A stretch of DNA of 64,000 nucleotides from the NCBI GenBank assembly GCA_038893995.1, contig JAWAQK010000001.1, positions 61,956 to 125,955 on the forward strand, written 5' to 3'. Below are positions 1 through 64,000 of this stretch, piece after piece; position 1 is the first letter of the stretch; the number at the start of each line of letters is the position of its first letter. A model generated the notes under the pieces. That model saw nothing but the letters and a program-made list of their open reading frames with translations, did not search any database and had not been told where the DNA came from. Origin of the DNA: Candidatus Thorarchaeota archaeon (lineage in GTDB: Archaea; Asgardarchaeota; Thorarchaeia; Thorarchaeales; Thorarchaeaceae). The translations under genes were made by a program, and so were the position numbers.

Positions 1-1843
1 TCTCGAAGAAGAGTCGGATTCCACTAGCCAGCAGGGCCTGGCCCTCCCAGTATCTTGTCAGGACGGGGTCAATATCATGTACCGAGAACTGCTCAGGACT
101 GACGATGCCACTGACTGTTTCCGTACCAAGAGGTTGGATGTTTATCTTTGCTGTAGCAAAGGCCGCCATCAGCCTACCTACATCTCTGAGTTCAGAGTTG
201 CGCTCCACGAGACTGAGGGCCCTTCTCTTGAGTTGGAACCAGTCACCGAACATCAGAGGCACAGCGAGTGATATTCCTTCAACGATCGAGGGACTGTCAG
301 GAGGGCACAAGTCAAGGATCATCCTATCCAGATCAAGAATGACCCTGCGCAGTCGCTCAGGAATGAATAGTCTATGCCTCAGAGAGAGCCAGGCAATATC
401 GTACAATGCGATTGCGGCCTCGACAAGAGCACGCGAGTCAGAGGGAAAGAGTCGCATGTAGCGCAGTAGAGATTCACTCAGGAGATCGTTCGCACGGTCA
501 TCAATCGTTTCGGACTCACAGATTGCCGCGAGGCCCAATCCAACCATGGAGCTCAGTAATGCAATCTCCAGGCATTGACCCTTGTTGAGTAGAGATGTCC
601 TCATCTCTACAGAACGCTGAAACGACTCAACTGCGGCAGACCGAAACTCTGCAGACTCCGAGAGTAGACAGGCCCAGCCAATAGCATGCAGACAACTGGC
701 GATCTCAGACATCATGTCGTTCTCTGGAGACTTCAGGTCGTCTGCGACTTTCTGAGCCCGGCGGAGGTAGTCGATTGCAAGTGCTGTGCCGTCATCACTT
801 CCGGTCAGGCTGTGGGCATGGCCGAGACCTACTAGGCAGCGCAGCAATGCCATCCGCTGCTCTCTTGTCGGGTCCTCGATCGATTCATAGACTGCGAGAG
901 CCGCGTTCAGGCGTTCTACGGCCTGGGGTATCGCCTCCCGCCACCCACCAATGAGTATCGTCGAACCTACTAGAAGATATGCTGCCGCGAGATCGCCCCT
1001 GGTCATAAGACCTGCATCCACGCTTCTCTCGTACTCCTGCAGTGCACGGTCAGCAAGGTCACGGGCAGTCTGATAGCTCACACCTTCGTCTCGCGTCTCA
1101 TTTATCGCAAGCTGGAGAGCCAGTTGAATCCGTGATGCGGGCGGGAGTTCGGAGCCCATCTCTGATTCAAGCTGTTTCAGTAGACTCCTGGAGCGATCGA
1201 AGAGTTCCAGGTCAGTAAGGACGGAGGCGAGGTCCAGGGTGAGGTCCAGCAAGAGGTCTCTGAATCCCAGCTGTCGTGATACTGAGAGTAGCCGGTCCAG
1301 GAGTGGTTCGGCACACTCTGCAAGGCCTTCATCCATCAGGGACCTGGCCAGGTAGTGCACCTCGGCCACTGCCAACTTGGTGAAGGATATCTGGTCACGG
1401 GCGATGATCGAGTCTAGCGTATGGAGTGTTTCGTCAGCCAGGAATGCCAAGAGGGGACGTAGACCATGCCCTAAGGAGACTGACATGGACTGGCCCAGCT
1501 CACCAAGCAGGTCAATCAGAATTGGCAGAGCCTCAAGATCGGGAAGGTCCTCCGCCGCCGTACGTCTGTACTCATTGGTGAACCTGGTGTCCAGTAGAGA
1601 TATCAGCTCTGACAGCTCCGATGTCTTATCAAATGAGTGACGCACGATGAGTTCAAGGAACTTGTAGTTTGCAAGTGCCGGCCTTCTGAGAAGCACTTCC
1701 TCGAGGGCTCGTGCCAACTCATGACCCAGTTCATGAGAGTCGGGGGAGAAACGTGAGATTCCTTGAAGTGCAGCGAGACCATCGTCGAGGGAGACAGATG
1801 CACACAGTAGGTCCCTCAAGATTGTCCGAATCCTTGGATCCAA
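1..1843 (-). CDS. Large alpha-helical/TPR-like repeat protein, 3'-truncated by window edge
   Basis: Not in ORF track. Manual translation from TTG 1843 (GGTGA SD upstream) gives MDPRIRTILRDLLCASVSLDDG... open to position 1, with TPR-like segments (AVERLNAALAVYES, LAIDYLRRAQKV, AVESFQRSVEMR). Confidence 0.8.
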   Translation of the reverse strand, partial: MDPRIRTILRDLLCASVSLDDGLAALQGISRFSPDSHELGHELARALEEVLLRRPALANYKFLELIVRHSFDKTSELSELISLLDTRFTNEYRRTAAEDLPDLEALPILIDLLGELGQSMSVSLGHGLRPLLAFLADETLHTLDSIIARDQISFTKLAVAEVHYLARSLMDEGLAECAEPLLDRLLSVSRQLGFRDLLLDLTLDLASVLTDLELFDRSRSLLKQLESEMGSELPPASRIQLALQLAINETRDEGVSYQTARDLADRALQEYERSVDAGLMTRGDLAAAYLLVGSTILIGGWREAIPQAVERLNAALAVYESIEDPTREQRMALLRCLVGLGHAHSLTGSDDGTALAIDYLRRAQKVADDLKSPENDMMSEIASCLHAIGWACLLSESAEFRSAAVESFQRSVEMRTSLLNKGQCLEIALLSSMVGLGLAAICESETIDDRANDLLSESLLRYMRLFPSDSRALVEAAIALYDIAWLSLRHRLFIPERLRRVILDLDRMILDLCPPDSPSIVEGISLAVPLMFGDWFQLKRRALSLVERNSELRDVGRLMAAFATAKINIQPLGTETVSGIVSPEQFSVHDIDPVLTRYWEGQALLASGIRLFFE

Positions 1844-1899
1844 ACAGTTCACCCGCGATGCGGGTTGACTATTTCATTGGACTGTTAAAGACTTCCGTA

Positions 1900-2607
1900 T
1901 CAGCTGAGTCTGAACTCGACCCACGCGCGCTTGGTCTCAGTCCCTCTCATTCTCTCCATCCGCACGAAGAACTTGGGAGTATCGCTAGTATCATCCACCC
2001 TGAATCTCAGGACCGCATCTGCGGAGTACGCGAAGCTGGCATACGTCTTGTCGTCATGTACCCCCTCCTCGAGAATGTACATGATACTGTGAGAACCCTG
2101 AGTCAGTCGACCGCTGAGTCTTTGCACGGCCTGAGGTAGAGCTGCAGCACTGGAACTCATGATGAGTGTCGTCAGGCTGTCAACCACGACTCTTGCAACT
2201 ACAAGTTTCTCCAGCGCCTCCGTGAGGACGATTCCAAGCTCTGTTATGTCGTCGACCTTTGAGAGTGAGTAGGGACTTGTGCTCTTGACGCCCATCCGGT
2301 CCGAATACCCATCTACAAAGGTGAACATACCATTTCGCTCGTGCTTCTCGATCGGCCAACCATGTCGGCTCATGTCGTTTCGTATCACTCTGGGAGATAC
2401 ATCTGTCGTCACAAAGACCGCAGGGAAACCCAGCACTAGCCCCTCGGCGAGATATGCCTCGGCATACGTGGTCTTTCCAGAGCCTATCGGCCCCAGTAGC
2501 AATATCGACTGTTGAGTCAGTTGGCCAAACTCGACCAGGTCTCCTAATGTGGGGCTCACCTTGACAGGGTTGCGTTCGTCGATTCGACTATCATCTCGAG
2601 CCGTCAA
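1900..2607 (-). CDS. Single-domain KaiC/RAD55-like RecA-superfamily ATPase, degenerate
   Basis: Walker A GPIGSGKT, Walker B VVVDS, RMRG finger; catalytic EE replaced (FVTTDVSP). Confidence 0.85.
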   Translation of the reverse strand: MTARDDSRIDERNPVKVSPTLGDLVEFGQLTQQSILLLGPIGSGKTTYAEAYLAEGLVLGFPAVFVTTDVSPRVIRNDMSRHGWPIEKHERNGMFTFVDGYSDRMGVKSTSPYSLSKVDDITELGIVLTEALEKLVVARVVVDSLTTLIMSSSAAALPQAVQRLSGRLTQGSHSIMYILEEGVHDDKTYASFAYSADAVLRFRVDDTSDTPKFFVRMERMRGTETKRAWVEFRLS

Positions 2608-2634
2608 TCAATTCACCTCTCGGATCTAGCTGAT

Positions 2635-3378
2635 TCAGCTGCCGGGGCTTATCTCAGTAGGCCAGACCCGAATACCCTCGTCAGTGATTCTCATGGAGTG
2701 TATCCTGGAGCTGTGCTTGGATCCTCGGAGCTTCAATACCTCGATCGAACGGGAACGCGACGTGTCGCTTATCTTCTCGTTGTAGAGCACAATGACGCCT
2801 GATGCAAGGAAGGCTTCGATGTCAAATACGCCCAGTCCGGTGTCCTGTGCAGGTATCTCTGATGTCAGCAGCAGGGTGGCACCTGTGCCTGTTATCTTGG
2901 AGCACATCTTGAAGAACTCTTCTCTGAGAATGTCTCTGCTCCTGAACTTGTATGCAAGGATTGATAGGGTGTCTATGACTACTCTCTTGGCATTCACCTT
3001 CTTCATGTTGCTCAGGATGATTGACACTAGTGCCGACAGGTCGAAGCTCGGATACTCCTCCACCATGACGGGAGAGGGACGTGACGGTGACAGGTCTACG
3101 ATCGCCAGCATACCCTGGTTCTCTAGTTTCTCGAGGTCCATGCCAAATCTCAACATGTTGCGCTTTATGAGGTGAGGGGGCTCCTCGAGAGTGACAAGCA
3201 CGCCAGGTTCTCCGTATTCGGTGGCTCCCTTATACAGGAACTGGTTTGCGAGAATGCTCTTCCCAGTACCTGCCTTTCCTGCAATGAGTATGGTGTCACC
3301 TCTGGGAAAACCTCCCTCTATCAGTTCGTCGAGTCCCGGGATTCCGGTCTTGACTCTATCAATTTGGTAGCCGGTCAT
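2635..3378 (-). CDS. Single-domain KaiC-like ATPase (CI-like)
   Basis: TGIPGLDELIEGGFP, GKAGTGKS, LEE, VVIDT, KLRGSKH; ATG 3378 after GGAGGTG SD, overlapping upstream gene. Confidence 0.92.
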   Translation of the reverse strand: MTGYQIDRVKTGIPGLDELIEGGFPRGDTILIAGKAGTGKSILANQFLYKGATEYGEPGVLVTLEEPPHLIKRNMLRFGMDLEKLENQGMLAIVDLSPSRPSPVMVEEYPSFDLSALVSIILSNMKKVNAKRVVIDTLSILAYKFRSRDILREEFFKMCSKITGTGATLLLTSEIPAQDTGLGVFDIEAFLASGVIVLYNEKISDTSRSRSIEVLKLRGSKHSSRIHSMRITDEGIRVWPTEISPGS

Positions 3379-3730
3379 CTGGAACACCTCTACGTTTTCT
3401 GTATCCAAGGATCATCCTGAGGATTGACTCTGGTTCGGGTATGCCGGTTATGGAGGCACCTCCGATCATTATCGTCGGAGCAGCGAGTACCCCATAGTAC
3501 TGTGCGACTTCTGGCTCTTGGACCACATCAATCTCTCGCAGAGTGAACATGTCAGTATCAAACTCGCCAAGTATGTCTAGCAGTACCTGTTTAGCTCGCG
3601 GACAGAAGGGGCATTCATCGTGGCTAAAGAAGAGGACCTCAACCTTCGAGGATTCCTTCCCATCTTTGGAGCACCCTTCTTCATCAGACGGAGCCAACGA
3701 GACGCACTCCCTGTCCTGTGTGACCTCCAA
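3359..3730 (-). CDS. Thioredoxin/glutaredoxin-fold protein (CPFC), KaiB-like
   Basis: CPFC active site, IDVVQEPEVAQYYGVLAAPTI cis-Pro region; start uncertain. Confidence 0.85.
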   Translation of the reverse strand: MEVTQDRECVSLAPSDEEGCSKDGKESSKVEVLFFSHDECPFCPRAKQVLLDILGEFDTDMFTLREIDVVQEPEVAQYYGVLAAPTIMIGGASITGIPEPESILRMILGYRKRRGVPDDRLPN

Positions 3731-3768
3731 CTGTGGAGCTGTGCTCTATTGAATGTTATTGCGTCGGC

Positions 3769-4155
3769 CTAACGACGATATGCCATCATCTTTCGTATCT
3801 TGGTCGCCACTTTCCCGAGCGACCGAGAGTGATATCTGAGATGCCGAGGCATCACTGCGGCCAAGAGGAAGGACTGCCCACTGTCGACCAATATCTTGCG
3901 GACGACAAACTTTCCCTCCGAACAACGAATGGAGATCTCGGAGAGCTCCCCAAGCAGCAGTTCGTTCCGGAGACGCTCAACGGAGGAGGCCACATAGCCA
4001 GACATTGCAGCAACGATGTCACGGTTTGTGGTGGGGGATGCTGAGGATGCCATGAGTAGGCCGTCATCTCGCGCAAGGATTGATGCGACATAGCCTCCGT
4101 TTCTGACCATGTCATCAAGCATCTCGGTCAATGCCCTGTAGTCAGGTCTTTCCAT
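3769..4155 (-). CDS. Roadblock/LC7 (MglB-like) domain protein
   Basis: ASILARDDGLLMAS...IVAAMS...LGELSEISIRCSEGK pattern, 128 aa. Confidence 0.88.
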   Translation of the reverse strand: MERPDYRALTEMLDDMVRNGGYVASILARDDGLLMASSASPTTNRDIVAAMSGYVASSVERLRNELLLGELSEISIRCSEGKFVVRKILVDSGQSFLLAAVMPRHLRYHSRSLGKVATKIRKMMAYRR

Positions 4156-4302
4156 GTGAATCGCTCCGTCATCCCTAATCGATTGCGCATTTTTCTTTTA
4201 AAGGATGAGGTCACATCCCCTGCTCCAGTATCTTGCAGTTGCACTCACAACATAGTTTTAAGTTAGGCTCCAAATGTGAGTCAGACGAGGATGTGATGTC
4301 GT

Positions 4303-4851
4303 TTGACTGCCGAATATAGATTCAAGGTGGTCATGCTCGGTGATGGCGCGGTAGGGAAGACTGCGCTCACCAACATGTTCACGCAGGGCCACTTCATCTC
4401 CGAATACAAACGGACGATTGGGTCAGACTTTGCAGTCAAACGTGTCTCAGTACCCCAGAGGAATGCACAGGTCACTCTCCAGGTATGGGACTTGGCAGGA
4501 CAACCACGATTCGAGATAGTCAGGCAATCTTTCTATCGTGGAGCAAGAGGAGGATTGCTTGTCTACGATGTCACACGACGCAGGACATTCCTGAACCTCG
4601 ATCACTGGAGACAGGAAACTAAGAACAGTCTGAGTCGCGAAATACCCCTGGTCGTGGTCGCCAACAAGGTGGATCTGACAGGCGCACGCGTCGTGACGAG
4701 GGAGGAGGGAGAACAGTATGCTGCCAAGAGCGGACTCATATATGTGGAGGCAAGTGCACTCACAGGCCAGAACGTAGAGGATGCATTCGTGGAACTATGT
4801 GTCGAGATGATCGACGAGTCAAAGTCGGAAGCGAGATCTCAGACAGGTTGA
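4303..4851 (+). CDS. Rab-like small GTPase
   Basis: GDGAVGKT, TIG, WDLAGQ, NKVD, EASA; RabF-like FYRGA and LVYDVT; no C-terminal Cys. Confidence 0.93.
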   Translation: MTAEYRFKVVMLGDGAVGKTALTNMFTQGHFISEYKRTIGSDFAVKRVSVPQRNAQVTLQVWDLAGQPRFEIVRQSFYRGARGGLLVYDVTRRRTFLNLDHWRQETKNSLSREIPLVVVANKVDLTGARVVTREEGEQYAAKSGLIYVEASALTGQNVEDAFVELCVEMIDESKSEARSQTG

Positions 4852-5960
4852 CCCTTCAAGAGGCCTAGATGCTTCTTGCACTGCCAGACGATATAGAAGA
4901 TGGTCTTGTCCTGCAACACCTCACTGCCATATTGTGACATCAGGGACTCGAACCTGCGTACCAGATCAACCCTTCTCTCGCCTGCAGTATCGCTCTCGAT
5001 CTCTCGCAGCAGTGCCTGGAGGGGCTCAATCATTGCAGTCCTGTCGACGATTTCCCACCGCCTTATTGCTCCGGTGGACTCACAGGTCAGGAACTCGTTC
5101 GAATCTGCCACCCATTCTAGAGAGTCCGGTTCGCCCCGTGTCATTGTCTCGGCCTGCCTAGTGAAATCACTTGTCCGCCACAGGAAGATGTTCTTGTCAG
5201 CAGACCCAGACGCAATAAGGGACCCATCGTGGTTGAATCCCACACAGCGGACCTCTTGTGTATGTCCTGTGAGTGTCTTCTCATGTCTGAGCTGCCCGTC
5301 TGAGGCGTCCCAGACCATGACCGTCTGATCAGAAGATGCCGAGGCCACCCTGGTACCGTCCCTGGAAAAGCGCACCTGATGCAGTGCAGATCTGTGTTCT
5401 TGGAGCCACTCTATCCTCTCACCAGTCGTCGGATCCCAGAGACCAATCATCGCATCGACACCACCGGACACTATCCGATCTCCACGAGGATCCCAGTCGC
5501 AGGACACTACGTATAGAGAATGGCCCTTGAGCTGTCTCAGTGGCTTGGAACTGCCGATGTCCCACACCATGAGGGTCGTATCGCCACTCGATGACACTAA
5601 CCTATCGCAGTCGGGAGAGAAGGCGAGCGACAATATGGGATACCGATGACCCTCGAGACGACATATCAACTCTGCACTCCTGACGTCCCAGACCTTGATA
5701 ACCCTGTCAACACCACCAGACGCTATCACATCACTCCGGGGGCTGAATGCAAGGGCTGTGCACAGGAAGTCGTCTGTGATTCGCTGGACCTCTTGGCAGT
5801 CTCTCGCATCGTACAGACGTATTGTTCGGTCCTGATGAGCAGCAGCGAACATGCGTCCCACTCTGTTGATGGTGAAACGACGAATGATGTCGTCAGCAGT
5901 TTCCGCCTCGGGTCTTAGCAGCCTAGGACGAAGAAACAATGATGGTACGGACTCCGTCAT
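4839..5960 (-). CDS. WD40 beta-propeller protein with C-terminal helical extension
   Basis: About 7 GH...WD repeats (IKVWD, LMVWD, IGLWD, VMVWD); ATG 5960 with GGTGA SD. Confidence 0.92.
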   Translation of the reverse strand: MTESVPSLFLRPRLLRPEAETADDIIRRFTINRVGRMFAAAHQDRTIRLYDARDCQEVQRITDDFLCTALAFSPRSDVIASGGVDRVIKVWDVRSAELICRLEGHRYPILSLAFSPDCDRLVSSSGDTTLMVWDIGSSKPLRQLKGHSLYVVSCDWDPRGDRIVSGGVDAMIGLWDPTTGERIEWLQEHRSALHQVRFSRDGTRVASASSDQTVMVWDASDGQLRHEKTLTGHTQEVRCVGFNHDGSLIASGSADKNIFLWRTSDFTRQAETMTRGEPDSLEWVADSNEFLTCESTGAIRRWEIVDRTAMIEPLQALLREIESDTAGERRVDLVRRFESLMSQYGSEVLQDKTIFYIVWQCKKHLGLLKGQPV

Positions 5961-6081
5961 CTTGCTCACCAGAGTGATTGTCATCGTCTCAAGCAGCATA
6001 TCTAAAAAGAGTTGTGAGGATGCGATGGGCCCCTCAAGTCAGTATGGTATGGGTGGCTGGTGGTCCGAAGATGAGCATGGC

Positions 6082-6654
6082 TCAGAGAGTACTCTGGCCA
6101 ATCGACTCGACCATCATGATGATGAGCTCAATGAATGCCTTCTCCACGTTGTGTCCGGTCTTGGCAGATGTTTCAAGGAAGACCGTGCTGACCCCACTTT
6201 CTCTGAGCGCCTGTGTGAACTTCTCACCCTCCTGCGTCGTGACTATCGATCCCTTCATGGCAGGATTGTCCTTGAACTGGTCCCGGAGATCAGTCTTGTT
6301 GCCGATGACTACAATAGGAATGGTCTTGCCTGTGTTCGCCCAGCACTCCTCAAGCCAGTTGGGAAGATTATCAAATGACGAACGTTCCACAGTCGAGTAT
6401 ACAGCCAATGCTCCCTGGGCACCCTTGTAGAAGGTTGATCGTACGTTCTTGAAGTGAGCCTGTCCAGCAAGATCCCATATCTGGATGTGCACCTCTGTGC
6501 CACTCTCAAGTGCCAGTTTTTTCACTGCGAAATCGGCGCCGATGGTGACCATGTATGAGGCCTTGAAACCTTCGCCCATGTAGGTCCGACGGAGCGAAGT
6601 CTTACCTACTGAGCCGTCGCCCATGAGAACTATCTTGAACAATGCTCTCGGCAT
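6082..6654 (-). CDS. Rab-like small GTPase with post-G4 insertion
   Basis: GDGSVGKT, TIG, WDLAGQ, NKTD, ETSA, FYKGA. Confidence 0.93.
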   Translation of the reverse strand: MPRALFKIVLMGDGSVGKTSLRRTYMGEGFKASYMVTIGADFAVKKLALESGTEVHIQIWDLAGQAHFKNVRSTFYKGAQGALAVYSTVERSSFDNLPNWLEECWANTGKTIPIVVIGNKTDLRDQFKDNPAMKGSIVTTQEGEKFTQALRESGVSTVFLETSAKTGHNVEKAFIELIIMMVESIGQSTL

Positions 6655-7169
6655 CTGGTGTCACCTTGTAAGTCGGGTGAGTGTTCGCTCCGTAATCCGG
6701 AGTTCCACTATATGAGTCTATGTGGACTGTGTTCTTGTGCCTCTCAGATACTCTCCTGGTGGAGCCATTGACCATCTTGACTTGACCTGATGCGGAGAGA
6801 GACCTTGTTGAGCAGGCGCTGTTGGGATTCGGTTATGCCCATCCCTCATGAGATCAATGGCCATGGCGACGAATAAGGGGACCATAGATATGTCTTCTGA
6901 TGCCACATCATCGATGGAATCTCCTCAAGGCACTTCCCGAGAGACCACCGATGGCGTTGTTCGCTCGGGACACAGTCCCAGCGGCTCTGTATACGGTGGC
7001 CCCGCTGACTAATGCTATCAACATTCACTTTCGGTCATCCGTCCCCGACGAACACGTCTGTGAGAATGAACATGAGTCAGAAACAAACCCCAACTATGAC
7101 GTCATCTTGAGGAAACTACAACCTGTAAGGAAACATCGTATCAGAACCCCCTCCTGGAGTTGGATTGAG

Positions 7170-7469
7170 ATGGGTAGGACAGCCCATACCTTTCACGATC
7201 TCCTCGCAATGGAGGAGAAACGCTGGAGTCAGTTCAGACGCGTACTCAGACAGTCGAAGCGGGAGTTGGTGGACAGGGTGTTCGACTACGCCAGAAAGAA
7301 TTCTGATGCTGGCTCAATGGTATTGACACTCCGACCAATGGAAGTCGTACTCATGACTGCAGTCATTGAGATCCTCGACGAGCTGACCAGACTTGATGAG
7401 CGAGTCGGTATGCTGGAGAGGAGGGTCATGGGAGGTGCCAGCAGCGAAGAAGCGAGGCTGGCTACTTGA
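7170..7469 (+). CDS. Small helical PolB2-associated protein (arCOG07300-like)
   Basis: MGRT...W..FRRVLR...FDYA pattern directly upstream of and overlapping PolB2; ATG 7170 preferred over 6900. Confidence 0.75.
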   Translation: MGRTAHTFHDLLAMEEKRWSQFRRVLRQSKRELVDRVFDYARKNSDAGSMVLTLRPMEVVLMTAVIEILDELTRLDERVGMLERRVMGGASSEEARLAT

Positions 7470-9708
7470 CGTCAGCCTGGATGACGAAAAAGGGGACCTG
7501 ATCCTGTGGATAAGGGATGAGACAGGGACCAAGGGACTCAGATATCGTCGATTCAGACCGTCCCTGTTTGTGAAGACAGACCTGATCGACAGACCGGAGT
7601 TTCCGGTCAGAGAACTGATCAGGAGAGTCAGCGAGCATCCCAGAGTTCTCGGCGTTCGGCTTGTCAAGAGATACCTCTCCGTATATGACGAACATAGGAG
7701 CAAAGTACTACAGGTATTCGTCAGAGGAAACTCATTGCAGAGAGTTGCAGAAGACCTGGAAACATTGCCAGGGGCAATCGTGTTTCATGCAGACCTAGAT
7801 GCCGTACAGCAGTTCTTCATCGACAGAGAGATCTTTCCCTTCAGTCTCATCGAGTATGAGACGGATGGCATCGAGTTGTTCGACATCAGGTGCCTCAGCA
7901 GGAGGGAGGAGGTAGAATACGAAGTGCCCCCGCTCAGAGAGATACAGATTGAGCCATACATGGAAACGAGAGGCCCCTTTCCCAGAATCGAGGATCCAAT
8001 TCACCACATTCGAGTTAGATTCGACAATCGGACTCTCTACGTGAGAGGACACAGCGAGAGAGAGACACTGTGTCTGTTTCAGGAGGTAATTGACCGCATA
8101 GACCCCGATATCATCATCACACGTGGCGGAGACGATGGAGTGCTAAGATATCTCAGCATGAGATACAGGGTCAACAACATGGCCCTGAGACTCTCAAGAG
8201 ACGGAAGGCCGCTCATCATCAATGAGAGAGAACCGTCTTCATTCTGGCAGTACAATAGGATCGTCTTCAGACCGGGCAATCAGGTCATGCTCAGAGGCAG
8301 GATACATATAGATATGGCAGATAGTCTCTACTACGCGCCCTCCAGGGTGGAGGGGGTGATTGAGGGCTGTAGACTTGCGATGGCACCTCCCCAGAGAGTT
8401 GCACGTATGTCCATCGGAAGCGTCAACGCGGCAATGCAGTACTACACCGCAATGAAGAGGGAGATCCTCATTCCCCCAGTCAAGCGCAATCCCGAGTATC
8501 TCAAGACAGTGGAGAGGCTCCTCAATCTTGACAGGGGAGGGCTCATACTTCAGCCACGTCCAGACATCTATGAAAATGTGGGGGAGTTTGATTTCTCATC
8601 GATGTATCCGACAATAATGATCACCAAGAACATCAGCCCTGAAACTGTCTGCACACGAACCACCTGTCCCTACGATAAGAAATACTGCATCGATGTTCCA
8701 GAACTCGACTACAAGATATGTGGCCGAAAGAGGGGACTTGTGCCCGAGTCATTAGAGCTAGTGGTCAAGAAGAGAAATCAGCTCAAGAGGCTCATGCTTG
8801 ACGGAAAGGACGTCAGACGGCATGGAGTCATCCAGAACACCCTCAAGGGAATACTGGTCTCCTGTTTTGGATACCTCGGATTTAGAAACGCCCGATTTGG
8901 CCGTGTTGAGGCGCATGCTGCAGTGACGGCCTTTGCGCGAGACATTCTGCTCAGGACGCAGGAGATTGCGGAGGAGAGAGGCCTTGAGTTGGTGCATGGG
9001 ATCGTCGATTCTCTCTGGGTACACTCGAGAACAGAGTTGGGTCACCAAGACCTGTTGGAGTTCGCCAGACAAGTCACCGAGTGCGTCGGCATTGAGATGA
9101 CGCTGAAGGGAGTCTACAGATGGATGGTCGTGCCATCATCAAGACTGCATCCAGTGGTAGCACCCATGAATCGTTACTACGGAGTATATCGGAATGGTTC
9201 AATAAAGGTCAGGGGTATTGAGGCCAGACGCAGAGACACTTGTCTCTACGTGAGGGACTGTCAAAAGGAGATGATCCGGACGCTTGCACATGCACCAGAC
9301 AGAGATGCTCTTATCCGGGCAATACCCGATGCGAGGGCGGTCTGTGAGGAATTCATCCGGAAACTGAGGGAGGGAGATGTTGACATTAGAGACCTGGTCC
9401 TGCAGTCAAGACTGACACATCATCCGGATGAGTATCATGGTACTACAAGAGTGGCGGTGGCAGCCCGCCAGTTAGCAGGCATGGGACGGAGACTCTACCC
9501 TGGACAAAGCGTGCGATACATAATGGTGGAGTCCAAGTCAAGGAACCCGGCTCGACGGGTGAGGGCCATCGAGCTGGTAGATGAATCCACAAGATATGAC
9601 CCGGACGCATATTCGGAACTCTGTATCCGTGCCTTCGAGAATCTGATACCGGCCCAGTATCTCGACTCATCATCAGAACTGGCTCACTCGGAGACCAGAT
9701 TGACCTGA
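7435..9708 (+). CDS. polB2: Family B DNA polymerase, archaeal PolB2 group
   Basis: Motif A FDFSSMYP, motif B K..LVSCFGYLG, motif C degenerate HGIVDS; exonuclease motifs eroded. Confidence 0.9.
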   Translation: MPAAKKRGWLLDVSLDDEKGDLILWIRDETGTKGLRYRRFRPSLFVKTDLIDRPEFPVRELIRRVSEHPRVLGVRLVKRYLSVYDEHRSKVLQVFVRGNSLQRVAEDLETLPGAIVFHADLDAVQQFFIDREIFPFSLIEYETDGIELFDIRCLSRREEVEYEVPPLREIQIEPYMETRGPFPRIEDPIHHIRVRFDNRTLYVRGHSERETLCLFQEVIDRIDPDIIITRGGDDGVLRYLSMRYRVNNMALRLSRDGRPLIINEREPSSFWQYNRIVFRPGNQVMLRGRIHIDMADSLYYAPSRVEGVIEGCRLAMAPPQRVARMSIGSVNAAMQYYTAMKREILIPPVKRNPEYLKTVERLLNLDRGGLILQPRPDIYENVGEFDFSSMYPTIMITKNISPETVCTRTTCPYDKKYCIDVPELDYKICGRKRGLVPESLELVVKKRNQLKRLMLDGKDVRRHGVIQNTLKGILVSCFGYLGFRNARFGRVEAHAAVTAFARDILLRTQEIAEERGLELVHGIVDSLWVHSRTELGHQDLLEFARQVTECVGIEMTLKGVYRWMVVPSSRLHPVVAPMNRYYGVYRNGSIKVRGIEARRRDTCLYVRDCQKEMIRTLAHAPDRDALIRAIPDARAVCEEFIRKLREGDVDIRDLVLQSRLTHHPDEYHGTTRVAVAARQLAGMGRRLYPGQSVRYIMVESKSRNPARRVRAIELVDESTRYDPDAYSELCIRAFENLIPAQYLDSSSELAHSETRLT

Positions 9709-11039
9709 GATAGGATCAATGGCCTGAGCTCACGGAGAGGTATTCCCGTCTCAAGGGAGATCTTACCCACATCATCTGCCTCAGGTTTGATGTTGACAAC
9801 GCTACCATCTGGGGAACGTGAGACCTTGACACGGACCATGTACTCCCTCTCGTCAATCCTGACCCTGCATACCATGGACTCTCTGAACGTCTTCAGACGT
9901 TGCCAGCTGGTGTAACGGATGCCCAAGGTCCCAAGGTGGTGTATCATCAACCTTGCAATTGTCTTCAGTCCGGTCCTAGGAGCCACGACCTGAACTATTG
10001 TACACGGACGATTCTTCTTGCCGTAGGCCGGGATCATCACTACATCGTAGGCCAGCCCCTCGGATAGGAGAAAGTCGAACAGCTGGCCCATTACTTCGCC
10101 GTCCACATCGTCCACTGTGGACTCAATGACTACGACCTCGTCGGTGTCCCACGCGTCGAGGGGCTCAGTCGTTTCAGGGACCGCCTCCTTAGCGGTCACG
10201 GCGGCCGAGACAGGGGCTCCAGTTGCCTTGGCACGGAGACGTGGTTCGACCTCTGTAGATTCTACGCTCGGCACCTCGATGTCGCCGATGAGTATTCTCA
10301 TCGTGTTAGGAAGGGTACCAAGGTCCCTTGCGCCAAAACCAACGCCCTGTCGCTTGATCATGAAACCCTCCAGACTATCGACATAAGACTGTACCAGTGC
10401 AGCAATGAGGGCGGCGCCAGTTGGTGTTAGCACCTCGGTCTTTGCATCACCAGGGTGATGGGGTATATTGTGCTTTGTCAGGATCTCAACGACCGCTGGC
10501 ACTGGGACCTGCATCGTGCCATGTTCAGTCACAATCTGGCCACTGCCAACCGCAACATGCGTAGCCATGAACTTCGCTCGGTCAATCAGACGGGCCCTCT
10601 CCAAGAGATACACAGTCCCCAGGATGTCAAGCATCGTGTCAATCGAGCCAGTCTCATGCAGCTTCAGATTCTCAATCGTGGTACGGTGTGCCTTCATCTC
10701 AGCCTCGAGCAATATCTCAAGCGCGGTGCGTGCGATCTTCTTGGCTGCGGGGGACAACTCGAGTTCCTCGCTGACTGTTGAGAGCATTCCATGCAATGAG
10801 CCCGGAGAAAAGCGGACTCCCCTGTCACACGACACGTCAATTCTCTTGCCCGACCCTGATTCCGAGACCCGTGAGTTGACCCTGACTCGAAGTTGTGGGT
10901 CATATATCAGGAGACTTGCAGCCACGGGAACCAACGCCTGGTCCTCCCCGAGGAGGTCTACCAATGCAGACAGGAACATGTCTCCAGATGCTCCAGCCCT
11001 GGAAACATCAAAGAGGACTATACTCTCCGGCAAGCACAC
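9684..11039 (-). CDS. larC: Nickel-pincer cofactor nickel insertase LarC family
   Basis: GASGDMFLSAL, HETGSIDT, HGTMQVPVPA, TPTGAAL, STVDD, KKNRP, KPEADD. Confidence 0.9.
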   Translation of the reverse strand: MCLPESIVLFDVSRAGASGDMFLSALVDLLGEDQALVPVAASLLIYDPQLRVRVNSRVSESGSGKRIDVSCDRGVRFSPGSLHGMLSTVSEELELSPAAKKIARTALEILLEAEMKAHRTTIENLKLHETGSIDTMLDILGTVYLLERARLIDRAKFMATHVAVGSGQIVTEHGTMQVPVPAVVEILTKHNIPHHPGDAKTEVLTPTGAALIAALVQSYVDSLEGFMIKRQGVGFGARDLGTLPNTMRILIGDIEVPSVESTEVEPRLRAKATGAPVSAAVTAKEAVPETTEPLDAWDTDEVVVIESTVDDVDGEVMGQLFDFLLSEGLAYDVVMIPAYGKKNRPCTIVQVVAPRTGLKTIARLMIHHLGTLGIRYTSWQRLKTFRESMVCRVRIDEREYMVRVKVSRSPDGSVVNIKPEADDVGKISLETGIPLRELRPLILSQVNLVSE

Positions 11040-11198
11040 ATTGCTCCTTGGGGTGTGCGGCGGGCGCGCAGTTTCGATGCTAATCGGTCCTAAATAACAT
11101 TATGACCGGGCCTCGACACTAGGATTGACAGACGCCAAACGATATCAGGCATGATGAGATGGTGCCCCTCAGGGAGCCATCACCTGTCTGGCAGTTCC

Positions 11199-11993
11199 TC
11201 AGTCATGATGTAATGTCTGCCGATTTCCCCGGCGCCACTGCTCAAATATGGCCATGTACATACACTCATCTGGGGGAATCCACATCTCAGAGGAATCGAA
11301 TGAGCGGTCCACAAACTCAACGGGAGCGTCTCTCACAAGCACTGCAGGAACGGACTCATCGGACTCTCCCATCACTGCTGTACAGGCAGAGGCGATATTG
11401 TCAGCAACGGCCCTCCGAGTGATCCTGAGACGATTCCCGAAGAGGTCCTGTCGACCCCGATCGTCAGCTACCGGGCGAAATCCGGAGACTCCCAACGCCA
11501 TGCCTATGTTACCGAGCCGCAGGGGCTGAGTCCGACTGTCAATCACCATCACGCCTATGGATTTGCCGAACCGTCTCCGGACCTCCTGCCTGATTCTCTC
11601 TGCGCTTCCAGCGGGGTCTCTGGGTAACAGACATGCAAACCCTGGAGGCACATTCGACTTGTCGATACCAGCATTGGCCATCAGCGTGTTGTCCTTGATC
11701 GTGAGGACCACGTGAGGAATCCCGCCCAGGATCTCGTCAGACTCGCGCAGGATCAGCTCGGCGACGGCCGGCAGGAGATCGTACTTCTTCGCGAGCTCCT
11801 CGGCGCGGGGAGATACTGTCACCGTGGATAGTCGAATGACGCATCCCTCAGTCGTCCCAAGCGGAGTCTCAGCGACAACTAGAATGTCACGATCCTGAAA
11901 CTCGTACCCCGCCCGGTGCATTCCTTCGGTTATCACGTCAAGAATGTTGTCAGTAGGAGTTATGATGCGTGTCCTTATTGGCAAGACCAGCAA
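11199..11993 (-). CDS. cofE: Coenzyme F420-0:L-glutamate ligase family
   Basis: ANAGIDKSN, LLPRDP, IDSRTQPLRLG, DDRGRQDLFG, MGESDESVP. Confidence 0.88.
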   Translation of the reverse strand: MLVLPIRTRIITPTDNILDVITEGMHRAGYEFQDRDILVVAETPLGTTEGCVIRLSTVTVSPRAEELAKKYDLLPAVAELILRESDEILGGIPHVVLTIKDNTLMANAGIDKSNVPPGFACLLPRDPAGSAERIRQEVRRRFGKSIGVMVIDSRTQPLRLGNIGMALGVSGFRPVADDRGRQDLFGNRLRITRRAVADNIASACTAVMGESDESVPAVLVRDAPVEFVDRSFDSSEMWIPPDECMYMAIFEQWRRGNRQTLHHD

Positions 11994-12153
11994 TCTTGGA
12001 CCCTCGACTCCGTACGACAGGAATCTCTAGAAAAAGGCACCGTCATGCAGGTACTATTGCCGCGCAACTCGTATGCCGACGTGGCTACGCGATCAGGCGG
12101 GTTGTGTCAGGGAGGTATGTCTATATCGATGATGCTGCTGGGGGAGCAACAAC

Positions 12154-13071
12154 ATGTTCGTGTTCAAGAGAGAGCAGACAGTCTTTGACGCAGGAGGTGT
12201 CAGGATAGGCGGTCAGCCAGGTGAGAATCCCACAGTCCTCGTTGGAGGTCTGTTCTTCAAGGGTCAGCCGATAGTTGAGGATGTCAGCAGTGGGAGGTTT
12301 GATCAGGCACTGGCTGCTGAATGGATATCGACTGCGATGGGCATGTCCCAGAGGACTGGGCATCCGCTCATCCTGCAGGTCTATGGCGCCACGCCAGAGG
12401 CAATGGAGAGGCATCTACAGTGGGTCACAGAGAAGTTCGATGGCCCCTTCATGTTTGAGTCTACCAACAGTGATGCAAGGAAGCGAGGTATCACCTACTG
12501 CAGTGAAGTCGGACTCGAGAACAGGACCATTTACAACTCGGTCAACATGTCCATGAGGGATGACGAGAGAGAAACTCTGAGGAACAGTCCGATACACATG
12601 GCGGTCATCCTTGGATGGTCACCCCGGATTGTCTCAATGCTGGACAGGATGGAACTGATCAGGTCCACATTGAGTGAGGCGGAGGGCCTGGGAATCGATG
12701 TCTTCCTCGTGGATCCAGCCGTGATGCCAGTCGGAGCGGGCTATGGGAGTGAGTACAGGACCCTGATCTCCATCAAGGCAGAACTTGGACTCCCGACCTG
12801 TCTTGGGCCTCACAATGCGGTGTCGTCCTGGAGCTACCTCAGACAACACAGTTCCGACAATAGAGACATGTATCTTGCATCAATCGCTGCGTCTGTCGCT
12901 GCGGCTCAGGTCTGTGCCGCGGACTGCATAATGTTCGGTTCTCTGCAGTGGGCGAGGGAGATATTCGCATCAGTGGCACTCGTTCAGAACGCCATAGTGA
13001 CAGCTGTGGGAGAGGCTGACGAGACACTCGGGCTGAAGCGAGATCTGTTCGAACCACCAACATGCAGATAG
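12154..13071 (+). CDS. mtrH: MtrH-like methyltransferase, divergent copy
   Basis: IGGQPGENPTVL N-terminus, IYNSVN, GPHNA.SSW; PFLIDST motif changed to PFMFEST. Confidence 0.85.
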   Translation: MFVFKREQTVFDAGGVRIGGQPGENPTVLVGGLFFKGQPIVEDVSSGRFDQALAAEWISTAMGMSQRTGHPLILQVYGATPEAMERHLQWVTEKFDGPFMFESTNSDARKRGITYCSEVGLENRTIYNSVNMSMRDDERETLRNSPIHMAVILGWSPRIVSMLDRMELIRSTLSEAEGLGIDVFLVDPAVMPVGAGYGSEYRTLISIKAELGLPTCLGPHNAVSSWSYLRQHSSDNRDMYLASIAASVAAAQVCAADCIMFGSLQWAREIFASVALVQNAIVTAVGEADETLGLKRDLFEPPTCR

Positions 13072-13084
13072 GGGGTGCTGAGAC

Positions 13085-13777
13085 ATGACCAATTCTGACA
13101 AGCGAAAGTGGCCGCCGGTACCAGGTGACTACCGTGTCGGGAATGCCAGCAGCCCTGTCGCCATCTGCACACTGGGAAAATGGATTGATGTCGATGTCGA
13201 CTACGCGATTCTTGGCACCTGCAAGACAGAGAACATAGGAATTGAACGGATCATCGTAAATACCATATCAAATCCTCACATCCGATTCTTCATTCTTGCA
13301 GGCCCCGAGGTCCCAGGACACAGGACCGGTGCCTCGATAAGAGCCCTGTTTCAGAACGGGGTCGATCCCAGAGACCGCAGAATAGTAGGAGCCGAGGGCG
13401 CAATACCCTACATCGAGAACATTCCACTCGAGGCAATCGAACGTTTCCGGAGGCAGCTTACGCTCTGCGACATGTTAGATGTGGTAGAACCCGAGAGAAT
13501 CAGGGCGGCGGCAGTGGCCCTTATCTCAAGACCAGTGGAACCTCTCGCAGAGGAACCGATGTGGGTTGACTTTGGGTCAGGCAAGCGAAGTACGCAGCAT
13601 GCGATGCAGGCAGGGAGTGTCTCTTTAGTCCCCGAGTTAGGACTGGTCCTGGATCCGCGCATATCCATGGTATCCAGACAGAGCCGAAGTGCAACGGTGA
13701 CCCAGCATCCGTCACCAGCGGGCGTGGAGATTCAGACTAGGGATGGGGGAACACTACTGATGGCAAGGGGGTATTGA
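13085..13777 (+). CDS. mtrA: MtrA corrinoid protein, no TM anchor, MtrB-like C-terminal tail
   Basis: WPPVPGDY, CKTENIGIERII.N.ISNP.IRF, EVPGH (cobalt His), GAEGAIPYIEN. Confidence 0.92.
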   Translation: MTNSDKRKWPPVPGDYRVGNASSPVAICTLGKWIDVDVDYAILGTCKTENIGIERIIVNTISNPHIRFFILAGPEVPGHRTGASIRALFQNGVDPRDRRIVGAEGAIPYIENIPLEAIERFRRQLTLCDMLDVVEPERIRAAAVALISRPVEPLAEEPMWVDFGSGKRSTQHAMQAGSVSLVPELGLVLDPRISMVSRQSRSATVTQHPSPAGVEIQTRDGGTLLMARGY

Positions 13778-13780
13778 GAG

Positions 13781-14716
13781 TTGTTTGTGTTCGAGAGAGA
13801 ACAATACATCTACAACATCGGAGGCGTCAGGATAGGGGGCAACCCGGGCGAGAGAGCGACTGTACTGGCTGGCACCATATTCTATTCGGGAGACAAGACT
13901 GTCAGCGACCCCAGTGCGGGTGTGTTCGACAGGACCGCGGCCGAGACACAGATCCGGAACCAGGATGCGATCTCAGAGACTACGGGAAATCCTGCACTGG
14001 TACAGGTATTCGCAGAGTCGGAGAGCGCCATGACGAGGTATATCGACTTCGTGACCGAGATGACAGACGCTCCGTTCCTCATTGACTCCACGGATCCGAA
14101 GGTCCGGATAGCCGGTCTCAGACACGCAGAAGAGGTGGGAGTCATAGGTCGGGCCATCTACAACTCGCTCAATGTCAGCATCAACACAGAAGAGTTGCAG
14201 ACTCTCTCCGAACTGAGACCAGAGGCCGCGATCATATTGGCTTTCAATCCTGCCGACACGTCAATTGCTGGAAGACGTGCAGTGCTAGAGGAACCGTATG
14301 CTGAGTATGGCGAGGGTCTGCTATCACTTGCCAAGAGGGTCGGAATAACAAAGCCCCTCGTCGATACCGCAACTACTGCTATGGGCGCAGGAGCAGGTCC
14401 ATCTGTGTCTTTCGTGTTCGTGGCCAAGAGCGTCTATGGTCACCCAACAGGATCTGGAATCCACAACGCTCCATCATCGTGGCCATGGCTGAGAGCGCAC
14501 AAGAAGGTCAACCGTGCGGCCTTTGAGGCATGTGATGTCGCATCGGCACTGCTCGTACATTCTATGGGGGCGGACTTCATCTTGTACGGGCCCATCGTGA
14601 ATGCAGACAGGGTCTTTCCTGTGGTGGCCATGGCTGATGTCCTGGCCGCAGAGTCTCTGTCTACGGAGTTTGGTCTGGGGCCACCTGAGAATCACCCATT
14701 CCGAAGGCTCCTATGA
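13781..14716 (+). CDS. mtrH: Tetrahydromethanopterin S-methyltransferase subunit H family
   Basis: IGGNPGE..TVLAGTIFY, PFLIDST, IYNSLN, GSGIHNAPSSW, GADFILYGP. Confidence 0.92.
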   Translation: MFVFEREQYIYNIGGVRIGGNPGERATVLAGTIFYSGDKTVSDPSAGVFDRTAAETQIRNQDAISETTGNPALVQVFAESESAMTRYIDFVTEMTDAPFLIDSTDPKVRIAGLRHAEEVGVIGRAIYNSLNVSINTEELQTLSELRPEAAIILAFNPADTSIAGRRAVLEEPYAEYGEGLLSLAKRVGITKPLVDTATTAMGAGAGPSVSFVFVAKSVYGHPTGSGIHNAPSSWPWLRAHKKVNRAAFEACDVASALLVHSMGADFILYGPIVNADRVFPVVAMADVLAAESLSTEFGLGPPENHPFRRLL

Positions 14717-14738
14717 CAGATGTCGAGGAATCCGGTCA

Positions 14739-16175
14739 ATGAGGTACAGGATCATTCACCCGCGCGGCATAAGCATGCTCTCGGTCAGGCTGGGCTCCTT
14801 CTTCACTGTTGCGTCGGTTGAACTCGGCAATACCACGACCAAGTGTATCGTGGTCACCACTAATCTGAAGACGGCCGAGGTATTTGAGATTGGGAAGGAG
14901 GTGCGGATGACGCGTGACATCAGATTACCATGGGACGGGGAGACACCATTTGGGCATACAATCACCCGCAGGCCTCTCACGAGAGAGGCTGTATCGGAGA
15001 TGGTGAGTGACATCCTGACAACAACGGTGAAGCGCAATGGTATGGATATGAAGACTGATCTTGACTTCGTCGTACGCTCTACAGGCGTTACGGCGGGATT
15101 CGCACATCCTGATGAAGTAGATGGGATGATCAGAGCGCTTGCAGACGGTTGTCTGAATGCGGGCGTGCCACCTGGAAAGATGATGGCCGCAATGTCAGTA
15201 ATCAACCTCAACCCACGATTGCGCTCCCACAGCTGGTTGAACAAGGTGCACTTCGATGGTGCAGTTGCGAGCTGTCTTCCACCGGCAGGCAGACAGGTGG
15301 TGGCAAATGAGATGGAGGGCGAGCTTGTCACTGCCGGAATAAAGGGGGCCGCCAAGGGTACGGGTATTGACTTCCGCAATCCAGTCGCCACGATGGACTT
15401 TGGAACGACCCTCGCAGGGAGAATCACAGACGACTCCTATCCGTACGCAAACACAGTGGCCTCCTTTGTTGGCCTTGCAGGAGCCATTCCTGACGCCGTT
15501 GTGAGAGGGACCGGTTTCGTAGACAGGAACGAGGGATGCACCATCGACCTCACCTTACCGCACAAGAGAGAGGAGATAGAGGAATCGTCTTCGTGGTTGG
15601 AGGAGGCCAGCAGGATCATTACGGTCGATAGGGTGCCCAGGGGAGTGGAGAGGTTCGGGACTGTACCCGTAGACATGAGGGCTGCAGAGGAGGCAGACCT
15701 GACCTTGCTCGGAGTCGATGTGGGGTGCAATGGATCTAGACTAGCTGATCTTGGTGAGATAGGACTCAGCATTGTTCAGGAGAAGGGCCCAGAAATCTTG
15801 CACTCATTTCTTGATCATCTTCAGGCACGCATAGTCCACAGACTGATAGAACTCGCTGAGTCAGAGGGACTGGTCAACGGACGCACATCGATAGGCCTCA
15901 CAGGACGGGCGATAACAACTGGAATGAAACCTGAGCTGATCAGCAGCTGGCTGGAACGGTCTGGCGTATTGCCCCAGAGAGAGCAGGACATCGTAGTCTT
16001 TGTAGAAGATGGCCTCGCATTTGGCGCAGCTGTGGCCGCCAGGTGCATGAACTCACTGGGAACGCCTCATGAGCCAATGGGAGGACGTAGGGGAGACAGA
16101 TGCATAATGGGGGCGCGCATGGCAATCCAGTCAGGCAGGGCTGGGGAGGTCAGGAGGAACTCGGCAGACAACTGA
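14739..16175 (+). CDS. Methanogenesis marker protein 14 family (ASKHA-fold ATPase-like)
   Basis: SVELGNTTTKC, FVVRSTGV, ANEMEGEL, DFGTTLAG, TGRA, GAAVAARCMNSLG; start uncertain. Confidence 0.85.
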   Translation: MRYRIIHPRGISMLSVRLGSFFTVASVELGNTTTKCIVVTTNLKTAEVFEIGKEVRMTRDIRLPWDGETPFGHTITRRPLTREAVSEMVSDILTTTVKRNGMDMKTDLDFVVRSTGVTAGFAHPDEVDGMIRALADGCLNAGVPPGKMMAAMSVINLNPRLRSHSWLNKVHFDGAVASCLPPAGRQVVANEMEGELVTAGIKGAAKGTGIDFRNPVATMDFGTTLAGRITDDSYPYANTVASFVGLAGAIPDAVVRGTGFVDRNEGCTIDLTLPHKREEIEESSSWLEEASRIITVDRVPRGVERFGTVPVDMRAAEEADLTLLGVDVGCNGSRLADLGEIGLSIVQEKGPEILHSFLDHLQARIVHRLIELAESEGLVNGRTSIGLTGRAITTGMKPELISSWLERSGVLPQREQDIVVFVEDGLAFGAAVAARCMNSLGTPHEPMGGRRGDRCIMGARMAIQSGRAGEVRRNSADN

Positions 16176-16214
16176 ACAAGTGCCGAAAAGTGCAGGCCCC
16201 TCTCCGGGATCATT

Positions 16215-17576
16215 TCAGGTCAGATAGGACTTCTCAGGAGGAGAATCGATGCACTTCAGACTACCTTCGGGCAGCCCCCTGGCTAGGTGCTCAGCAACAT
16301 CCTTGCTGAGGATGACCTCAACAAGAATCTGATCCTCGCCGAACTCCTCTCGCTCAATCCGAGCGACCTCATGAATCCACGACAACAACCTCATGCCCTC
16401 AGAGCCATATGGGAGGGTCACCACAAATCTCTGTTCGGAGGGAAGCATCGATATGATCTGATCGATCAGAAGATCGATGTTGTGACCAGTCTTCGCTGAC
16501 ACCGGTACCACTTCTCTCGAGAAATGGCTGAGCAGTTGTAATCGGTCGGGCACTAGGGCGGGGTCTATCATATCGATCTTGTTGAGTACGATTGCCAGGT
16601 TCGGTGTGAGGACTCCGATCGACTCGAGTGTTGAGAAACATGCCTCCGTCTTTCGGACCATCTCGTTCGAGGGCTCCGAACCATCAACAACGAGCAGGAC
16701 CACATCTGCAGTTCCGATCTCCCTCAGGGTCGTGTTGAATGCCTGAAGTAGGGAACGAGGGAGATCGCTCACAAAACCGACGGAGTCTGTGACCACAATG
16801 TTCCTTCCTGTGACACTCATCCTCGACGTCTTTGTCGACAGCGTGGTGAACATCTGGTCACTCACTTCAGCATCAGACTGTGTCAGAGCCCTATGCAATG
16901 TACTCTTGCCCGCGTTGGTATAGCCTGCGAGTGCTACCTCGTAGTATCCCTCACGGATCCGCTTCTTTCTCTTCAGATCCTCTGCATCCGAGATCGTTCT
17001 GAGCTTGTCTCTTATGATGGCGATACGCCTTCTGACCTCCATCATCCTGAGGTTGAGAATGTCTTCACCGGCACCTACCTGCTGCCCAACCGGACGAGCA
17101 CCTGTATGCTCCCTCTGCAGACGTTTCCGCAGCTGGTGACGGATGAAGGGCAGTTCATATCTCAGCCGGGCCTCCTCGATCTGAAGCTTCGCCTGGGGTG
17201 TCCTCGCGTGGAGATCAAAGATCTCGAGGATGACCTGACCCCTGTTCCGGACATCAGTCTTCCACGCTCTCATAAGACGATACATCTGGCTTGATGTGAG
17301 ATCCGGAGACACTAACACTACGTCCACCTCGTTGTTCCTGATGTACTCTCCAATCTCATCCACCTTACCAGCACCAATTCCGTACCTCGTCTGATGTCGG
17401 CCCACTATGTCAAACCGACCTACCACGTCGTACCCTGCTGTCGATGCAAGTGCCTCAAACTCAGCAAGTAGATTCTCCGAGGCAGGGTTCCTGCGCTGTA
17501 TGATGATGGCTCTCTGTCGTTCCACACGGAACGGACCCATGGATACTGTCTTAAGTAGTTCGGGCCGGGACACCAC
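16215..17576 (-). CDS. hflX: GTPase HflX
   Basis: ILEIF..HART.QAKLQ, GYTNAGKST, FTTL, DSVGF, NKID, SAK. Confidence 0.95.
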   Translation of the reverse strand: MVSRPELLKTVSMGPFRVERQRAIIIQRRNPASENLLAEFEALASTAGYDVVGRFDIVGRHQTRYGIGAGKVDEIGEYIRNNEVDVVLVSPDLTSSQMYRLMRAWKTDVRNRGQVILEIFDLHARTPQAKLQIEEARLRYELPFIRHQLRKRLQREHTGARPVGQQVGAGEDILNLRMMEVRRRIAIIRDKLRTISDAEDLKRKKRIREGYYEVALAGYTNAGKSTLHRALTQSDAEVSDQMFTTLSTKTSRMSVTGRNIVVTDSVGFVSDLPRSLLQAFNTTLREIGTADVVLLVVDGSEPSNEMVRKTEACFSTLESIGVLTPNLAIVLNKIDMIDPALVPDRLQLLSHFSREVVPVSAKTGHNIDLLIDQIISMLPSEQRFVVTLPYGSEGMRLLSWIHEVARIEREEFGEDQILVEVILSKDVAEHLARGLPEGSLKCIDSPPEKSYLT

Positions 17577-17641
17577 AGTTCACCGTGAGAGAATACTACT
17601 GAGATTCATGAGACCCCCAAGACCTGCAAGGGGATAGGAAG

Positions 17642-19699
17642 ATGGATGTCTTCGAGTTGAGGGACCGAGATGGTCTTGCCAGACTTGGCCGACTGATCAC
17701 AAGACACGGGACTGTGACAACACCTCTCCTGATGCCGGTGGTACATCCCGGGAAGTCGACCGTCACTGCACAGGAACTGCGAAGCGAGTTTGGATTCGAG
17801 ATGGTGATAGCCAACTCGTTCATAATCCGGTCTCGGCCGGAATATAGGGACGTCGCGCTCGAGAGAGGAATACATGCCCTGCTAGACTTCAACGGGCCGG
17901 TGATGACTGACTCAGGAACGTTCCAGATGTACTATCATTCGCTGCCTCGTGAGACTATCGACCCCATCGAGATCGTCAGATTTCAACGGAGCATCGGGAC
18001 GGACATTGGTACGATACTTGACGTGTTCTCAAGACCCGACGCAGGAAGAGAGAAGATCGAGGAGGACGTCAGGACATCAGTTGAGAGGGCGAGGAGGTCG
18101 GTTGGGGAAAAGGGAGACATGCTCCTGGCAGGAACAGTGCAGGGAGGGGCCTACACTGACCTGAGAGAGGCATGCGCACGAGAGCTCGCCTCAATGGACT
18201 TTGATCTACACCCAATCGGCGGGGCAGTACCACTCATGGAGAGTTACCGGTATTCAGACATTGTCAGGGTCGTCCTTGCCGCAAAGAGGAATCTCCCAGC
18301 TAACCGGCCCGTACATCTGTTTGGGTGTGGACACCCGATGTTCCTGGCTCTCGCAGTGGCCCTGGGATGCGATCTGTTTGACTCGGCGTCATATGCTAAG
18401 TTTGCAGAGGACGGAAGACTACTCCTACCAAGTGGTACTGTGCATCTGGACGACCTGAATGAGATGCCCTGCGAATGCAAGATATGCTCAAGCACGACAC
18501 CTGAGGAGATCAGACGACTGGAGAGGGACCAGCGCGAAGACATGATCACTCGACACAACCTCTACGTCATGGCCGCCGAGATGAGGAGAGTACGGCAGGC
18601 GGTCCGAGAAGAGAAGATACTCGAGCTTGCAGCGCTCAGGGCGAGGTCGCATCCTCGGCTAATCGAGGCGCTGATGCAGCTGCTCAACCACGCAGACCAG
18701 ATCGAGGCTGAGGACCCCGTGGGGAAGACTGCATCGGTGTTCTACACAGGACCTGAGACCGCCCTTCATCCCTCACTGTACCGCTTTCACAAGAGGGTAC
18801 TCGAGAGGTATCCGTATCTCGAAACGGACACCTTGCTCCTAGTCCCAGACATGGGGTACGTTCCATTCTCAGAGTCCAATCCGACAATCGAAAGTCTGGC
18901 CGGCACTCACACCCCCGAGGAGCTCATCGTGGTGTATGTGACTCCCATTGGTGTTGTCCCGTGGGAGTACGGACAGGTCTATCCGGCCCAGCAGTGCGTC
19001 TTCGGGAGGATGCTAGATACAGATACCCTTGATACGGTGGCCAGGAGAACAAGTCAGTTTGTTGATACTGTGACCTGCCGCCGTGTCGTGTGGGTTCAGA
19101 GAGAGCATGTAGTTGACTCGGTGCGTCAGAGGATGAAATGGTCTGTCGAGCCAGATACGATCAGTCCATCGGACCTGTCGAAAGATCTGGTACCGGAGGC
19201 AGAGGGTCGTGAGAAACTTGCCGTGGAGCGAACTCTGAAGGCCCTGTTTCGATACCAATGGGGGGTCGATATCACGCGGGCAATTCCCATAGAGCAGATG
19301 AGGTGCGAATTCTCGAGGCGCACAGGCAAGATGAGACATCTGTTCCACGGGGAAGAATTGCTCTTCACGATTGTCCCCACCACAGGTCTCATGACGCCAA
19401 CTGTTCGAGGTGCGCAGGTGCTCCTCGATGCAGGCATCGGCGACGATTACCGAGTTGTAGTATCTGACGAGGCAGCACCCTTCATCCGACAGGGAAAGTC
19501 AGTGATTGCCAAGTTCGTCATGAGGGCCGGTACTGACCTGAGGCCTGGCGAGGAGGTGCTGATCCTCGATCAGGACGGAAATCTGCTTGGAACCGGACCT
19601 GCACTGTTGAGTGGCCGAGAGATGTTGACGTTCAAGAGGGGAGTGGCTGTAAATACTAGGCACCAGCAGAGGCAGCAGCCTGCGATGAGTGACGCGTAA
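17642..19699 (+). CDS. tgtA: Archaeosine tRNA-guanine(15) transglycosylase with C-terminal PUA domain
   Basis: MTDSGTFQ, VHLFGCGHP, GCDLFDSASY, Zn C.C..C...H, PUA C-terminus. Confidence 0.95.
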   Translation: MDVFELRDRDGLARLGRLITRHGTVTTPLLMPVVHPGKSTVTAQELRSEFGFEMVIANSFIIRSRPEYRDVALERGIHALLDFNGPVMTDSGTFQMYYHSLPRETIDPIEIVRFQRSIGTDIGTILDVFSRPDAGREKIEEDVRTSVERARRSVGEKGDMLLAGTVQGGAYTDLREACARELASMDFDLHPIGGAVPLMESYRYSDIVRVVLAAKRNLPANRPVHLFGCGHPMFLALAVALGCDLFDSASYAKFAEDGRLLLPSGTVHLDDLNEMPCECKICSSTTPEEIRRLERDQREDMITRHNLYVMAAEMRRVRQAVREEKILELAALRARSHPRLIEALMQLLNHADQIEAEDPVGKTASVFYTGPETALHPSLYRFHKRVLERYPYLETDTLLLVPDMGYVPFSESNPTIESLAGTHTPEELIVVYVTPIGVVPWEYGQVYPAQQCVFGRMLDTDTLDTVARRTSQFVDTVTCRRVVWVQREHVVDSVRQRMKWSVEPDTISPSDLSKDLVPEAEGREKLAVERTLKALFRYQWGVDITRAIPIEQMRCEFSRRTGKMRHLFHGEELLFTIVPTTGLMTPTVRGAQVLLDAGIGDDYRVVVSDEAAPFIRQGKSVIAKFVMRAGTDLRPGEEVLILDQDGNLLGTGPALLSGREMLTFKRGVAVNTRHQQRQQPAMSDA

Positions 19700-20816
19700 G
19701 TGGGTGGCCCCGAACTCTCTTCAGGGCCTCAACACCGCCCGTAGGAAGCACCATCACGTTCGAGGGTGAAACAAACAAGTGAAGGGTGTCTCCGGCATTG
19801 ACTGTACTATGAGGAGGCAACAGGGCCTGAGCACTCACATCACCGACATTGAAGTAGACCTCAAGTGAGTTGCCAACAAAGATCGTTCGACTGACTGTGC
19901 CGATAATCTCGTTGTCCTCAGGACTCTGACGAGACATCGACATGGCCTCGGGTCGGATTGCACAGATCGCCGACTCGCCTATCTCGAATGGATAACCGGT
20001 GACTGTCGATCTCCCCCGGACCTCCTGTCTGGCTGAGAGTTGAACAACAGTCCAGTCACCGATCGAAGATATGGAGCCTCTCAGTAGCGTGCATTTTCCT
20101 ATGAAGTCGGCCACAAACACAGTCTGCGGATTCAGGTATATCTGCCGAGGCGTGTCAAACTGCTGCACATATCCACGGTCCATCACAGCAACTCGGTCAG
20201 AGATGCTGAGCGCCTCGTGCTGATCGTGAGTCACGTAGACGGTGGTGATAGACAGTTCCTTCTGGATACGCACTATCTCCTCTCGCATGTCACTACGCAG
20301 CTTGGCATCGAGATTTGAGAGCGGTTCGTCGAGTAGAAGGACTGCGGGCTCTATCACAAGTGCGCGGGCCAGTGCGACCCTCTGTTGTTGACCACCAGAT
20401 AGTTGGTGAATATGTCGATTCTCAAGACCCTCGAGCCGGACTAGGGCGAGCGTCTGGGAAACACGTCTGTGGATGGCACTGGCGGTATACTTCATTCCAT
20501 TGATGCGCTTCAACTTGAGACCATATGCTACGTTTTCGAACACAGACATGTGTGGCCAGAGGGCATAGTTCTGGAAGCACATGCCCGTGTTTCGTTTGTG
20601 AGGGGGTAGCTCAGTCACATCACGGTCGTCAAAGTAGATCTTACCGGAATCAGGGCGATAGAATCCTGCGATAAGCCGAAGTAGCGTGGTCTTGCCACAT
20701 CCAGATGGACCAAGCAAGGTCGATAGTTCGCCCTCCCTGAGGACGAGATTGACCTCATCAGTGGCGACCACGTTGCCGAATGTCTTTCGGAGATTCTCCA
20801 GACGTATCTCAACCAT
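19656..20816 (-). CDS. ABC transporter ATP-binding subunit (FbpC/PotA-like, TOBE)
   Basis: GPSGCGKT, LSGGQQQR, LLLDEP, VTHDQ. Confidence 0.95.
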   Translation of the reverse strand: MVEIRLENLRKTFGNVVATDEVNLVLREGELSTLLGPSGCGKTTLLRLIAGFYRPDSGKIYFDDRDVTELPPHKRNTGMCFQNYALWPHMSVFENVAYGLKLKRINGMKYTASAIHRRVSQTLALVRLEGLENRHIHQLSGGQQQRVALARALVIEPAVLLLDEPLSNLDAKLRSDMREEIVRIQKELSITTVYVTHDQHEALSISDRVAVMDRGYVQQFDTPRQIYLNPQTVFVADFIGKCTLLRGSISSIGDWTVVQLSARQEVRGRSTVTGYPFEIGESAICAIRPEAMSMSRQSPEDNEIIGTVSRTIFVGNSLEVYFNVGDVSAQALLPPHSTVNAGDTLHLFVSPSNVMVLPTGGVEALKRVRGHPLTRHSSQAAASAGA

Positions 20817-20825
20817 AGTGACACC

Positions 20826-22931
20826 TCATATACCCGTCATTGCAGATGTCCTAGTACCCAGTATCTTGGTGGTCACTGCGATTACTGCCATCTGCATGGA
20901 CATCATGAGCGTTCCTAGGCACGCCGCATTAAACGGACCACCATAACGTCCTGTGGCATACAGGATCTCTCTGGTCCAGAACGTCATTGGGGCAAACTCG
21001 TGTCCGAGACTGCCCAGAATCAGGCTAGTACTTACTTCACTGACTGAGTACACGAACGACAGCAACGCACCTGCCAAGACATTGACCCCTATCAGGGGGA
21101 GTGTTATCCGAAGGAATGTCTGACTCTTGCTTACTCCGACACTCTGTGACGCTTCCTCGAGTGAGACAGGCGTAGAACGTAGACCCGCATATGCAGCCCG
21201 GACCGTGAATGGAAACTTCCTCACTGTGTAGGACCACACGAGCAGAAAGGCAGGACCGGGCCAGCCCTGTGCGGGAAAGAACGGGGTATTATAGAAGAGT
21301 GTGAAGTAGCCAGTTGCAATGACGATCCCGGGCAGTGCGACTGGGGATGTGACAAGCAGATCAAGAATGGTCCGACCAGGAATGTCTTTTCGGACTATGA
21401 TGTAGGCGGCCCCGGTGCCCAGTAATGATATCATTGCTGTTGCAATGAGACCATACAACAGAGTTAGCAGTATAGAGTTCCTGACGTCCGGATAGGCCCA
21501 AAGCACAGAATAGTTGTCTAGGGTCCAAGCATCGGGGAGCACGGCATTAGTGGACCAATAGCTCGTCAGAGACAGGACTATGACGCTCATCTGAGGGATC
21601 AACGCGAGAAACAGCAACGGGATGAGCACTGCGTAGAGAATGATGGTCGATCTACGAGAGAGCCTTCGGACTCGAGGATTCCACTGACCCCCCTTGGTGC
21701 CAGACTCGTAGGACCTCAACGAGGCGTATCGTCGGATGGCTATAAAACCTGCAAGTGCAAAGGTGAGCAGGATGACACCGATGGCGGGTCCCACGGGGTT
21801 GATCGTGCCCGCCTGGGTCGCGATGCTGCTGAACACCTGAAACGACAGAGTCTTTTGCGCCTGTAGGTTCTCGTAGTACACTATCGGTCCGCCGAGGTCT
21901 TCCAGGCTGATGATAAAGGTGAGAATTGCACCAGCCTGAATGCCAGGCATGGCCAGCGGGAGGGTGACCGAACGAAATAGCTTGAAGCCAGTTGCCCCGA
22001 GATTCTCTGCCTGTTCCTCTAGTGAGGGGTCGATGCTCATGAAGGATGAATATGCATTGAGATAGACTAGAGCAAAGAGCGACAGCGACTGAACGAAGAT
22101 TATGGCGGCGAGACCCTGCAGCTGTATCCTGGGGGGAGTCTCGATTGCGAGCCAGGGAAGGGTCGTCTGTAGCCAGGAAACAATGGCTCTTGCCGCGTTA
22201 TTGAAGAAGCCATGTGTACCCATGAAGTACTTTACACCTATAGCACCTACGAAGGGAGTGGCCAGGATTGGGAATATCAAAACAGTGCGGAGTACTCTCT
22301 TGCCGGGGAAATCGTAACGAGCCATGACGAACGCGAGGAAAACACCAATGATGACAGCGAAGAATGTCACGAATGTGGCGACATATAGTGAGTTGAGTAT
22401 GGCACCAAGGTCCCAGCCTCGAATGACAATCGTTTCCGGTCCTACCACGATCGTTTCCAGATTAATATAGAACACCCAGCCTGAGTTGGGATCATACTGA
22501 AAGGGCCAGATATTGGAGTTCTGGAAAAGAGACTGAAAATGTATCAACGATGGCAGTCCTGTACTCTGGTCAGTGAAAGAGAATCGGATGACATCAGCAA
22601 GCGGCAGCACGAGGAACAGACCAAATGCAATGAGTACAGCTGCAAGCTGAACAGTAGACAACATGTCTAGTTCTGCCCGGAGCTTGACAAACATTCCACG
22701 AATTGCTGCAGCAGGGTTTCTTGAGCGCCACGCCACCATCTTTGCCCAGTCCCGTGGCCTTGAAACCAGCGATGAGTATGCACGCAGCATCCTCCGCTTG
22801 ACAAGGGAGGGGAGTGCGCCCACGGCCTCTCTGACCCTGCCAGGGATGCTGTCTGGGACCAGTTCCGTTTCCTCAGGCTGGTGTCCCGTCCTTTGGTCTG
22901 TCGTTCCCGACACACTCCTGATAGAGGTCAC
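20826..22931 (-). CDS. ABC transporter permease, duplicated BPD_transp_1 (Fe3+/thiamine-type)
   Basis: Two EAA loops (LEEQAENLGA, LEEASQSVG), many TMs; GTG 22931 overlaps SBP stop (GTGA). Confidence 0.92.
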   Translation of the reverse strand: MTSIRSVSGTTDQRTGHQPEETELVPDSIPGRVREAVGALPSLVKRRMLRAYSSLVSRPRDWAKMVAWRSRNPAAAIRGMFVKLRAELDMLSTVQLAAVLIAFGLFLVLPLADVIRFSFTDQSTGLPSLIHFQSLFQNSNIWPFQYDPNSGWVFYINLETIVVGPETIVIRGWDLGAILNSLYVATFVTFFAVIIGVFLAFVMARYDFPGKRVLRTVLIFPILATPFVGAIGVKYFMGTHGFFNNAARAIVSWLQTTLPWLAIETPPRIQLQGLAAIIFVQSLSLFALVYLNAYSSFMSIDPSLEEQAENLGATGFKLFRSVTLPLAMPGIQAGAILTFIISLEDLGGPIVYYENLQAQKTLSFQVFSSIATQAGTINPVGPAIGVILLTFALAGFIAIRRYASLRSYESGTKGGQWNPRVRRLSRRSTIILYAVLIPLLFLALIPQMSVIVLSLTSYWSTNAVLPDAWTLDNYSVLWAYPDVRNSILLTLLYGLIATAMISLLGTGAAYIIVRKDIPGRTILDLLVTSPVALPGIVIATGYFTLFYNTPFFPAQGWPGPAFLLVWSYTVRKFPFTVRAAYAGLRSTPVSLEEASQSVGVSKSQTFLRITLPLIGVNVLAGALLSFVYSVSEVSTSLILGSLGHEFAPMTFWTREILYATGRYGGPFNAACLGTLMMSMQMAVIAVTTKILGTRTSAMTGI

Positions 22932-24358
22932 TGAAACAAGGCTTGAACGAGACTCATCACATACTGATACTGGTTCTTTGCGGCAGTCGTCCACCGGCTT
23001 GCAACTATTGAGGCATAGGATGCATCGTATATCATGTCATGGTTTATTGACCGGGCATACTCCACGGTGAACTTCTCGTCCTTCAAGGTCTTCGGGTCTT
23101 GAATCGTGACCGGGGATCCCATCAGGCCAGCGTAGTAGTCGACATCGATCAGCGAGATACGACCTTCGAAGTAGGCACTCAATATTGCGGTCCAGCAATT
23201 CACGAGCTCAGTGTGAGCATGAGTGAACACAGACTGGAAGTACCTAATGAACGCGGAATTGGTCTCGACTGACAGGGTGTCATTGAATTCGATCCCATGT
23301 GTCGCTACAGTCCTGTTATAGGCTGCATAGAGGTCCTGCGCTTCGCTGGCCTCGGGCTCGAGGAATGCCTCCCTGAGAATGGGCATTCTCCGGATGCTCT
23401 CGTCAAGCCACAGGACTTGGCCACGAGGCGACAGTACAAAGTCGATGAAGCCTTCTGCCAGTTCCATCTTTGAGGTCGTAGCGGCTATTGCTATGGGGTC
23501 TGCATTGACAATGGTCTGACCCTCAGGGACTATGTACTCACAATCGGGATTCCTGTACTGCGTCTGGTAACCATAGAAGTCTATTGACATCGCTATGCCT
23601 ACCTGTCCAGTCTCGGCAGCACTCTGAGTTTCGACCGAGCCTCCGTAGATGTTTGCGCTACCCGCCATCCTCGCCAATGTGATCCATCCAGCATCCCAAC
23701 CAAGGGCCTGAGTGATGATCTCGTAGATGCGTGTGTTCGAGGTCGTGTCTGGAGCATTACCCATTGCTATGGTTGCCTGTGAAGGTAGGAGCTTCCCGTA
23801 AGTCACATTGGCGAGATCTGTCCATGTATGGGGAGTGGGAAGACCATACTCGTCGAGAAACGCATGATTCACAGTAAAGCCGAAAGAAGATATTGCAGCG
23901 CCAATCCACACGGTCTCGCCTGCCGTATTGTTTCGCTTCATTACTGAACCGGCGATTGTATTGTTTACGCGGGCTGCGACTTCAAGCATGAGAGGGCTTG
24001 TCAGGGGGGCAAGCCTTCCATCACGTGCCAATTGATCGAAGAGAGTCGGACCGCCGCCCCAGCATACATCAACCTGTCCGGTGTCGATCAGATCATCCCA
24101 GAATTCCTGAGAGGGGGTCCTCCAGATAATATCTACAAGCCCGTGAGATCGTGCAAACTCTGTCTGCAAGAACGCTGGTTCAAACACATTCTGAATTGAA
24201 GTGTCATGCCGCGTCAGGATAGTCAGAGTCGTGGTTTGAGTAGTGTCTTCAGCCAGAGGTCCACTGAGTATCACGAGGCCGACTGCAGAAGACACGACAA
24301 CCAGTGCCGCAATGGCTGCAACAAGCTTCGTCTTTGAGGCTGTTTCAAACTCAGACAC
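22928..24358 (-). CDS. ABC transporter substrate-binding protein
   Basis: N-terminal anchor, LTILTRHD, DVCWGGG, S.SNTRIYEII, NADPIAI. Confidence 0.9.
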   Translation of the reverse strand: MSEFETASKTKLVAAIAALVVVSSAVGLVILSGPLAEDTTQTTTLTILTRHDTSIQNVFEPAFLQTEFARSHGLVDIIWRTPSQEFWDDLIDTGQVDVCWGGGPTLFDQLARDGRLAPLTSPLMLEVAARVNNTIAGSVMKRNNTAGETVWIGAAISSFGFTVNHAFLDEYGLPTPHTWTDLANVTYGKLLPSQATIAMGNAPDTTSNTRIYEIITQALGWDAGWITLARMAGSANIYGGSVETQSAAETGQVGIAMSIDFYGYQTQYRNPDCEYIVPEGQTIVNADPIAIAATTSKMELAEGFIDFVLSPRGQVLWLDESIRRMPILREAFLEPEASEAQDLYAAYNRTVATHGIEFNDTLSVETNSAFIRYFQSVFTHAHTELVNCWTAILSAYFEGRISLIDVDYYAGLMGSPVTIQDPKTLKDEKFTVEYARSINHDMIYDASYASIVASRWTTAAKNQYQYVMSLVQALFQ

Positions 24359-24515
24359 CTGTACACACACCTCTCTAGGCCATGGGATGATGGAGTCATG
24401 TACCTCTGCTCGTAGTCGGAATAATAAACCTTTCACAATCGAGCTATAAAGGTTAAATCCAAGCGTTTGATTCGGAAACTACCCAACGAGCCCGGTGCTC
24501 GAGGAGAGAGACTCC

Positions 24516-25571
24516 ATGAATCAGACGAGAGTGAAGAGCATCCTCGCAATGACCATGATATTGATCATGGTCGCTTCCATATTCTATAGCTACTCGATAC
24601 CGGCCACAGCAAGTGACGTCACACCCGGCTACCGTGGGAAGATACTCATCGACTATTCACACGGACAGTTCAAGGAAACGGCTCAGTACCTTGACAATCT
24701 TCTTGCGGCTAACCTTACTGAGATGGGCTTTGAGGTGGTCTTCCTGCGGGGAGGAATTAACAGCACAGTGTTGTCAGACGCAACAGGGCTGATAGTCAGT
24801 GGTATATACGAACCGACAAACGCCATCTTGCCCGCTGAGGTCGAGGCGATAGCAGCATGGTTCAACGCGGGACACAAGTTCCTGTGGGTCGGTTATGACT
24901 CAGACTATCCCACCACAACAACAGGCCAGTGGATCCTGGACAACATGACTGCGATACTTGAGGCAGTGGGCTCTCACGTCTACGGAGAACCAACTGCGGT
25001 ACAGGACCCAGTACTGAACGCCGGAGCAGCATACAGACCAATCGCCAATGGCACAAGTAACGATCCGGTCGTCGCATCATGTGTGGCAAACGTGGGTCGA
25101 GTCCTAGTTCACAGCCCGACCATCCTCTATGGCAGCAACAGTCCGACTCCAGGTGAGAACGTCAGTCCAGTGGCGCTTGAGGAGGTACAGATTGAGAATG
25201 TATACCCAATCCTGTATCACAGCAAGAACGCCACTATAGTCGACAGCGATACCCTGTATCCCTATGCCCACCAGGATGGCCAGAGAGGCGCATTTGTGTC
25301 AATGACCCTGGAGCTGAAGGCAGGTGCAGCCAAGAACGGCGCCATCGTTGTCTCCGGTGCCAACCCCATCGGCTACTACTGGCCAATGACCGCTGACTTC
25401 TATTATGGACAACTGAGGCTGACAGGTTTCAACTTGGTACTCCAGACAATTGACTTTGGCATTACCGAGGCGCTGAAGGTTCAGTTTGACTGGACAACAA
25501 TCATCGTAATTGGCGGGGTAGTCGCACTCGTTGTGATCGTTGCAGCTGTAGCGATCAAGCTCAAGAAGTAG
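24516..25571 (+). CDS. Secreted, C-terminally anchored DUF4350/class I GATase-like protein
   Basis: Signal peptide, ILIDYSHGQ, LWVGYDSDY, C-terminal TM plus KLKK. Confidence 0.7.
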   Translation: MNQTRVKSILAMTMILIMVASIFYSYSIPATASDVTPGYRGKILIDYSHGQFKETAQYLDNLLAANLTEMGFEVVFLRGGINSTVLSDATGLIVSGIYEPTNAILPAEVEAIAAWFNAGHKFLWVGYDSDYPTTTTGQWILDNMTAILEAVGSHVYGEPTAVQDPVLNAGAAYRPIANGTSNDPVVASCVANVGRVLVHSPTILYGSNSPTPGENVSPVALEEVQIENVYPILYHSKNATIVDSDTLYPYAHQDGQRGAFVSMTLELKAGAAKNGAIVVSGANPIGYYWPMTADFYYGQLRLTGFNLVLQTIDFGITEALKVQFDWTTIIVIGGVVALVVIVAAVAIKLKK

Positions 25572-25580
25572 AAGAGAATC

Positions 25581-25614
25581 GCCCGGCAACGGCCGGGCCT
25601 CATTTTTCTTTCTT
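25581..25614 (+). terminator. GC hairpin followed by T-rich tract
   Basis: GCCCGGC-AACG-GCCGGGC then CTCATTTTTCTTTCTT, 10 nt after the stop. Confidence 0.6.
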
Positions 25615-25640
25615 GGTCCCATAGGAGAACGAGAATACTT

Positions 25641-28061
25641 ATGAGAGGCGGCGACAGTGTCAGGGCGACTATGAAGACAGGACGACTGGGCACGACCATC
25701 CCTGTGTTGTTGATCATTCTGTTCATTATGTTTCCATGGATTGTAGTTACGGATTCTGTGCACACGACCGAACCCGATCGTGAGCCAACATCAGACGCTA
25801 TCTCAGCGAGAGTACTGATCGACGAGTCTCACTGTGCGAACGGAAGTAGTCTGTGGACTCCCGGCAACCTATCTCTCTTTGGATGGATACTTCAGCAGAA
25901 CGGCCATGTAGTGACTACAAATCTTGCCACGAGCCTGGATTCTGGGATCCTGCAGGACTACGATGTTGTCGTCCTCTTCTATCCTGCAGTCAACCTGACC
26001 GCAGGCGAATTTGATGCTATCCGAGCGTTCGTTGAGTCGGGTAGGGGACTAGTCCTGGTTGGTACCGACAATGAGAATTGGTGGAAGCTCAGGCCAGATT
26101 ATCTCAACACAATCTCCCGAGGATATGGTATAGAGTTCAACCAGGACCGTGTGACTGCCGATGTGACAGATCTTGCTGTGCACCCCATCAACCATCAGGT
26201 CTCGGTGCTTCACACGAGAGGGATCCAACTTGATGGGTGTACTCTCACTCTAAGCGGAGCGGCAGCGTATATTGCAGCAGTCCCTACGGGTCCAGTTGCT
26301 GCAGTAACAGAGGCCGGTGCGGGTAAGATCGTTGCAGTGGGTACGCCCGCACCATTCTACATGTACCGCATGCTCGACCCATCAGCCAGCAGAGCACATT
26401 TCCAGTTCGCTCTAAACATAATTGATTGGCTGGCGAGCAATTCACCCAGGACCGTCAACGAGCCCGAATATGCCATCATTAGAGTCAAGTCAGGACCGAC
26501 TCTGAGTGCTGAGGACCTGGAAAGATACAAGCTGTACGTAGGACTGTATCACGACCACACCACTCATAGTGACGGCGCAAACTCGGCTGCACGCATGCTT
26601 GAAGCAGGGCTCGAAAAGGGACTCGACTTCATGATACTGACGGACCATTCGCACTTGCAGCCAAACACCATATCCGGGGTGTATGGAGCCATGGAGGCGA
26701 GGAGCATCGCCGAGAAGTACGGACTCGACTGTCTTCAAGTCATTGGAGCTGAACTGTCGTCCGTAAAACACACAGCGGGATTCCCACTGAATGAGAATAT
26801 CTGGACAAACAACCAGTCGGAGGCAGTCATTCGGATTCACGAACAGGGCGGAATCGCTATACTCTGCCATCCGACAATGGAATACTCCTACGGCGAGGTC
26901 TTCTCGCGAATGAACGAACTCAACTATGACGCATTTGAGGTCGACAACAGCGGATACATTTTCGGCTCGGGCGAGGATGCTCTGATCTGGCCATTCATGG
27001 GTGCCTGTGACAGTCACTCTGCGTCCCATGTAGGTGACGTGCTGAACGCCCTTTTCGTCGAGAACCCCAGCGGACAGGAGGGACAACTGGCAGATGAGGA
27101 CATCAAGAACGCAGTCCTCACCAGACAACTGGTCGTGCTGGATCAGCTCAACAAGATCATACTCGGCGACAAGACATGGGTCGACAGACTCGTGGAGATG
27201 TGGGACAATGCCAAGAATGACATCACACAGACGGAGAATCTTCTGACCCAGATCGAGTCAACAGGACAGAAAGTTACCATGTCCAGATACTACCTCGACT
27301 CAGCAAGGACCTCGCTCGAACACATGAGCATCGGACGTGCAGGACGTCTACTTGGAAATGCGACATCTGAACTTGTGTTGGGATTGGACATTGGAATTGA
27401 AACGATCGAGATTGGCGAGCCTTGGTCCAGCATACCAATAGTGATCAGGTTGGCCAACAACCATTCAGCTCCAGTCGTTCTAAATACAACCGTCTATCCG
27501 CTGGGTGAGGTGGTGATTGACCCTATCAACCAGATCATCAATGCCTCTGCCAAGTCTGTGACAACTGAGACAAGGACCATGCAAACCGGAAACTATGGCT
27601 ATCTGAATTTCTGGCTCAATGTCATGAGCCTGTCTGATGAATATACTCTCATTCCTATCTTCATCTCAAGTCGGGGTCTTATCGATCATGTGACACACAC
27701 AATAACACCTGTAGGTGACAGCTTTCAGGTCGAGTTTCAATTCTGGATAGGGAGGCAGAACACCAAGACAGTCATCGATGCGTCTCTATTCTACGACACG
27801 GGATCGGGCTGGACGATGGCCAAAATGGAAGAGTCCTGGAACTACTTCTTTGCCCGAGTTGGTCAACTGCAGGCAGGCATGAAGATTCGTTATCGTGTCG
27901 TCGTGGTCACTGAGAGTGGTGTATTCACCCTCCGTGAGAGGTTGGCAGAGATACCTGGCACAAGTCCAGACCTGGGCATCATAGGGCTAGTCGTTGCCGT
28001 GGGAGCGCTTGGGCTGGTCACTGTGCTTGGCGTCTGGCGCATGAGGATCCGTCGAAACTGA
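25641..28061 (+). CDS. Membrane-anchored extracellular DUF4350-like + PHP metallo-phosphoesterase
   Basis: VLIDESH domain; PHP motifs HDHTTHSDG, TDH, CHP, CDSHS; signal peptide and C-terminal TM. Confidence 0.8.
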   Translation: MRGGDSVRATMKTGRLGTTIPVLLIILFIMFPWIVVTDSVHTTEPDREPTSDAISARVLIDESHCANGSSLWTPGNLSLFGWILQQNGHVVTTNLATSLDSGILQDYDVVVLFYPAVNLTAGEFDAIRAFVESGRGLVLVGTDNENWWKLRPDYLNTISRGYGIEFNQDRVTADVTDLAVHPINHQVSVLHTRGIQLDGCTLTLSGAAAYIAAVPTGPVAAVTEAGAGKIVAVGTPAPFYMYRMLDPSASRAHFQFALNIIDWLASNSPRTVNEPEYAIIRVKSGPTLSAEDLERYKLYVGLYHDHTTHSDGANSAARMLEAGLEKGLDFMILTDHSHLQPNTISGVYGAMEARSIAEKYGLDCLQVIGAELSSVKHTAGFPLNENIWTNNQSEAVIRIHEQGGIAILCHPTMEYSYGEVFSRMNELNYDAFEVDNSGYIFGSGEDALIWPFMGACDSHSASHVGDVLNALFVENPSGQEGQLADEDIKNAVLTRQLVVLDQLNKIILGDKTWVDRLVEMWDNAKNDITQTENLLTQIESTGQKVTMSRYYLDSARTSLEHMSIGRAGRLLGNATSELVLGLDIGIETIEIGEPWSSIPIVIRLANNHSAPVVLNTTVYPLGEVVIDPINQIINASAKSVTTETRTMQTGNYGYLNFWLNVMSLSDEYTLIPIFISSRGLIDHVTHTITPVGDSFQVEFQFWIGRQNTKTVIDASLFYDTGSGWTMAKMEESWNYFFARVGQLQAGMKIRYRVVVVTESGVFTLRERLAEIPGTSPDLGIIGLVVAVGALGLVTVLGVWRMRIRRN

Positions 28062-28386
28062 TTGACCCAGTGATGTGGCCGCGTACATTACTGCGAGCAG
28101 TACAATAGTTTCCCGGGTGGACCGACTGTCACGTGTCGGTCTGGGATCAAAGCCAATTGACTGCTTATGCATCCTTGAAACCGGTGACGGACATAGACAC
28201 TAGGACTGCGAACATTTGACCGGGTCTGTGTCTAGTAGTCATCGGCTAGAACTCGAGAAGTTCTATCTGCCCAAAGTAGCTCGCAAGCTCCATCTCTGGT
28301 CCTTCACATAATTTAATATTCATTGATGAGTATTGTACATAAGATAGGGATAGAACTTACATCGGACTGAGTGAGAGGAACTGGAG

Positions 28387-28959
28387 ATGCACGACCTCGA
28401 ACGGGACGTAATAACAGCCTTCGGTCATGCAGTTGTTGAGTTCGAGGCCGCCCTGTATCAGAAGTTCATCATGATGTCTAGCGGTCATTCGTTGATAACC
28501 GTGGAGGAGTTCAGGAAGATCCTGCAGGAGATGTACGCCAAGGGCTACATCAGTCCGTTAGATCTTCTGGGGAAGAAGGCATGGAAGAAGCTCGTGATCG
28601 AGGACAGGATCGATGACGCACTGGTGCCACGAAGAATGATGATGAGTGGCGAGACACCCCCAGAGAGGATGGTCAAGACAAAGGGTCGTGTCGTCACTGA
28701 GTCCAGATGGGTTGCAGATCAGATAATGGAGGCCCTATCACGTAGCAGGTTCACAAGTAAGTCGCCTGAGAAGCGCATGGTCGAACTGCAGAAACATCTC
28801 TTAGAGATGAGGAAGGCACTCACGGTATCACAGAATGAGTTCATGAGCTATGTCGACAGGCACTTCCCCGATGTCAAGGAAGATCTGGCCAACCTGTTGA
28901 GGTCAAGAGGGGACCAGATGCTACTCCTTGGCATTAGGGTCCTGGAGGCTGTCGCATGA
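28387..28959 (+). CDS. Hypothetical protein, possible N-terminal winged helix
   Basis: GGAG SD, upstream TATA-like element, EEFRKILQEMYAKGYI helix. Confidence 0.65.
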   Translation: MHDLERDVITAFGHAVVEFEAALYQKFIMMSSGHSLITVEEFRKILQEMYAKGYISPLDLLGKKAWKKLVIEDRIDDALVPRRMMMSGETPPERMVKTKGRVVTESRWVADQIMEALSRSRFTSKSPEKRMVELQKHLLEMRKALTVSQNEFMSYVDRHFPDVKEDLANLLRSRGDQMLLLGIRVLEAVA

Positions 28960-28968
28960 GAGGCTGAA

Positions 28969-30090
28969 CTAGTAATCTCTCTTGACCAGGAATTCAGAGA
29001 AGTCCAACAGGAACTTACTGTATTTCTCGACGAGAGGTGGTAGTGCTTTTCCAAGACTCCTCTGACCCTCGTTGAGGAGCTCGAGCATAAGGCGCCTGGA
29101 GGCCTCAAGCGCACCGGAGTCTACGAAGACCTTCCGCACCTGATCAACCTCTTCGGGGGTCATGTCTCTCTTCCCCAGTAGCTCACGGAGAATACGTCTG
29201 TGTTCCGAACTGCCCATCTCGTTTGTCTTGACCACCAGGATCGTCTTCTTACCCTCTCGTATGTCCCCATCAGCGGACTTGCCTGTCACCTTCTCATCGC
29301 CGAAAGATCCAAGTATGTCATCCTGAATCTGGAAGGCCTGACCCACCCGTGTTGCATAGACACTCAGCGATGACTTCTGGGACTCACTGGCACCAGCAAT
29401 CGTGGCGCCCATCAAAAGTGACTTCTCGATAAGCGCAGCAGTCTTCATTCGAATCATATCGAGGTAGGACGCAGTACTTGTCTCGGTATCGTGGACCATC
29501 ACCATCTCAAGGAGTACTCCATCGACAAGCTCGTGGTATGCGGCCTGGTAATGACGCATGCACTCGACGCATGTCGTGGGATCTAGTCCAGAGCTCGCAA
29601 TCAACTCGGCACCCATGTTCAGTACTGAGTCGCCACTGAGTATGGCCATAGCGGCTCCAAATTCTGCAGCCCGGTCGGGGGCTGCACCTCGTGTCTTGGC
29701 CGCCCAGTCACGGTAGAGAGCGTGGACAGTGGGACCACCCCTACGCGTTTCATCACGGTCGATCAGATCATCGTGAAGAAGCGAACCGTTGTGGAGGAAC
29801 TCCACTGCGCATGACACCCTATAGAGATTGGCGGGCGCGGGCTGGTCTGAAATGGCCTTGTAACCTATCACGGTCAAGAGTGGTCGCAGACGCTTTCCCC
29901 CACGCATCATATAGTCGCGGATGTTCGTGTAGAACTGGTGGAACAGAGGTCCCATCTTCTCGCTGCCGACGAGTATTGATGCAAAGTGCTCGGACAATGC
30001 TGCGCTAACACGCTGGAGTTCGGTGGTCATTATCTGTTCGTATTCTGACAGGTGTCTCAGCCCCTTGACGACGGGAGCGAAAGACCTCAC
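28969..30090 (-). CDS. Trans-polyprenyl diphosphate synthase (IdsA/GGPPS family)
   Basis: GGKRLRP, FARM HDDLID..RRG, KT, SARM FQIQDD, DIREGKKT. Confidence 0.93.
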   Translation of the reverse strand: MRSFAPVVKGLRHLSEYEQIMTTELQRVSAALSEHFASILVGSEKMGPLFHQFYTNIRDYMMRGGKRLRPLLTVIGYKAISDQPAPANLYRVSCAVEFLHNGSLLHDDLIDRDETRRGGPTVHALYRDWAAKTRGAAPDRAAEFGAAMAILSGDSVLNMGAELIASSGLDPTTCVECMRHYQAAYHELVDGVLLEMVMVHDTETSTASYLDMIRMKTAALIEKSLLMGATIAGASESQKSSLSVYATRVGQAFQIQDDILGSFGDEKVTGKSADGDIREGKKTILVVKTNEMGSSEHRRILRELLGKRDMTPEEVDQVRKVFVDSGALEASRRLMLELLNEGQRSLGKALPPLVEKYSKFLLDFSEFLVKRDY

Positions 30091-30597
30091 CTATTTTAGC
30101 GTTACTGATTGTGTCGAGTCTCAGTTCTTCAATCAACGATAGGGCAAGAAGAGTTGGACACTGACACGGGTCTATTGTGGCTCGACTAGATGATGTAGGA
30201 CACTGCAATTGTTCCGTGTGGCTACAGAGTTGCTACGATCACTCGGTACGGACAATCTATGGATGTCCCACCCGACATGCCCGACGCTCGGACACTGGGA
30301 CCTCGACGCATTGAATCCATTGTCGTAAGGCGCATAGTAGATCTAGGAATCCCACACATTCGACGTGTAGTTTAAGCCTGGTTTAACCCAGACCGTGAGG
30401 TCAGGATCGTATCCTCTGGGGTATCGCCCAATGGGATGGCCGGCACTACCAGACCCGGGTTGTAGACATGCTTTTGACGAATATGCAATCCACCTGAACC
30501 CCAGGCCTGGTCCCTCATTGCTGACGGGCCTCAACGGGCGCGTGCTATCACGATCAAGTCTGTCATGGGCATCGAGCGTATAGTTCTGTGAGCACAC

Positions 30598-31518
30598 TCA
30601 GATCAGGAGGGTGCCTCTCATGACAGTCACTCCCTTTCCACTCACCTTGACGTGTCTGATCTCGTTCTGGTCACCGTCAACCTCAACGAAGATCTTACCG
30701 GGTCTGCCAAGTATATGCCCCTGCTCAATGACAATACTCGTGACAGGCTGCGAAGGAGCAATGATGCCATACTTGATCAGGTAGCCGGCCATGCTTCCTG
30801 CAGCCGAGCCTGTCACAGGGTCCTCTTCAATTCCAAGCAGTGGGGCAAAGTGCCTGACATGAACATCTGATGTGGGATCCAACGTTTCTCTTGTGAAGAC
30901 CTGTATAGACAGCCAATCGGAGTCACTCTGAAGTTGGTTGAGCAGTTCAGGATTGGGCTGGATGCGTCGGAGAGCACGGAGACTGGACACCGGTACCATC
31001 AGCTGAGGAACACCGGTACTTACGGTCTGGATAGGAAAGGGGGACATGATATCGGCCAGTGACAGTCCCAGAGCCATGGCATACTCGTGTGGGTCATATG
31101 TCTTCATGAAGGTGGGACGTTCGTGAGTTATCTGGACCTCGTGAAGTCCAGTCACCCGATCGTGTACGACCTCGATCTGGAGCACACCGGCTCTAGTTTC
31201 CAGGCTATGGACTGAAACGTCTCTCGATGTGTCGATCAGTCCCTGATCAATGAGGGCTACGAAGCCCGCCACGGTTAGATGTCCTGAGAATGGCATCTCT
31301 CCTCCCCGGGTCATGTAACGAAACAGCCAGTTTGCCGATGCAGACTTTCCAATGAACACGGTCTGGCCAGGACCGATCTCATCCACGATCTTCATCATCT
31401 GGTCGTCATTCAGATCGGTACTGAACACCACAAGTGCGGGATTGCCGCCAAACGGGATATCGGTAAAGGCATCTACCTGGAAGACACCGATTTCGCTTCT
31501 ACGATGCGCCATGCTCAA
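30598..31518 (-). CDS. PhzF-family isomerase
   Basis: VDAFT..PFGGNP, STGVP, EDPVTGSA, EQG...GRPG. Confidence 0.9.
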   Translation of the reverse strand: MSMAHRRSEIGVFQVDAFTDIPFGGNPALVVFSTDLNDDQMMKIVDEIGPGQTVFIGKSASANWLFRYMTRGGEMPFSGHLTVAGFVALIDQGLIDTSRDVSVHSLETRAGVLQIEVVHDRVTGLHEVQITHERPTFMKTYDPHEYAMALGLSLADIMSPFPIQTVSTGVPQLMVPVSSLRALRRIQPNPELLNQLQSDSDWLSIQVFTRETLDPTSDVHVRHFAPLLGIEEDPVTGSAAGSMAGYLIKYGIIAPSQPVTSIVIEQGHILGRPGKIFVEVDGDQNEIRHVKVSGKGVTVMRGTLLI

Positions 31519-31960
31519 CTACACAAATCACACACCTGCTAATTAACCCTGTTCAGGTGTTCGACTTGTGAGACCAGGTGGTTGAGAATGAGGTGGCAGG
31601 CACATGGGACATCGTGGTAGGAGGGGGAGTTTCATAGTTGAGGGCATACAACTAAAAACAACCCATGTACCTGCCATTGCTAAGTGATTGCACCAGGGTT
31701 GTGTCTCGCGCTACCACTGTACCATAGACAGAAGTCCTCGCCCTATTTAATATTTCTATTATGCGATGACTAAACGAGTGTTTAGTCCGTGTGACAGTTC
31801 CGGTACTTCGTAGTTTAAGATGCATGAATCAATATCGCAGAAACGTATTGCAGGTAGAAGACGAACAGTGGCAAGGCCAGCCAGGGAATGTGCACCCGGC
31901 CAGCCCGACACACCGCTAGCATGCTCCTCGGAACTAGGGCGGACTTGCCACCTCAGCGGA

Positions 31961-33604
31961 CTAGACATGGAACGGCCGAGATATGCTCTCTTCCTCAACG
32001 GCGTCAGGTCTATGGCCCTCTCTCCACTGATCCAGAGTCACGGAGTACTTTCTCTCTAGCCTGGACCGGTGAATGGTATTCATGGTGCAGAAGGGTACGA
32101 TTCGGCCGTCGGGAGTAGCATAGTTCACGTCACAGTGTTGCACACGTTCGAGGTCGAGGTTGAAAGGATCCTGAAAGTGCATTATGCCGATCATGATGAC
32201 ACGACGCATGAACTTCGCCAACGATTCGTAGTCACCCCGGTTGAGGAAGGCGACCAGCAAGTCCTTTAGGACGCCCTTCTTCTTGATGAAACGGACACTG
32301 CCCAGCATCTTCGCCTTCGCACGGGCACTTGCACCCCGTTTCTCGTTGGCATAGAGATCAGAGATCTCCGAAAGCACCTCAAGGAACTTATCCACGTCGA
32401 TCATGTCCGTGATGGGACGATAGCTGCCGTCCTCGTCAATGTATATGAACGTGGACATCCCACATGCAAAGTGTGAGCTGAGTTCTAGCTGAGGACTGCC
32501 CTTCATGAAACCCAGGGCCCTCCCAACGGGCAACATGGCTGGCACTGGATACCACACCGTTGCAGGGATGAGACCATTGGTCTGCTCTTCGATGAGGTGT
32601 ATGACATCGGGAACAGTGATCCTCATCTTCATCCGTGCGCTATAGTCAATCCTACCAGTGATGCTGACTGGCTGGAAGTTCACACAACGCACCACATCCC
32701 TGTTCTGTACTGCGAACTCAACTATCTTGCCAAGTTGGTCATCATTCACGCCCCTAACAACAGTGGGAACTAGCACGAGAGACTCCATACCTATCTCTCG
32801 AGCATTCTGGATTGCCTGTTTCTTCACATCGAGCAGGTTCATCCCTCGGGCGGCAATGTAGGGTTCGGGCGTGACTCCATCAAACTGCATGTAGACTGTC
32901 GACAGTCCGGCGTCTCTGAGCTCCTGGAGATACTCCTTGCTCTTCCCAATCCGAATCCCGTTACTGGCGATCTCCACGTGCCTGAAACCAAGCTGCTTTG
33001 CCCATCGTATGTACTGAGGCAGATGCTTACTGACTGTGGGCTCACCACCTGCGAACTGGATGGCTGGGGCGGGCACCGGAAGGTTTCTCCTCAGATTTCG
33101 CATCATTTCCAGGACCTCTTCGGGTTTGGGCTCGTAGACTGTGCCGCCCTCTGCTGCAACCGCGAAACAGATTGGACATCTCAGGTTGCAGCGGTTCGTG
33201 ACGTCCAGGAGTGCAAGCGCAGTGTGGGACTTGTGCTGTGGGCACTGTCCGCAGTCCTCGGGGCAACCTGCTACAGTTTGGGTCCTGGGATTGTCCAACC
33301 CTACTGATCTGTACCACCGGCTCATGGCTCTCCTGAACATATCTGCGTCGCCCCAGTATATATCGACGAACTCGCCGTGCTTCTCGCATGTCTTCTTGTA
33401 CATGACCTTCCCGTCTTCTTCATACAGCGTGGCATCGATGACATGCACCTTGTCCTCTCCCAAGAAGCACTCTGGACAGATTGACTTCGTGGTGTATGGG
33501 AGGGACCTCATAGGATACTTCTCGATCCGATACCTTGACAGACTGCCTCCATCGGCATGGGTCACCGGTTTCTCTGGAATAGGAGTCACATCTCCAGATG
33601 TCAT
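31961..33604 (-). CDS. tes: Radical SAM tetraether (GDGT) synthase, MJ0619/Tes family
   Basis: N-terminal CPEC...C..H, CPEDCGQC..H, CNLRCPIC, C-terminal FQDPFNLDLERV..C...PDGRIVPFC. Confidence 0.85.
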   Translation of the reverse strand: MTSGDVTPIPEKPVTHADGGSLSRYRIEKYPMRSLPYTTKSICPECFLGEDKVHVIDATLYEEDGKVMYKKTCEKHGEFVDIYWGDADMFRRAMSRWYRSVGLDNPRTQTVAGCPEDCGQCPQHKSHTALALLDVTNRCNLRCPICFAVAAEGGTVYEPKPEEVLEMMRNLRRNLPVPAPAIQFAGGEPTVSKHLPQYIRWAKQLGFRHVEIASNGIRIGKSKEYLQELRDAGLSTVYMQFDGVTPEPYIAARGMNLLDVKKQAIQNAREIGMESLVLVPTVVRGVNDDQLGKIVEFAVQNRDVVRCVNFQPVSITGRIDYSARMKMRITVPDVIHLIEEQTNGLIPATVWYPVPAMLPVGRALGFMKGSPQLELSSHFACGMSTFIYIDEDGSYRPITDMIDVDKFLEVLSEISDLYANEKRGASARAKAKMLGSVRFIKKKGVLKDLLVAFLNRGDYESLAKFMRRVIMIGIMHFQDPFNLDLERVQHCDVNYATPDGRIVPFCTMNTIHRSRLERKYSVTLDQWREGHRPDAVEEESISRPFHV

Positions 33605-33721
33605 ATCATTCACCCAGACAACTATTTTACCACTAGACAGGGTGGTATTGTAGCAACACGGCAATAGGGCCGGATATAATCTTTGTCCGACGAATCAGAG
33701 TATGAATAGATAGTCCGGTAG

Positions 33722-34045
33722 TCAGATGGACATGACGAGACCCTGGTCAAAACCACCACGAGACTTACGTTTCTGTTCACGGATCTGGTCAATCTCTGCA
33801 GGAGAGACACCCCGAATGTCAAGAAGACGTGAAACAGCCTCTAGTAGGTCAGCGATCTCCTCAATGTCGCCTGACTGCTCGAGTTCATATGCCTCCTCCA
33901 CTATCTTCCGTCGGAGCATGAGGTCGAGCTCGACACCCGTCACGATACGTACTCTCACGGAACAGCCCCTGCTCCGCATGATATCAGGGACTCTATCACG
34001 GACCAGTTTTTCAGCGGGCTGCAAGATACCGGGCCCATTGCCCAT
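33722..34045 (-). CDS. All-alpha NTP pyrophosphohydrolase (COG4997/MazG-like)
   Basis: KLVRDRVP, KIVEEAYE, EEIADLLE, KR..RGGF. Confidence 0.85.
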   Translation of the reverse strand: MGNGPGILQPAEKLVRDRVPDIMRSRGCSVRVRIVTGVELDLMLRRKIVEEAYELEQSGDIEEIADLLEAVSRLLDIRGVSPAEIDQIREQKRKSRGGFDQGLVMSI

Positions 34046-34062
34046 CGGCCGTCACTCCCCCG

Positions 34063-34764
34063 TCACAGGATCATTGCCACGTCAATGTGGTCCCTGGCTG
34101 TGGTCATGAAAGAGTCGACGGCGGTAGCAACGTCGTCAGGCAGACTTCCGCTCCAGATTGCTGGGTCACTACGTTTCAGGCCGGCCCTCATCCGCTCCAG
34201 TGGTAGGAATCGGGGAGTCCGGTGAGTCAGGCTGAGAGATCCGAGCCACCGGCCCTGCCTCACGAGCTCATAGAGCGGCCGCAGTCCCAGCATCTCTTCA
34301 GGCACTAGAGCATCCCAGAAGAACGATACGCCACCGAACTGCTCAGGCTCGCCAATTCCGATCGCGTAGGTGTCAAGCGTAGCAACGGCTGAGCGGATGT
34401 CATAGAGCAGTCCGACCCGGCAATTGAGACACTGGTTGAACTCAAGACCATCACCGTTCGGTGCAACAAAGGCTATGCCGTTCTTCTCGACGTTGCTGTC
34501 GTTGCAGTGCATGCAGAGGTTCATTCCCCACCGTACCTGAAGATGATCCTTCATGGGTCCGTTCAGCAGTCGTCGCATCGACCCGTCGAAGGCATCTCTT
34601 ACAACATCATGACCCTCAGTATCGAGGCGTTGTCGAATAGCGCTCCAGAGATGTAGCCGGTCCTGCCAGAGGACATTCACAACCATGTCAGCCAATCGGT
34701 CAATACTCTTGGAGTCCAGTCCACTCACAGTCTCGCACCTAGGACTAGACAGGAGTCGCACCAA
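34063..34764 (-). CDS. Hypothetical protein with possible Zn ribbon
   Basis: CMHC...CLNC; 17 nt upstream of the pyrophosphohydrolase. Confidence 0.65.
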   Translation of the reverse strand: MVRLLSSPRCETVSGLDSKSIDRLADMVVNVLWQDRLHLWSAIRQRLDTEGHDVVRDAFDGSMRRLLNGPMKDHLQVRWGMNLCMHCNDSNVEKNGIAFVAPNGDGLEFNQCLNCRVGLLYDIRSAVATLDTYAIGIGEPEQFGGVSFFWDALVPEEMLGLRPLYELVRQGRWLGSLSLTHRTPRFLPLERMRAGLKRSDPAIWSGSLPDDVATAVDSFMTTARDHIDVAMIL

Positions 34765-35005
34765 TTAAGTCTTGGCTGCGTCAATGGTCGACTCTGCTGC
34801 ACATGGCCCGCCTCGGGATTGCCGAATGTTTTTAAGGGGATAGAGACTCGGAGCTTCCGGCAGCGGTCAGGTGAGATAAAGGATGGATTGCCAAATCGTC
34901 ACTGCATCTCTATGACGTACATGAGATAGATGTCGTCACTTCACCTGAAGTCTTGCTGGATAACACTTTCTGCCCTTGTCTATTACTCTCAAAGAGGATA
35001 CTGAG

Positions 35006-38000
35006 ATGAGTCCACTATCTAAGAGGTACGAACCACAAGCAGTAGAGGAAGAAGTGCTCGAGTTCTGGAGCAAGAACCGCATATTTGAGAAGACCGTGAA
35101 GATGCGCGAGACAGGTCCCAGATGGAATTTCCTTGAGGGGCCTCCAACCACGAATGGGTTCATGCATGTGGGCCACGCGCGCGGACGCGCAATGAAGGAC
35201 GCAAAGATAAGGTACATGACAATGAGGGGCTACAACGTCTGGAGACGCGGTGGCTGGGACATGCAGGGACTTCCAGTGGAGCTGGAGGTCGAGAGAAAGG
35301 AGGGGATCGAGGAGAAGGGAGATGTAGAGAAGACCATTGGGCTGGATCTCTTCGTGCGCAAGTGCAAGGAACTTGTGGACTACTACCTCGAGGGATGGGT
35401 CAGAGACTCAGTCCGACTTGGTCTCTGGCTCGACTTTGATACGGCCTACCAGACGAGGAGAGACGACTACATAGAGCATGTCTGGCACTTCGTAAAACTT
35501 GCCAGTGAGAAGGGTCTACTGAGCAGGGGGTATCGTATCAACCCAGTCTGTCCACGATGTGTGACTGCGCTCTCTGGTCACGAAGTCTCACAGGGATACA
35601 TGACCAAGACAGACCCATCCATATACGTGAAGTTCCGACTCGTCAGGAATCCCAGGGAGTATCTCGTCATCTGGACAACCACACCATTCACACTGCTATC
35701 GAACGAGATGGTCTCAGTCCATCCTGACTATTCATACGCAAAGGTCCATGTCGGAGACGAAGAGTGGTGGATCGCGGAGAGTCTCGTGGAAACGGTCATG
35801 TCAAAGGCAGGCGTATCAGAGTGGAAGGTGGTCACCACTCTTAGGGGAAGTGACATGCTAGGCTGGAAGTACGAACACCCCTTCAAGGACGAGGTCGCGT
35901 GGCATTCGGAACATACAGAGCAGTACATGCATGCCGTCGTGACCGGAGAGCATGTCACCATAGAGGATGGCACAGGACTGGTACACACGGCGCCAGGGTT
36001 CGGTCCAGACGACTTCGAGATGGGAAAAGAGTATGGAGTACCTGTGTTCTGTCCGGTGACAATGTCGGGGCGCTTCACCAGCGATGTCCCCATGTTCAAT
36101 GGGATGTCAGTATTTGAAGTCAACCCGTTAGTACCACCGATGCTCAGGAACAAGGGTCTCCTTGTCAAGGAGGAAACGATCGACCACGAGTATCCTCACT
36201 GTTGGAGATGCGACACGCCTCTCGTCTACCTGGCGGATGCATCACAGTGGTTCTTGAAGATGGAGGGAGTAAGAGACAGGCTCGTGGAGCTTAACAGGCA
36301 GATAGACTGGACACCCGAGTGGGCGGGCACCGGGAGATTCGGTGACTGGTTGGAGAATGCAGATGACTGGTGTATCTCCAGATCTCGTATATGGGGATCG
36401 CCTCTACCGGTATGGATCTGTGAGAGATGCGGGAACGAGATCGTGGTCGGATCGAGAGACGAACTCTCAATGCTGGCGGGGGGACTCCCGGCTGACTTTG
36501 AGCTCCACAGACCATGGGTGGACAGAGTGGACGTCAAGTGCCCCAGGTGCGGCGGGCACGCCAAAAGAGAACCATTCGTGGTGGACTGCTGGCTTGACTC
36601 GGGTATGGCGCACACTGCGAGCGTGGACTATCTGAAGGATCCAAGCCTCTTCAGAGAACTGTTTCCATTTGACTTCATCACAGAAGCGGTCGACCAGTCG
36701 AGGGGCTGGTTCTATAGTCTCCTGTACACATCGGCGGTCATGCACGACGAAACTCCCTTCAAGTCATGCCTGAGTCAGGGGCACGTACTCGACGAGCAGG
36801 GAGGGAAGATGAGCAAGTCCAAGGGCAACGTGGTCTGGGCGGAGAACGCGTTCAGGGATGTGGGTGCGGATCCATTCAGGCTCTTCGTACTGAGTCGATC
36901 AGCCCCCTGGTCAGCCATGAATTACTCCAGGTCCGAACTGGAATCGGCGACCAAGAACCTGAATATTCTCTGGAATGTGGTCCTGTTCGCAGACACCTAC
37001 ATGACTCTTGACCATTTTCGGTTTGACAGGGACAGAATGCTGAGAATGTTGCCTAAGGCGGATCTCGAAGACAGATGGCTCGTGTCAAGGACCCAGTCCG
37101 CCCTCAAGACGTATCACGAATACATGTCACGTCATCTGTTCCACCAGGCGAGCAGGGTCATGCTGGACCTGATAACGGAGGACATAAGCAGGGTCTACCT
37201 TCCCCTCGTCAAGAAACGCGTCTGGCTGGAGAGCAATGATCCGCGAAAGATGATGGCCTACGACGTGATGTACTATGCCCTCCAGGTGGTAACTAGAGCA
37301 TTCAATGTATTCACACCCTTCCTGTGCGAAAAACTGCATCAGGACTTCCTCCGTAAGTTCGGCGATAGCGATGTTGAGTCAATCAACATGACGGAAATAC
37401 CCGATGCTGACATGGACCTGAACGATCCAGAAGTGGAGAGGGCGTTCGATCTGTTGCAGGAGTTGCGGACGGCCGCCAGCCACGCCCGAAACAAGAGAGG
37501 CGTAAAGCTCAGACACCCTGTCGCATCTGTGATGTTTCTGCCCTCTACTCCCGAGGCCAGAACTGATGCACAGAGACTGTCAGGCATACTGCCAGAGGAC
37601 CTGAACACCAAGGAGTTCCTGATACTCGATGAGAGCTCAGTACCATCGTTTGTCAAGGTGGTAGCCAAGCCAAACTTCAAGGTCCTTGGTCCAAGGGTGA
37701 GAGACAAGATGAGGCAACTTGTGGCCTCCCTCGAGAGCACAGATGTGACTTCCCTGCGCAGGGACTTGGAGAAGGGGTCGGCGAGGTTGAGAGTTGGTGA
37801 CGAGTACATCGAACTTGTGCCTGGTGACCTGGAGTTCGAGGAGACCATGCCTGATAACATAGGCGTCGCCCAGTGTAGAATGGGCACTGTCTATGTCGAT
37901 GTCTCGAGGACCAGAGAGCTGCTTGCTGAGGGACTCATCAGAGATGTGACCCGAAGAGTCCAGGTGATGAGAAAGGAACTCGACCTCAGCGTGGAACAGT

Positions 38001-38203
38001 TTGTGAAGATAGCCATCAGGTTCTCAGACGAGGAATCAAGAGAACTTGCACAGTCATTCACCGACTATCTCTCCAGTGAGACTCGTGCAAGGAGTCTCAA
38101 GATCCTTGGACCCAAGGGTCGGACAAGGTGGAGTGACTTCAAGCACGTCAAGGACTGGGAGATAGAAGATCTGAAGATCAGGATTGGTATGTCACCTGCG
38201 TGA
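35006..38203 (+). CDS. ileS: Isoleucine--tRNA ligase (archaeal/eukaryotic type)
   Basis: EGPP..NG..HVGH, GWD.QGLP.E, WTTTP, GTG.VHTAP, DWCISRSR.WG, DQSRGWF, KMSKS. Confidence 0.96.
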   Translation: MSPLSKRYEPQAVEEEVLEFWSKNRIFEKTVKMRETGPRWNFLEGPPTTNGFMHVGHARGRAMKDAKIRYMTMRGYNVWRRGGWDMQGLPVELEVERKEGIEEKGDVEKTIGLDLFVRKCKELVDYYLEGWVRDSVRLGLWLDFDTAYQTRRDDYIEHVWHFVKLASEKGLLSRGYRINPVCPRCVTALSGHEVSQGYMTKTDPSIYVKFRLVRNPREYLVIWTTTPFTLLSNEMVSVHPDYSYAKVHVGDEEWWIAESLVETVMSKAGVSEWKVVTTLRGSDMLGWKYEHPFKDEVAWHSEHTEQYMHAVVTGEHVTIEDGTGLVHTAPGFGPDDFEMGKEYGVPVFCPVTMSGRFTSDVPMFNGMSVFEVNPLVPPMLRNKGLLVKEETIDHEYPHCWRCDTPLVYLADASQWFLKMEGVRDRLVELNRQIDWTPEWAGTGRFGDWLENADDWCISRSRIWGSPLPVWICERCGNEIVVGSRDELSMLAGGLPADFELHRPWVDRVDVKCPRCGGHAKREPFVVDCWLDSGMAHTASVDYLKDPSLFRELFPFDFITEAVDQSRGWFYSLLYTSAVMHDETPFKSCLSQGHVLDEQGGKMSKSKGNVVWAENAFRDVGADPFRLFVLSRSAPWSAMNYSRSELESATKNLNILWNVVLFADTYMTLDHFRFDRDRMLRMLPKADLEDRWLVSRTQSALKTYHEYMSRHLFHQASRVMLDLITEDISRVYLPLVKKRVWLESNDPRKMMAYDVMYYALQVVTRAFNVFTPFLCEKLHQDFLRKFGDSDVESINMTEIPDADMDLNDPEVERAFDLLQELRTAASHARNKRGVKLRHPVASVMFLPSTPEARTDAQRLSGILPEDLNTKEFLILDESSVPSFVKVVAKPNFKVLGPRVRDKMRQLVASLESTDVTSLRRDLEKGSARLRVGDEYIELVPGDLEFEETMPDNIGVAQCRMGTVYVDVSRTRELLAEGLIRDVTRRVQVMRKELDLSVEQFVKIAIRFSDEESRELAQSFTDYLSSETRARSLKILGPKGRTRWSDFKHVKDWEIEDLKIRIGMSPA

Positions 38204-38212
38204 GGGCCCCTG

Positions 38213-39526
38213 TTAGTGGAGCAGACCCTCTATCAGCCGTTGGAACATCCGACCATTCTCCTCCACTGACCTGAGGGAGACCCACTCATTTGGACCGTGG
38301 ATGTTTCCGCCAACTGGACCAAAGTCAAAGACCTGGGCATGGCGGTGGAAGTACCTGGAGTCAGAGGCACCGTAGCCCTCGACAAGGGAGTACCGAATTC
38401 CCTCAGCCTCGGCTGCTTGCCGAGCTGCTCTGATCAGTGGTGAGTTCGGGTCAGAGCACACACAGCCAGCACCAGCACTGACAGTCAGACTCTCAGGAAC
38501 CACATACAGCTCAAGTGCTCTGGCAACAGCCTCTCGAAGCGGTTCCCCGTCATCAGTCATGGCTCGGACATCGAAGTACAGGTCCCATAGGCCATTTTCA
38601 TAACGCATGACGTTTGGAGAGATTGTCGTTCCCCTGTCAGAGTGCTGGGTCGGGAAGTTGACATGCGAGACCGGAAGAAGTGACCTCATCAGGCCCGTGA
38701 GTCCCGCGTCGTACTGACACTCAGTCCCACCGGAGTCCTCATGCACCACGTCTAGTTCCACCCAGTCGGGTACCACATTCGACTTCACAAACGACCCACG
38801 GATGTCTCTTACCACCGTATGGGGATTTAGGTCAAGATATTTCGATGCTGCAAGCATCGAGTGTCTGTCTACACCTCTCTGCATGTAGGCAGAATGTCTT
38901 GACTCGTTTCCGAAAGTCTCAGTATGGATCCTGATAGTCTCATTCACGCCGGTGATGGTCCGAATGGAGCTCTTCACGCTGATTCGAACAGACATTGCGT
39001 TTCGTCTTCTGAAGATTATCTGTTGACCGATGCCATCTGCGACAACGACATAGTCCGGACTTGACCCGGTTTCTTTCAAGTGAGCCGCGAGATACCCGGC
39101 ACCCGAAGAGCCACCAACCTCCTCATCGCCAGTGACTGCAAACAGGATCCTACATCCCGGTGTCTTGCGACATACGCTCTCAGCAGTGATCAGTAGTGAA
39201 ACAATATTCCCCTTGTCATCACAAGTTCCACGACCATATGCTCGGTCGCCCTCGACAACAAGATCAAAGGGATTCGTATTCCAGCCTTCGCCGATTGGGA
39301 CTGTGTCGAAGTGTGCCAGAAAGAGGATTGTAGGGCAACCCGCGCCCACGCGACCCAGCACTGAATACACGCCTCCGTGCTCGAGCATCTCCGCCTCGAG
39401 ACCGAGTTCCCTGAACCGCGAGAGTATGTGGAGGGGACACTCACGTCCGGGCCTGATACCATTGGCCGGGTCACTGACGGTATTGAAAGCCACGAGATCC
39501 CTCAGTTCCATCTTGACGTCCGTCAT
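38213..39526 (-). CDS. M20 family metallopeptidase/deacylase (DapE/ArgE-like)
   Basis: HFDTVP, GRGTCDDKG, DEE, GASD, HGPNE. Confidence 0.88.
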   Translation of the reverse strand: MTDVKMELRDLVAFNTVSDPANGIRPGRECPLHILSRFRELGLEAEMLEHGGVYSVLGRVGAGCPTILFLAHFDTVPIGEGWNTNPFDLVVEGDRAYGRGTCDDKGNIVSLLITAESVCRKTPGCRILFAVTGDEEVGGSSGAGYLAAHLKETGSSPDYVVVADGIGQQIIFRRRNAMSVRISVKSSIRTITGVNETIRIHTETFGNESRHSAYMQRGVDRHSMLAASKYLDLNPHTVVRDIRGSFVKSNVVPDWVELDVVHEDSGGTECQYDAGLTGLMRSLLPVSHVNFPTQHSDRGTTISPNVMRYENGLWDLYFDVRAMTDDGEPLREAVARALELYVVPESLTVSAGAGCVCSDPNSPLIRAARQAAEAEGIRYSLVEGYGASDSRYFHRHAQVFDFGPVGGNIHGPNEWVSLRSVEENGRMFQRLIEGLLH

Positions 39527-39707
39527 TCTGACGTGGACAGGGGTGGCACCCGTATATCAACCGCTCGATGACAGTAGAGGAAGTCGCATCTATATCTGAA
39601 ATGCACATGCATTAGGACTGTGTCTGAGCAGATGCTCTACAGAGTCCTCTGGTCACTTGGAACGAGGGAAGAGACACCGGGGAGCCCGACTTCAGGCTCC
39701 ACTCGGC

Positions 39708-41924
39708 CTAACCAGTACGCTTGTAGACGAATCGAGACCAGTTGCTAATGGTCGGAACTTCAGCTGGCAGATTCTTCCTCTTTCGGATGTCGGCTATCTT
39801 CGACTCACTCAGATGGGACGGTAGCGGTTCGAACCCGCGGAACTCGTATCCAAAGAAGCTTCTGCCTGACGTCGCGCCACGAAACTCATCCGCGATACCG
39901 ATGGTCTCTGCGGTAGGCAAGGTCCCTCTGACTGTTACTGTATCCTCCTCTGCATCGATGGTGAGAATCTGTCCCCTGTGGCCGGTCAAGACCTTGATCA
40001 CCTGCCCCTGAGTGTCTGTAGGGGTCTTGATGTCCACGTTCAGGACGGGTTCGAACAGCACAGGGGCTCCGGTCAGAAACGACATGTTGAGTGCCGCTCC
40101 AGTCATCGTTGCAACTTCGCTGTAACCCGTGTGGGCAGGATCAGTGTGTATTGTGGCATCTGTAATGACTGCTTTTACGCCCATGACGGGCTCGCGTGCC
40201 AGTGGACCCCCATCAATGAATTCCCTGAACGTCGCCTGGACATACGGAAAGATCCGATCAAATCGCTGCACTCCAGTCATTGCGTCAATGAGCATCGACG
40301 TCTCGTATATGTCAATGATCTTTCGGGCCTCCTTCGGGTCCCATCCTGCCTCTGCACGAAGTATCTCTGCCCTGTCCTTTGCGTTCTGTTCCGCAGTGAT
40401 CTTCTTCTTGCGAATTAGCTCGAGAGTCTTCTCGTCCAGTGGCTCGAGGTACATCTTGATGCGGTTGTGACCGTTTGGTGACTTGGTGTGGAACTCCTCG
40501 CCGCGCTGAGTCATGCGTTCCCTGTAAACTATGATGGGCTCTGAGACCTTGATCTTGACCTGCTCGTCGATTCGCTTGGTCAATATCTCGATCTGAAGCG
40601 GGTCAATACCATCAAGGCGATACTCTCCTGACTCCTTGTCGTGAACGAACCGAGCAGTAGGATCAGCCATGATCCACTTGGAAACGACCTCGCCAAGTCT
40701 GGCTATGTCCTGTGGGTCCACGGGCTTTATGCTCCTGCTAACTACCGGCTCACAGACGTACTCTATGGCCTCGAAGCCGGGGATATCAGAGTCTGGGTCA
40801 ACAAAAGACTCACCCGAGGGACACATGAATCCAAAGATCGAGAACAGGTTGCCTGCAGGTACTTCGTCAATGTCAAGGATATCAGTTATCTCCTGGACAC
40901 CAAGCCTGCGCACTCGGGCGTTCTGTTTCATATTGACTAGTCTGATCTCCTGACCTGACCTCAGGGTGCCCGAGAAGAGACGACCAATGAGGGTGGGCCT
41001 CTTGCTCTTGGGATCTACGAATATCTTCGTTATCATACCGACAAGGGGTCCCTTCGGATCGCAGTTCAATAGTGCCTGACCCGCAGGACTATTCAGGTCA
41101 CCTCTCCATATTCGCGGAATCTTGTACTTCTGGGCCTCCCTGGGGTTTGGCAGGTGCTTGACTATCATCTCGAGTAGGGCATCGTCAAGCGGTAAGTTCT
41201 CCCTGAGCCATCTGTCGTCGCCAGACTGATACTTCTCAAAGACGACCATAGGATTGACGTTCTTCCTCCTGAGGACGTTGGACGTGAAGGCCCATCCAGT
41301 CTTGGCGCTACCTATGGCAACACTGCCTGCCTGGAAGCTCACCTGCCAGTCCTTTGCATGCTCGGGCGGTGCCACCTTTCTGATCAGCTCGTTGACCTTG
41401 GCAATGATCGCATCAATACGTTCTGATACTTTCTTGGGTGGTAGCTTCAGCTCATTGATTAGTCTGTCGACCTTGTTGACGAAAAGGACTGGTTTGCAAC
41501 CCTCACCACCCACTGAGAGACGGATGTTTGTTTCAGTCTGGGTCATGACACCCTCGAGTGCGTCCACCAGCAGAACAACACCATCACTGGCACGCAACGC
41601 GCGTGACACCTCGCCAGTGAAGGACAGGTGACCTGGCGTGTCCGAGAGCTGAACTAGGTACTCCTCTCCGTCGATCTCAAAGTTCAGCAGCACTACGGAT
41701 GTGAATATCGTGATACCTCGGGCCTTCTCTTCCTCATCACTGTCAGTGAGTAGGGCCTGACCAGCCTGTGCATCGCTCATGAGACCTGCTGCACGCAGAA
41801 GATAGTCTGACGTAGTCGTCTTGCCATGATCAATATGTGCACTGATCGATATTATCCGCTTGTGCTCAAAGTCGTCAGACTTGATGAGATTCTTGATGGC
41901 CTCAGGATCCTTGATCTTGACCAA
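39708..41924 (-). CDS. Elongation factor EF-2 homolog, probably Asgard paralog (aEF-2p-like)
   Basis: AHIDHGKTT, RGITI, DTPGH, NKVD, KSPNGHN; diphthamide loop HTDPAHTG; TTG 41924 with GGTGA SD. Confidence 0.92.
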   Translation of the reverse strand: MVKIKDPEAIKNLIKSDDFEHKRIISISAHIDHGKTTTSDYLLRAAGLMSDAQAGQALLTDSDEEEKARGITIFTSVVLLNFEIDGEEYLVQLSDTPGHLSFTGEVSRALRASDGVVLLVDALEGVMTQTETNIRLSVGGEGCKPVLFVNKVDRLINELKLPPKKVSERIDAIIAKVNELIRKVAPPEHAKDWQVSFQAGSVAIGSAKTGWAFTSNVLRRKNVNPMVVFEKYQSGDDRWLRENLPLDDALLEMIVKHLPNPREAQKYKIPRIWRGDLNSPAGQALLNCDPKGPLVGMITKIFVDPKSKRPTLIGRLFSGTLRSGQEIRLVNMKQNARVRRLGVQEITDILDIDEVPAGNLFSIFGFMCPSGESFVDPDSDIPGFEAIEYVCEPVVSRSIKPVDPQDIARLGEVVSKWIMADPTARFVHDKESGEYRLDGIDPLQIEILTKRIDEQVKIKVSEPIIVYRERMTQRGEEFHTKSPNGHNRIKMYLEPLDEKTLELIRKKKITAEQNAKDRAEILRAEAGWDPKEARKIIDIYETSMLIDAMTGVQRFDRIFPYVQATFREFIDGGPLAREPVMGVKAVITDATIHTDPAHTGYSEVATMTGAALNMSFLTGAPVLFEPVLNVDIKTPTDTQGQVIKVLTGHRGQILTIDAEEDTVTVRGTLPTAETIGIADEFRGATSGRSFFGYEFRGFEPLPSHLSESKIADIRKRKNLPAEVPTISNWSRFVYKRTG

Positions 41925-42506
41925 TGTGTTCACCTTGGAATTACTTCGACAACCCCCATCACACAACAGGCCAGCTGCGAAGAAGTCTGGCGGGGGAACC
42001 ACGTGGGCGTGGCACTTGGAGCGACGTCCAGACTATCCAATAAAAGATTATCGTCATGACTCGAGGAATTCAGGACGGCTCCAGTCGCGAGAGGCCATAT
42101 GTCGTTTCTACGACCATGAGACATGACTGCAGAGCACTCACTGAATAGGAACACATAATCTAGAGTGGTCCGACATATGGCCGCAGGTTTAGATGTATGC
42201 GGGACAGTGACCACCAGAGTGGAGCGACCCGCACCTGTCGTTCTCGCCGGGAGGGAAGCAGACTTGACCAACAGGAAGTATACGTCCAGTAAGGACTACG
42301 GGTCGTATCTCCGTCGGAGGAGACTTATAACTTACCTATAAAGATATTCTTCTGAGCATTGGGGGAACGATCTGTCGCAAAATCGAGGAGCCACTCAAGA
42401 CAGTTTGGAAGTATCGGCACGAGTCAGGGACCCCAACTCGAGAACGATTCTGGAGGCCTAGCTGAGCTGAGGCTGCGAGAAGGACATCACAAAACGAACA
42501 GTTGAA

Positions 42507-42582
42507 TGGTAGCCCCGCCAGGATTCGAACCTGGGTCAATGGATCCAGAGTCCATTGTGCTTGACCACTACACTACGGGGCT
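42507..42582 (-). tRNA. tRNA-Gln (anticodon CTG), CCA encoded, no intron
   Basis: AGCCCCG acceptor stem, ATGGA-CTCTGGA-TCCAT anticodon arm, GGTTCGAATCC T-arm, ACCA end. Confidence 0.96.
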
Positions 42583-42695
42583 ATCATCAGGAGATCCAGG
42601 ATGGACCTGGCCTAGCGTACCTGCCAGTGATTTAATAACTCTTGCGCAGCGAGTATGCGCATCGACAATCAGCTGCGGGGACGAGAACCGGAACT

Positions 42696-43430
42696 ATGCC
42701 AAGATGGACAGAGCTGACGCACCTGAGTTTTGTCAAGGCGATATCAGGCACCAGGGTCGCCATTCTTCCCACTGGATCCCTGGAGGCCCACGGAAATCAC
42801 CTGCCTCTTGGTACCGACACAATACTGCCGGAGTACCTTGCTGACAGGGTGAGCCGAAGGACGCATGCGCTGGTACTGCCGCCCATCCCATTCGGCGACA
42901 GCTGGGCCCTTGAGGGGTTTGCCGGTACCGTGACTGTAAGGCACCAGACGCTGGTCGAGTTCTACTGCGAGGTCATGGAGAGCATCTTCAGGAACGGCCT
43001 GAGCAGAATCGTCGTCCTGAACGGTCACGGGGGTAACACGTCTGCGATAGAGTCTGCTGCGAAGACTGCCACCCAGGACAACGACAGGATCGTGGTGATA
43101 GTCAACTGGTGGGTGGACCTCGCCAAGGAAACCAGACGCGAGGTCCTAGAGACCCCGGAGGGACACGCTGCTGAGGACGAAACTTCCGAACTCATGTATG
43201 TCAGGCCGGACCTCGTCGACATGACTGACCTGAAGTCAAGTACAGTACTGATGAGATACCGGGTGATATCAGCAGAGCATAGGAATGACCTCTATCGGTA
43301 CGCTGCAAGTGGTGATCCAGGGAAGGCCAACCCGGAAAAAGGAAAAAGGATTCTCGAGTCTGCCGAGGACGAACTGGTGCATCTCGTGGAGGATCTTGAA
43401 CGCGACCTCCTGCCCGTTGAGAGAGGCTAG
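42696..43430 (+). CDS. Creatininase/amidohydrolase family protein
   Basis: P.GSLEAHG.HLPLGTD, NGHGGN, GHAAEDETS. Confidence 0.92.
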   Translation: MPRWTELTHLSFVKAISGTRVAILPTGSLEAHGNHLPLGTDTILPEYLADRVSRRTHALVLPPIPFGDSWALEGFAGTVTVRHQTLVEFYCEVMESIFRNGLSRIVVLNGHGGNTSAIESAAKTATQDNDRIVVIVNWWVDLAKETRREVLETPEGHAAEDETSELMYVRPDLVDMTDLKSSTVLMRYRVISAEHRNDLYRYAASGDPGKANPEKGKRILESAEDELVHLVEDLERDLLPVERG

Positions 43431-44260
43431 AGACCCACCTTGAAGATCAGGGCATCACGGAGTATTCTTTGAAACATCCTCACGAGGTTCTTTCCCTCTG
43501 TGGCTACGGTCGGAAAGACCGGATGGGCCTCCAGGCCGAGCAGACTCATCATGTAGTCGATTGGAAGCGCGTTTGGCAGGTCCCTCTTGTTGAGTGCCAC
43601 GACGAGGGGTATGGTCGCCATCCTGTCGGTCCCCAGAGCCATTCTCAGCTCCTCTATGGATGCTATGTTCTCATTCATGGACTCAGGACGGGAATCAGCC
43701 ATGAATATTATGCCATCTGCGTCCTTCAGAACGAAGATACGATTCTGAGCGTGTCGTCTCTGACCAGGGACCGTGAACACATCAAAGACCACTCTCTCGT
43801 TGGCGGACACGGGTACGAAATCGAAGAAGGTCGTACGTCCGAGCTCATCCATCACTTCGACCAGTCGACTCTTGGAGAGTGTCCTCAGATTTGCAAAGAG
43901 CCACCTCAACGCGGTTGTCTTTCCCGACAGTGAGGGCCCGTAGAAGACGATCTTGATATGGAGCCGGCCAGCGCTGTCGCGCTTCAACAACCTTCCTGGG
44001 ACCAGCTCAGCTGTGCTCATTGGCTCAATACCAGCAGTCTGAGCCCTTGCCATCGTGGCAGATACGTCCATGATATCTTCATGTGTTGCGACCAGTGTAC
44101 CAGCAGGGGTCAGGGGAGTTCTTGCCTCGGGAGAGACTGACGGAGAAGACTCTACAACATGGGTCTCTCCAGGGGGAGAACTGGTCTCTACACTAGTTTC
44201 TTCGGGCTTGGCCTCGGGGGCACGTCTCCTGCCCAACCGGGCCGCCAACCAACGAATCAC
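43427..44260 (-). CDS. MglA-like small GTPase with N-terminal disordered extension
   Basis: KIVFYGPSLSGKTT, RTTFFDF, TVPGQ, NKRD, TVA. Confidence 0.88.
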   Translation of the reverse strand: MIRWLAARLGRRRAPEAKPEETSVETSSPPGETHVVESSPSVSPEARTPLTPAGTLVATHEDIMDVSATMARAQTAGIEPMSTAELVPGRLLKRDSAGRLHIKIVFYGPSLSGKTTALRWLFANLRTLSKSRLVEVMDELGRTTFFDFVPVSANERVVFDVFTVPGQRRHAQNRIFVLKDADGIIFMADSRPESMNENIASIEELRMALGTDRMATIPLVVALNKRDLPNALPIDYMMSLLGLEAHPVFPTVATEGKNLVRMFQRILRDALIFKVGL

Positions 44261-44362
44261 GGCGCTCCTCTCCGTAACCTAAAACGGATGGCCATGTTTT
44301 AAAACTTCGTCAGATAGTGTCCGAGTGATGTTTATCAGTACGGAGGCCTAGCGGGTAGCACC

Positions 44363-45490
44363 GTGGACGAGAAGAGCGTTCGAGATCTTGTGGCCAGGTC
44401 CTTTCCCAGCCTGGCAGAGATGACGTACCTCAACAATGCATCGACAGGGATACCTCCTGTCGAGATGATCAATGCCGTGAACGCCTACCTGAGCGAGCGC
44501 ATGATGGCGAAAGACCTGATGGAGTATACCATTGAGAAGATGACAAGCGTCCGAGAGAGGCTTGCACGTCTCCTAGGGGGGCGTCCCGAGAACTACGCAC
44601 TCATGACCAGCACATCGGATGGCCTCAACGCTGCAGCTCACAGCATATCGTATCGGCCCGGTAGCAACATTGTCATCAGTGATCTAGAGTTCCCATCCAA
44701 CTACATCCCCTGGCAACACGCATGTCGGTTGTATGGTACGGAACTGCGTGTGGTGAGGTCCAAGAACGGAGCAGCGCCCGAAGAAGACTACATCCGGCTC
44801 ATAGACGACAAAACCACAATTGTAGCAGTCAGTCACGTTCAGTTCGCATCTGGCTACAGATCAGACCTGTCCCTGCTGAGTGAGTCTGTTCATCAGGTCG
44901 GCGGCTATCTCGTGGCAGACATCATTCAGTCTGCGGGGTGTGTCTGCATCGATCTTGAGCGACTCGGGGTGGACTTCGCGGCTGCACAGGCTGCAAAGTG
45001 GCTGATCGGGCCCATTGGAGCAGGGTTTCTCTACGTCAGCGATCGAGCCATCGAGACCGTGACACCGCGTTATGCGAGCTGGTGGGGAATGGAAGACCTA
45101 GAGGACTTCTCATTTCGGGAACGCAGGATGTTGCCTGACGCACGGAGATTCCAGACCGGATCATTGCCAATGATGCCCCTTGTAGGATTCGATGCATGTC
45201 TTCACGTGCTGTCCACCATCTCAATCGATACCGTTTCGAATCTGGCAAATGATAGAGCGGACTATCTGAGGAGCAGGTTACATGAGGAGGGTGTGAGCCA
45301 CTATGACTTCGGCAGAGAACACAACTCGACGATCGTCTCTCTTCAGGTTTCAGATGCCGAAGAGGTCGTCAAGAGATTGGCTGAGGAACGCATCTACTGT
45401 TCTGCAAGACAGGGTCGACTGAGGGTCTCGCCTCATTTCTATAACACACGTGGTGATATAGACCGGCTCATTGAACATCTGGTGATGTGA
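44363..45490 (+). CDS. Class V PLP enzyme (cysteine desulfurase/C-S lyase-like)
   Basis: YLNNASTG, EFPSN, D.IQSAG, KWLIGP, RVSPHFYN. Confidence 0.88.
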   Translation: MDEKSVRDLVARSFPSLAEMTYLNNASTGIPPVEMINAVNAYLSERMMAKDLMEYTIEKMTSVRERLARLLGGRPENYALMTSTSDGLNAAAHSISYRPGSNIVISDLEFPSNYIPWQHACRLYGTELRVVRSKNGAAPEEDYIRLIDDKTTIVAVSHVQFASGYRSDLSLLSESVHQVGGYLVADIIQSAGCVCIDLERLGVDFAAAQAAKWLIGPIGAGFLYVSDRAIETVTPRYASWWGMEDLEDFSFRERRMLPDARRFQTGSLPMMPLVGFDACLHVLSTISIDTVSNLANDRADYLRSRLHEEGVSHYDFGREHNSTIVSLQVSDAEEVVKRLAEERIYCSARQGRLRVSPHFYNTRGDIDRLIEHLVM

Positions 45491-45491
45491 G

Positions 45492-46175
45492 TTGTTTGAG
45501 ACAATAGACGAGTGCATTCACTTCCGTGCTAGCACCTCATTTGATAGCAATATCACTTTCCTGGACTGCGGGGCCAGCCGCGTACTGATAGACACGGGAA
45601 CGGGTCTATTCCACGACAGGCTTGAACAGGACCTGGCAAAGATTGGAAGGAAGCCCAGCGAGATCACGGACATTGTTCTGACACACAGTCACATCGATCA
45701 CATCGGAGGAGTTGCTAACTTCCTCGACAACGAGGACTTGACTGTTCATCTACACCGGATTGAGGCGGAGAGAATAAACAAGGGGGACCTTGAACTTACC
45801 CTGGTTGACACGTTTGGTGGAGAACTGCCTGCATTCAGGGTCGGGCATCTGCTTGAGGAGGGGAACACTCTGGAGTTCGGAGACCTCTCACTGAGGGTAT
45901 TGCATACCCCTGGCCACTCTGCAGGAAGCATATGTCTACACGAGGAGAGGCTTGGCATTATCATTACTGGAGACACTCTCTTTCCGGGTGGCAGTTTTGG
46001 CAGAGTCGATCTGCCCACAGGAAACTATCAGGACCTACTTGCGTCACTCAAGAGACTCTCAGAAATAGACTTCGAAATTGCATTGCCCGGTCACATGAAT
46101 CCCATCAGGAGAGATGCCAAGAGGGCAGCATATCTATCGTATGAGGTCGCTCGAGGAATGTTCAGTAGCTGGTGA
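45492..46175 (+). CDS. Metallo-beta-lactamase-fold hydrolase
   Basis: THSHIDHIGG, HTPGHS, GD, PGH. Confidence 0.92.
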   Translation: MFETIDECIHFRASTSFDSNITFLDCGASRVLIDTGTGLFHDRLEQDLAKIGRKPSEITDIVLTHSHIDHIGGVANFLDNEDLTVHLHRIEAERINKGDLELTLVDTFGGELPAFRVGHLLEEGNTLEFGDLSLRVLHTPGHSAGSICLHEERLGIIITGDTLFPGGSFGRVDLPTGNYQDLLASLKRLSEIDFEIALPGHMNPIRRDAKRAAYLSYEVARGMFSSW

Positions 46176-47145
46176 TAGCACTTGCGAGCTCAGGAACTGT
46201 CATGAAGGGAATTCTGCGACGGCTCCTGTCTGCAATGATTGTGGACTCGATGGCACGAACGAGCGCATACACGGACTCTGTCACCGGCACTGGGACGTCA
46301 AACTGCCTTGCAAGCCTGATCACAGAACCTGATATTGCATCTATCTCGGTACGCCGCCCGTTCAGGAGGTCTTGCAGCATCGAGTTGATGTTCTGAAACG
46401 TGGCCTTTGCAGTTCCAAGCGTGTATCTCACGGGATCGTCCGTGGTGAGTTTCACACCCATTGCCATTGCAACAGCAGTCGCTTCCTCGACCAGCCTCAC
46501 CACAAGCCTACGAAGCAGAGGGTTGTTGTACAGTTCTCCGTTGCGTAATCCAGTGAGCGCAGCAACTGGGTTCAGTCCGCAGTTGACGATCGTCTTTGTC
46601 CACACAAGACCGTCGACGTTGTCGCTCAACCGAACCTCGAGAGAGGCATATCTCAGTAGGTCTGCGACCTGCTCCATCTGAGGCCGGTTCTCAGGATAGT
46701 GTGTACCAATCTCCGTCAGACCCAGCCCTGTGACCGTGACCTCGCCTGGTGCGGTGACCACAGCTCCCATGCACGTTGTGGCCCTGAGTACGCGTCGAGT
46801 CTGAAGGATCTCTGCAGCTGCAATCTCAGAGTCAAGACCATTCTGCAGTACTAGAACGTACGCGCCCGAGTCGGATAGGTGACGAATGTCCCTAACAGCT
46901 GTGTGTGTATCGTACGCCTTTGTGGTCACAAACACAAAGTCAGCATGGTCGATCCCATTCGCAGTCGTACGAGCTTCTGGATAGGACGTGTGATCGCCAA
47001 CCAGTCCCTTCAGTCTGAGACCATTGCTGCTGATGGCATTCATGTGGATTGGTCGTCCTACGAGTGTGACATCGGCGCCGGCTTGACTCAGCAATCCACC
47101 GTACAGGCTCCCGATTGCCCCAGCTCCCATTACCACTATCCTCAA
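46162..47145 (-). CDS. panE: 2-dehydropantoate 2-reductase
   Basis: GAGAIG, TKAYD, QNG, W.K...N, SMLQD...GRRTEID. Confidence 0.93.
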   Translation of the reverse strand: MRIVVMGAGAIGSLYGGLLSQAGADVTLVGRPIHMNAISSNGLRLKGLVGDHTSYPEARTTANGIDHADFVFVTTKAYDTHTAVRDIRHLSDSGAYVLVLQNGLDSEIAAAEILQTRRVLRATTCMGAVVTAPGEVTVTGLGLTEIGTHYPENRPQMEQVADLLRYASLEVRLSDNVDGLVWTKTIVNCGLNPVAALTGLRNGELYNNPLLRRLVVRLVEEATAVAMAMGVKLTTDDPVRYTLGTAKATFQNINSMLQDLLNGRRTEIDAISGSVIRLARQFDVPVPVTESVYALVRAIESTIIADRSRRRIPFMTVPELASAITSY

Positions 47146-47960
47146 GATATCGCCTCCGTTGTCCTTTTCCCGGGCCTTTCATGGATTGGCAGTTCAAATG
47201 GGTAGTTCTTGATATACTCCAGCATGTGATCAAGACTCTCACGGAGATTCTGGGTATTGTCAAAGCCATCGAGGACTGCCCTCAGCTCTTCGCGACCCAG
47301 ATCCTTCATGCTCTGTGCCAGGCGCACCATGAGTGGCAATGCCCTGACAATATTGTCGACGATTGTTATGTTCGAGGACCTTGCAGTCCGACTCATGGGG
47401 TTGAGATCAATTGAGATGACCATCTTTCCAAGCCTGCGCAGGGCCTCAGTGCGGTCGCCATCCTCTAGGGGGACAAGCACTACATCTGCACTTGCGATCC
47501 CATCGCGATCCACCCTTCTACGATTGCTGCTGAGTTCGGGAATGTTTGTCAAGGGTCGTTCGCTCGTTCCTAGGACTCGATCCGCTCCGGCTGCCACAAG
47601 CCTCTTTCGAATAGCATCCTCCCGCTCACGGCTGTAGTAGAACAGGTTTATCTCGAGGGGTATTCCAAGGGTCTTTGAGAGTGCAACAAGGTCATCAGGT
47701 ACAAGTGCGCAGGCATTGCCATTGACACTTATCACAGGTCTGTCTGCGAGAATGAGCGCTGCGACTGCCGCACGCGCAGCCTTCTCTGCCGCATCTGTTG
47801 TGCGTTCGCCAATGAGGTAGTCAAATGCCTCTCCGCGGCCGTGAGCAAGTAGGCCTGCTGTTGCAACCAAATTGGATCTGTGGCCCTCAATGAGACGATG
47901 TCTGATCTCTAACGAGAGTCGGCGTGGATGGTCAGGTGGTATCTCAATGTCCATATTCAA
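47142..47960 (-). CDS. Archaeal phosphopantothenate synthetase
   Basis: IP.DHPR..SL, AHGRGEAFDYLIGE, VPLEDGDR, IDLNP.SRT. Confidence 0.95.
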   Translation of the reverse strand: MNMDIEIPPDHPRRLSLEIRHRLIEGHRSNLVATAGLLAHGRGEAFDYLIGERTTDAAEKAARAAVAALILADRPVISVNGNACALVPDDLVALSKTLGIPLEINLFYYSREREDAIRKRLVAAGADRVLGTSERPLTNIPELSSNRRRVDRDGIASADVVLVPLEDGDRTEALRRLGKMVISIDLNPMSRTARSSNITIVDNIVRALPLMVRLAQSMKDLGREELRAVLDGFDNTQNLRESLDHMLEYIKNYPFELPIHERPGKRTTEAIS

Positions 47961-48868
47961 AGAAGATGCCCTCCTGTCTTAGATATCGTTGTCGTGATAA
48001 TGTCCTCTGCGGACCAGTATCGGGAGAGTGTCGACACTGCATCCGCCACTTCGTCGTCGTGACACAGGCAGAAGACGGAGTCACCGAGCATTACCATGCT
48101 TGAACGAGTGAGACCCTGCCTGTCGAGCTGCTCGAGGGTGCTACGGATACGCGCACTCATCAGTCCTATGCCAACCGAGAATCTTCTGGAACAGTCTATG
48201 ATCGAATCGACAGAAGGAGAGGCGGTGACTTCCGAAACCAGCTGTCGAGATACCTGCTCGATCCGAGCCCTGTAGTCTGGATCGGAGAGGACGCTCTTAG
48301 TACTCATCACGCCCCCGGCAAGGACCACCCGAATGTCCTGTGGGTGTTGAACCTGTATCAATTCACCAATGCCAGGAGCACCAGGACGTGTACGTACCTC
48401 CATTCCACCCACCGTCTGGGCGATGACGTCCCCAAGGCCAGTCTTGTTTTCTACCTCTGCTCTGTGAGCAAACTGTCCAGCCTCGTTAAGAGACATATTT
48501 CTGTCCACCAGCGATCCCAGTGCAATCGACGCGCTGAGCGCACCAGCACCCGACGCTCCGAAGCCTGCACCGATCTTGAGTGGAGAACGATAACTGACCG
48601 TCACCCCATGACCGTTCAGTCCGAACCGCTGAACAATATCACGGACCACCATGACTGTCACCGGGGCATCAATTACGACACCGTTGTATAGTACCTTGAA
48701 CCCGCCAGGTCTGTCGGACAGTGTGACAGTCGCCTCGACACCTGCGTCGATACAGAAACCAGCTCCTACAGATCCTCGTCGCAGGGGGTCCGGATCGGAG
48801 TCTAGCGCTCGAAACAGACCCGTGATATGTCCAGGTGAGAATGCACGTGCGGTTCGCGGACCATTCAA
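47957..48868 (-). CDS. Pantoate kinase (GHMP superfamily)
   Basis: AFSPGHITG, GAGFGASGA, AH.AEV...TGLGDV, GAPG; TTG 48868. Confidence 0.93.
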   Translation of the reverse strand: MNGPRTARAFSPGHITGLFRALDSDPDPLRRGSVGAGFCIDAGVEATVTLSDRPGGFKVLYNGVVIDAPVTVMVVRDIVQRFGLNGHGVTVSYRSPLKIGAGFGASGAGALSASIALGSLVDRNMSLNEAGQFAHRAEVENKTGLGDVIAQTVGGMEVRTRPGAPGIGELIQVQHPQDIRVVLAGGVMSTKSVLSDPDYRARIEQVSRQLVSEVTASPSVDSIIDCSRRFSVGIGLMSARIRSTLEQLDRQGLTRSSMVMLGDSVFCLCHDDEVADAVSTLSRYWSAEDIITTTISKTGGHLL

Positions 48869-48963
48869 GTCTCCATCAGTCTTAATCAAGGATGTATAGA
48901 ATCTATAAACTAGCTCATTGAACCATTGAATATGTACCCATGTCATCAAGTAAATGGTATGGA

Positions 48964-49821
48964 TCAGGTCAGTGGGACAAGGCTAGTATAGCCCTTGATG
49001 CGAGGGTCATTGGTAAACTCCTTTGTCGGAAAGGCCCATCTTGCATCTATGTCACGACCACTCAGATCGTAGACCTTGAAACTTCCGGACGACCATGTGA
49101 GTGGACTGAAGCCCAGCAGCAATGTCTGAGTCCTCCAGCTCATCACTGCAATGTGACGATTCATCCCTGCAGTGGGGACCACTAGAAACACATTGGACAG
49201 CTCCATTATCAGAGATGTGCTGAGTCTGTAGAAGAAACTGTACTTCTTTCGATGCTCCTCCGAACCTAGCCGCCTGAGATCGTTGAGATACCGCAACAGG
49301 GTGGTGTCGTGAGTACTAGGGTCCATGACGTGGGACATGTCATCAATGTCATATGCTACGGCAGTTTCGAAGTAATAGGCGAGTGGAAACTCCGTAATAT
49401 GAAATATGAGAAACTTGTTCTTGGTCACAACGTGGTACAGATGCTGGAATATCGCCTGTTTGGAATACAGCATACCGGGGTCGAAGCTGGCGGGACGGAA
49501 GTTATCGAACTCCTCCGAAACCACTAGTCGAAAAAGGTCGTCAAGCATGTCGCCATCGTATCCCAGCTTCACCACGTAGTAGGGACGTTTAGACGAACCC
49601 TCATCGATCCGACCCGTCGAGGTCAGATACTCATCAAAGTCCGTGAGAAAAGTGTCAAACTCCTCATCGTCATCCAAGATAAAAAGGGACTGACTTGGTG
49701 TTCCGAAGGCAGAAACCACACTGTCGTAAGCAATAAAGCGTGCCCGCCTCTCAGGTGGGTATTCAGTCTGGAGCGGGTTCCAGCCTCGCAGAGGGCTTCC
49801 CTCTTCGGTCAAATCATTCAC
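48964..49821 (-). CDS. Hypothetical protein
   Basis: 285-aa ORF with GGTGA SD; no motif recognised. Confidence 0.7.
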   Translation of the reverse strand: MNDLTEEGSPLRGWNPLQTEYPPERRARFIAYDSVVSAFGTPSQSLFILDDDEEFDTFLTDFDEYLTSTGRIDEGSSKRPYYVVKLGYDGDMLDDLFRLVVSEEFDNFRPASFDPGMLYSKQAIFQHLYHVVTKNKFLIFHITEFPLAYYFETAVAYDIDDMSHVMDPSTHDTTLLRYLNDLRRLGSEEHRKKYSFFYRLSTSLIMELSNVFLVVPTAGMNRHIAVMSWRTQTLLLGFSPLTWSSGSFKVYDLSGRDIDARWAFPTKEFTNDPRIKGYTSLVPLT

Positions 49822-50015
49822 CTTTCGTCGGACTCAGTGCCGGCGGCAATTTCCGGTCTAGCTGCGTCAAGTACATGCGACTTGAATCACAGACCAGAGC
49901 CATTGCGCATATATCCTTTGCTCGGACTCCACGCTGAGACGGAAATGGCCGACTCCGTCACATCGCCCTGCTCATGTTTATCTATGACTCGAGACATCGC
50001 ATCCATGTGAAGACC

Positions 50016-51287
50016 ATGTTTCCGGTAGACCATACATCCAAGCTCATCATCGGAAGCCAGACACATCTCCTGGCGGGCAAGAGGATAGTACTCTGTGTGA
50101 CTGGCAGTGTGGCTGCTGTCCAGTGCGTTGAGCTGGCAAGGCAGCTCATGCGATGGGGAGCCGAGGTCTACTGTGTGATGAGCAGAAATGCCCGGACCAT
50201 CATCCACCCCTATCTCCTCGAGTGGGCGACAGGCAATTATGTCGTCACCAGACTGACTGGCAGAATAGAACATGTCACACTAGCTGGAAGTCACGAGGGA
50301 CATGCGGATCTTGTGTTGGTTGCTCCGGCTACTGCCAACACAATCGGCAAGATAGCCAATGGTATCGACGATACACCCGTGACAACGACGGTATCCTCCG
50401 CGATCGGAGCCAGAATCCCGGTCATTGTCGTGCCAGCAATGCATCGGTCAATGTATGACCATCCTGCTGTCATCGAGAATATTGAGAAACTCAGACATAT
50501 TGGTGTCAAGATTGTCCAGCCCAGACTGGAAGAGGCCAAGGCCAAGTTCCCATCTCTGACTGAGATTGTCGAGGCAGTCTATTCGTCACTCGTGGAGCAC
50601 GATCTGGAGGGGAAGAGAGTAGTCGTAACAGCTGGTCCCACGAGGGGCTGGATTGACAGGGTACGTTTCATGACCAACCCGTCCAGCGGGAAGATGGGAA
50701 TAGAGATTGCAAAGGAGGCACTCGCCCGCGGGGCTGATGTGACACTGATCCTAGGTCCTTCCCAGGAGATTCCGCCTGAACAGGTAAGACTGGTGAGGGT
50801 CGATTCGACCAGAGAGATGCGGGACGCAGTGATCGACGCGATCCAGACGAATGGGGCTGAAGTACTGATCTCTGCGGCTGCAGTACTTGACTTCGAGCCA
50901 GAGAAGAGGGAGGAGCGGAAGAGACCATCGGGGGAGGACTATTCCATCAAGCTAGTATCCACACCCAAGATCATCGACGAAGCAAGGGAGAGATTTCCGG
51001 GCCTGTTCATCGTTGGATTCAAGCTCGAGTCGGGTCTGAACGATGATCAACTCTGCGCAAGGGCACGTGAGAAGATAGAGTCTGGGGTATGCGATCTCGT
51101 TGTCGCAAATGACGAGCGACGAAGCGGGGCTGCCTTCGGCTCAGACACCAACGAGGTACTAGTGGTGGGGCCTGAGGGGCTCATCAGAAAGATTGGTCCC
51201 TTCTCGAAGCGAGAGGTGGCACGAGGAATAGTGGACACACTAGTCCAGAAACTTCGGAATACGAGGGATGGCACGAAGACGTCATAG
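50016..51287 (+). CDS. coaBC: Bifunctional phosphopantothenoylcysteine decarboxylase/ligase
   Basis: TGSVAA, PATANTIGK, PAMH, TAGPT, NPSSGKMG, VGFKLE, VVAND. Confidence 0.95.
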   Translation: MFPVDHTSKLIIGSQTHLLAGKRIVLCVTGSVAAVQCVELARQLMRWGAEVYCVMSRNARTIIHPYLLEWATGNYVVTRLTGRIEHVTLAGSHEGHADLVLVAPATANTIGKIANGIDDTPVTTTVSSAIGARIPVIVVPAMHRSMYDHPAVIENIEKLRHIGVKIVQPRLEEAKAKFPSLTEIVEAVYSSLVEHDLEGKRVVVTAGPTRGWIDRVRFMTNPSSGKMGIEIAKEALARGADVTLILGPSQEIPPEQVRLVRVDSTREMRDAVIDAIQTNGAEVLISAAAVLDFEPEKREERKRPSGEDYSIKLVSTPKIIDEARERFPGLFIVGFKLESGLNDDQLCARAREKIESGVCDLVVANDERRSGAAFGSDTNEVLVVGPEGLIRKIGPFSKREVARGIVDTLVQKLRNTRDGTKTS

Positions 51288-51644
51288 TATCTCCAGCAGT
51301 TTCTTTGCCATCCTCCTCATGTCGACGAATATCAGACCCAACTGGGCGTCAGGCTTGGCAAGTACCAGCAGGAGAGCGTTATCTCCTACCGATGTCATCA
51401 GTGCATAGCCGCGCTCGCCCTTGACATAGATCTCCTGTAGACCACCGCGATTAAGTTCTCCCGTAGCCTTCTCACCAAGTGACAAGATTGCAGCACTGAT
51501 TGCCGCTACTCGCTCCTGTTCACTCTCGGGCAGAGCAGAAGATATCATCAGACCATCCAGGGAAACGAGTGCCGCACCTTCCACGCCAGGGACAGTCTCG
51601 AAGTCCCTCACGGTTGCGTTGATTCGCTCTACACGGCTTGACAT
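51282..51644 (-). CDS. Roadblock/LC7 (MglB-like) domain protein
   Basis: GVEGAALVSLDGLMISS...VAAISAA...G.L..IYVKGE.G...LGLI. Confidence 0.92.
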   Translation of the reverse strand: MSSRVERINATVRDFETVPGVEGAALVSLDGLMISSALPESEQERVAAISAAILSLGEKATGELNRGGLQEIYVKGERGYALMTSVGDNALLLVLAKPDAQLGLIFVDMRRMAKKLLEIL

Positions 51645-51735
51645 CGTGATGTCCTCTCAATGCAGTAGAGGCCACAAGGTGTGTACTAAAATGTTGTTGT
51701 GCCAGGACCTCAAAATGCGCATCAATTTGCGCATT

Positions 51736-54700
51736 TCAGTCGATACCAAAGAGCTCCTTGGGGTCAATCTCCTCGTCCTTCCGCCGCTGTTCCTCCCTGC
51801 GTCGCTTCTCTTCCTCACTCGAGAGACGTCTGTCACCGCGCGCATGTCGTTTCCAGGGTAGATGGCGGTGTGTCTCGTGAGCTCCCCGGTTGGCATGATA
51901 TCTGTAGACGGAGACCATGACGACTGCTGCAAACGCGCCCACGACGACAGCTATGATCAGCCACGGGATGGGGCGTACATACATGAATCCGAGCACCACT
52001 GCGTCCAATGTATCATACCCCGGGTGATGAGCATGTAGCCTGAGTGTGATTGACCCAATATTGGCGCTAGTCCACGACTCGTTCAGAGTGACCGCATAGG
52101 CACCTCCGCCCAAACTCTGGACCGACATGGTGACATCAGTTGAGTTGAACCACACGCTCAGGTTCAGTCCATTGACTCCTACCAACAGTGCGTCAGTGAT
52201 GTGTAGTGTTACTGTTACACGGTCCCCCGCCCAGATTATCTCTTGACTCCTAGTGACACGGTATAGAATCAGCGAACGTCCGTCCATCCATGACACCACA
52301 TTTGAGAAGAACTCATCCCTGTCTTCGGCATTGGGCTGAACTGTAGTGATAGCGACCTTCCCGAGACCGACCACTGATGCAATGAGTACAGGATCATTGC
52401 TGCCAAGAGCAAGCACTGAGTAGTTTGCCCACATGTTCTGCAAAGTGCCCGAAAAGGGCATGGAGTCAGGTAGCATGTTCGGATACGACGTGAGCGGATG
52501 GTCTCGATCGACTATCTCAATCGCCGGACCACTGTCCAGGCCATCGTAGCTGACAGGCCATGGGATCCATGAGAGATCTCCCGAGGCACCAACTACAGCC
52601 AGAATACCACCTCTTCTGACGTACCGCTCAATGTCGGAGCTCGTCGCGGCCAAATGGGATGCAAGCGACTCGACTACATCGGGCTCGGTCACGACACAGC
52701 GACGCAATGGAAGAAGACTCACAAACTCACTCAAGTTGCTCGCTCCATAGAACTCGTAGGACACACCGATACTATCAAAGACGTCCCTCAGGTAATTGGT
52801 CGCTCCCAGACCAACCACAGGAGGTACCCCGCGGCCCGGAGTCCTTGTTCCCAGACTCAGGAGTCGTGGATCTAGTGAGGGTATACGGGCAGTGGTCTGG
52901 GGGTTATAGAGCATGACTGATGGATCCCCGAAGAGGAGGTGCTGGTTTGCATAGTCCACGGGATCGTGTGGAGGAGGATCTGTGTAGTCGTAGGACGCCA
53001 TCTTGACAGCTAGACTGAGAGACTCGCCTGTTGAGTTACCATCTGCCAGTCCACTGAGTATGAACAGTGAGAACAGGGCAGCAGACTGAAAGTAGACCGT
53101 CCGAGGGGAACCGTACACCGCGACGGCACCTCTTCGCATGAGTGCTATGGGCAGTTCGGAGCCACCAAGCAGGCAAGCGGTGAGCACTACAATCGGAGAA
53201 CCTATGCGTCCTACGGACGCCATGAGAGTTTCCGTCGAAACTATCGTATGTAGGGACTCTTCCTCGGGAAACTGCACTGGATTGACTATCTGATCTCCAT
53301 TCTTGTCGCGCATGGTTGCACTCTCTGCGCCATAAGGTGCATCCGTCGATCTGAGTGACAGAAGACCTGGTCCGTTGGGTCGCCTGGGAGGGTCTGTGGG
53401 ATACCGCGTCAGAGTGCCGTGTGTACTAAGCGCCCACACCCCAGGCTGACTGGAGAGTGCTGCAAAGACCTCGGCAGATCCAACATGGGATGATATGGCA
53501 TACCCCGCACTCTGAAGGATTGATGTTGTGTTCTCGTACTGAAGGATCCTGTGTCCCTGGGGAAGATTGTCAGCGATTACGGCACCGTGCGTATAGGCAT
53601 ACATTGTGACCAGTGCTGTGTCGAACGATTGTGCAAGGTCAAACAGGAACCGATGCAGCATGGCTCGATTCACCATGACTGATGAGGCACTGGGCTCTAG
53701 CTCGGGAATTCGACCGGGTGAGAATCTGCCCTGCAGGGATCTGTCAAAGCTGGGTTTCACTAGGTCAGGTGGTGACAGTATCACTACCTGTTGTCGACGG
53801 TGCGAGTCAAGTGCTCCACGTGCCTGAAGGAAATCAATGAAACTGCTTGACGAGTGGAACATCGAGTAACGGTTCGGGATGCGTTCGTCATACCAGCCAT
53901 TCTCGGAACGAGTGGTGTACCGGCTCGTCACAAATATGTCGATATCCGGGCCGATTAGATACGGGTACCATGTCGATTCGGCCCAGGTAGTGAGACTGTT
54001 GTCACTACCACACATGGAGAACACGGGAGCACCATGAAATGCGCCGCTGAGGGCCGCAGGGGCTAGTAGTTCAGACCCGTTCCCAAGCGGTATTGTGAGC
54101 ACCACGTCCGAAGTGTCTGACAGAGATCGGATCCACCCCGTGACCAGCTGGTGGCTCGTCAAATTCACAACCGTGGAGAAACTTGCGAGCGAGGAGTAGA
54201 GTGCCTGGGTATGCAGGGCTGCGGGGTCTACGAGTATGCTAGTGTTGACGCCGAGCCTTGTCATCGCATAAGTTGTGATATCTGGTACCGAGTCGCGGTC
54301 GACATACACTAGTGGTGCATTGAGCAGAGAGGCAAGTACAGCGCCATTAGCTGCAGACTCGAGATAGTCCTGCATATCGGCGGGCATCGACTCGATCTCC
54401 CACGATAGATTGACAGTGACGCCAGCATCTGTACTCATTCGTGCACCAACAAGGGTCCAATCGCCCTCTCGGGGGTACTTGACCTCCAGGCTCTCAGTCC
54501 CTGGCGATGACAGCGGACTACCTGAAGGACCCCACGCCACTAGGACGCCATCAGGATCTAGGAGTGCAAAGTTCATGTCAATCATGTTGCCGCCACCCCA
54601 CAGTGCTCGGACCTTCAGAGACTTTGCCAGGGGAGGCACCGATATCGTATGCGTAAACCCAGGATGGAAAGTGACTACGCAATCGAAGTTGATGGTACGA

Positions 54701-55608
54701 GAAATCGTGACCTCCGGACGCACGATCAAGCGCCACTGACCAGACCGAGTATTGGGTACCCAGAAATACAGCGGTAGGGGCGCACTCAGTCCGGAGTAGA
54801 ATCGTTCCCAGTAGACCTGGGATCTGACCGAGTAGTCAATGCTCCGAGAGTAGTCGTCCATGAGGACATGTGTGAAATACTCGGGACCAGTCCAGTTCAG
54901 CGAGCCCTCTATCCAACCGACCCCCGTGGGGACCTGAAACGTAAGTGTGACGGGGTTTGACGAACTTATGCTCAGGGATGGTGTGATGACAGACGCAGCC
55001 CCGGCACTCACCGTGATGTCGGCCTGACCTGTTACAATGGTATTCCCTGGGAAGGAGTCTCTCGAGAGAGCAACAACTGCGATACTTGACCGGTTCCATT
55101 CTGATAGGGCCAACATCGCTGCATTCTCAGCTGAGGAGGCTCCCTGGATCCATGGGTACACCTTGGAGCCGAACATGCCTCCTAGTTTCATCACAGCACT
55201 GGTTGGTACGTCACCTATCACTGTCAGCTGAGTGGCCCCGCTGTCTCTGGCCAGAACCTCAGACCAGTCTTCCATGAACCAATCGAGATACTCAGAGGGA
55301 TCATACTGCAACAGCGGAGACAGGTATCTGGTGCTCCCATTATAGAAGACTGAGTAGGGTACGGCTGAGATGTAGGAGAACTCATCAATGTACGAGTTGG
55401 GGTCAGAGGATACCAGTGTCACTCGTCTCAGAGGTACAATGGGACCATCAGGACCAGCGCTAGGTCCAGTCGTAGTATTGTCGATGCCGGAGACAGTCTG
55501 CAAGGGCAGCTCACCGACGTCGAGTGCAATGAACATCGGCGCCAGCAGCACGACGAGCATGGAGATTGACTTCAGTCGCGGTTTTGCGAAACTCAATGCA
55601 CAGACCAA
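51736..55608 (-). CDS. Large membrane-anchored extracellular protein with cell-wall-binding-2-like segments and C25/gingipain-like domain
   Basis: Signal peptide; NGAVLASLLNAPLVYV; STHG and LTACLLG putative dyad; LFGDP; C-terminal TM plus charged tail. Confidence 0.7.
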   Translation of the reverse strand: MVCALSFAKPRLKSISMLVVLLAPMFIALDVGELPLQTVSGIDNTTTGPSAGPDGPIVPLRRVTLVSSDPNSYIDEFSYISAVPYSVFYNGSTRYLSPLLQYDPSEYLDWFMEDWSEVLARDSGATQLTVIGDVPTSAVMKLGGMFGSKVYPWIQGASSAENAAMLALSEWNRSSIAVVALSRDSFPGNTIVTGQADITVSAGAASVITPSLSISSSNPVTLTFQVPTGVGWIEGSLNWTGPEYFTHVLMDDYSRSIDYSVRSQVYWERFYSGLSAPLPLYFWVPNTRSGQWRLIVRPEVTISRTINFDCVVTFHPGFTHTISVPPLAKSLKVRALWGGGNMIDMNFALLDPDGVLVAWGPSGSPLSSPGTESLEVKYPREGDWTLVGARMSTDAGVTVNLSWEIESMPADMQDYLESAANGAVLASLLNAPLVYVDRDSVPDITTYAMTRLGVNTSILVDPAALHTQALYSSLASFSTVVNLTSHQLVTGWIRSLSDTSDVVLTIPLGNGSELLAPAALSGAFHGAPVFSMCGSDNSLTTWAESTWYPYLIGPDIDIFVTSRYTTRSENGWYDERIPNRYSMFHSSSSFIDFLQARGALDSHRRQQVVILSPPDLVKPSFDRSLQGRFSPGRIPELEPSASSVMVNRAMLHRFLFDLAQSFDTALVTMYAYTHGAVIADNLPQGHRILQYENTTSILQSAGYAISSHVGSAEVFAALSSQPGVWALSTHGTLTRYPTDPPRRPNGPGLLSLRSTDAPYGAESATMRDKNGDQIVNPVQFPEEESLHTIVSTETLMASVGRIGSPIVVLTACLLGGSELPIALMRRGAVAVYGSPRTVYFQSAALFSLFILSGLADGNSTGESLSLAVKMASYDYTDPPPHDPVDYANQHLLFGDPSVMLYNPQTTARIPSLDPRLLSLGTRTPGRGVPPVVGLGATNYLRDVFDSIGVSYEFYGASNLSEFVSLLPLRRCVVTEPDVVESLASHLAATSSDIERYVRRGGILAVVGASGDLSWIPWPVSYDGLDSGPAIEIVDRDHPLTSYPNMLPDSMPFSGTLQNMWANYSVLALGSNDPVLIASVVGLGKVAITTVQPNAEDRDEFFSNVVSWMDGRSLILYRVTRSQEIIWAGDRVTVTLHITDALLVGVNGLNLSVWFNSTDVTMSVQSLGGGAYAVTLNESWTSANIGSITLRLHAHHPGYDTLDAVVLGFMYVRPIPWLIIAVVVGAFAAVVMVSVYRYHANRGAHETHRHLPWKRHARGDRRLSSEEEKRRREEQRRKDEEIDPKELFGID

Positions 55609-55663
55609 CAGGACATCTGCTGTATTCGGTAATAGTCTTTTTCCGATTAGAGTCCGGGGACTC

Positions 55664-56584
55664 TTACTCCAGCTCGGTGTCGTCAGAGAGATCTGACTCC
55701 AGGTCGGCCAGGTCTTCTATGTCTTCGAGGTCCTCGTCCTCAAGATCTTCCTCTGGCTCCTCTGGAAGCTTATCTATGATCTCATCTATCGTCTGGCGGA
55801 GCCTTCGCCGAGTCGCCTTTGGTACATCCCAGATCTTGGCCTCGGCTCTCTCAATGGCCTCTCGGGCAATGTCGAACATCTCCGACTCTAGGTAACCTTG
55901 GGCGGCCTCCACGAAGCACTCAATGGCCCTCCTCTGGTTGTTGTTGAGCTCTGCGATCTCTCCAAGCAGGGAAAGTACGTCAGCCACTCCGGCCTTGTCA
56001 TTCAGTTCTCTGTACGTGGCAAGGGCCTTCTTCAGGGTCTTCTCAGCATTCTCCCAGTCTTCCTGTTCCATGTAGGCGTTTCCCATGTCCATTATCGTGC
56101 TGGCTGCACCCTGTTCGTTACCAATGTCCTTGTATGCACGTTGGGCGCGTCGGAGGAACTCCATCGCTTCGTCAAAAGAACGCATGCCCATCTTCGCAAG
56201 ACCCAGCCCGTAGAGCGAGTCTGCTATGCCCTCCTGGTTAGAAACCTTCTCAAACAGATGCATGGCCTCCTCACACGACTTGGCTGCATCCTCGTAACGC
56301 TCGAGGTTCATCTGCGCAATTCCAAGGTTGTAGACAGTGTCACTGACACCATTATCGTCACCAAGTTCCCGATACAGTTTCAGAGCCTTCTCGAAGTTTG
56401 AGAGAGCATCCTCGTAATCAGCTAGAGTCATGTAGATGTTGCCCGCAGCGTTGTACAGTCTTGCGGCTCCTGACTTGTCGCCAGCCCGCTCGAGAGAACC
56501 TGCATCCTCAACGAGCTGGATTGGATCCACGTCATCGGAGGGCTCGGTTTCGTTCACTCTGATCACCTTGTCGATGAGCATCAC
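55664..56584 (-). CDS. Tetratricopeptide repeat protein with acidic tail
   Basis: About 40-aa repeats (ALKLYRELGD..G.SD..YNLG); D/E-rich C-terminus. Confidence 0.9.
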   Translation of the reverse strand: MMLIDKVIRVNETEPSDDVDPIQLVEDAGSLERAGDKSGAARLYNAAGNIYMTLADYEDALSNFEKALKLYRELGDDNGVSDTVYNLGIAQMNLERYEDAAKSCEEAMHLFEKVSNQEGIADSLYGLGLAKMGMRSFDEAMEFLRRAQRAYKDIGNEQGAASTIMDMGNAYMEQEDWENAEKTLKKALATYRELNDKAGVADVLSLLGEIAELNNNQRRAIECFVEAAQGYLESEMFDIAREAIERAEAKIWDVPKATRRRLRQTIDEIIDKLPEEPEEDLEDEDLEDIEDLADLESDLSDDTELE

Positions 56585-56623
56585 GAAGCCTTGCGGCTGA
56601 CTTTTGACTCTTTCCTTTGAAGG

Positions 56624-57343
56624 TCATCTGCGGACCAGCAGGGCGGGGTTCTCCAGAATGGGGCGCACTGAGTCTTTGACCACGAAACGTTCGTCACCAA
56701 CCTGTACCTCAAGCAGTTTCCTGAGCTCGAATCGCCTCAGATAGCCTACGACCTGATCCCTACTGAGCTTGAGATCGTTCGTGAGGCGTTTGAGGCCATC
56801 ATGTGCACCACTATACTGCGAGAATCGACTGAAGACTGAACTCCACTGCATCATGCACAGGAACAATAGTGTTCTGAGGGCGTTCTCGACGTTCTGCCCG
56901 GTCTTTGCAGAGCATGGGATCACTGGAAGACCAGCCAGAAAGCGCATGTCCTCGCGGAGAACATCGACCGGTCTTGCTCCTGGCAGATCATGCTTGTTGG
57001 CTGCGACCACACATGGCACGCCTGGGAGAAAGAAGGCGATCTCTCTGAAGAATAGTCTGGCCCTGGCATCAGACTCCTTGTCGGCCGAGTCAACAACAAA
57101 CAGAATGCCATCAGCTCCGGAACTCAGGATCTTACGCATTGTTCTGAAGCGTAGCAGACCGGGCGTCCCGAAAAGGAATACAAACATGCCATCTATGTTG
57201 GTCACACCGTGGTCCATGGCGATCGTCGTTCCTCTGCGTTCGATATTGATGCATGCTCCGTTCGTGATCTTGTGAATCAGGGCGCTCTTGCCAGCTTCGT
57301 AGGGACCAGTTACTACAATCTTCATCCTAGGCACCGTTCTCAA
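56624..57343 (-). CDS. Small GTPase (conservon/ATP_bind_1-like) fused to C-terminal winged helix
   Basis: GPYEAGKS, TTIAMDHG, LFGTPGLLRF, NKHD, CSAK; LKLSRDQVVGYLRRF HTH. Confidence 0.85.
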   Translation of the reverse strand: MRTVPRMKIVVTGPYEAGKSALIHKITNGACINIERRGTTIAMDHGVTNIDGMFVFLFGTPGLLRFRTMRKILSSGADGILFVVDSADKESDARARLFFREIAFFLPGVPCVVAANKHDLPGARPVDVLREDMRFLAGLPVIPCSAKTGQNVENALRTLLFLCMMQWSSVFSRFSQYSGAHDGLKRLTNDLKLSRDQVVGYLRRFELRKLLEVQVGDERFVVKDSVRPILENPALLVRR

Positions 57344-57489
57344 GGTTTCGATGCGTCATTTCAAGACATGCATCTGCGGGTTAAATGGTTTGTCGTTCTG
57401 TAGGCCTGGGGTGTCAGGTTGCACACACATACCCTTATATTCGACGAATGCCGTATATAATGGTGAGAATTGGTATAGGAGTGAAGACT

Positions 57490-57654
57490 GTGGCCGACGC
57501 AAATGTGTCTGAAGAGGGTTCCTTTGAGCTGTTTTGCGATGTGGACGATAACGAACTGATTGACCTGAGGAAATTCATTGACCCTGAGATAGATCTGTCC
57601 CCGCTCGACGGAATCGATCTCCTGTTCGACAAACTCAATCATCTGATTGACTGA
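57490..57654 (+). CDS. Small acidic hypothetical protein
   Basis: TATATAA at 57454, GGAGTGA SD, GTG start; about 54 aa, D/E/L-rich. Confidence 0.55.
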   Translation: MADANVSEEGSFELFCDVDDNELIDLRKFIDPEIDLSPLDGIDLLFDKLNHLID

Positions 57655-58030
57655 TTGTAGACTGTCAGAAGGACATCGATCCTGAGGGTACATTAGTACG
57701 CCTCATTCGATCAGACATCACGAGTAGGACACGAATAGCCCGTAGACCATGTTCAGTTCATTCTCATCCGAAGGACCAATCAGACTTATCACTCCAGATG
57801 CAGGACAGTTACCGCCAGCCTACGGCTGCACTCTCAAGAACAATGTGCCACGATACTGACTCTAGTAGGTTCTTGGACCCATGTAGATGCATCAGCGGTG
57901 TTTCCACATGACATATGCCCGTCCGGACAGCGGGAAGGGGAGAACTAACTATGTGGGACAACCGAGACTATGTCACAAGCCTTATAGCAATAGCAAATGA
58001 GTAGTTCACCCCTGGTCGGAGTGAGCAACC

Positions 58031-59473
58031 TTGGAGATCAAGAGGATAAGTGATGAGATATACGAGATAGCAAAGGGAACAAAGCAGTGCATGAAGGTTC
58101 CCGTCAGAATCTATGCATCGAAGCAACTCATCGACAAGATGCGACAGGACGCCACCTTTGAACAGGGAATCAACGTCGCGTGCCTACCTGGGGTATACAC
58201 TCACAGCATAATCCTGCCTGATGGTCATCAGGGATATGGGTTTCCCATCGGTGGAGTTGCAGCCACCGACTACGAGGAGGGAGTAATATCACCTGGCGGC
58301 GTAGGCTATGACATCAACTGCGGTGTCAGGGTGCTGCGGACCAATCTCGATGAGAAGGATGTCAGACCGAAGCTGAGAGAACTGATAGACCGACTGTTCG
58401 TCGATGTCCCAACAGGTGTTGGCAAGACCGGAAAGATAACGCTCACACGGGACAAGGTAGATGAAGTCCTCAACAACGGAGCTGTATGGGCTGTCGAGAG
58501 GGGCCTCGGATGGGAGGAGGACCTTGAACACACCGAAGCGGGTGGCAGACTGGAGTTCGCAGATGCAAGCAAAGTCTCTGCAGATGCAAAGAGCAGGGGA
58601 ACCGGGCAGATCGGGACCCTAGGATCAGGGAATCACTTCCTCGAGATACAACTGGTAGATCAGATATACAACGAGTCTGCCGCAAGGGCCATGGGCTTCA
58701 CCCACGAGGGTCAGGTTGCAGTCATGATCCATAGTGGTTCGCGAGGACTCGGACACCAGGTCTGTAGTGACTACATCAGGACAATGACGCAGGCAATGAG
58801 GAAGTACAATATCGATGTTCCTGACAGAGAGCTGTGCTCCGCTCCCACAACATCCCAAGAGGGTCAGGCGTACCTGGGTGCAATGAGCGCAGCTGCCAAC
58901 TTCGCGTGGGCAAACAGACAGGCAATGATGCACTGGACCAGGGAGACCTTCTCGAAGATATTCGGAAGATCCGCAGAGGATCTCGACATGCATCTCATCT
59001 ACGACGTGGCCCACAACATGGGCAAGGTGGAGGAACACGTCATAGACGGGAAGAAGCGACGTGTTGTGGTCCACCGCAAGGGAGCAACTCGGGCATTTCC
59101 ACCGGGCCATCCTGAGACTCCAGCCAAGTATACCTCAATTGGTCAGCCAGTCATAATACCCGGCACAATGGGCACTGCGTCATACATCCTCATTGGTAAT
59201 CCCAAATCGATGGAATTGTCATTCGGCTCGACCGCACACGGGGCAGGCAGGTTCATGAGCAGAGAGCGGGCCAAGAAGGAGTTCCAGGGAAGGGAGGTCC
59301 AATCGAAACTGGCACAGGAAGGCATAATCGTGAAGTCGCCCCAAGCAGTTGGCATTGCAGAGGAGGCACCTGGCGCCTACAAAGATGTTGACGAGGTAGT
59401 ACGTGTTTCAGACGCTGTGGGGATTGCGACAAAGGTGCTCAGACTGAGACCCATAGGCGTGATCAAGGGGTAG
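58031..59473 (+). CDS. rtcB: tRNA-splicing/RNA repair ligase RtcB
   Basis: LPDGHQGYGFPIG, GYDINCG, GSGNHF.E, HSGSRG, HN, HRKGAT, HGAGR, EAP.AYK. Confidence 0.97.
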   Translation: MEIKRISDEIYEIAKGTKQCMKVPVRIYASKQLIDKMRQDATFEQGINVACLPGVYTHSIILPDGHQGYGFPIGGVAATDYEEGVISPGGVGYDINCGVRVLRTNLDEKDVRPKLRELIDRLFVDVPTGVGKTGKITLTRDKVDEVLNNGAVWAVERGLGWEEDLEHTEAGGRLEFADASKVSADAKSRGTGQIGTLGSGNHFLEIQLVDQIYNESAARAMGFTHEGQVAVMIHSGSRGLGHQVCSDYIRTMTQAMRKYNIDVPDRELCSAPTTSQEGQAYLGAMSAAANFAWANRQAMMHWTRETFSKIFGRSAEDLDMHLIYDVAHNMGKVEEHVIDGKKRRVVVHRKGATRAFPPGHPETPAKYTSIGQPVIIPGTMGTASYILIGNPKSMELSFGSTAHGAGRFMSRERAKKEFQGREVQSKLAQEGIIVKSPQAVGIAEEAPGAYKDVDEVVRVSDAVGIATKVLRLRPIGVIKG

Positions 59474-60434
59474 ATGGCTCTCGTTGACCTGAGAGGACCA
59501 GGGCTATCCCGGCCAGTATGACTAGGAAGCTCACGACTGTTTCAGGAGCTGGCACCTGCCCAAGAAAGATGATTGCCAAGATAGTGGCTCCAACAGGCTC
59601 ACCCAGTACTGCGGAGGACACGACATAGGCGGGTACGAGAGTCAAGAGATAATTGTTGACCGAGTGACCAAGTACGGTAGGAAAGAGTGCCAATGCGATG
59701 AAGATCAAAGCCTCGCGCGGATCGAGCACAGACTTGACAACATCTTCCCCGACGAGCACGCATAGCAGAAGAGTCGTCACAGCGGCGGACAGGTAGACTG
59801 TACCAGTGTAGACCGTGATTGGCGCCCGTACCGCGATACGTCTTCCACCAGTGAAGTAGATGGCCAGGAAGATCCCGCCGATCAGAGCAAGGATGTCACC
59901 CGACAATGCGCCCATCCCGTAGTAGACCAGATCATTCCAGACCAGCATTACGGAACCAGACATGGCAATGAGGACCCCGGTCCACGAACGGCGACTCAGT
60001 GACTCGCCGAGGAACAGGGTCGAGAGCAGACCGGTGAATATGGGGGATGTGTTCACCAAGACAACACTCGCTGCTACAGTTGTGCGAAAGGGCGGTAGGA
60101 GCGACGAGAACCACGTGCAGAAATGGAAAGACAACACTACTCCAATAAGGACGATCCAGAGCAGGTCCCGGCTCTTGTCCCTGACAACGAACCTGCGATG
60201 GTCACCCCGTACTGCACCTATCGAGAACATGATGGCAGATGCTACGATAGTCCTCCAGAACACAATGACCAGGGGACTCGAGCTGCTGGAGGAGATCAAT
60301 ATGCTTGCACTGGACACCATGGACACCGAGAGTACGAGGAGGGCAACCACTCGAACGTTGATGGTGTACTCACCGGGAGCGAGCGAACTGGTAGAACTAC
60401 GGCTCAATGGCATCGTGCCCACTGATTCCCCCAC
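59463..60434 (-). CDS. DMT/EamA family transporter
   Basis: About 10 TMs, two EamA halves (SPIFT...LGE, GD.LAL, EPV.A). Confidence 0.9.
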   Translation of the reverse strand: MGESVGTMPLSRSSTSSLAPGEYTINVRVVALLVLSVSMVSSASILISSSSSSPLVIVFWRTIVASAIMFSIGAVRGDHRRFVVRDKSRDLLWIVLIGVVLSFHFCTWFSSLLPPFRTTVAASVVLVNTSPIFTGLLSTLFLGESLSRRSWTGVLIAMSGSVMLVWNDLVYYGMGALSGDILALIGGIFLAIYFTGGRRIAVRAPITVYTGTVYLSAAVTTLLLCVLVGEDVVKSVLDPREALIFIALALFPTVLGHSVNNYLLTLVPAYVVSSAVLGEPVGATILAIIFLGQVPAPETVVSFLVILAGIALVLSGQREPSTP

Positions 60435-60903
60435 AGTAGACGCAGACCCTAGAGTCAGAACTCACTTCGGCCAGGCCCGAGCCACATCTTGGACACTCAT
60501 TTATCACTAGTTTGGATAGGTCAAGTGAGCATAACCTGGAGCGCACCTCTTCGACATGGTCATAGACGAAGAGGGCCTTACCAGGGAGGCCCTGCATCAT
60601 TAGCGATAGTTCCCTGGAACCACGTCTTCGGAACATCAATACGGGTTTGCTGAGATGAGCAGCAAGCATGACCTCCATGCCGACCCCGTGCGAGGGGTTG
60701 CTGACCTCTGCAATGAGGACATCACAGGTCCTGACCTCGGACACATCACGAGTATAGATCTCACGAGGCTGGAGCCTCGGCAGGAACTGAGGTGCAAAGA
60801 CATATGCGTCTAGCTCTCGGAGCGTCTTCGTGACCACGTTGTAGAATTCGTCAGGTCTATGATCCTCGTGGACTATCGGACCAGACAGATATACTCTGAC
60901 CAA
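60397..60903 (-). CDS. Nucleoside 2-deoxyribosyltransferase/DNPH1-like protein with C-terminal Zn ribbon
   Basis: VYLSGPI, IY.RD, CDVLIAEVSNPSHGVGME, S.M; CPRC...CVYC. Confidence 0.85.
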   Translation of the reverse strand: MVRVYLSGPIVHEDHRPDEFYNVVTKTLRELDAYVFAPQFLPRLQPREIYTRDVSEVRTCDVLIAEVSNPSHGVGMEVMLAAHLSKPVLMFRRRGSRELSLMMQGLPGKALFVYDHVEEVRSRLCSLDLSKLVINECPRCGSGLAEVSSDSRVCVYCGGISGHDAIEP

Positions 60904-60937
60904 GAGTGCGGAACCCCACCAGATCTGGTTGAAACAA

Positions 60938-61309
60938 CTAGGACTCTTCAACGGATTCGCTACCACTGAGGTCTTTTCTCAGATCAGCTATCATTGGTAG
61001 TGAACCATCATCGCCGACGGGCTCCAGACGACCGGCACGACCCAGCGACAGCTGTATCTTCCCCTGCCACTCCTTCGCCCATCCGTCAGTAATCCGTATG
61101 ACCTGCCCGGCTTTCAGCTCACTTCCAACTCCAAAACCCCAGAGACTCAGTACGGCTGTACCAGATTCATCCGCAATCAAGACCTCGGTCAGCTGCGTCT
61201 TTCGTCCATCCCTGGTGGTTATGATCCTCGCAGGACTCACGGAGAGGATCCTCGCCAGTATCTCGAAGTTCCTTCCAGGTTCAATGTCTCGTATTTTCAA
61301 CTCTTTCAC
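60938..61309 (-). CDS. Single OB-fold ssDNA-binding protein (SSB/RPA-like)
   Basis: IADESG...LSLWG, G.VIRI.DGW.KEWQG..QL.LG. Confidence 0.9.
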   Translation of the reverse strand: MKELKIRDIEPGRNFEILARILSVSPARIITTRDGRKTQLTEVLIADESGTAVLSLWGFGVGSELKAGQVIRITDGWAKEWQGKIQLSLGRAGRLEPVGDDGSLPMIADLRKDLSGSESVEES

Positions 61310-61422
61310 TGGTTTCCTCAGTGTTGTGTGCCTGGAAACTACGGAACAGCATATAACATCTTGGGAGAATCACAGGTAGGCAGACGCACGCGAGGACTCT
61401 GGCCCCATTGGCACAGAAAACA

Positions 61423-62889
61423 CTACTCGGTGGCGTCGTCCACAGGTTGTTGCACATCATGTTTGGATGACTCCAGTATCTCCTCCAGCTCAGCCCTGGC
61501 ACGTTCGTCGACTGTGTGCGGACTCTCGATCTCCCCGTCTGGCGAGACCACCTCATCACAACGAACCATTGCTTCAAGGGCCTCGTCAATATGCTTTGTA
61601 TCGACCTTCTTGAGGTCCTCGACTATCGTTTCATCCTCTCCCAGTTGCTGAGAGAGCAACTGGACTGCCAGGTCGGTTCCGTTGGCGACCTCTTCGCCGA
61701 GGTCAATATCTATCATGATCTCGGAGTCAGGGGGTGTGACACTGTCCTCAGCGTACTCCGGAGCCACAGCCGTGTCGACTGCGGACGAAGAGGTGGACAT
61801 CGCTGGACCAGCGACAGGGGTCGAATTGGCTGATTGTGCCGCAGGTACGTCAACCTCCTCGACTATCTCCTCTACTACCTCGAAGTCCTCGCCCTCTTCA
61901 ACGACATTTCCAAACTCATCGACCAAGACTTCCTCGACGACTTCCACAACCTCCTCGTTCCTCTTCTGTTGAGTTTGGGTGATGGCCGCGCGACCTGCCT
62001 CCTCCTTGAACTTGACGAGCTCGTGAGCCGGGAGGTCCGGGAGCACAATTCCCACATACTGAGCCGCGGCGGTCAGTAGGATTCGCAGCATCTCCGTTCG
62101 TCTATTCTTGTCTATTGCAACCATTGGATAGGTGGGAATGCCAAGGATCTTCTGGATGACCTCCGGTTTCATGGCGTCGGGTTTGTCCTGTTTGTTGGCA
62201 ATGGCAAATACTGGGACCTTTGGGGCATCCCGGCGAATGAGTTTCAGGATGTCCTTGCTGATCAGCACATTCCTCAGCGTGGAGTCGCAGACGAGGAAGA
62301 TCACGTCGGCACCATGGAAGTAGAAGCGCCAGAGTGTCCTGAACCTCTCCTGGCCGGCAAAGTCCCATATGACCAGCGAGTAGCTACCGAATCTTATGTT
62401 CTCAACAGTCTCCAGATTCAGGGCGATAGTTGGCACGTATTGGAGGGGGGGAGCATCTCCCAGTAGAAGTCGTAGTGTTGTGGTCTTTCCGACACCACCT
62501 TCGCCAACCAGCGCAATCTTGAGCCTGCTGATCACACACGTGTCTACAATCTTGTCAAATTCCGCCATTACAGCCTGGATCCCGCCGGCCTGAAGGGCAG
62601 AAGCAATACGTCTTGCTCCATCGGTGGCCCTCTGCTGAAGCGAGTGCTCATCCTCGTTCCGATCCGCAGCGAGTATGAACAAGAGGTTGAACCCACATTC
62701 GAACCCTATCATCTTGTGTGCTCCGATCACCAGCGGGATCTCGCCCATGGCAGAAGCGGCGGACCTCAGTTCCTTCCTGGTGGATACGAACTCGCGAAGC
62801 GAATCATTACCTATATTCACTGGCCAGTACTGCTTTTGCTGTAGTACTCGGCCGGTAGAGGTTTCGTAGAGAAACACGTTGTGAATCAT
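61423..62889 (-). CDS. Longin-like domain + Arf-like small GTPase + acidic low-complexity tail
   Basis: MIHNVFLYETSTG longin-like start; GEGGVGKT, PTI, WDFAGQERFRTLWRFYF, ANKQD. Confidence 0.85.
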   Translation of the reverse strand: MIHNVFLYETSTGRVLQQKQYWPVNIGNDSLREFVSTRKELRSAASAMGEIPLVIGAHKMIGFECGFNLLFILAADRNEDEHSLQQRATDGARRIASALQAGGIQAVMAEFDKIVDTCVISRLKIALVGEGGVGKTTTLRLLLGDAPPLQYVPTIALNLETVENIRFGSYSLVIWDFAGQERFRTLWRFYFHGADVIFLVCDSTLRNVLISKDILKLIRRDAPKVPVFAIANKQDKPDAMKPEVIQKILGIPTYPMVAIDKNRRTEMLRILLTAAAQYVGIVLPDLPAHELVKFKEEAGRAAITQTQQKRNEEVVEVVEEVLVDEFGNVVEEGEDFEVVEEIVEEVDVPAAQSANSTPVAGPAMSTSSSAVDTAVAPEYAEDSVTPPDSEIMIDIDLGEEVANGTDLAVQLLSQQLGEDETIVEDLKKVDTKHIDEALEAMVRCDEVVSPDGEIESPHTVDERARAELEEILESSKHDVQQPVDDATE

Positions 62890-63296
62890 TACACCGCCCA
62901 CCGCAGGGATAGGAACAAAGCCAGCTTATGCATGGATGAATAACAGAATTAAACATTATTCGGTTGGGACATGATGTGAGGAGGCGGTGGTCGGTACGTG
63001 ACCGGGCCCACCGCATCCTTCTGGTAGTACGGACCTGCTCTCAGTCAAGGCGTGAACAAAAATGCAGAACGCGCAGATACACAGGCAATGGCCTGCAAAG
63101 GAACCTAGATATGAAACTCTCATCTGGGACCAACGTGGGAGTTTCCGACGGGGTTGTCACGCCATGACTTTGAGTGATTGGACCCTGTGTGACCAGGGTA
63201 CCATACATTATGGTTCGTGGGACTGTATAAGAATATTGCGCATGAGTACCACGATCATTCTTGCGAGAATGCGGATTCCCTATCCCGGAGGAGTCA

Positions 63297-64000
63297 TCAA
63301 CGGGGGAAGTTGTCTCTCAGCAGTCTCAGGTGATGTTGCACGGTCTCCATCTGTCGTTGATCTCCGGGGTTCTTCTCCAAGTCTTCCACGAGCGTCTGGA
63401 GAAAGTATTCTGGGAAGAACAGTCTCACACGAATATCACTGAGTAGAAACAGCCACCGGTCGTATTCCCCTGATGGACCCTTACGTCGCTTCTCCGATAC
63501 CACGCGATACTTCTTCATCGTCTGAATGGCGTTTCGCAATTCCTTGATCGGAATTCCTAGGCTCGCCTCCAGCTCCGCAATGTTGACTGGACGACGTCTG
63601 AGTTCGTTCAGAATATCGTAGCAGTCTGGATCAGCAAGGACCTGAGCCACTGATACCGTGTCTTCAGGAGTCTTCTGCCACTCAGTCAGGAACTCCAGCA
63701 CTTCTGCCTTGTACTCAGCCGACAGCTCAGGATCAAGGATCGAGGCGGCCTCTTCGAGGGCCAAGATAGGAGGTGCCCGAAATATCTCAAGGTCCTTGAT
63801 CATGAATACGCAGGTCCTACCTATGGCGTCCACCCACTCAGTCTTCACCAGACCCAGCTCCTCAAAGGGGGCAATTACTGAGTCAACGTTTATGCTCGGG
63901 AGACCCGTGACCATCTTGAGCCACTCCTCAAGGTCCTCCTTTGAGATGCCACCCTTCCATATCTTTGGGAAGACTGCACGGGACACCTCGTCCGAAAACA
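63297..64000 (-). CDS. 5'-truncated hypothetical protein with tandem winged-helix-like segments
   Basis: Frame is open to the window edge; VNIAELEASLGIPIKELRNAIQTM HTH. Confidence 0.7.
   Translation of the reverse strand, partial: FSDEVSRAVFPKIWKGGISKEDLEEWLKMVTGLPSINVDSVIAPFEELGLVKTEWVDAIGRTCVFMIKDLEIFRAPPILALEEAASILDPELSAEYKAEVLEFLTEWQKTPEDTVSVAQVLADPDCYDILNELRRRPVNIAELEASLGIPIKELRNAIQTMKKYRVVSEKRRKGPSGEYDRWLFLLSDIRVRLFFPEYFLQTLVEDLEKNPGDQRQMETVQHHLRLLRDNFPR

Follow-up and report, generated by a model that had tools for sequence, protein, structure and literature searches.

A conserved Thorarchaeial operon for a soluble MtrA, two diverged MtrH paralogues and marker 14: a possible head-only derivative of the methanogen Mtr methyltransferase

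In methanogens, MtrA swings between MtrH and MtrCDE. The ATP-dependent reductive activators RACo and RamA have a ferredoxin or Fe-S domain. In the M. mazei Mtr complex, residues 1-23 of MtrB dock the MtrH dimer, with a salt bridge between E9 and R211 (PMC12774963). Methanogenesis marker 14 (m26, DUF2114) has been tied to Mtr by Borrel 2014 (PMC4153887) and by Adam 2022 (PMC9635834), on the grounds of distribution, phylogeny, and synteny; Thorarchaeial MtrAH without the remaining subunits is also reported there. The association of marker 14 with Mtr genes is therefore already published, and the functional idea developed here is new only in part; we found no proposal in the literature of an ATP-dependent reactivase role for marker 14. 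The locus analysed below contains the same genes in the same lineage, but neither paper, in the text consulted, describes divided MtrH roles, an anchorless MtrA with an MtrB-like tail, linkage to metVF, an ASKHA fold, or a specific m26 function.

Our window is a 64,000-nt stretch of a Thorarchaeota MAG (2.33 Mb, 91% complete). It contains four ORFs, mtrH'-mtrA-mtrH-marker 14, which lie on one strand and, by their coordinates, are separated by gaps of only 13, 3, and 22 nt (Table 1). Family scores and coordinates agree with the initial annotation, which had described a four-gene operon with two MtrH around MtrA, followed by marker 14. The whole genome encodes a single MtrA and no MtrH copies beyond the two at the locus. 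McrA, MtrE, and MtrD were not found in the 2.33 Mb assembly (91% complete), nor was MtrD found across 26 family genomes; with an MtrA that lacks a helix (see below), this bears out the earlier suggestion of a soluble module without membrane subunits. This Asgard archaeon, which makes no methane, has retained from the methanogens' vitamin-B12 methyltransferase a soluble remnant, encoded with marker 14 in four genes. Our preferred reading, that the cluster is a conserved Thorarchaeial operon specifying a cytoplasmic enzyme derived from methanogen Mtr methyltransferase but consisting of the "head" only, is a tentative one which, taken as a whole, falls a little short of an even chance.

Table 1. 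Features of the mtr-marker 14 locus and its flanks (window positions)
Feature	Positions	Strand	Description
larC-like	9684-11039	-	Pfam + NCBIfam
cofE	11199-11993	-	Pfam + NCBIfam
Intergenic, 160 nt	11994-12153	.	Between divergent cofE and mtrH'; presumed promoter region of the operon (ORF coordinates)
mtrH'	12154-13071	+	305 aa; diverged MtrH paralogue; pterin-type TIM-barrel methyltransferase family
mtrA	13085-13777	+	230 aa; corrinoid protein; PF04208 174 bits
MtrA C-terminal tail, residues 174-230	13604-13774	+	Soluble; family-wide conservation; MtrB-like first part
mtrH	13781-14716	+	311 aa, TTG start; canonical-type methyl-H4MPT:cob(I)amide methyltransferase subunit
marker 14 / DUF2114 / m26	14739-16175	+	478 aa from ATG 14739; putative ASKHA-fold ATPase

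Each of the 19 family members fetched initially has identical genes in identical order, as does G041 (20 relatives' loci), and the arrangement is therefore not due to chance. Amino-acid identity to the 19 family members is 48-68%, the comparison spans about 16 genera, none of the four ORFs is disrupted in any relative examined, and the module was found in 26/26 family genomes. In G033, from a second Asgard family, mtrH'-mtrA-mtrH likewise occurs, and marker 14 lies on a separate contig. The larC-like gene and cofE, conserved neighbours of the cluster in relatives by synteny comparison, are located on the opposite strand here because the four-gene block is inverted in this genome. The block has held together despite the inversion and has survived the independent loss of metVF in this genome and in G041, which likewise keeps the module without MetF. 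In all 24 MetF-bearing genomes (24/26 of the family), metV-metF lies directly upstream on the same strand, a linkage that is new here.

MtrA contains the motif PEVPGH. Its His-on cobalt ligand, His79 (codon 13319-13321), is invariant and falls in the alignment on the His of the canonical EVQGH motif; the cobamide would still be bound via this residue. The best 19-residue Kyte-Doolittle window in its last 60 residues scores 1.1, whereas the transmembrane helix of MtrA from Methanobacteriaceae reaches 2.2-2.55, so that by hydropathy MtrA has no membrane helix or hydrophobic anchor, and both the EVPGH His and the missing anchor had been recognized correctly in the initial annotation. The first part of the tail (VSLVPELGLVLDP) is similar to the N-terminal strand of MtrB. 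When a profile of 19 Thor-type tails was compared with 1298 ORFs, the sole matches were two Methanobacteriaceae MtrB ORFs (E-values 1.7e-5 and 4.5e-5; next best E 1), and the Pfam MtrB model matched the tails of 4/21 members weakly. A new observation is that the tail carries a copy of the MtrB docking strand, as part of a soluble extension that takes the place of the membrane helix.

The two MtrH paralogues share 38% identity. The product of mtrH scores 348 bits with PF02007 and 356 bits with TIGR01114 (cut-off 271), while that of mtrH' scores 248 and 241 bits, the latter under the cut-off. M. mazei MtrH (9QTP) is the best solved relative of MtrH' at 188 bits, and matches MtrH at 250 bits. Residues are numbered as in M. 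mazei for the comparison of 19 MtrH' and 20 MtrH orthologues. Both proteins retain N129, D196, H229, and N230. All 19 MtrH' sequences also keep R211, have fixed D103 to E and T32 to G, and have lost the K242/K243 patch; all 20 MtrH sequences keep D103, T32, and the K242/K243 tail patch, and have lost R211. R211 is thus confined to MtrH' and the Lys patch to MtrH. These patterns point to a division of roles that is new here, in which MtrH' would contribute the docking Arg and an altered pterin pocket, and MtrH a canonical H4MPT site; the MtrA tail probably docks to MtrH'. As the pterin-site residues of MtrH' are invariant while D103E and T32G are fixed, its active site appears to have been altered under selection rather than to have decayed, and the donor or acceptor there is most likely another pterin. 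The H4F enzyme MtgA (6SJ8) matches MtrH' at 136 bits versus 188 bits for MtrH; since MtrH' is no closer to it than MtrH is, H4F specificity is a guess.

Retention of the MtrB-docking Arg by MtrH' alone, together with loss of its H4MPT-tail patch, would also suit a purely structural docking subunit. The module would then be a methyl-H4MPT:cob(I)amide methyltransferase, and its methyl-Co-MtrA would go to an unlinked acceptor enzyme such as a methionine synthase of the core-MetE type or a methylcobamide:thiol methyltransferase of the URO-D type. Only one protomer of the M. mazei MtrH dimer is thought to serve MtrA (PMC12774963), archaeal core-MetE requires an unidentified methyl-corrinoid protein donor (PMC7005905), and this genome has a URO-D-family gene. 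That gene, however, sits in a separate operon alongside a B12 protein and a RACo of its own, neither MetE (PF01717) nor the MetH homocysteine domain (PF02574) was found in this genome, and invariant pterin residues with D103E/T32G fixed over about 16 genera indicate a selected site. We consider this alternative unlikely, at roughly one chance in five.

For marker 14, the long ORF starts at 14601 and overlaps mtrH, but matches the family only from its residue 67 onwards; a start at the ATG at 14739, with 14775 as an alternative, follows from the 478-aa gene call in the database. DUF2114/TIGR03285 matches at 598 bits (cut-off 274). The two phosphate motifs noted initially, ELGNTTTK and DFGTT, are present, and an AlphaFold2 model (pLDDT 91.3, pTM 0.91) matched ASKHA structures only, at Z 16-18. 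Conserved nucleotide motifs comprise E16/K23, D208/T211/G215, and G377/R378, and full-length members share Cys24, Cys126, Cys424, and Cys443. Neither a ferredoxin or Fe-S domain nor a RACo Pfam domain was matched. New here is the confident model of marker 14 as an ASKHA-fold ATPase that has these four conserved Cys but lacks a ferredoxin domain. Its structural ties extend to kinases, Kae1, FtsA, and HgdC-type activators, RACo being no closer than other ASKHA proteins.

Among the Asgard genomes sampled, marker 14 occurs only where a canonical-type MtrA exists, namely in this family (one MAG, G021, gave no match) and in G033. Searches of 11 other Asgard genomes with Mch, 3 of them with MtrA-like fusions, did not find it. 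This profiling supports the view that marker 14 tracks canonical-type MtrA and not H4MPT use generally. In Methanobacteriaceae it is also encoded near the mtr operon. Two conventional RACo-type proteins are encoded in this genome as well, and a RACo-URO-D-B12-protein operon elsewhere in it shows the pattern of an activase beside its corrinoid protein. An ATP-dependent reactivase role for marker 14 is plausible, and its job may be narrowed to servicing the B12 protein MtrA. Several observations count against this: marker 14 lacks the ferredoxin or Fe-S domain of RACo and RamA, its structural ties favour no single ASKHA family, the genome already has two RACo-type genes, DUF2114 includes a distant subgroup whose members are about 400 aa long, and Adam 2022 reports divergent m26 in a lineage without any Mtr (PMC9635834). 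Alternatively, marker 14 could be a small-molecule kinase or cofactor-biosynthesis enzyme, placed by mtr and cofE for cofactor supply: AnmK and MK0840, a putative sugar kinase, are among its best structural matches, cofE directly follows it in relatives, and in G033 it adjoins cofE on a short contig without mtr genes. Yet the inversion in the window parted it from cofE and not from mtrH, its ties to kinases are no stronger than those to HgdC/BcrAD-type activators, and its restriction to genomes with canonical-type MtrA also speaks against cofactor supply, which we regard as improbable.

The initial annotation had a donor's methyl pass via MtrH', Co-MtrA and MtrH to a pterin that feeds the Wood-Ljungdahl pathway; we take this as demethylation of a non-pterin donor by MtrH' in the service of acetyl-CoA synthesis. 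Two methyltransferases around one corrinoid protein do fit a scheme of two half-reactions, and funnelling of methyl groups into this pathway is the common guess for non-methanogen MtrAH (PMC9635834). A non-pterin donor is nevertheless hard to reconcile with N129, D196, H229, and N230 in every MtrH' orthologue, and the characterised MtrH-family members compared (MtrH, MtgA) use pterins. CdhC (acetyl-CoA synthase) was found in just 9/26 family genomes, and not in this one, versus 26/26 for the module, so that feeding the Wood-Ljungdahl pathway is not its general role; MetF and bona fide Mer were likewise not found here. With a probability little above one in ten, this scheme is doubtful, and what stands of the earlier interpretation is the soluble module, the ASKHA fold, and the tracking of MtrA. 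That the cluster is a decaying, functionless relic, in line with Adam 2022, which calls Thorarchaeial MtrAH and m26 remnants of ancestral methanogenesis (PMC9635834), is effectively refuted by intact ORFs at 48-68% identity across about 16 genera, invariant catalytic and ligand residues with paralogue-specific substitutions fixed, and a block that outlived an inversion and two independent neighbour deletions.

We therefore return, with reservation and at slightly less than even odds, to the reading in which a tethered corrinoid shuttles between two pterin sites and marker 14 services it. MtrH' and MtrH most likely associate as a heterodimer and divide the roles between them: the MtrH' Arg would pair with the Glu of the docking strand beside a systematically altered pterin pocket, and MtrH retains the canonical H4MPT pocket and tail-binding Lys patch. 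The tethered MtrA would swing its cobamide between two oppositely facing TIM-barrel sites, so that methyl groups would pass in either direction between the MtrH site, with methyl-H4MPT, and the MtrH' site, with a second pterin. This second pterin would most likely be H4F because metVF belongs to the ancestral operon and both C1-carrier pathways occur across the family (formyl-H4F synthetase, FTHFS, in 25/26 genomes; methenyl-H4MPT cyclohydrolase, MCH, in 26/26). That no MetF was found here or in G041, and no bona fide Mer here, counts against this explanation. Marker 14, as an ASKHA ATPase dedicated to MtrA, would most likely support either the ATP-dependent return of oxidised Co(II) to the Co(I) state or the loading of cofactor, in parallel with the RACo-type gene beside a conventional B12-domain protein elsewhere in the genome.

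Compared with the methanogen Mtr head (M. mazei 9QTP/9QTS; M. marburgensis 8Q3V), the module shares the MtrA His ligand, the pterin residues of MtrH along with its patch for the H4MPT tail, a docking strand that contains PE and the partner R211 of that strand, and a marker 14 encoded with or near Mtr. It differs in having no MtrC, D, E, Mcr, or membrane helix, in a docking strand fused to MtrA instead of forming part of MtrB, and in two diverged paralogues in place of an MtrH homodimer; its second half-reaction cannot be the Na+-coupled CoM transfer at MtrCDE. Like RACo and RamA (COG3894), marker 14 is a predicted ASKHA-fold ATPase beside its own corrinoid protein, and RACo 4C1N is among its Foldseek matches, but it has no RACo Pfam, Fer2, or 4Fe-4S domain, and RACo is absent from its best 50 structural matches by Z. 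MtgABC of Desulfitobacterium (MtgA 6SJ8/6SK4), a three-component corrinoid methyltransferase system, is similar in pairing a soluble MtrH-family TIM barrel with methyl transfer between corrinoid protein and pterin; here, in contrast, an MtrA-type carrier takes the place of a B12-binding-domain protein, two MtrH-family enzymes are present without a substrate-specific MT1, and the scores with the MtgA model, 165 and 206, fall far below its cut-off of 550. Finally, the MtrA-like proteins and MtrAH fusions of Atabeyarchaeia and Freyarchaeia (PMC11291895) are also non-methanogenic, membrane-free, Mtr-derived Asgard methyltransferases. They are phylogenetically distinct and, in the genomes sampled (G030, G036, G040), lack marker 14, whereas the Thorarchaeial module consists of separate genes with a canonical-type MtrA and marker 14.

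The four genes of the operon, which encode MtrH' (a diverged MtrH paralogue), MtrA, the canonical-type MtrH, and methanogenesis marker 14 (DUF2114, TIGR03285, or arCOG04866), follow one another with gaps of 13, 3, and 22 nt. The mtrH gene begins with a TTG codon 3 nt past the mtrA stop, and in alignments its orthologues begin at that residue too. A long open reading frame (ORF) starting at 14601 could extend marker 14 into mtrH, with which it overlaps. However, the family match begins only at residue 67 of this ORF, and the database annotates a protein of 478 aa; we therefore placed the start of marker 14 at the ATG listed in the table. All of the motifs quoted in the initial annotation were found in the MtrA and marker 14 sequences.

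Features of the operon and its flanking genes, with profile scores
Feature	Position	Strand	Profile match or location
mtrH'	12154-13071	+	PF02007 248 bits; TIGR01114 241 bits, under the 271 cut-off
mtrA	13085-13777	+	PF04208 174 bits
mtrH	13781-14716	+	TIGR01114 356 bits (cut-off 271)
marker 14 / DUF2114	14739-16175	+	TIGR03285 598 bits (cut-off 274); PF09887 612 bits
larC-like and cofE	9684-11993	-	upstream of the operon
hflX and archaeosine tRNA transglycosylase gene			downstream of the operon

The core observation, that Thorarchaeia possess MtrA and MtrH and that marker 14 is linked to Mtr, has already been published. Thorarchaeial MtrAH without other Mtr subunits appears in Adam et al. (2022; PMC9635834), and the genomic link between marker 14 and Mtr dates from 2014. 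That earlier paper places arCOG04866 near mtr in several orders, reports its absence from Methanomassiliicoccales, and suggests that it is involved in Mtr function (Borrel et al., 2014; PMC4153887). New here are the absence of an anchor from MtrA and its MtrB-like tail, the apparent split of roles between MtrH and MtrH', the linkage to metVF together with the loss of metVF in this genome, the uncoupling of the module from CODH/ACS, and the predicted fold and cysteine pattern of marker 14. Our literature search on marker 14, DUF2114, and arCOG04866 returned only these two association papers; we found none that proposed a reactivase function for marker 14 or that dealt with rescue of the oxidised MtrA cofactor, and a 2026 preprint on the [Fe8S9C] cluster of Mtr mentions neither marker 14 nor activation.

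The assembly of this genome (2.33 Mb in 82 contigs, 91% complete) contains a single MtrA, and its only MtrH copies are the two encoded in the operon. Database proteins closest to those of this genome carry the name Candidatus Thorarchaeota. The module had initially been described as membrane-free, and a search for the membrane subunits and for mcr agreed with that description. Neither MtrE nor McrA, and hence no methyl-CoM reductase partnership, was found in this 91% complete genome, and a search of 26 family genomes, single-contig and 10-contig assemblies included, recovered no MtrD. As far as sampled by the MtrD search in these 26 genomes, the description holds family-wide.

His79 of MtrA is invariant and aligns with the histidine of the EVQGH motif of canonical MtrA, at the lower-ligand position. 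The canonical MtrA of Methanobacteriaceae ends in a transmembrane helix, with a 19-residue hydropathy of 2.2-2.55, whereas the best 19-residue window within the last 60 residues does not exceed 1.4 in the Thorarchaeial family (1.8 in G033, a genome from another Asgard family), which bears out the earlier remark that this MtrA has no hydrophobic anchor. The helix is replaced by a conserved tail of ~57 residues (consensus V.LLPE.G..LDP..SLV...HPS.V.VE...E.GT.L.GKE). When a profile of 19 such tails was searched against 1298 ORFs, the sole matches were two Methanobacteriaceae MtrB ORFs (E = 1.7e-5 and 4.5e-5; next E = 1), and the match falls at the MtrB N-terminus. The Pfam MtrB model hit the tail weakly (best E = 0.035, in 4 of 21 members). 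In M. mazei, a sheet formed by residues 1-23 of MtrB docks the MtrH dimer, with MtrB Glu9 and MtrH Arg211 joined by a salt bridge (PMC12774963). We also considered an MtrF-like portion of the tail, but could not confirm it, as the Pfam MtrF match was weak (best E = 0.0017, in 2 of 21 members) and may reflect transmembrane helices in the two canonical sequences of the set.

MtrH and MtrH' are 38% identical, and M. mazei MtrH was the most similar protein in both cases (250 and 188 bits, respectively). We mapped the residues named in the M. mazei structure paper onto 20 MtrH and 19 MtrH' orthologues. N129, D196, H229, and N230 (M. mazei numbering throughout) are invariant in both. D103 is retained in MtrH and is always E in MtrH'; T32 is T or S in MtrH and always G in MtrH'; and the K242/K243 patch that faces the H4MPT tail is kept in MtrH and lost in MtrH'. 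The docking residue R211 shows the reverse, being A, S, or G in MtrH and R in all 19 MtrH' sequences. Judged from these residues, the two copies have divided their roles rather than decayed. We envisage an MtrH + MtrH' heterodimer in which MtrH' would grip the MtrA tail and each protomer would carry a distinct pterin-type site. Likeness to MtgA was considered as a reason to regard MtrH' as an H4F-type enzyme, but it was rejected, as MtrH' resembles MtgA less than MtrH does (136 versus 188 bits); an H4F substrate for MtrH' is at most a possibility.

Family relatives were gathered by genome search, since a search with the marker 14 locus matched only two Methanobacteriaceae contigs. DUF2114 is present in 23 of 24 family relatives, and all 19 relatives first fetched share the order mtrH'-mtrA-mtrH-marker 14, as does a further genome, G041, at 48-68% amino-acid identity. 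In G033, the first three genes are together and marker 14 is on a separate short contig, where it adjoins cofE; cofE and a larC-like nickel-insertion gene also lie directly 3' of marker 14 in nearly every relative. The ancestral neighbourhood reads arcTGT (minus strand), hflX, metV, metF, mtrH', mtrA, mtrH, marker 14, cofE, larC. The two genes 5' of mtrH' in the relatives encode a PF12225 (MetV-type) protein and an MTHFR, the latter single-copy and, in 24/24 family genomes that have MTHFR, encoded on the same strand as MtrA, roughly one gene 5' of it. Comparison of positions 9684-17576 with the relatives' loci (L016-L035 and L052) revealed that this genome carries the four-gene block in inverted orientation between cofE and hflX, and no metVF was found anywhere in its assembly. 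G041 has lost metVF independently, with no inversion. Because the cluster stayed intact through the inversion and the separate losses of metVF, the four genes act as a single unit of selection, with MetVF, by its pattern of presence, a frequent but apparently dispensable partner.

The one-carbon enzymes encoded in these genomes bear upon what the module might serve. Methenyl-H4MPT cyclohydrolase (Mch) occurs in 26/26 family genomes, with two copies in this one, and formyl-H4F synthetase (Fhs) in 25/26, again including this genome. A bona fide Mer is encoded by 16/26; here, there is only a Mer-like gene of 186 bits, below the cut-off, and no MetF was found in the 91% complete MAG. CdhC, the acetyl-CoA synthase subunit, is limited to 9/26 family genomes and was not found in this one, so the module is not tied to acetyl-CoA synthesis, and the initial proposal that it feeds the Wood-Ljungdahl pathway was not upheld as a general role. 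A role in methionine synthesis was likewise dismissed, as neither MetE nor the homocysteine domain of MetH was found in this genome. Since both C1-carrier pathways coexist across the family, we tentatively favour a bridge that carries methyl groups from one pterin pool to the other (H4MPT and H4F), in which MtrH, MtrA, and MtrH' would together join the two pterins. The observation on which the soluble methyl shuttle was originally based stands, while its interpretation is only partly supported.

DUF2114 is a small family, with 121 cluster representatives in 1.84 billion proteins, and neither single-sequence nor profile searches with marker 14 gave a meaningful match to solved structures. A confident AlphaFold2 model based on 41 sequences (pLDDT 91.3, pTM 0.91) retrieved ASKHA-fold proteins only, which is in keeping with the ASKHA phosphate motifs already recognized in the sequence. 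At Z 16-18, the model tied with MK0840, AnmK, HgdC/BcrAD-type activators, type III pantothenate kinase, FtsA, and Kae1, and RACo came 15th in Foldseek and outside the top 50 by Z. Marker 14 is therefore predicted to belong to the ASKHA superfamily with many families tied, and the model lends no support to a specific likeness to RACo. The nucleotide motifs (E16/K23, D208/T211/G215, and G377/R378) are conserved. In full-length marker 14, near-invariant cysteines occupy positions 126, 424, and 443, and a fourth, Cys24, is common (numbered from a start at 14775); a distant subgroup of ~400 aa does not have the C-terminal pair. The conserved cysteines of the full-length proteins may form a metal or Fe-S site.

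Pairing of marker 14 with MtrA was evident in its distribution: across 41 Asgard genomes, it turned up only alongside canonical-type MtrA, and 11 other Mch-bearing Asgard genomes, three of which carry MtrA-like fusions, yielded no marker 14. MtrA-like domains were located within ORFs of 511-586 aa (G030:C2:24108-24626, G036:C1:239432-239935, G040:C12:34869-35366, and G033:C139:6359-6853; genome:contig:positions), which are probably MtrAH fusions like those of Atabeyarchaeia and Freyarchaeia; no marker 14 was found in G030, G036, or G040. In Methanobacteriaceae, marker 14 is ~1.5 kb downstream of mtrH. One such MAG (locus L004, 274-7350) has, on one strand, mtrD, mtrC, mtrB, mtrA, (mtrF, mtrG), mtrH, a Na+/Ca2+ exchanger, a universal stress protein, and marker 14.

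Elsewhere in the Thorarchaeial genome (contig C25; locus L048, 5743-9374), a RACo-type activase (Fer2 + RACo middle + ASKHA) is encoded with a URO-D-family methyltransferase and a B12-binding corrinoid protein. Genes for FAD-binding and CCG/4Fe-4S proteins follow. A second RACo-like gene (contig C21; locus L049, 6483-7721) has no ferredoxin domain. With RACo beside the B12 protein and marker 14 beside MtrA, each type of corrinoid protein adjoins an ASKHA gene, an analogy that speaks for marker 14 as an activase or chaperone without proving it. Prediction of a marker 14 + MtrA complex, with alignments as input, scored 0.31 against a mark of 0.32, and 0.00 in a second run, a result that we take as evidence in neither direction.

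Mtr, the central energy-conserving enzyme of methanogenesis, works only with MtrA as Co(I); in older biochemical work, its activation depended on ATP and reductant. We tentatively suggest, as a possibility that we would ourselves bet against, that in every methanogen with Mtr, marker 14 acts as an ATP-dependent activator or chaperone devoted to the MtrA cobamide, and that in Thorarchaeota it serves a tethered MtrA(B')-MtrH/MtrH' assembly which exchanges methyls directly between the H4MPT and H4F pools. If so, marker 14 would be the component responsible for this activation of Mtr by ATP and reductant. The Thorarchaeial operon can be regarded as a natural deletion experiment, the only survivors of which are MtrA, MtrH, the docking strand, and marker 14; as marker 14 has survived in this company alone, its partner would have to be the cytoplasmic corrinoid head, and not the pump or CoM chemistry. 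Asgard archaea carry both carrier systems, and a direct H4MPT-H4F methyl bridge, if real, would be a new link in their C1 metabolism. A soluble system of four proteins is far easier to reconstitute than a membrane complex, and the main value of the operon lies in offering a simple means of probing marker 14 function, along with the possible bridge.

Set against known systems, the module differs from the MtrABFG stalk of the Mtr complex in that the C-terminal transmembrane helix of MtrA is missing. It also differs from the MtxXAH operon of methanogens, the MtxA model (NF010654) giving 157 bits against a cut-off of 279, and from MtgA-type methylcorrinoid:H4F methyltransferases (NF047990), for which MtrH' and MtrH scored 165 and 206 bits against a cut-off of 550. 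Compared with RACo/RamA (COG3894), Pfam assigns marker 14 only DUF2114, and not RACo_C_ter (PF14574) or Raco_middle (PF17651), unlike the true RACo genes of this genome, which score 201-265 bits on PF14574; nor did Pfam find in marker 14 the Fer2 or Fer4 of an Fe-S input domain. What marker 14 and RACo/RamA are predicted to have in common is the ASKHA ATPase domain, at the level of the fold only.
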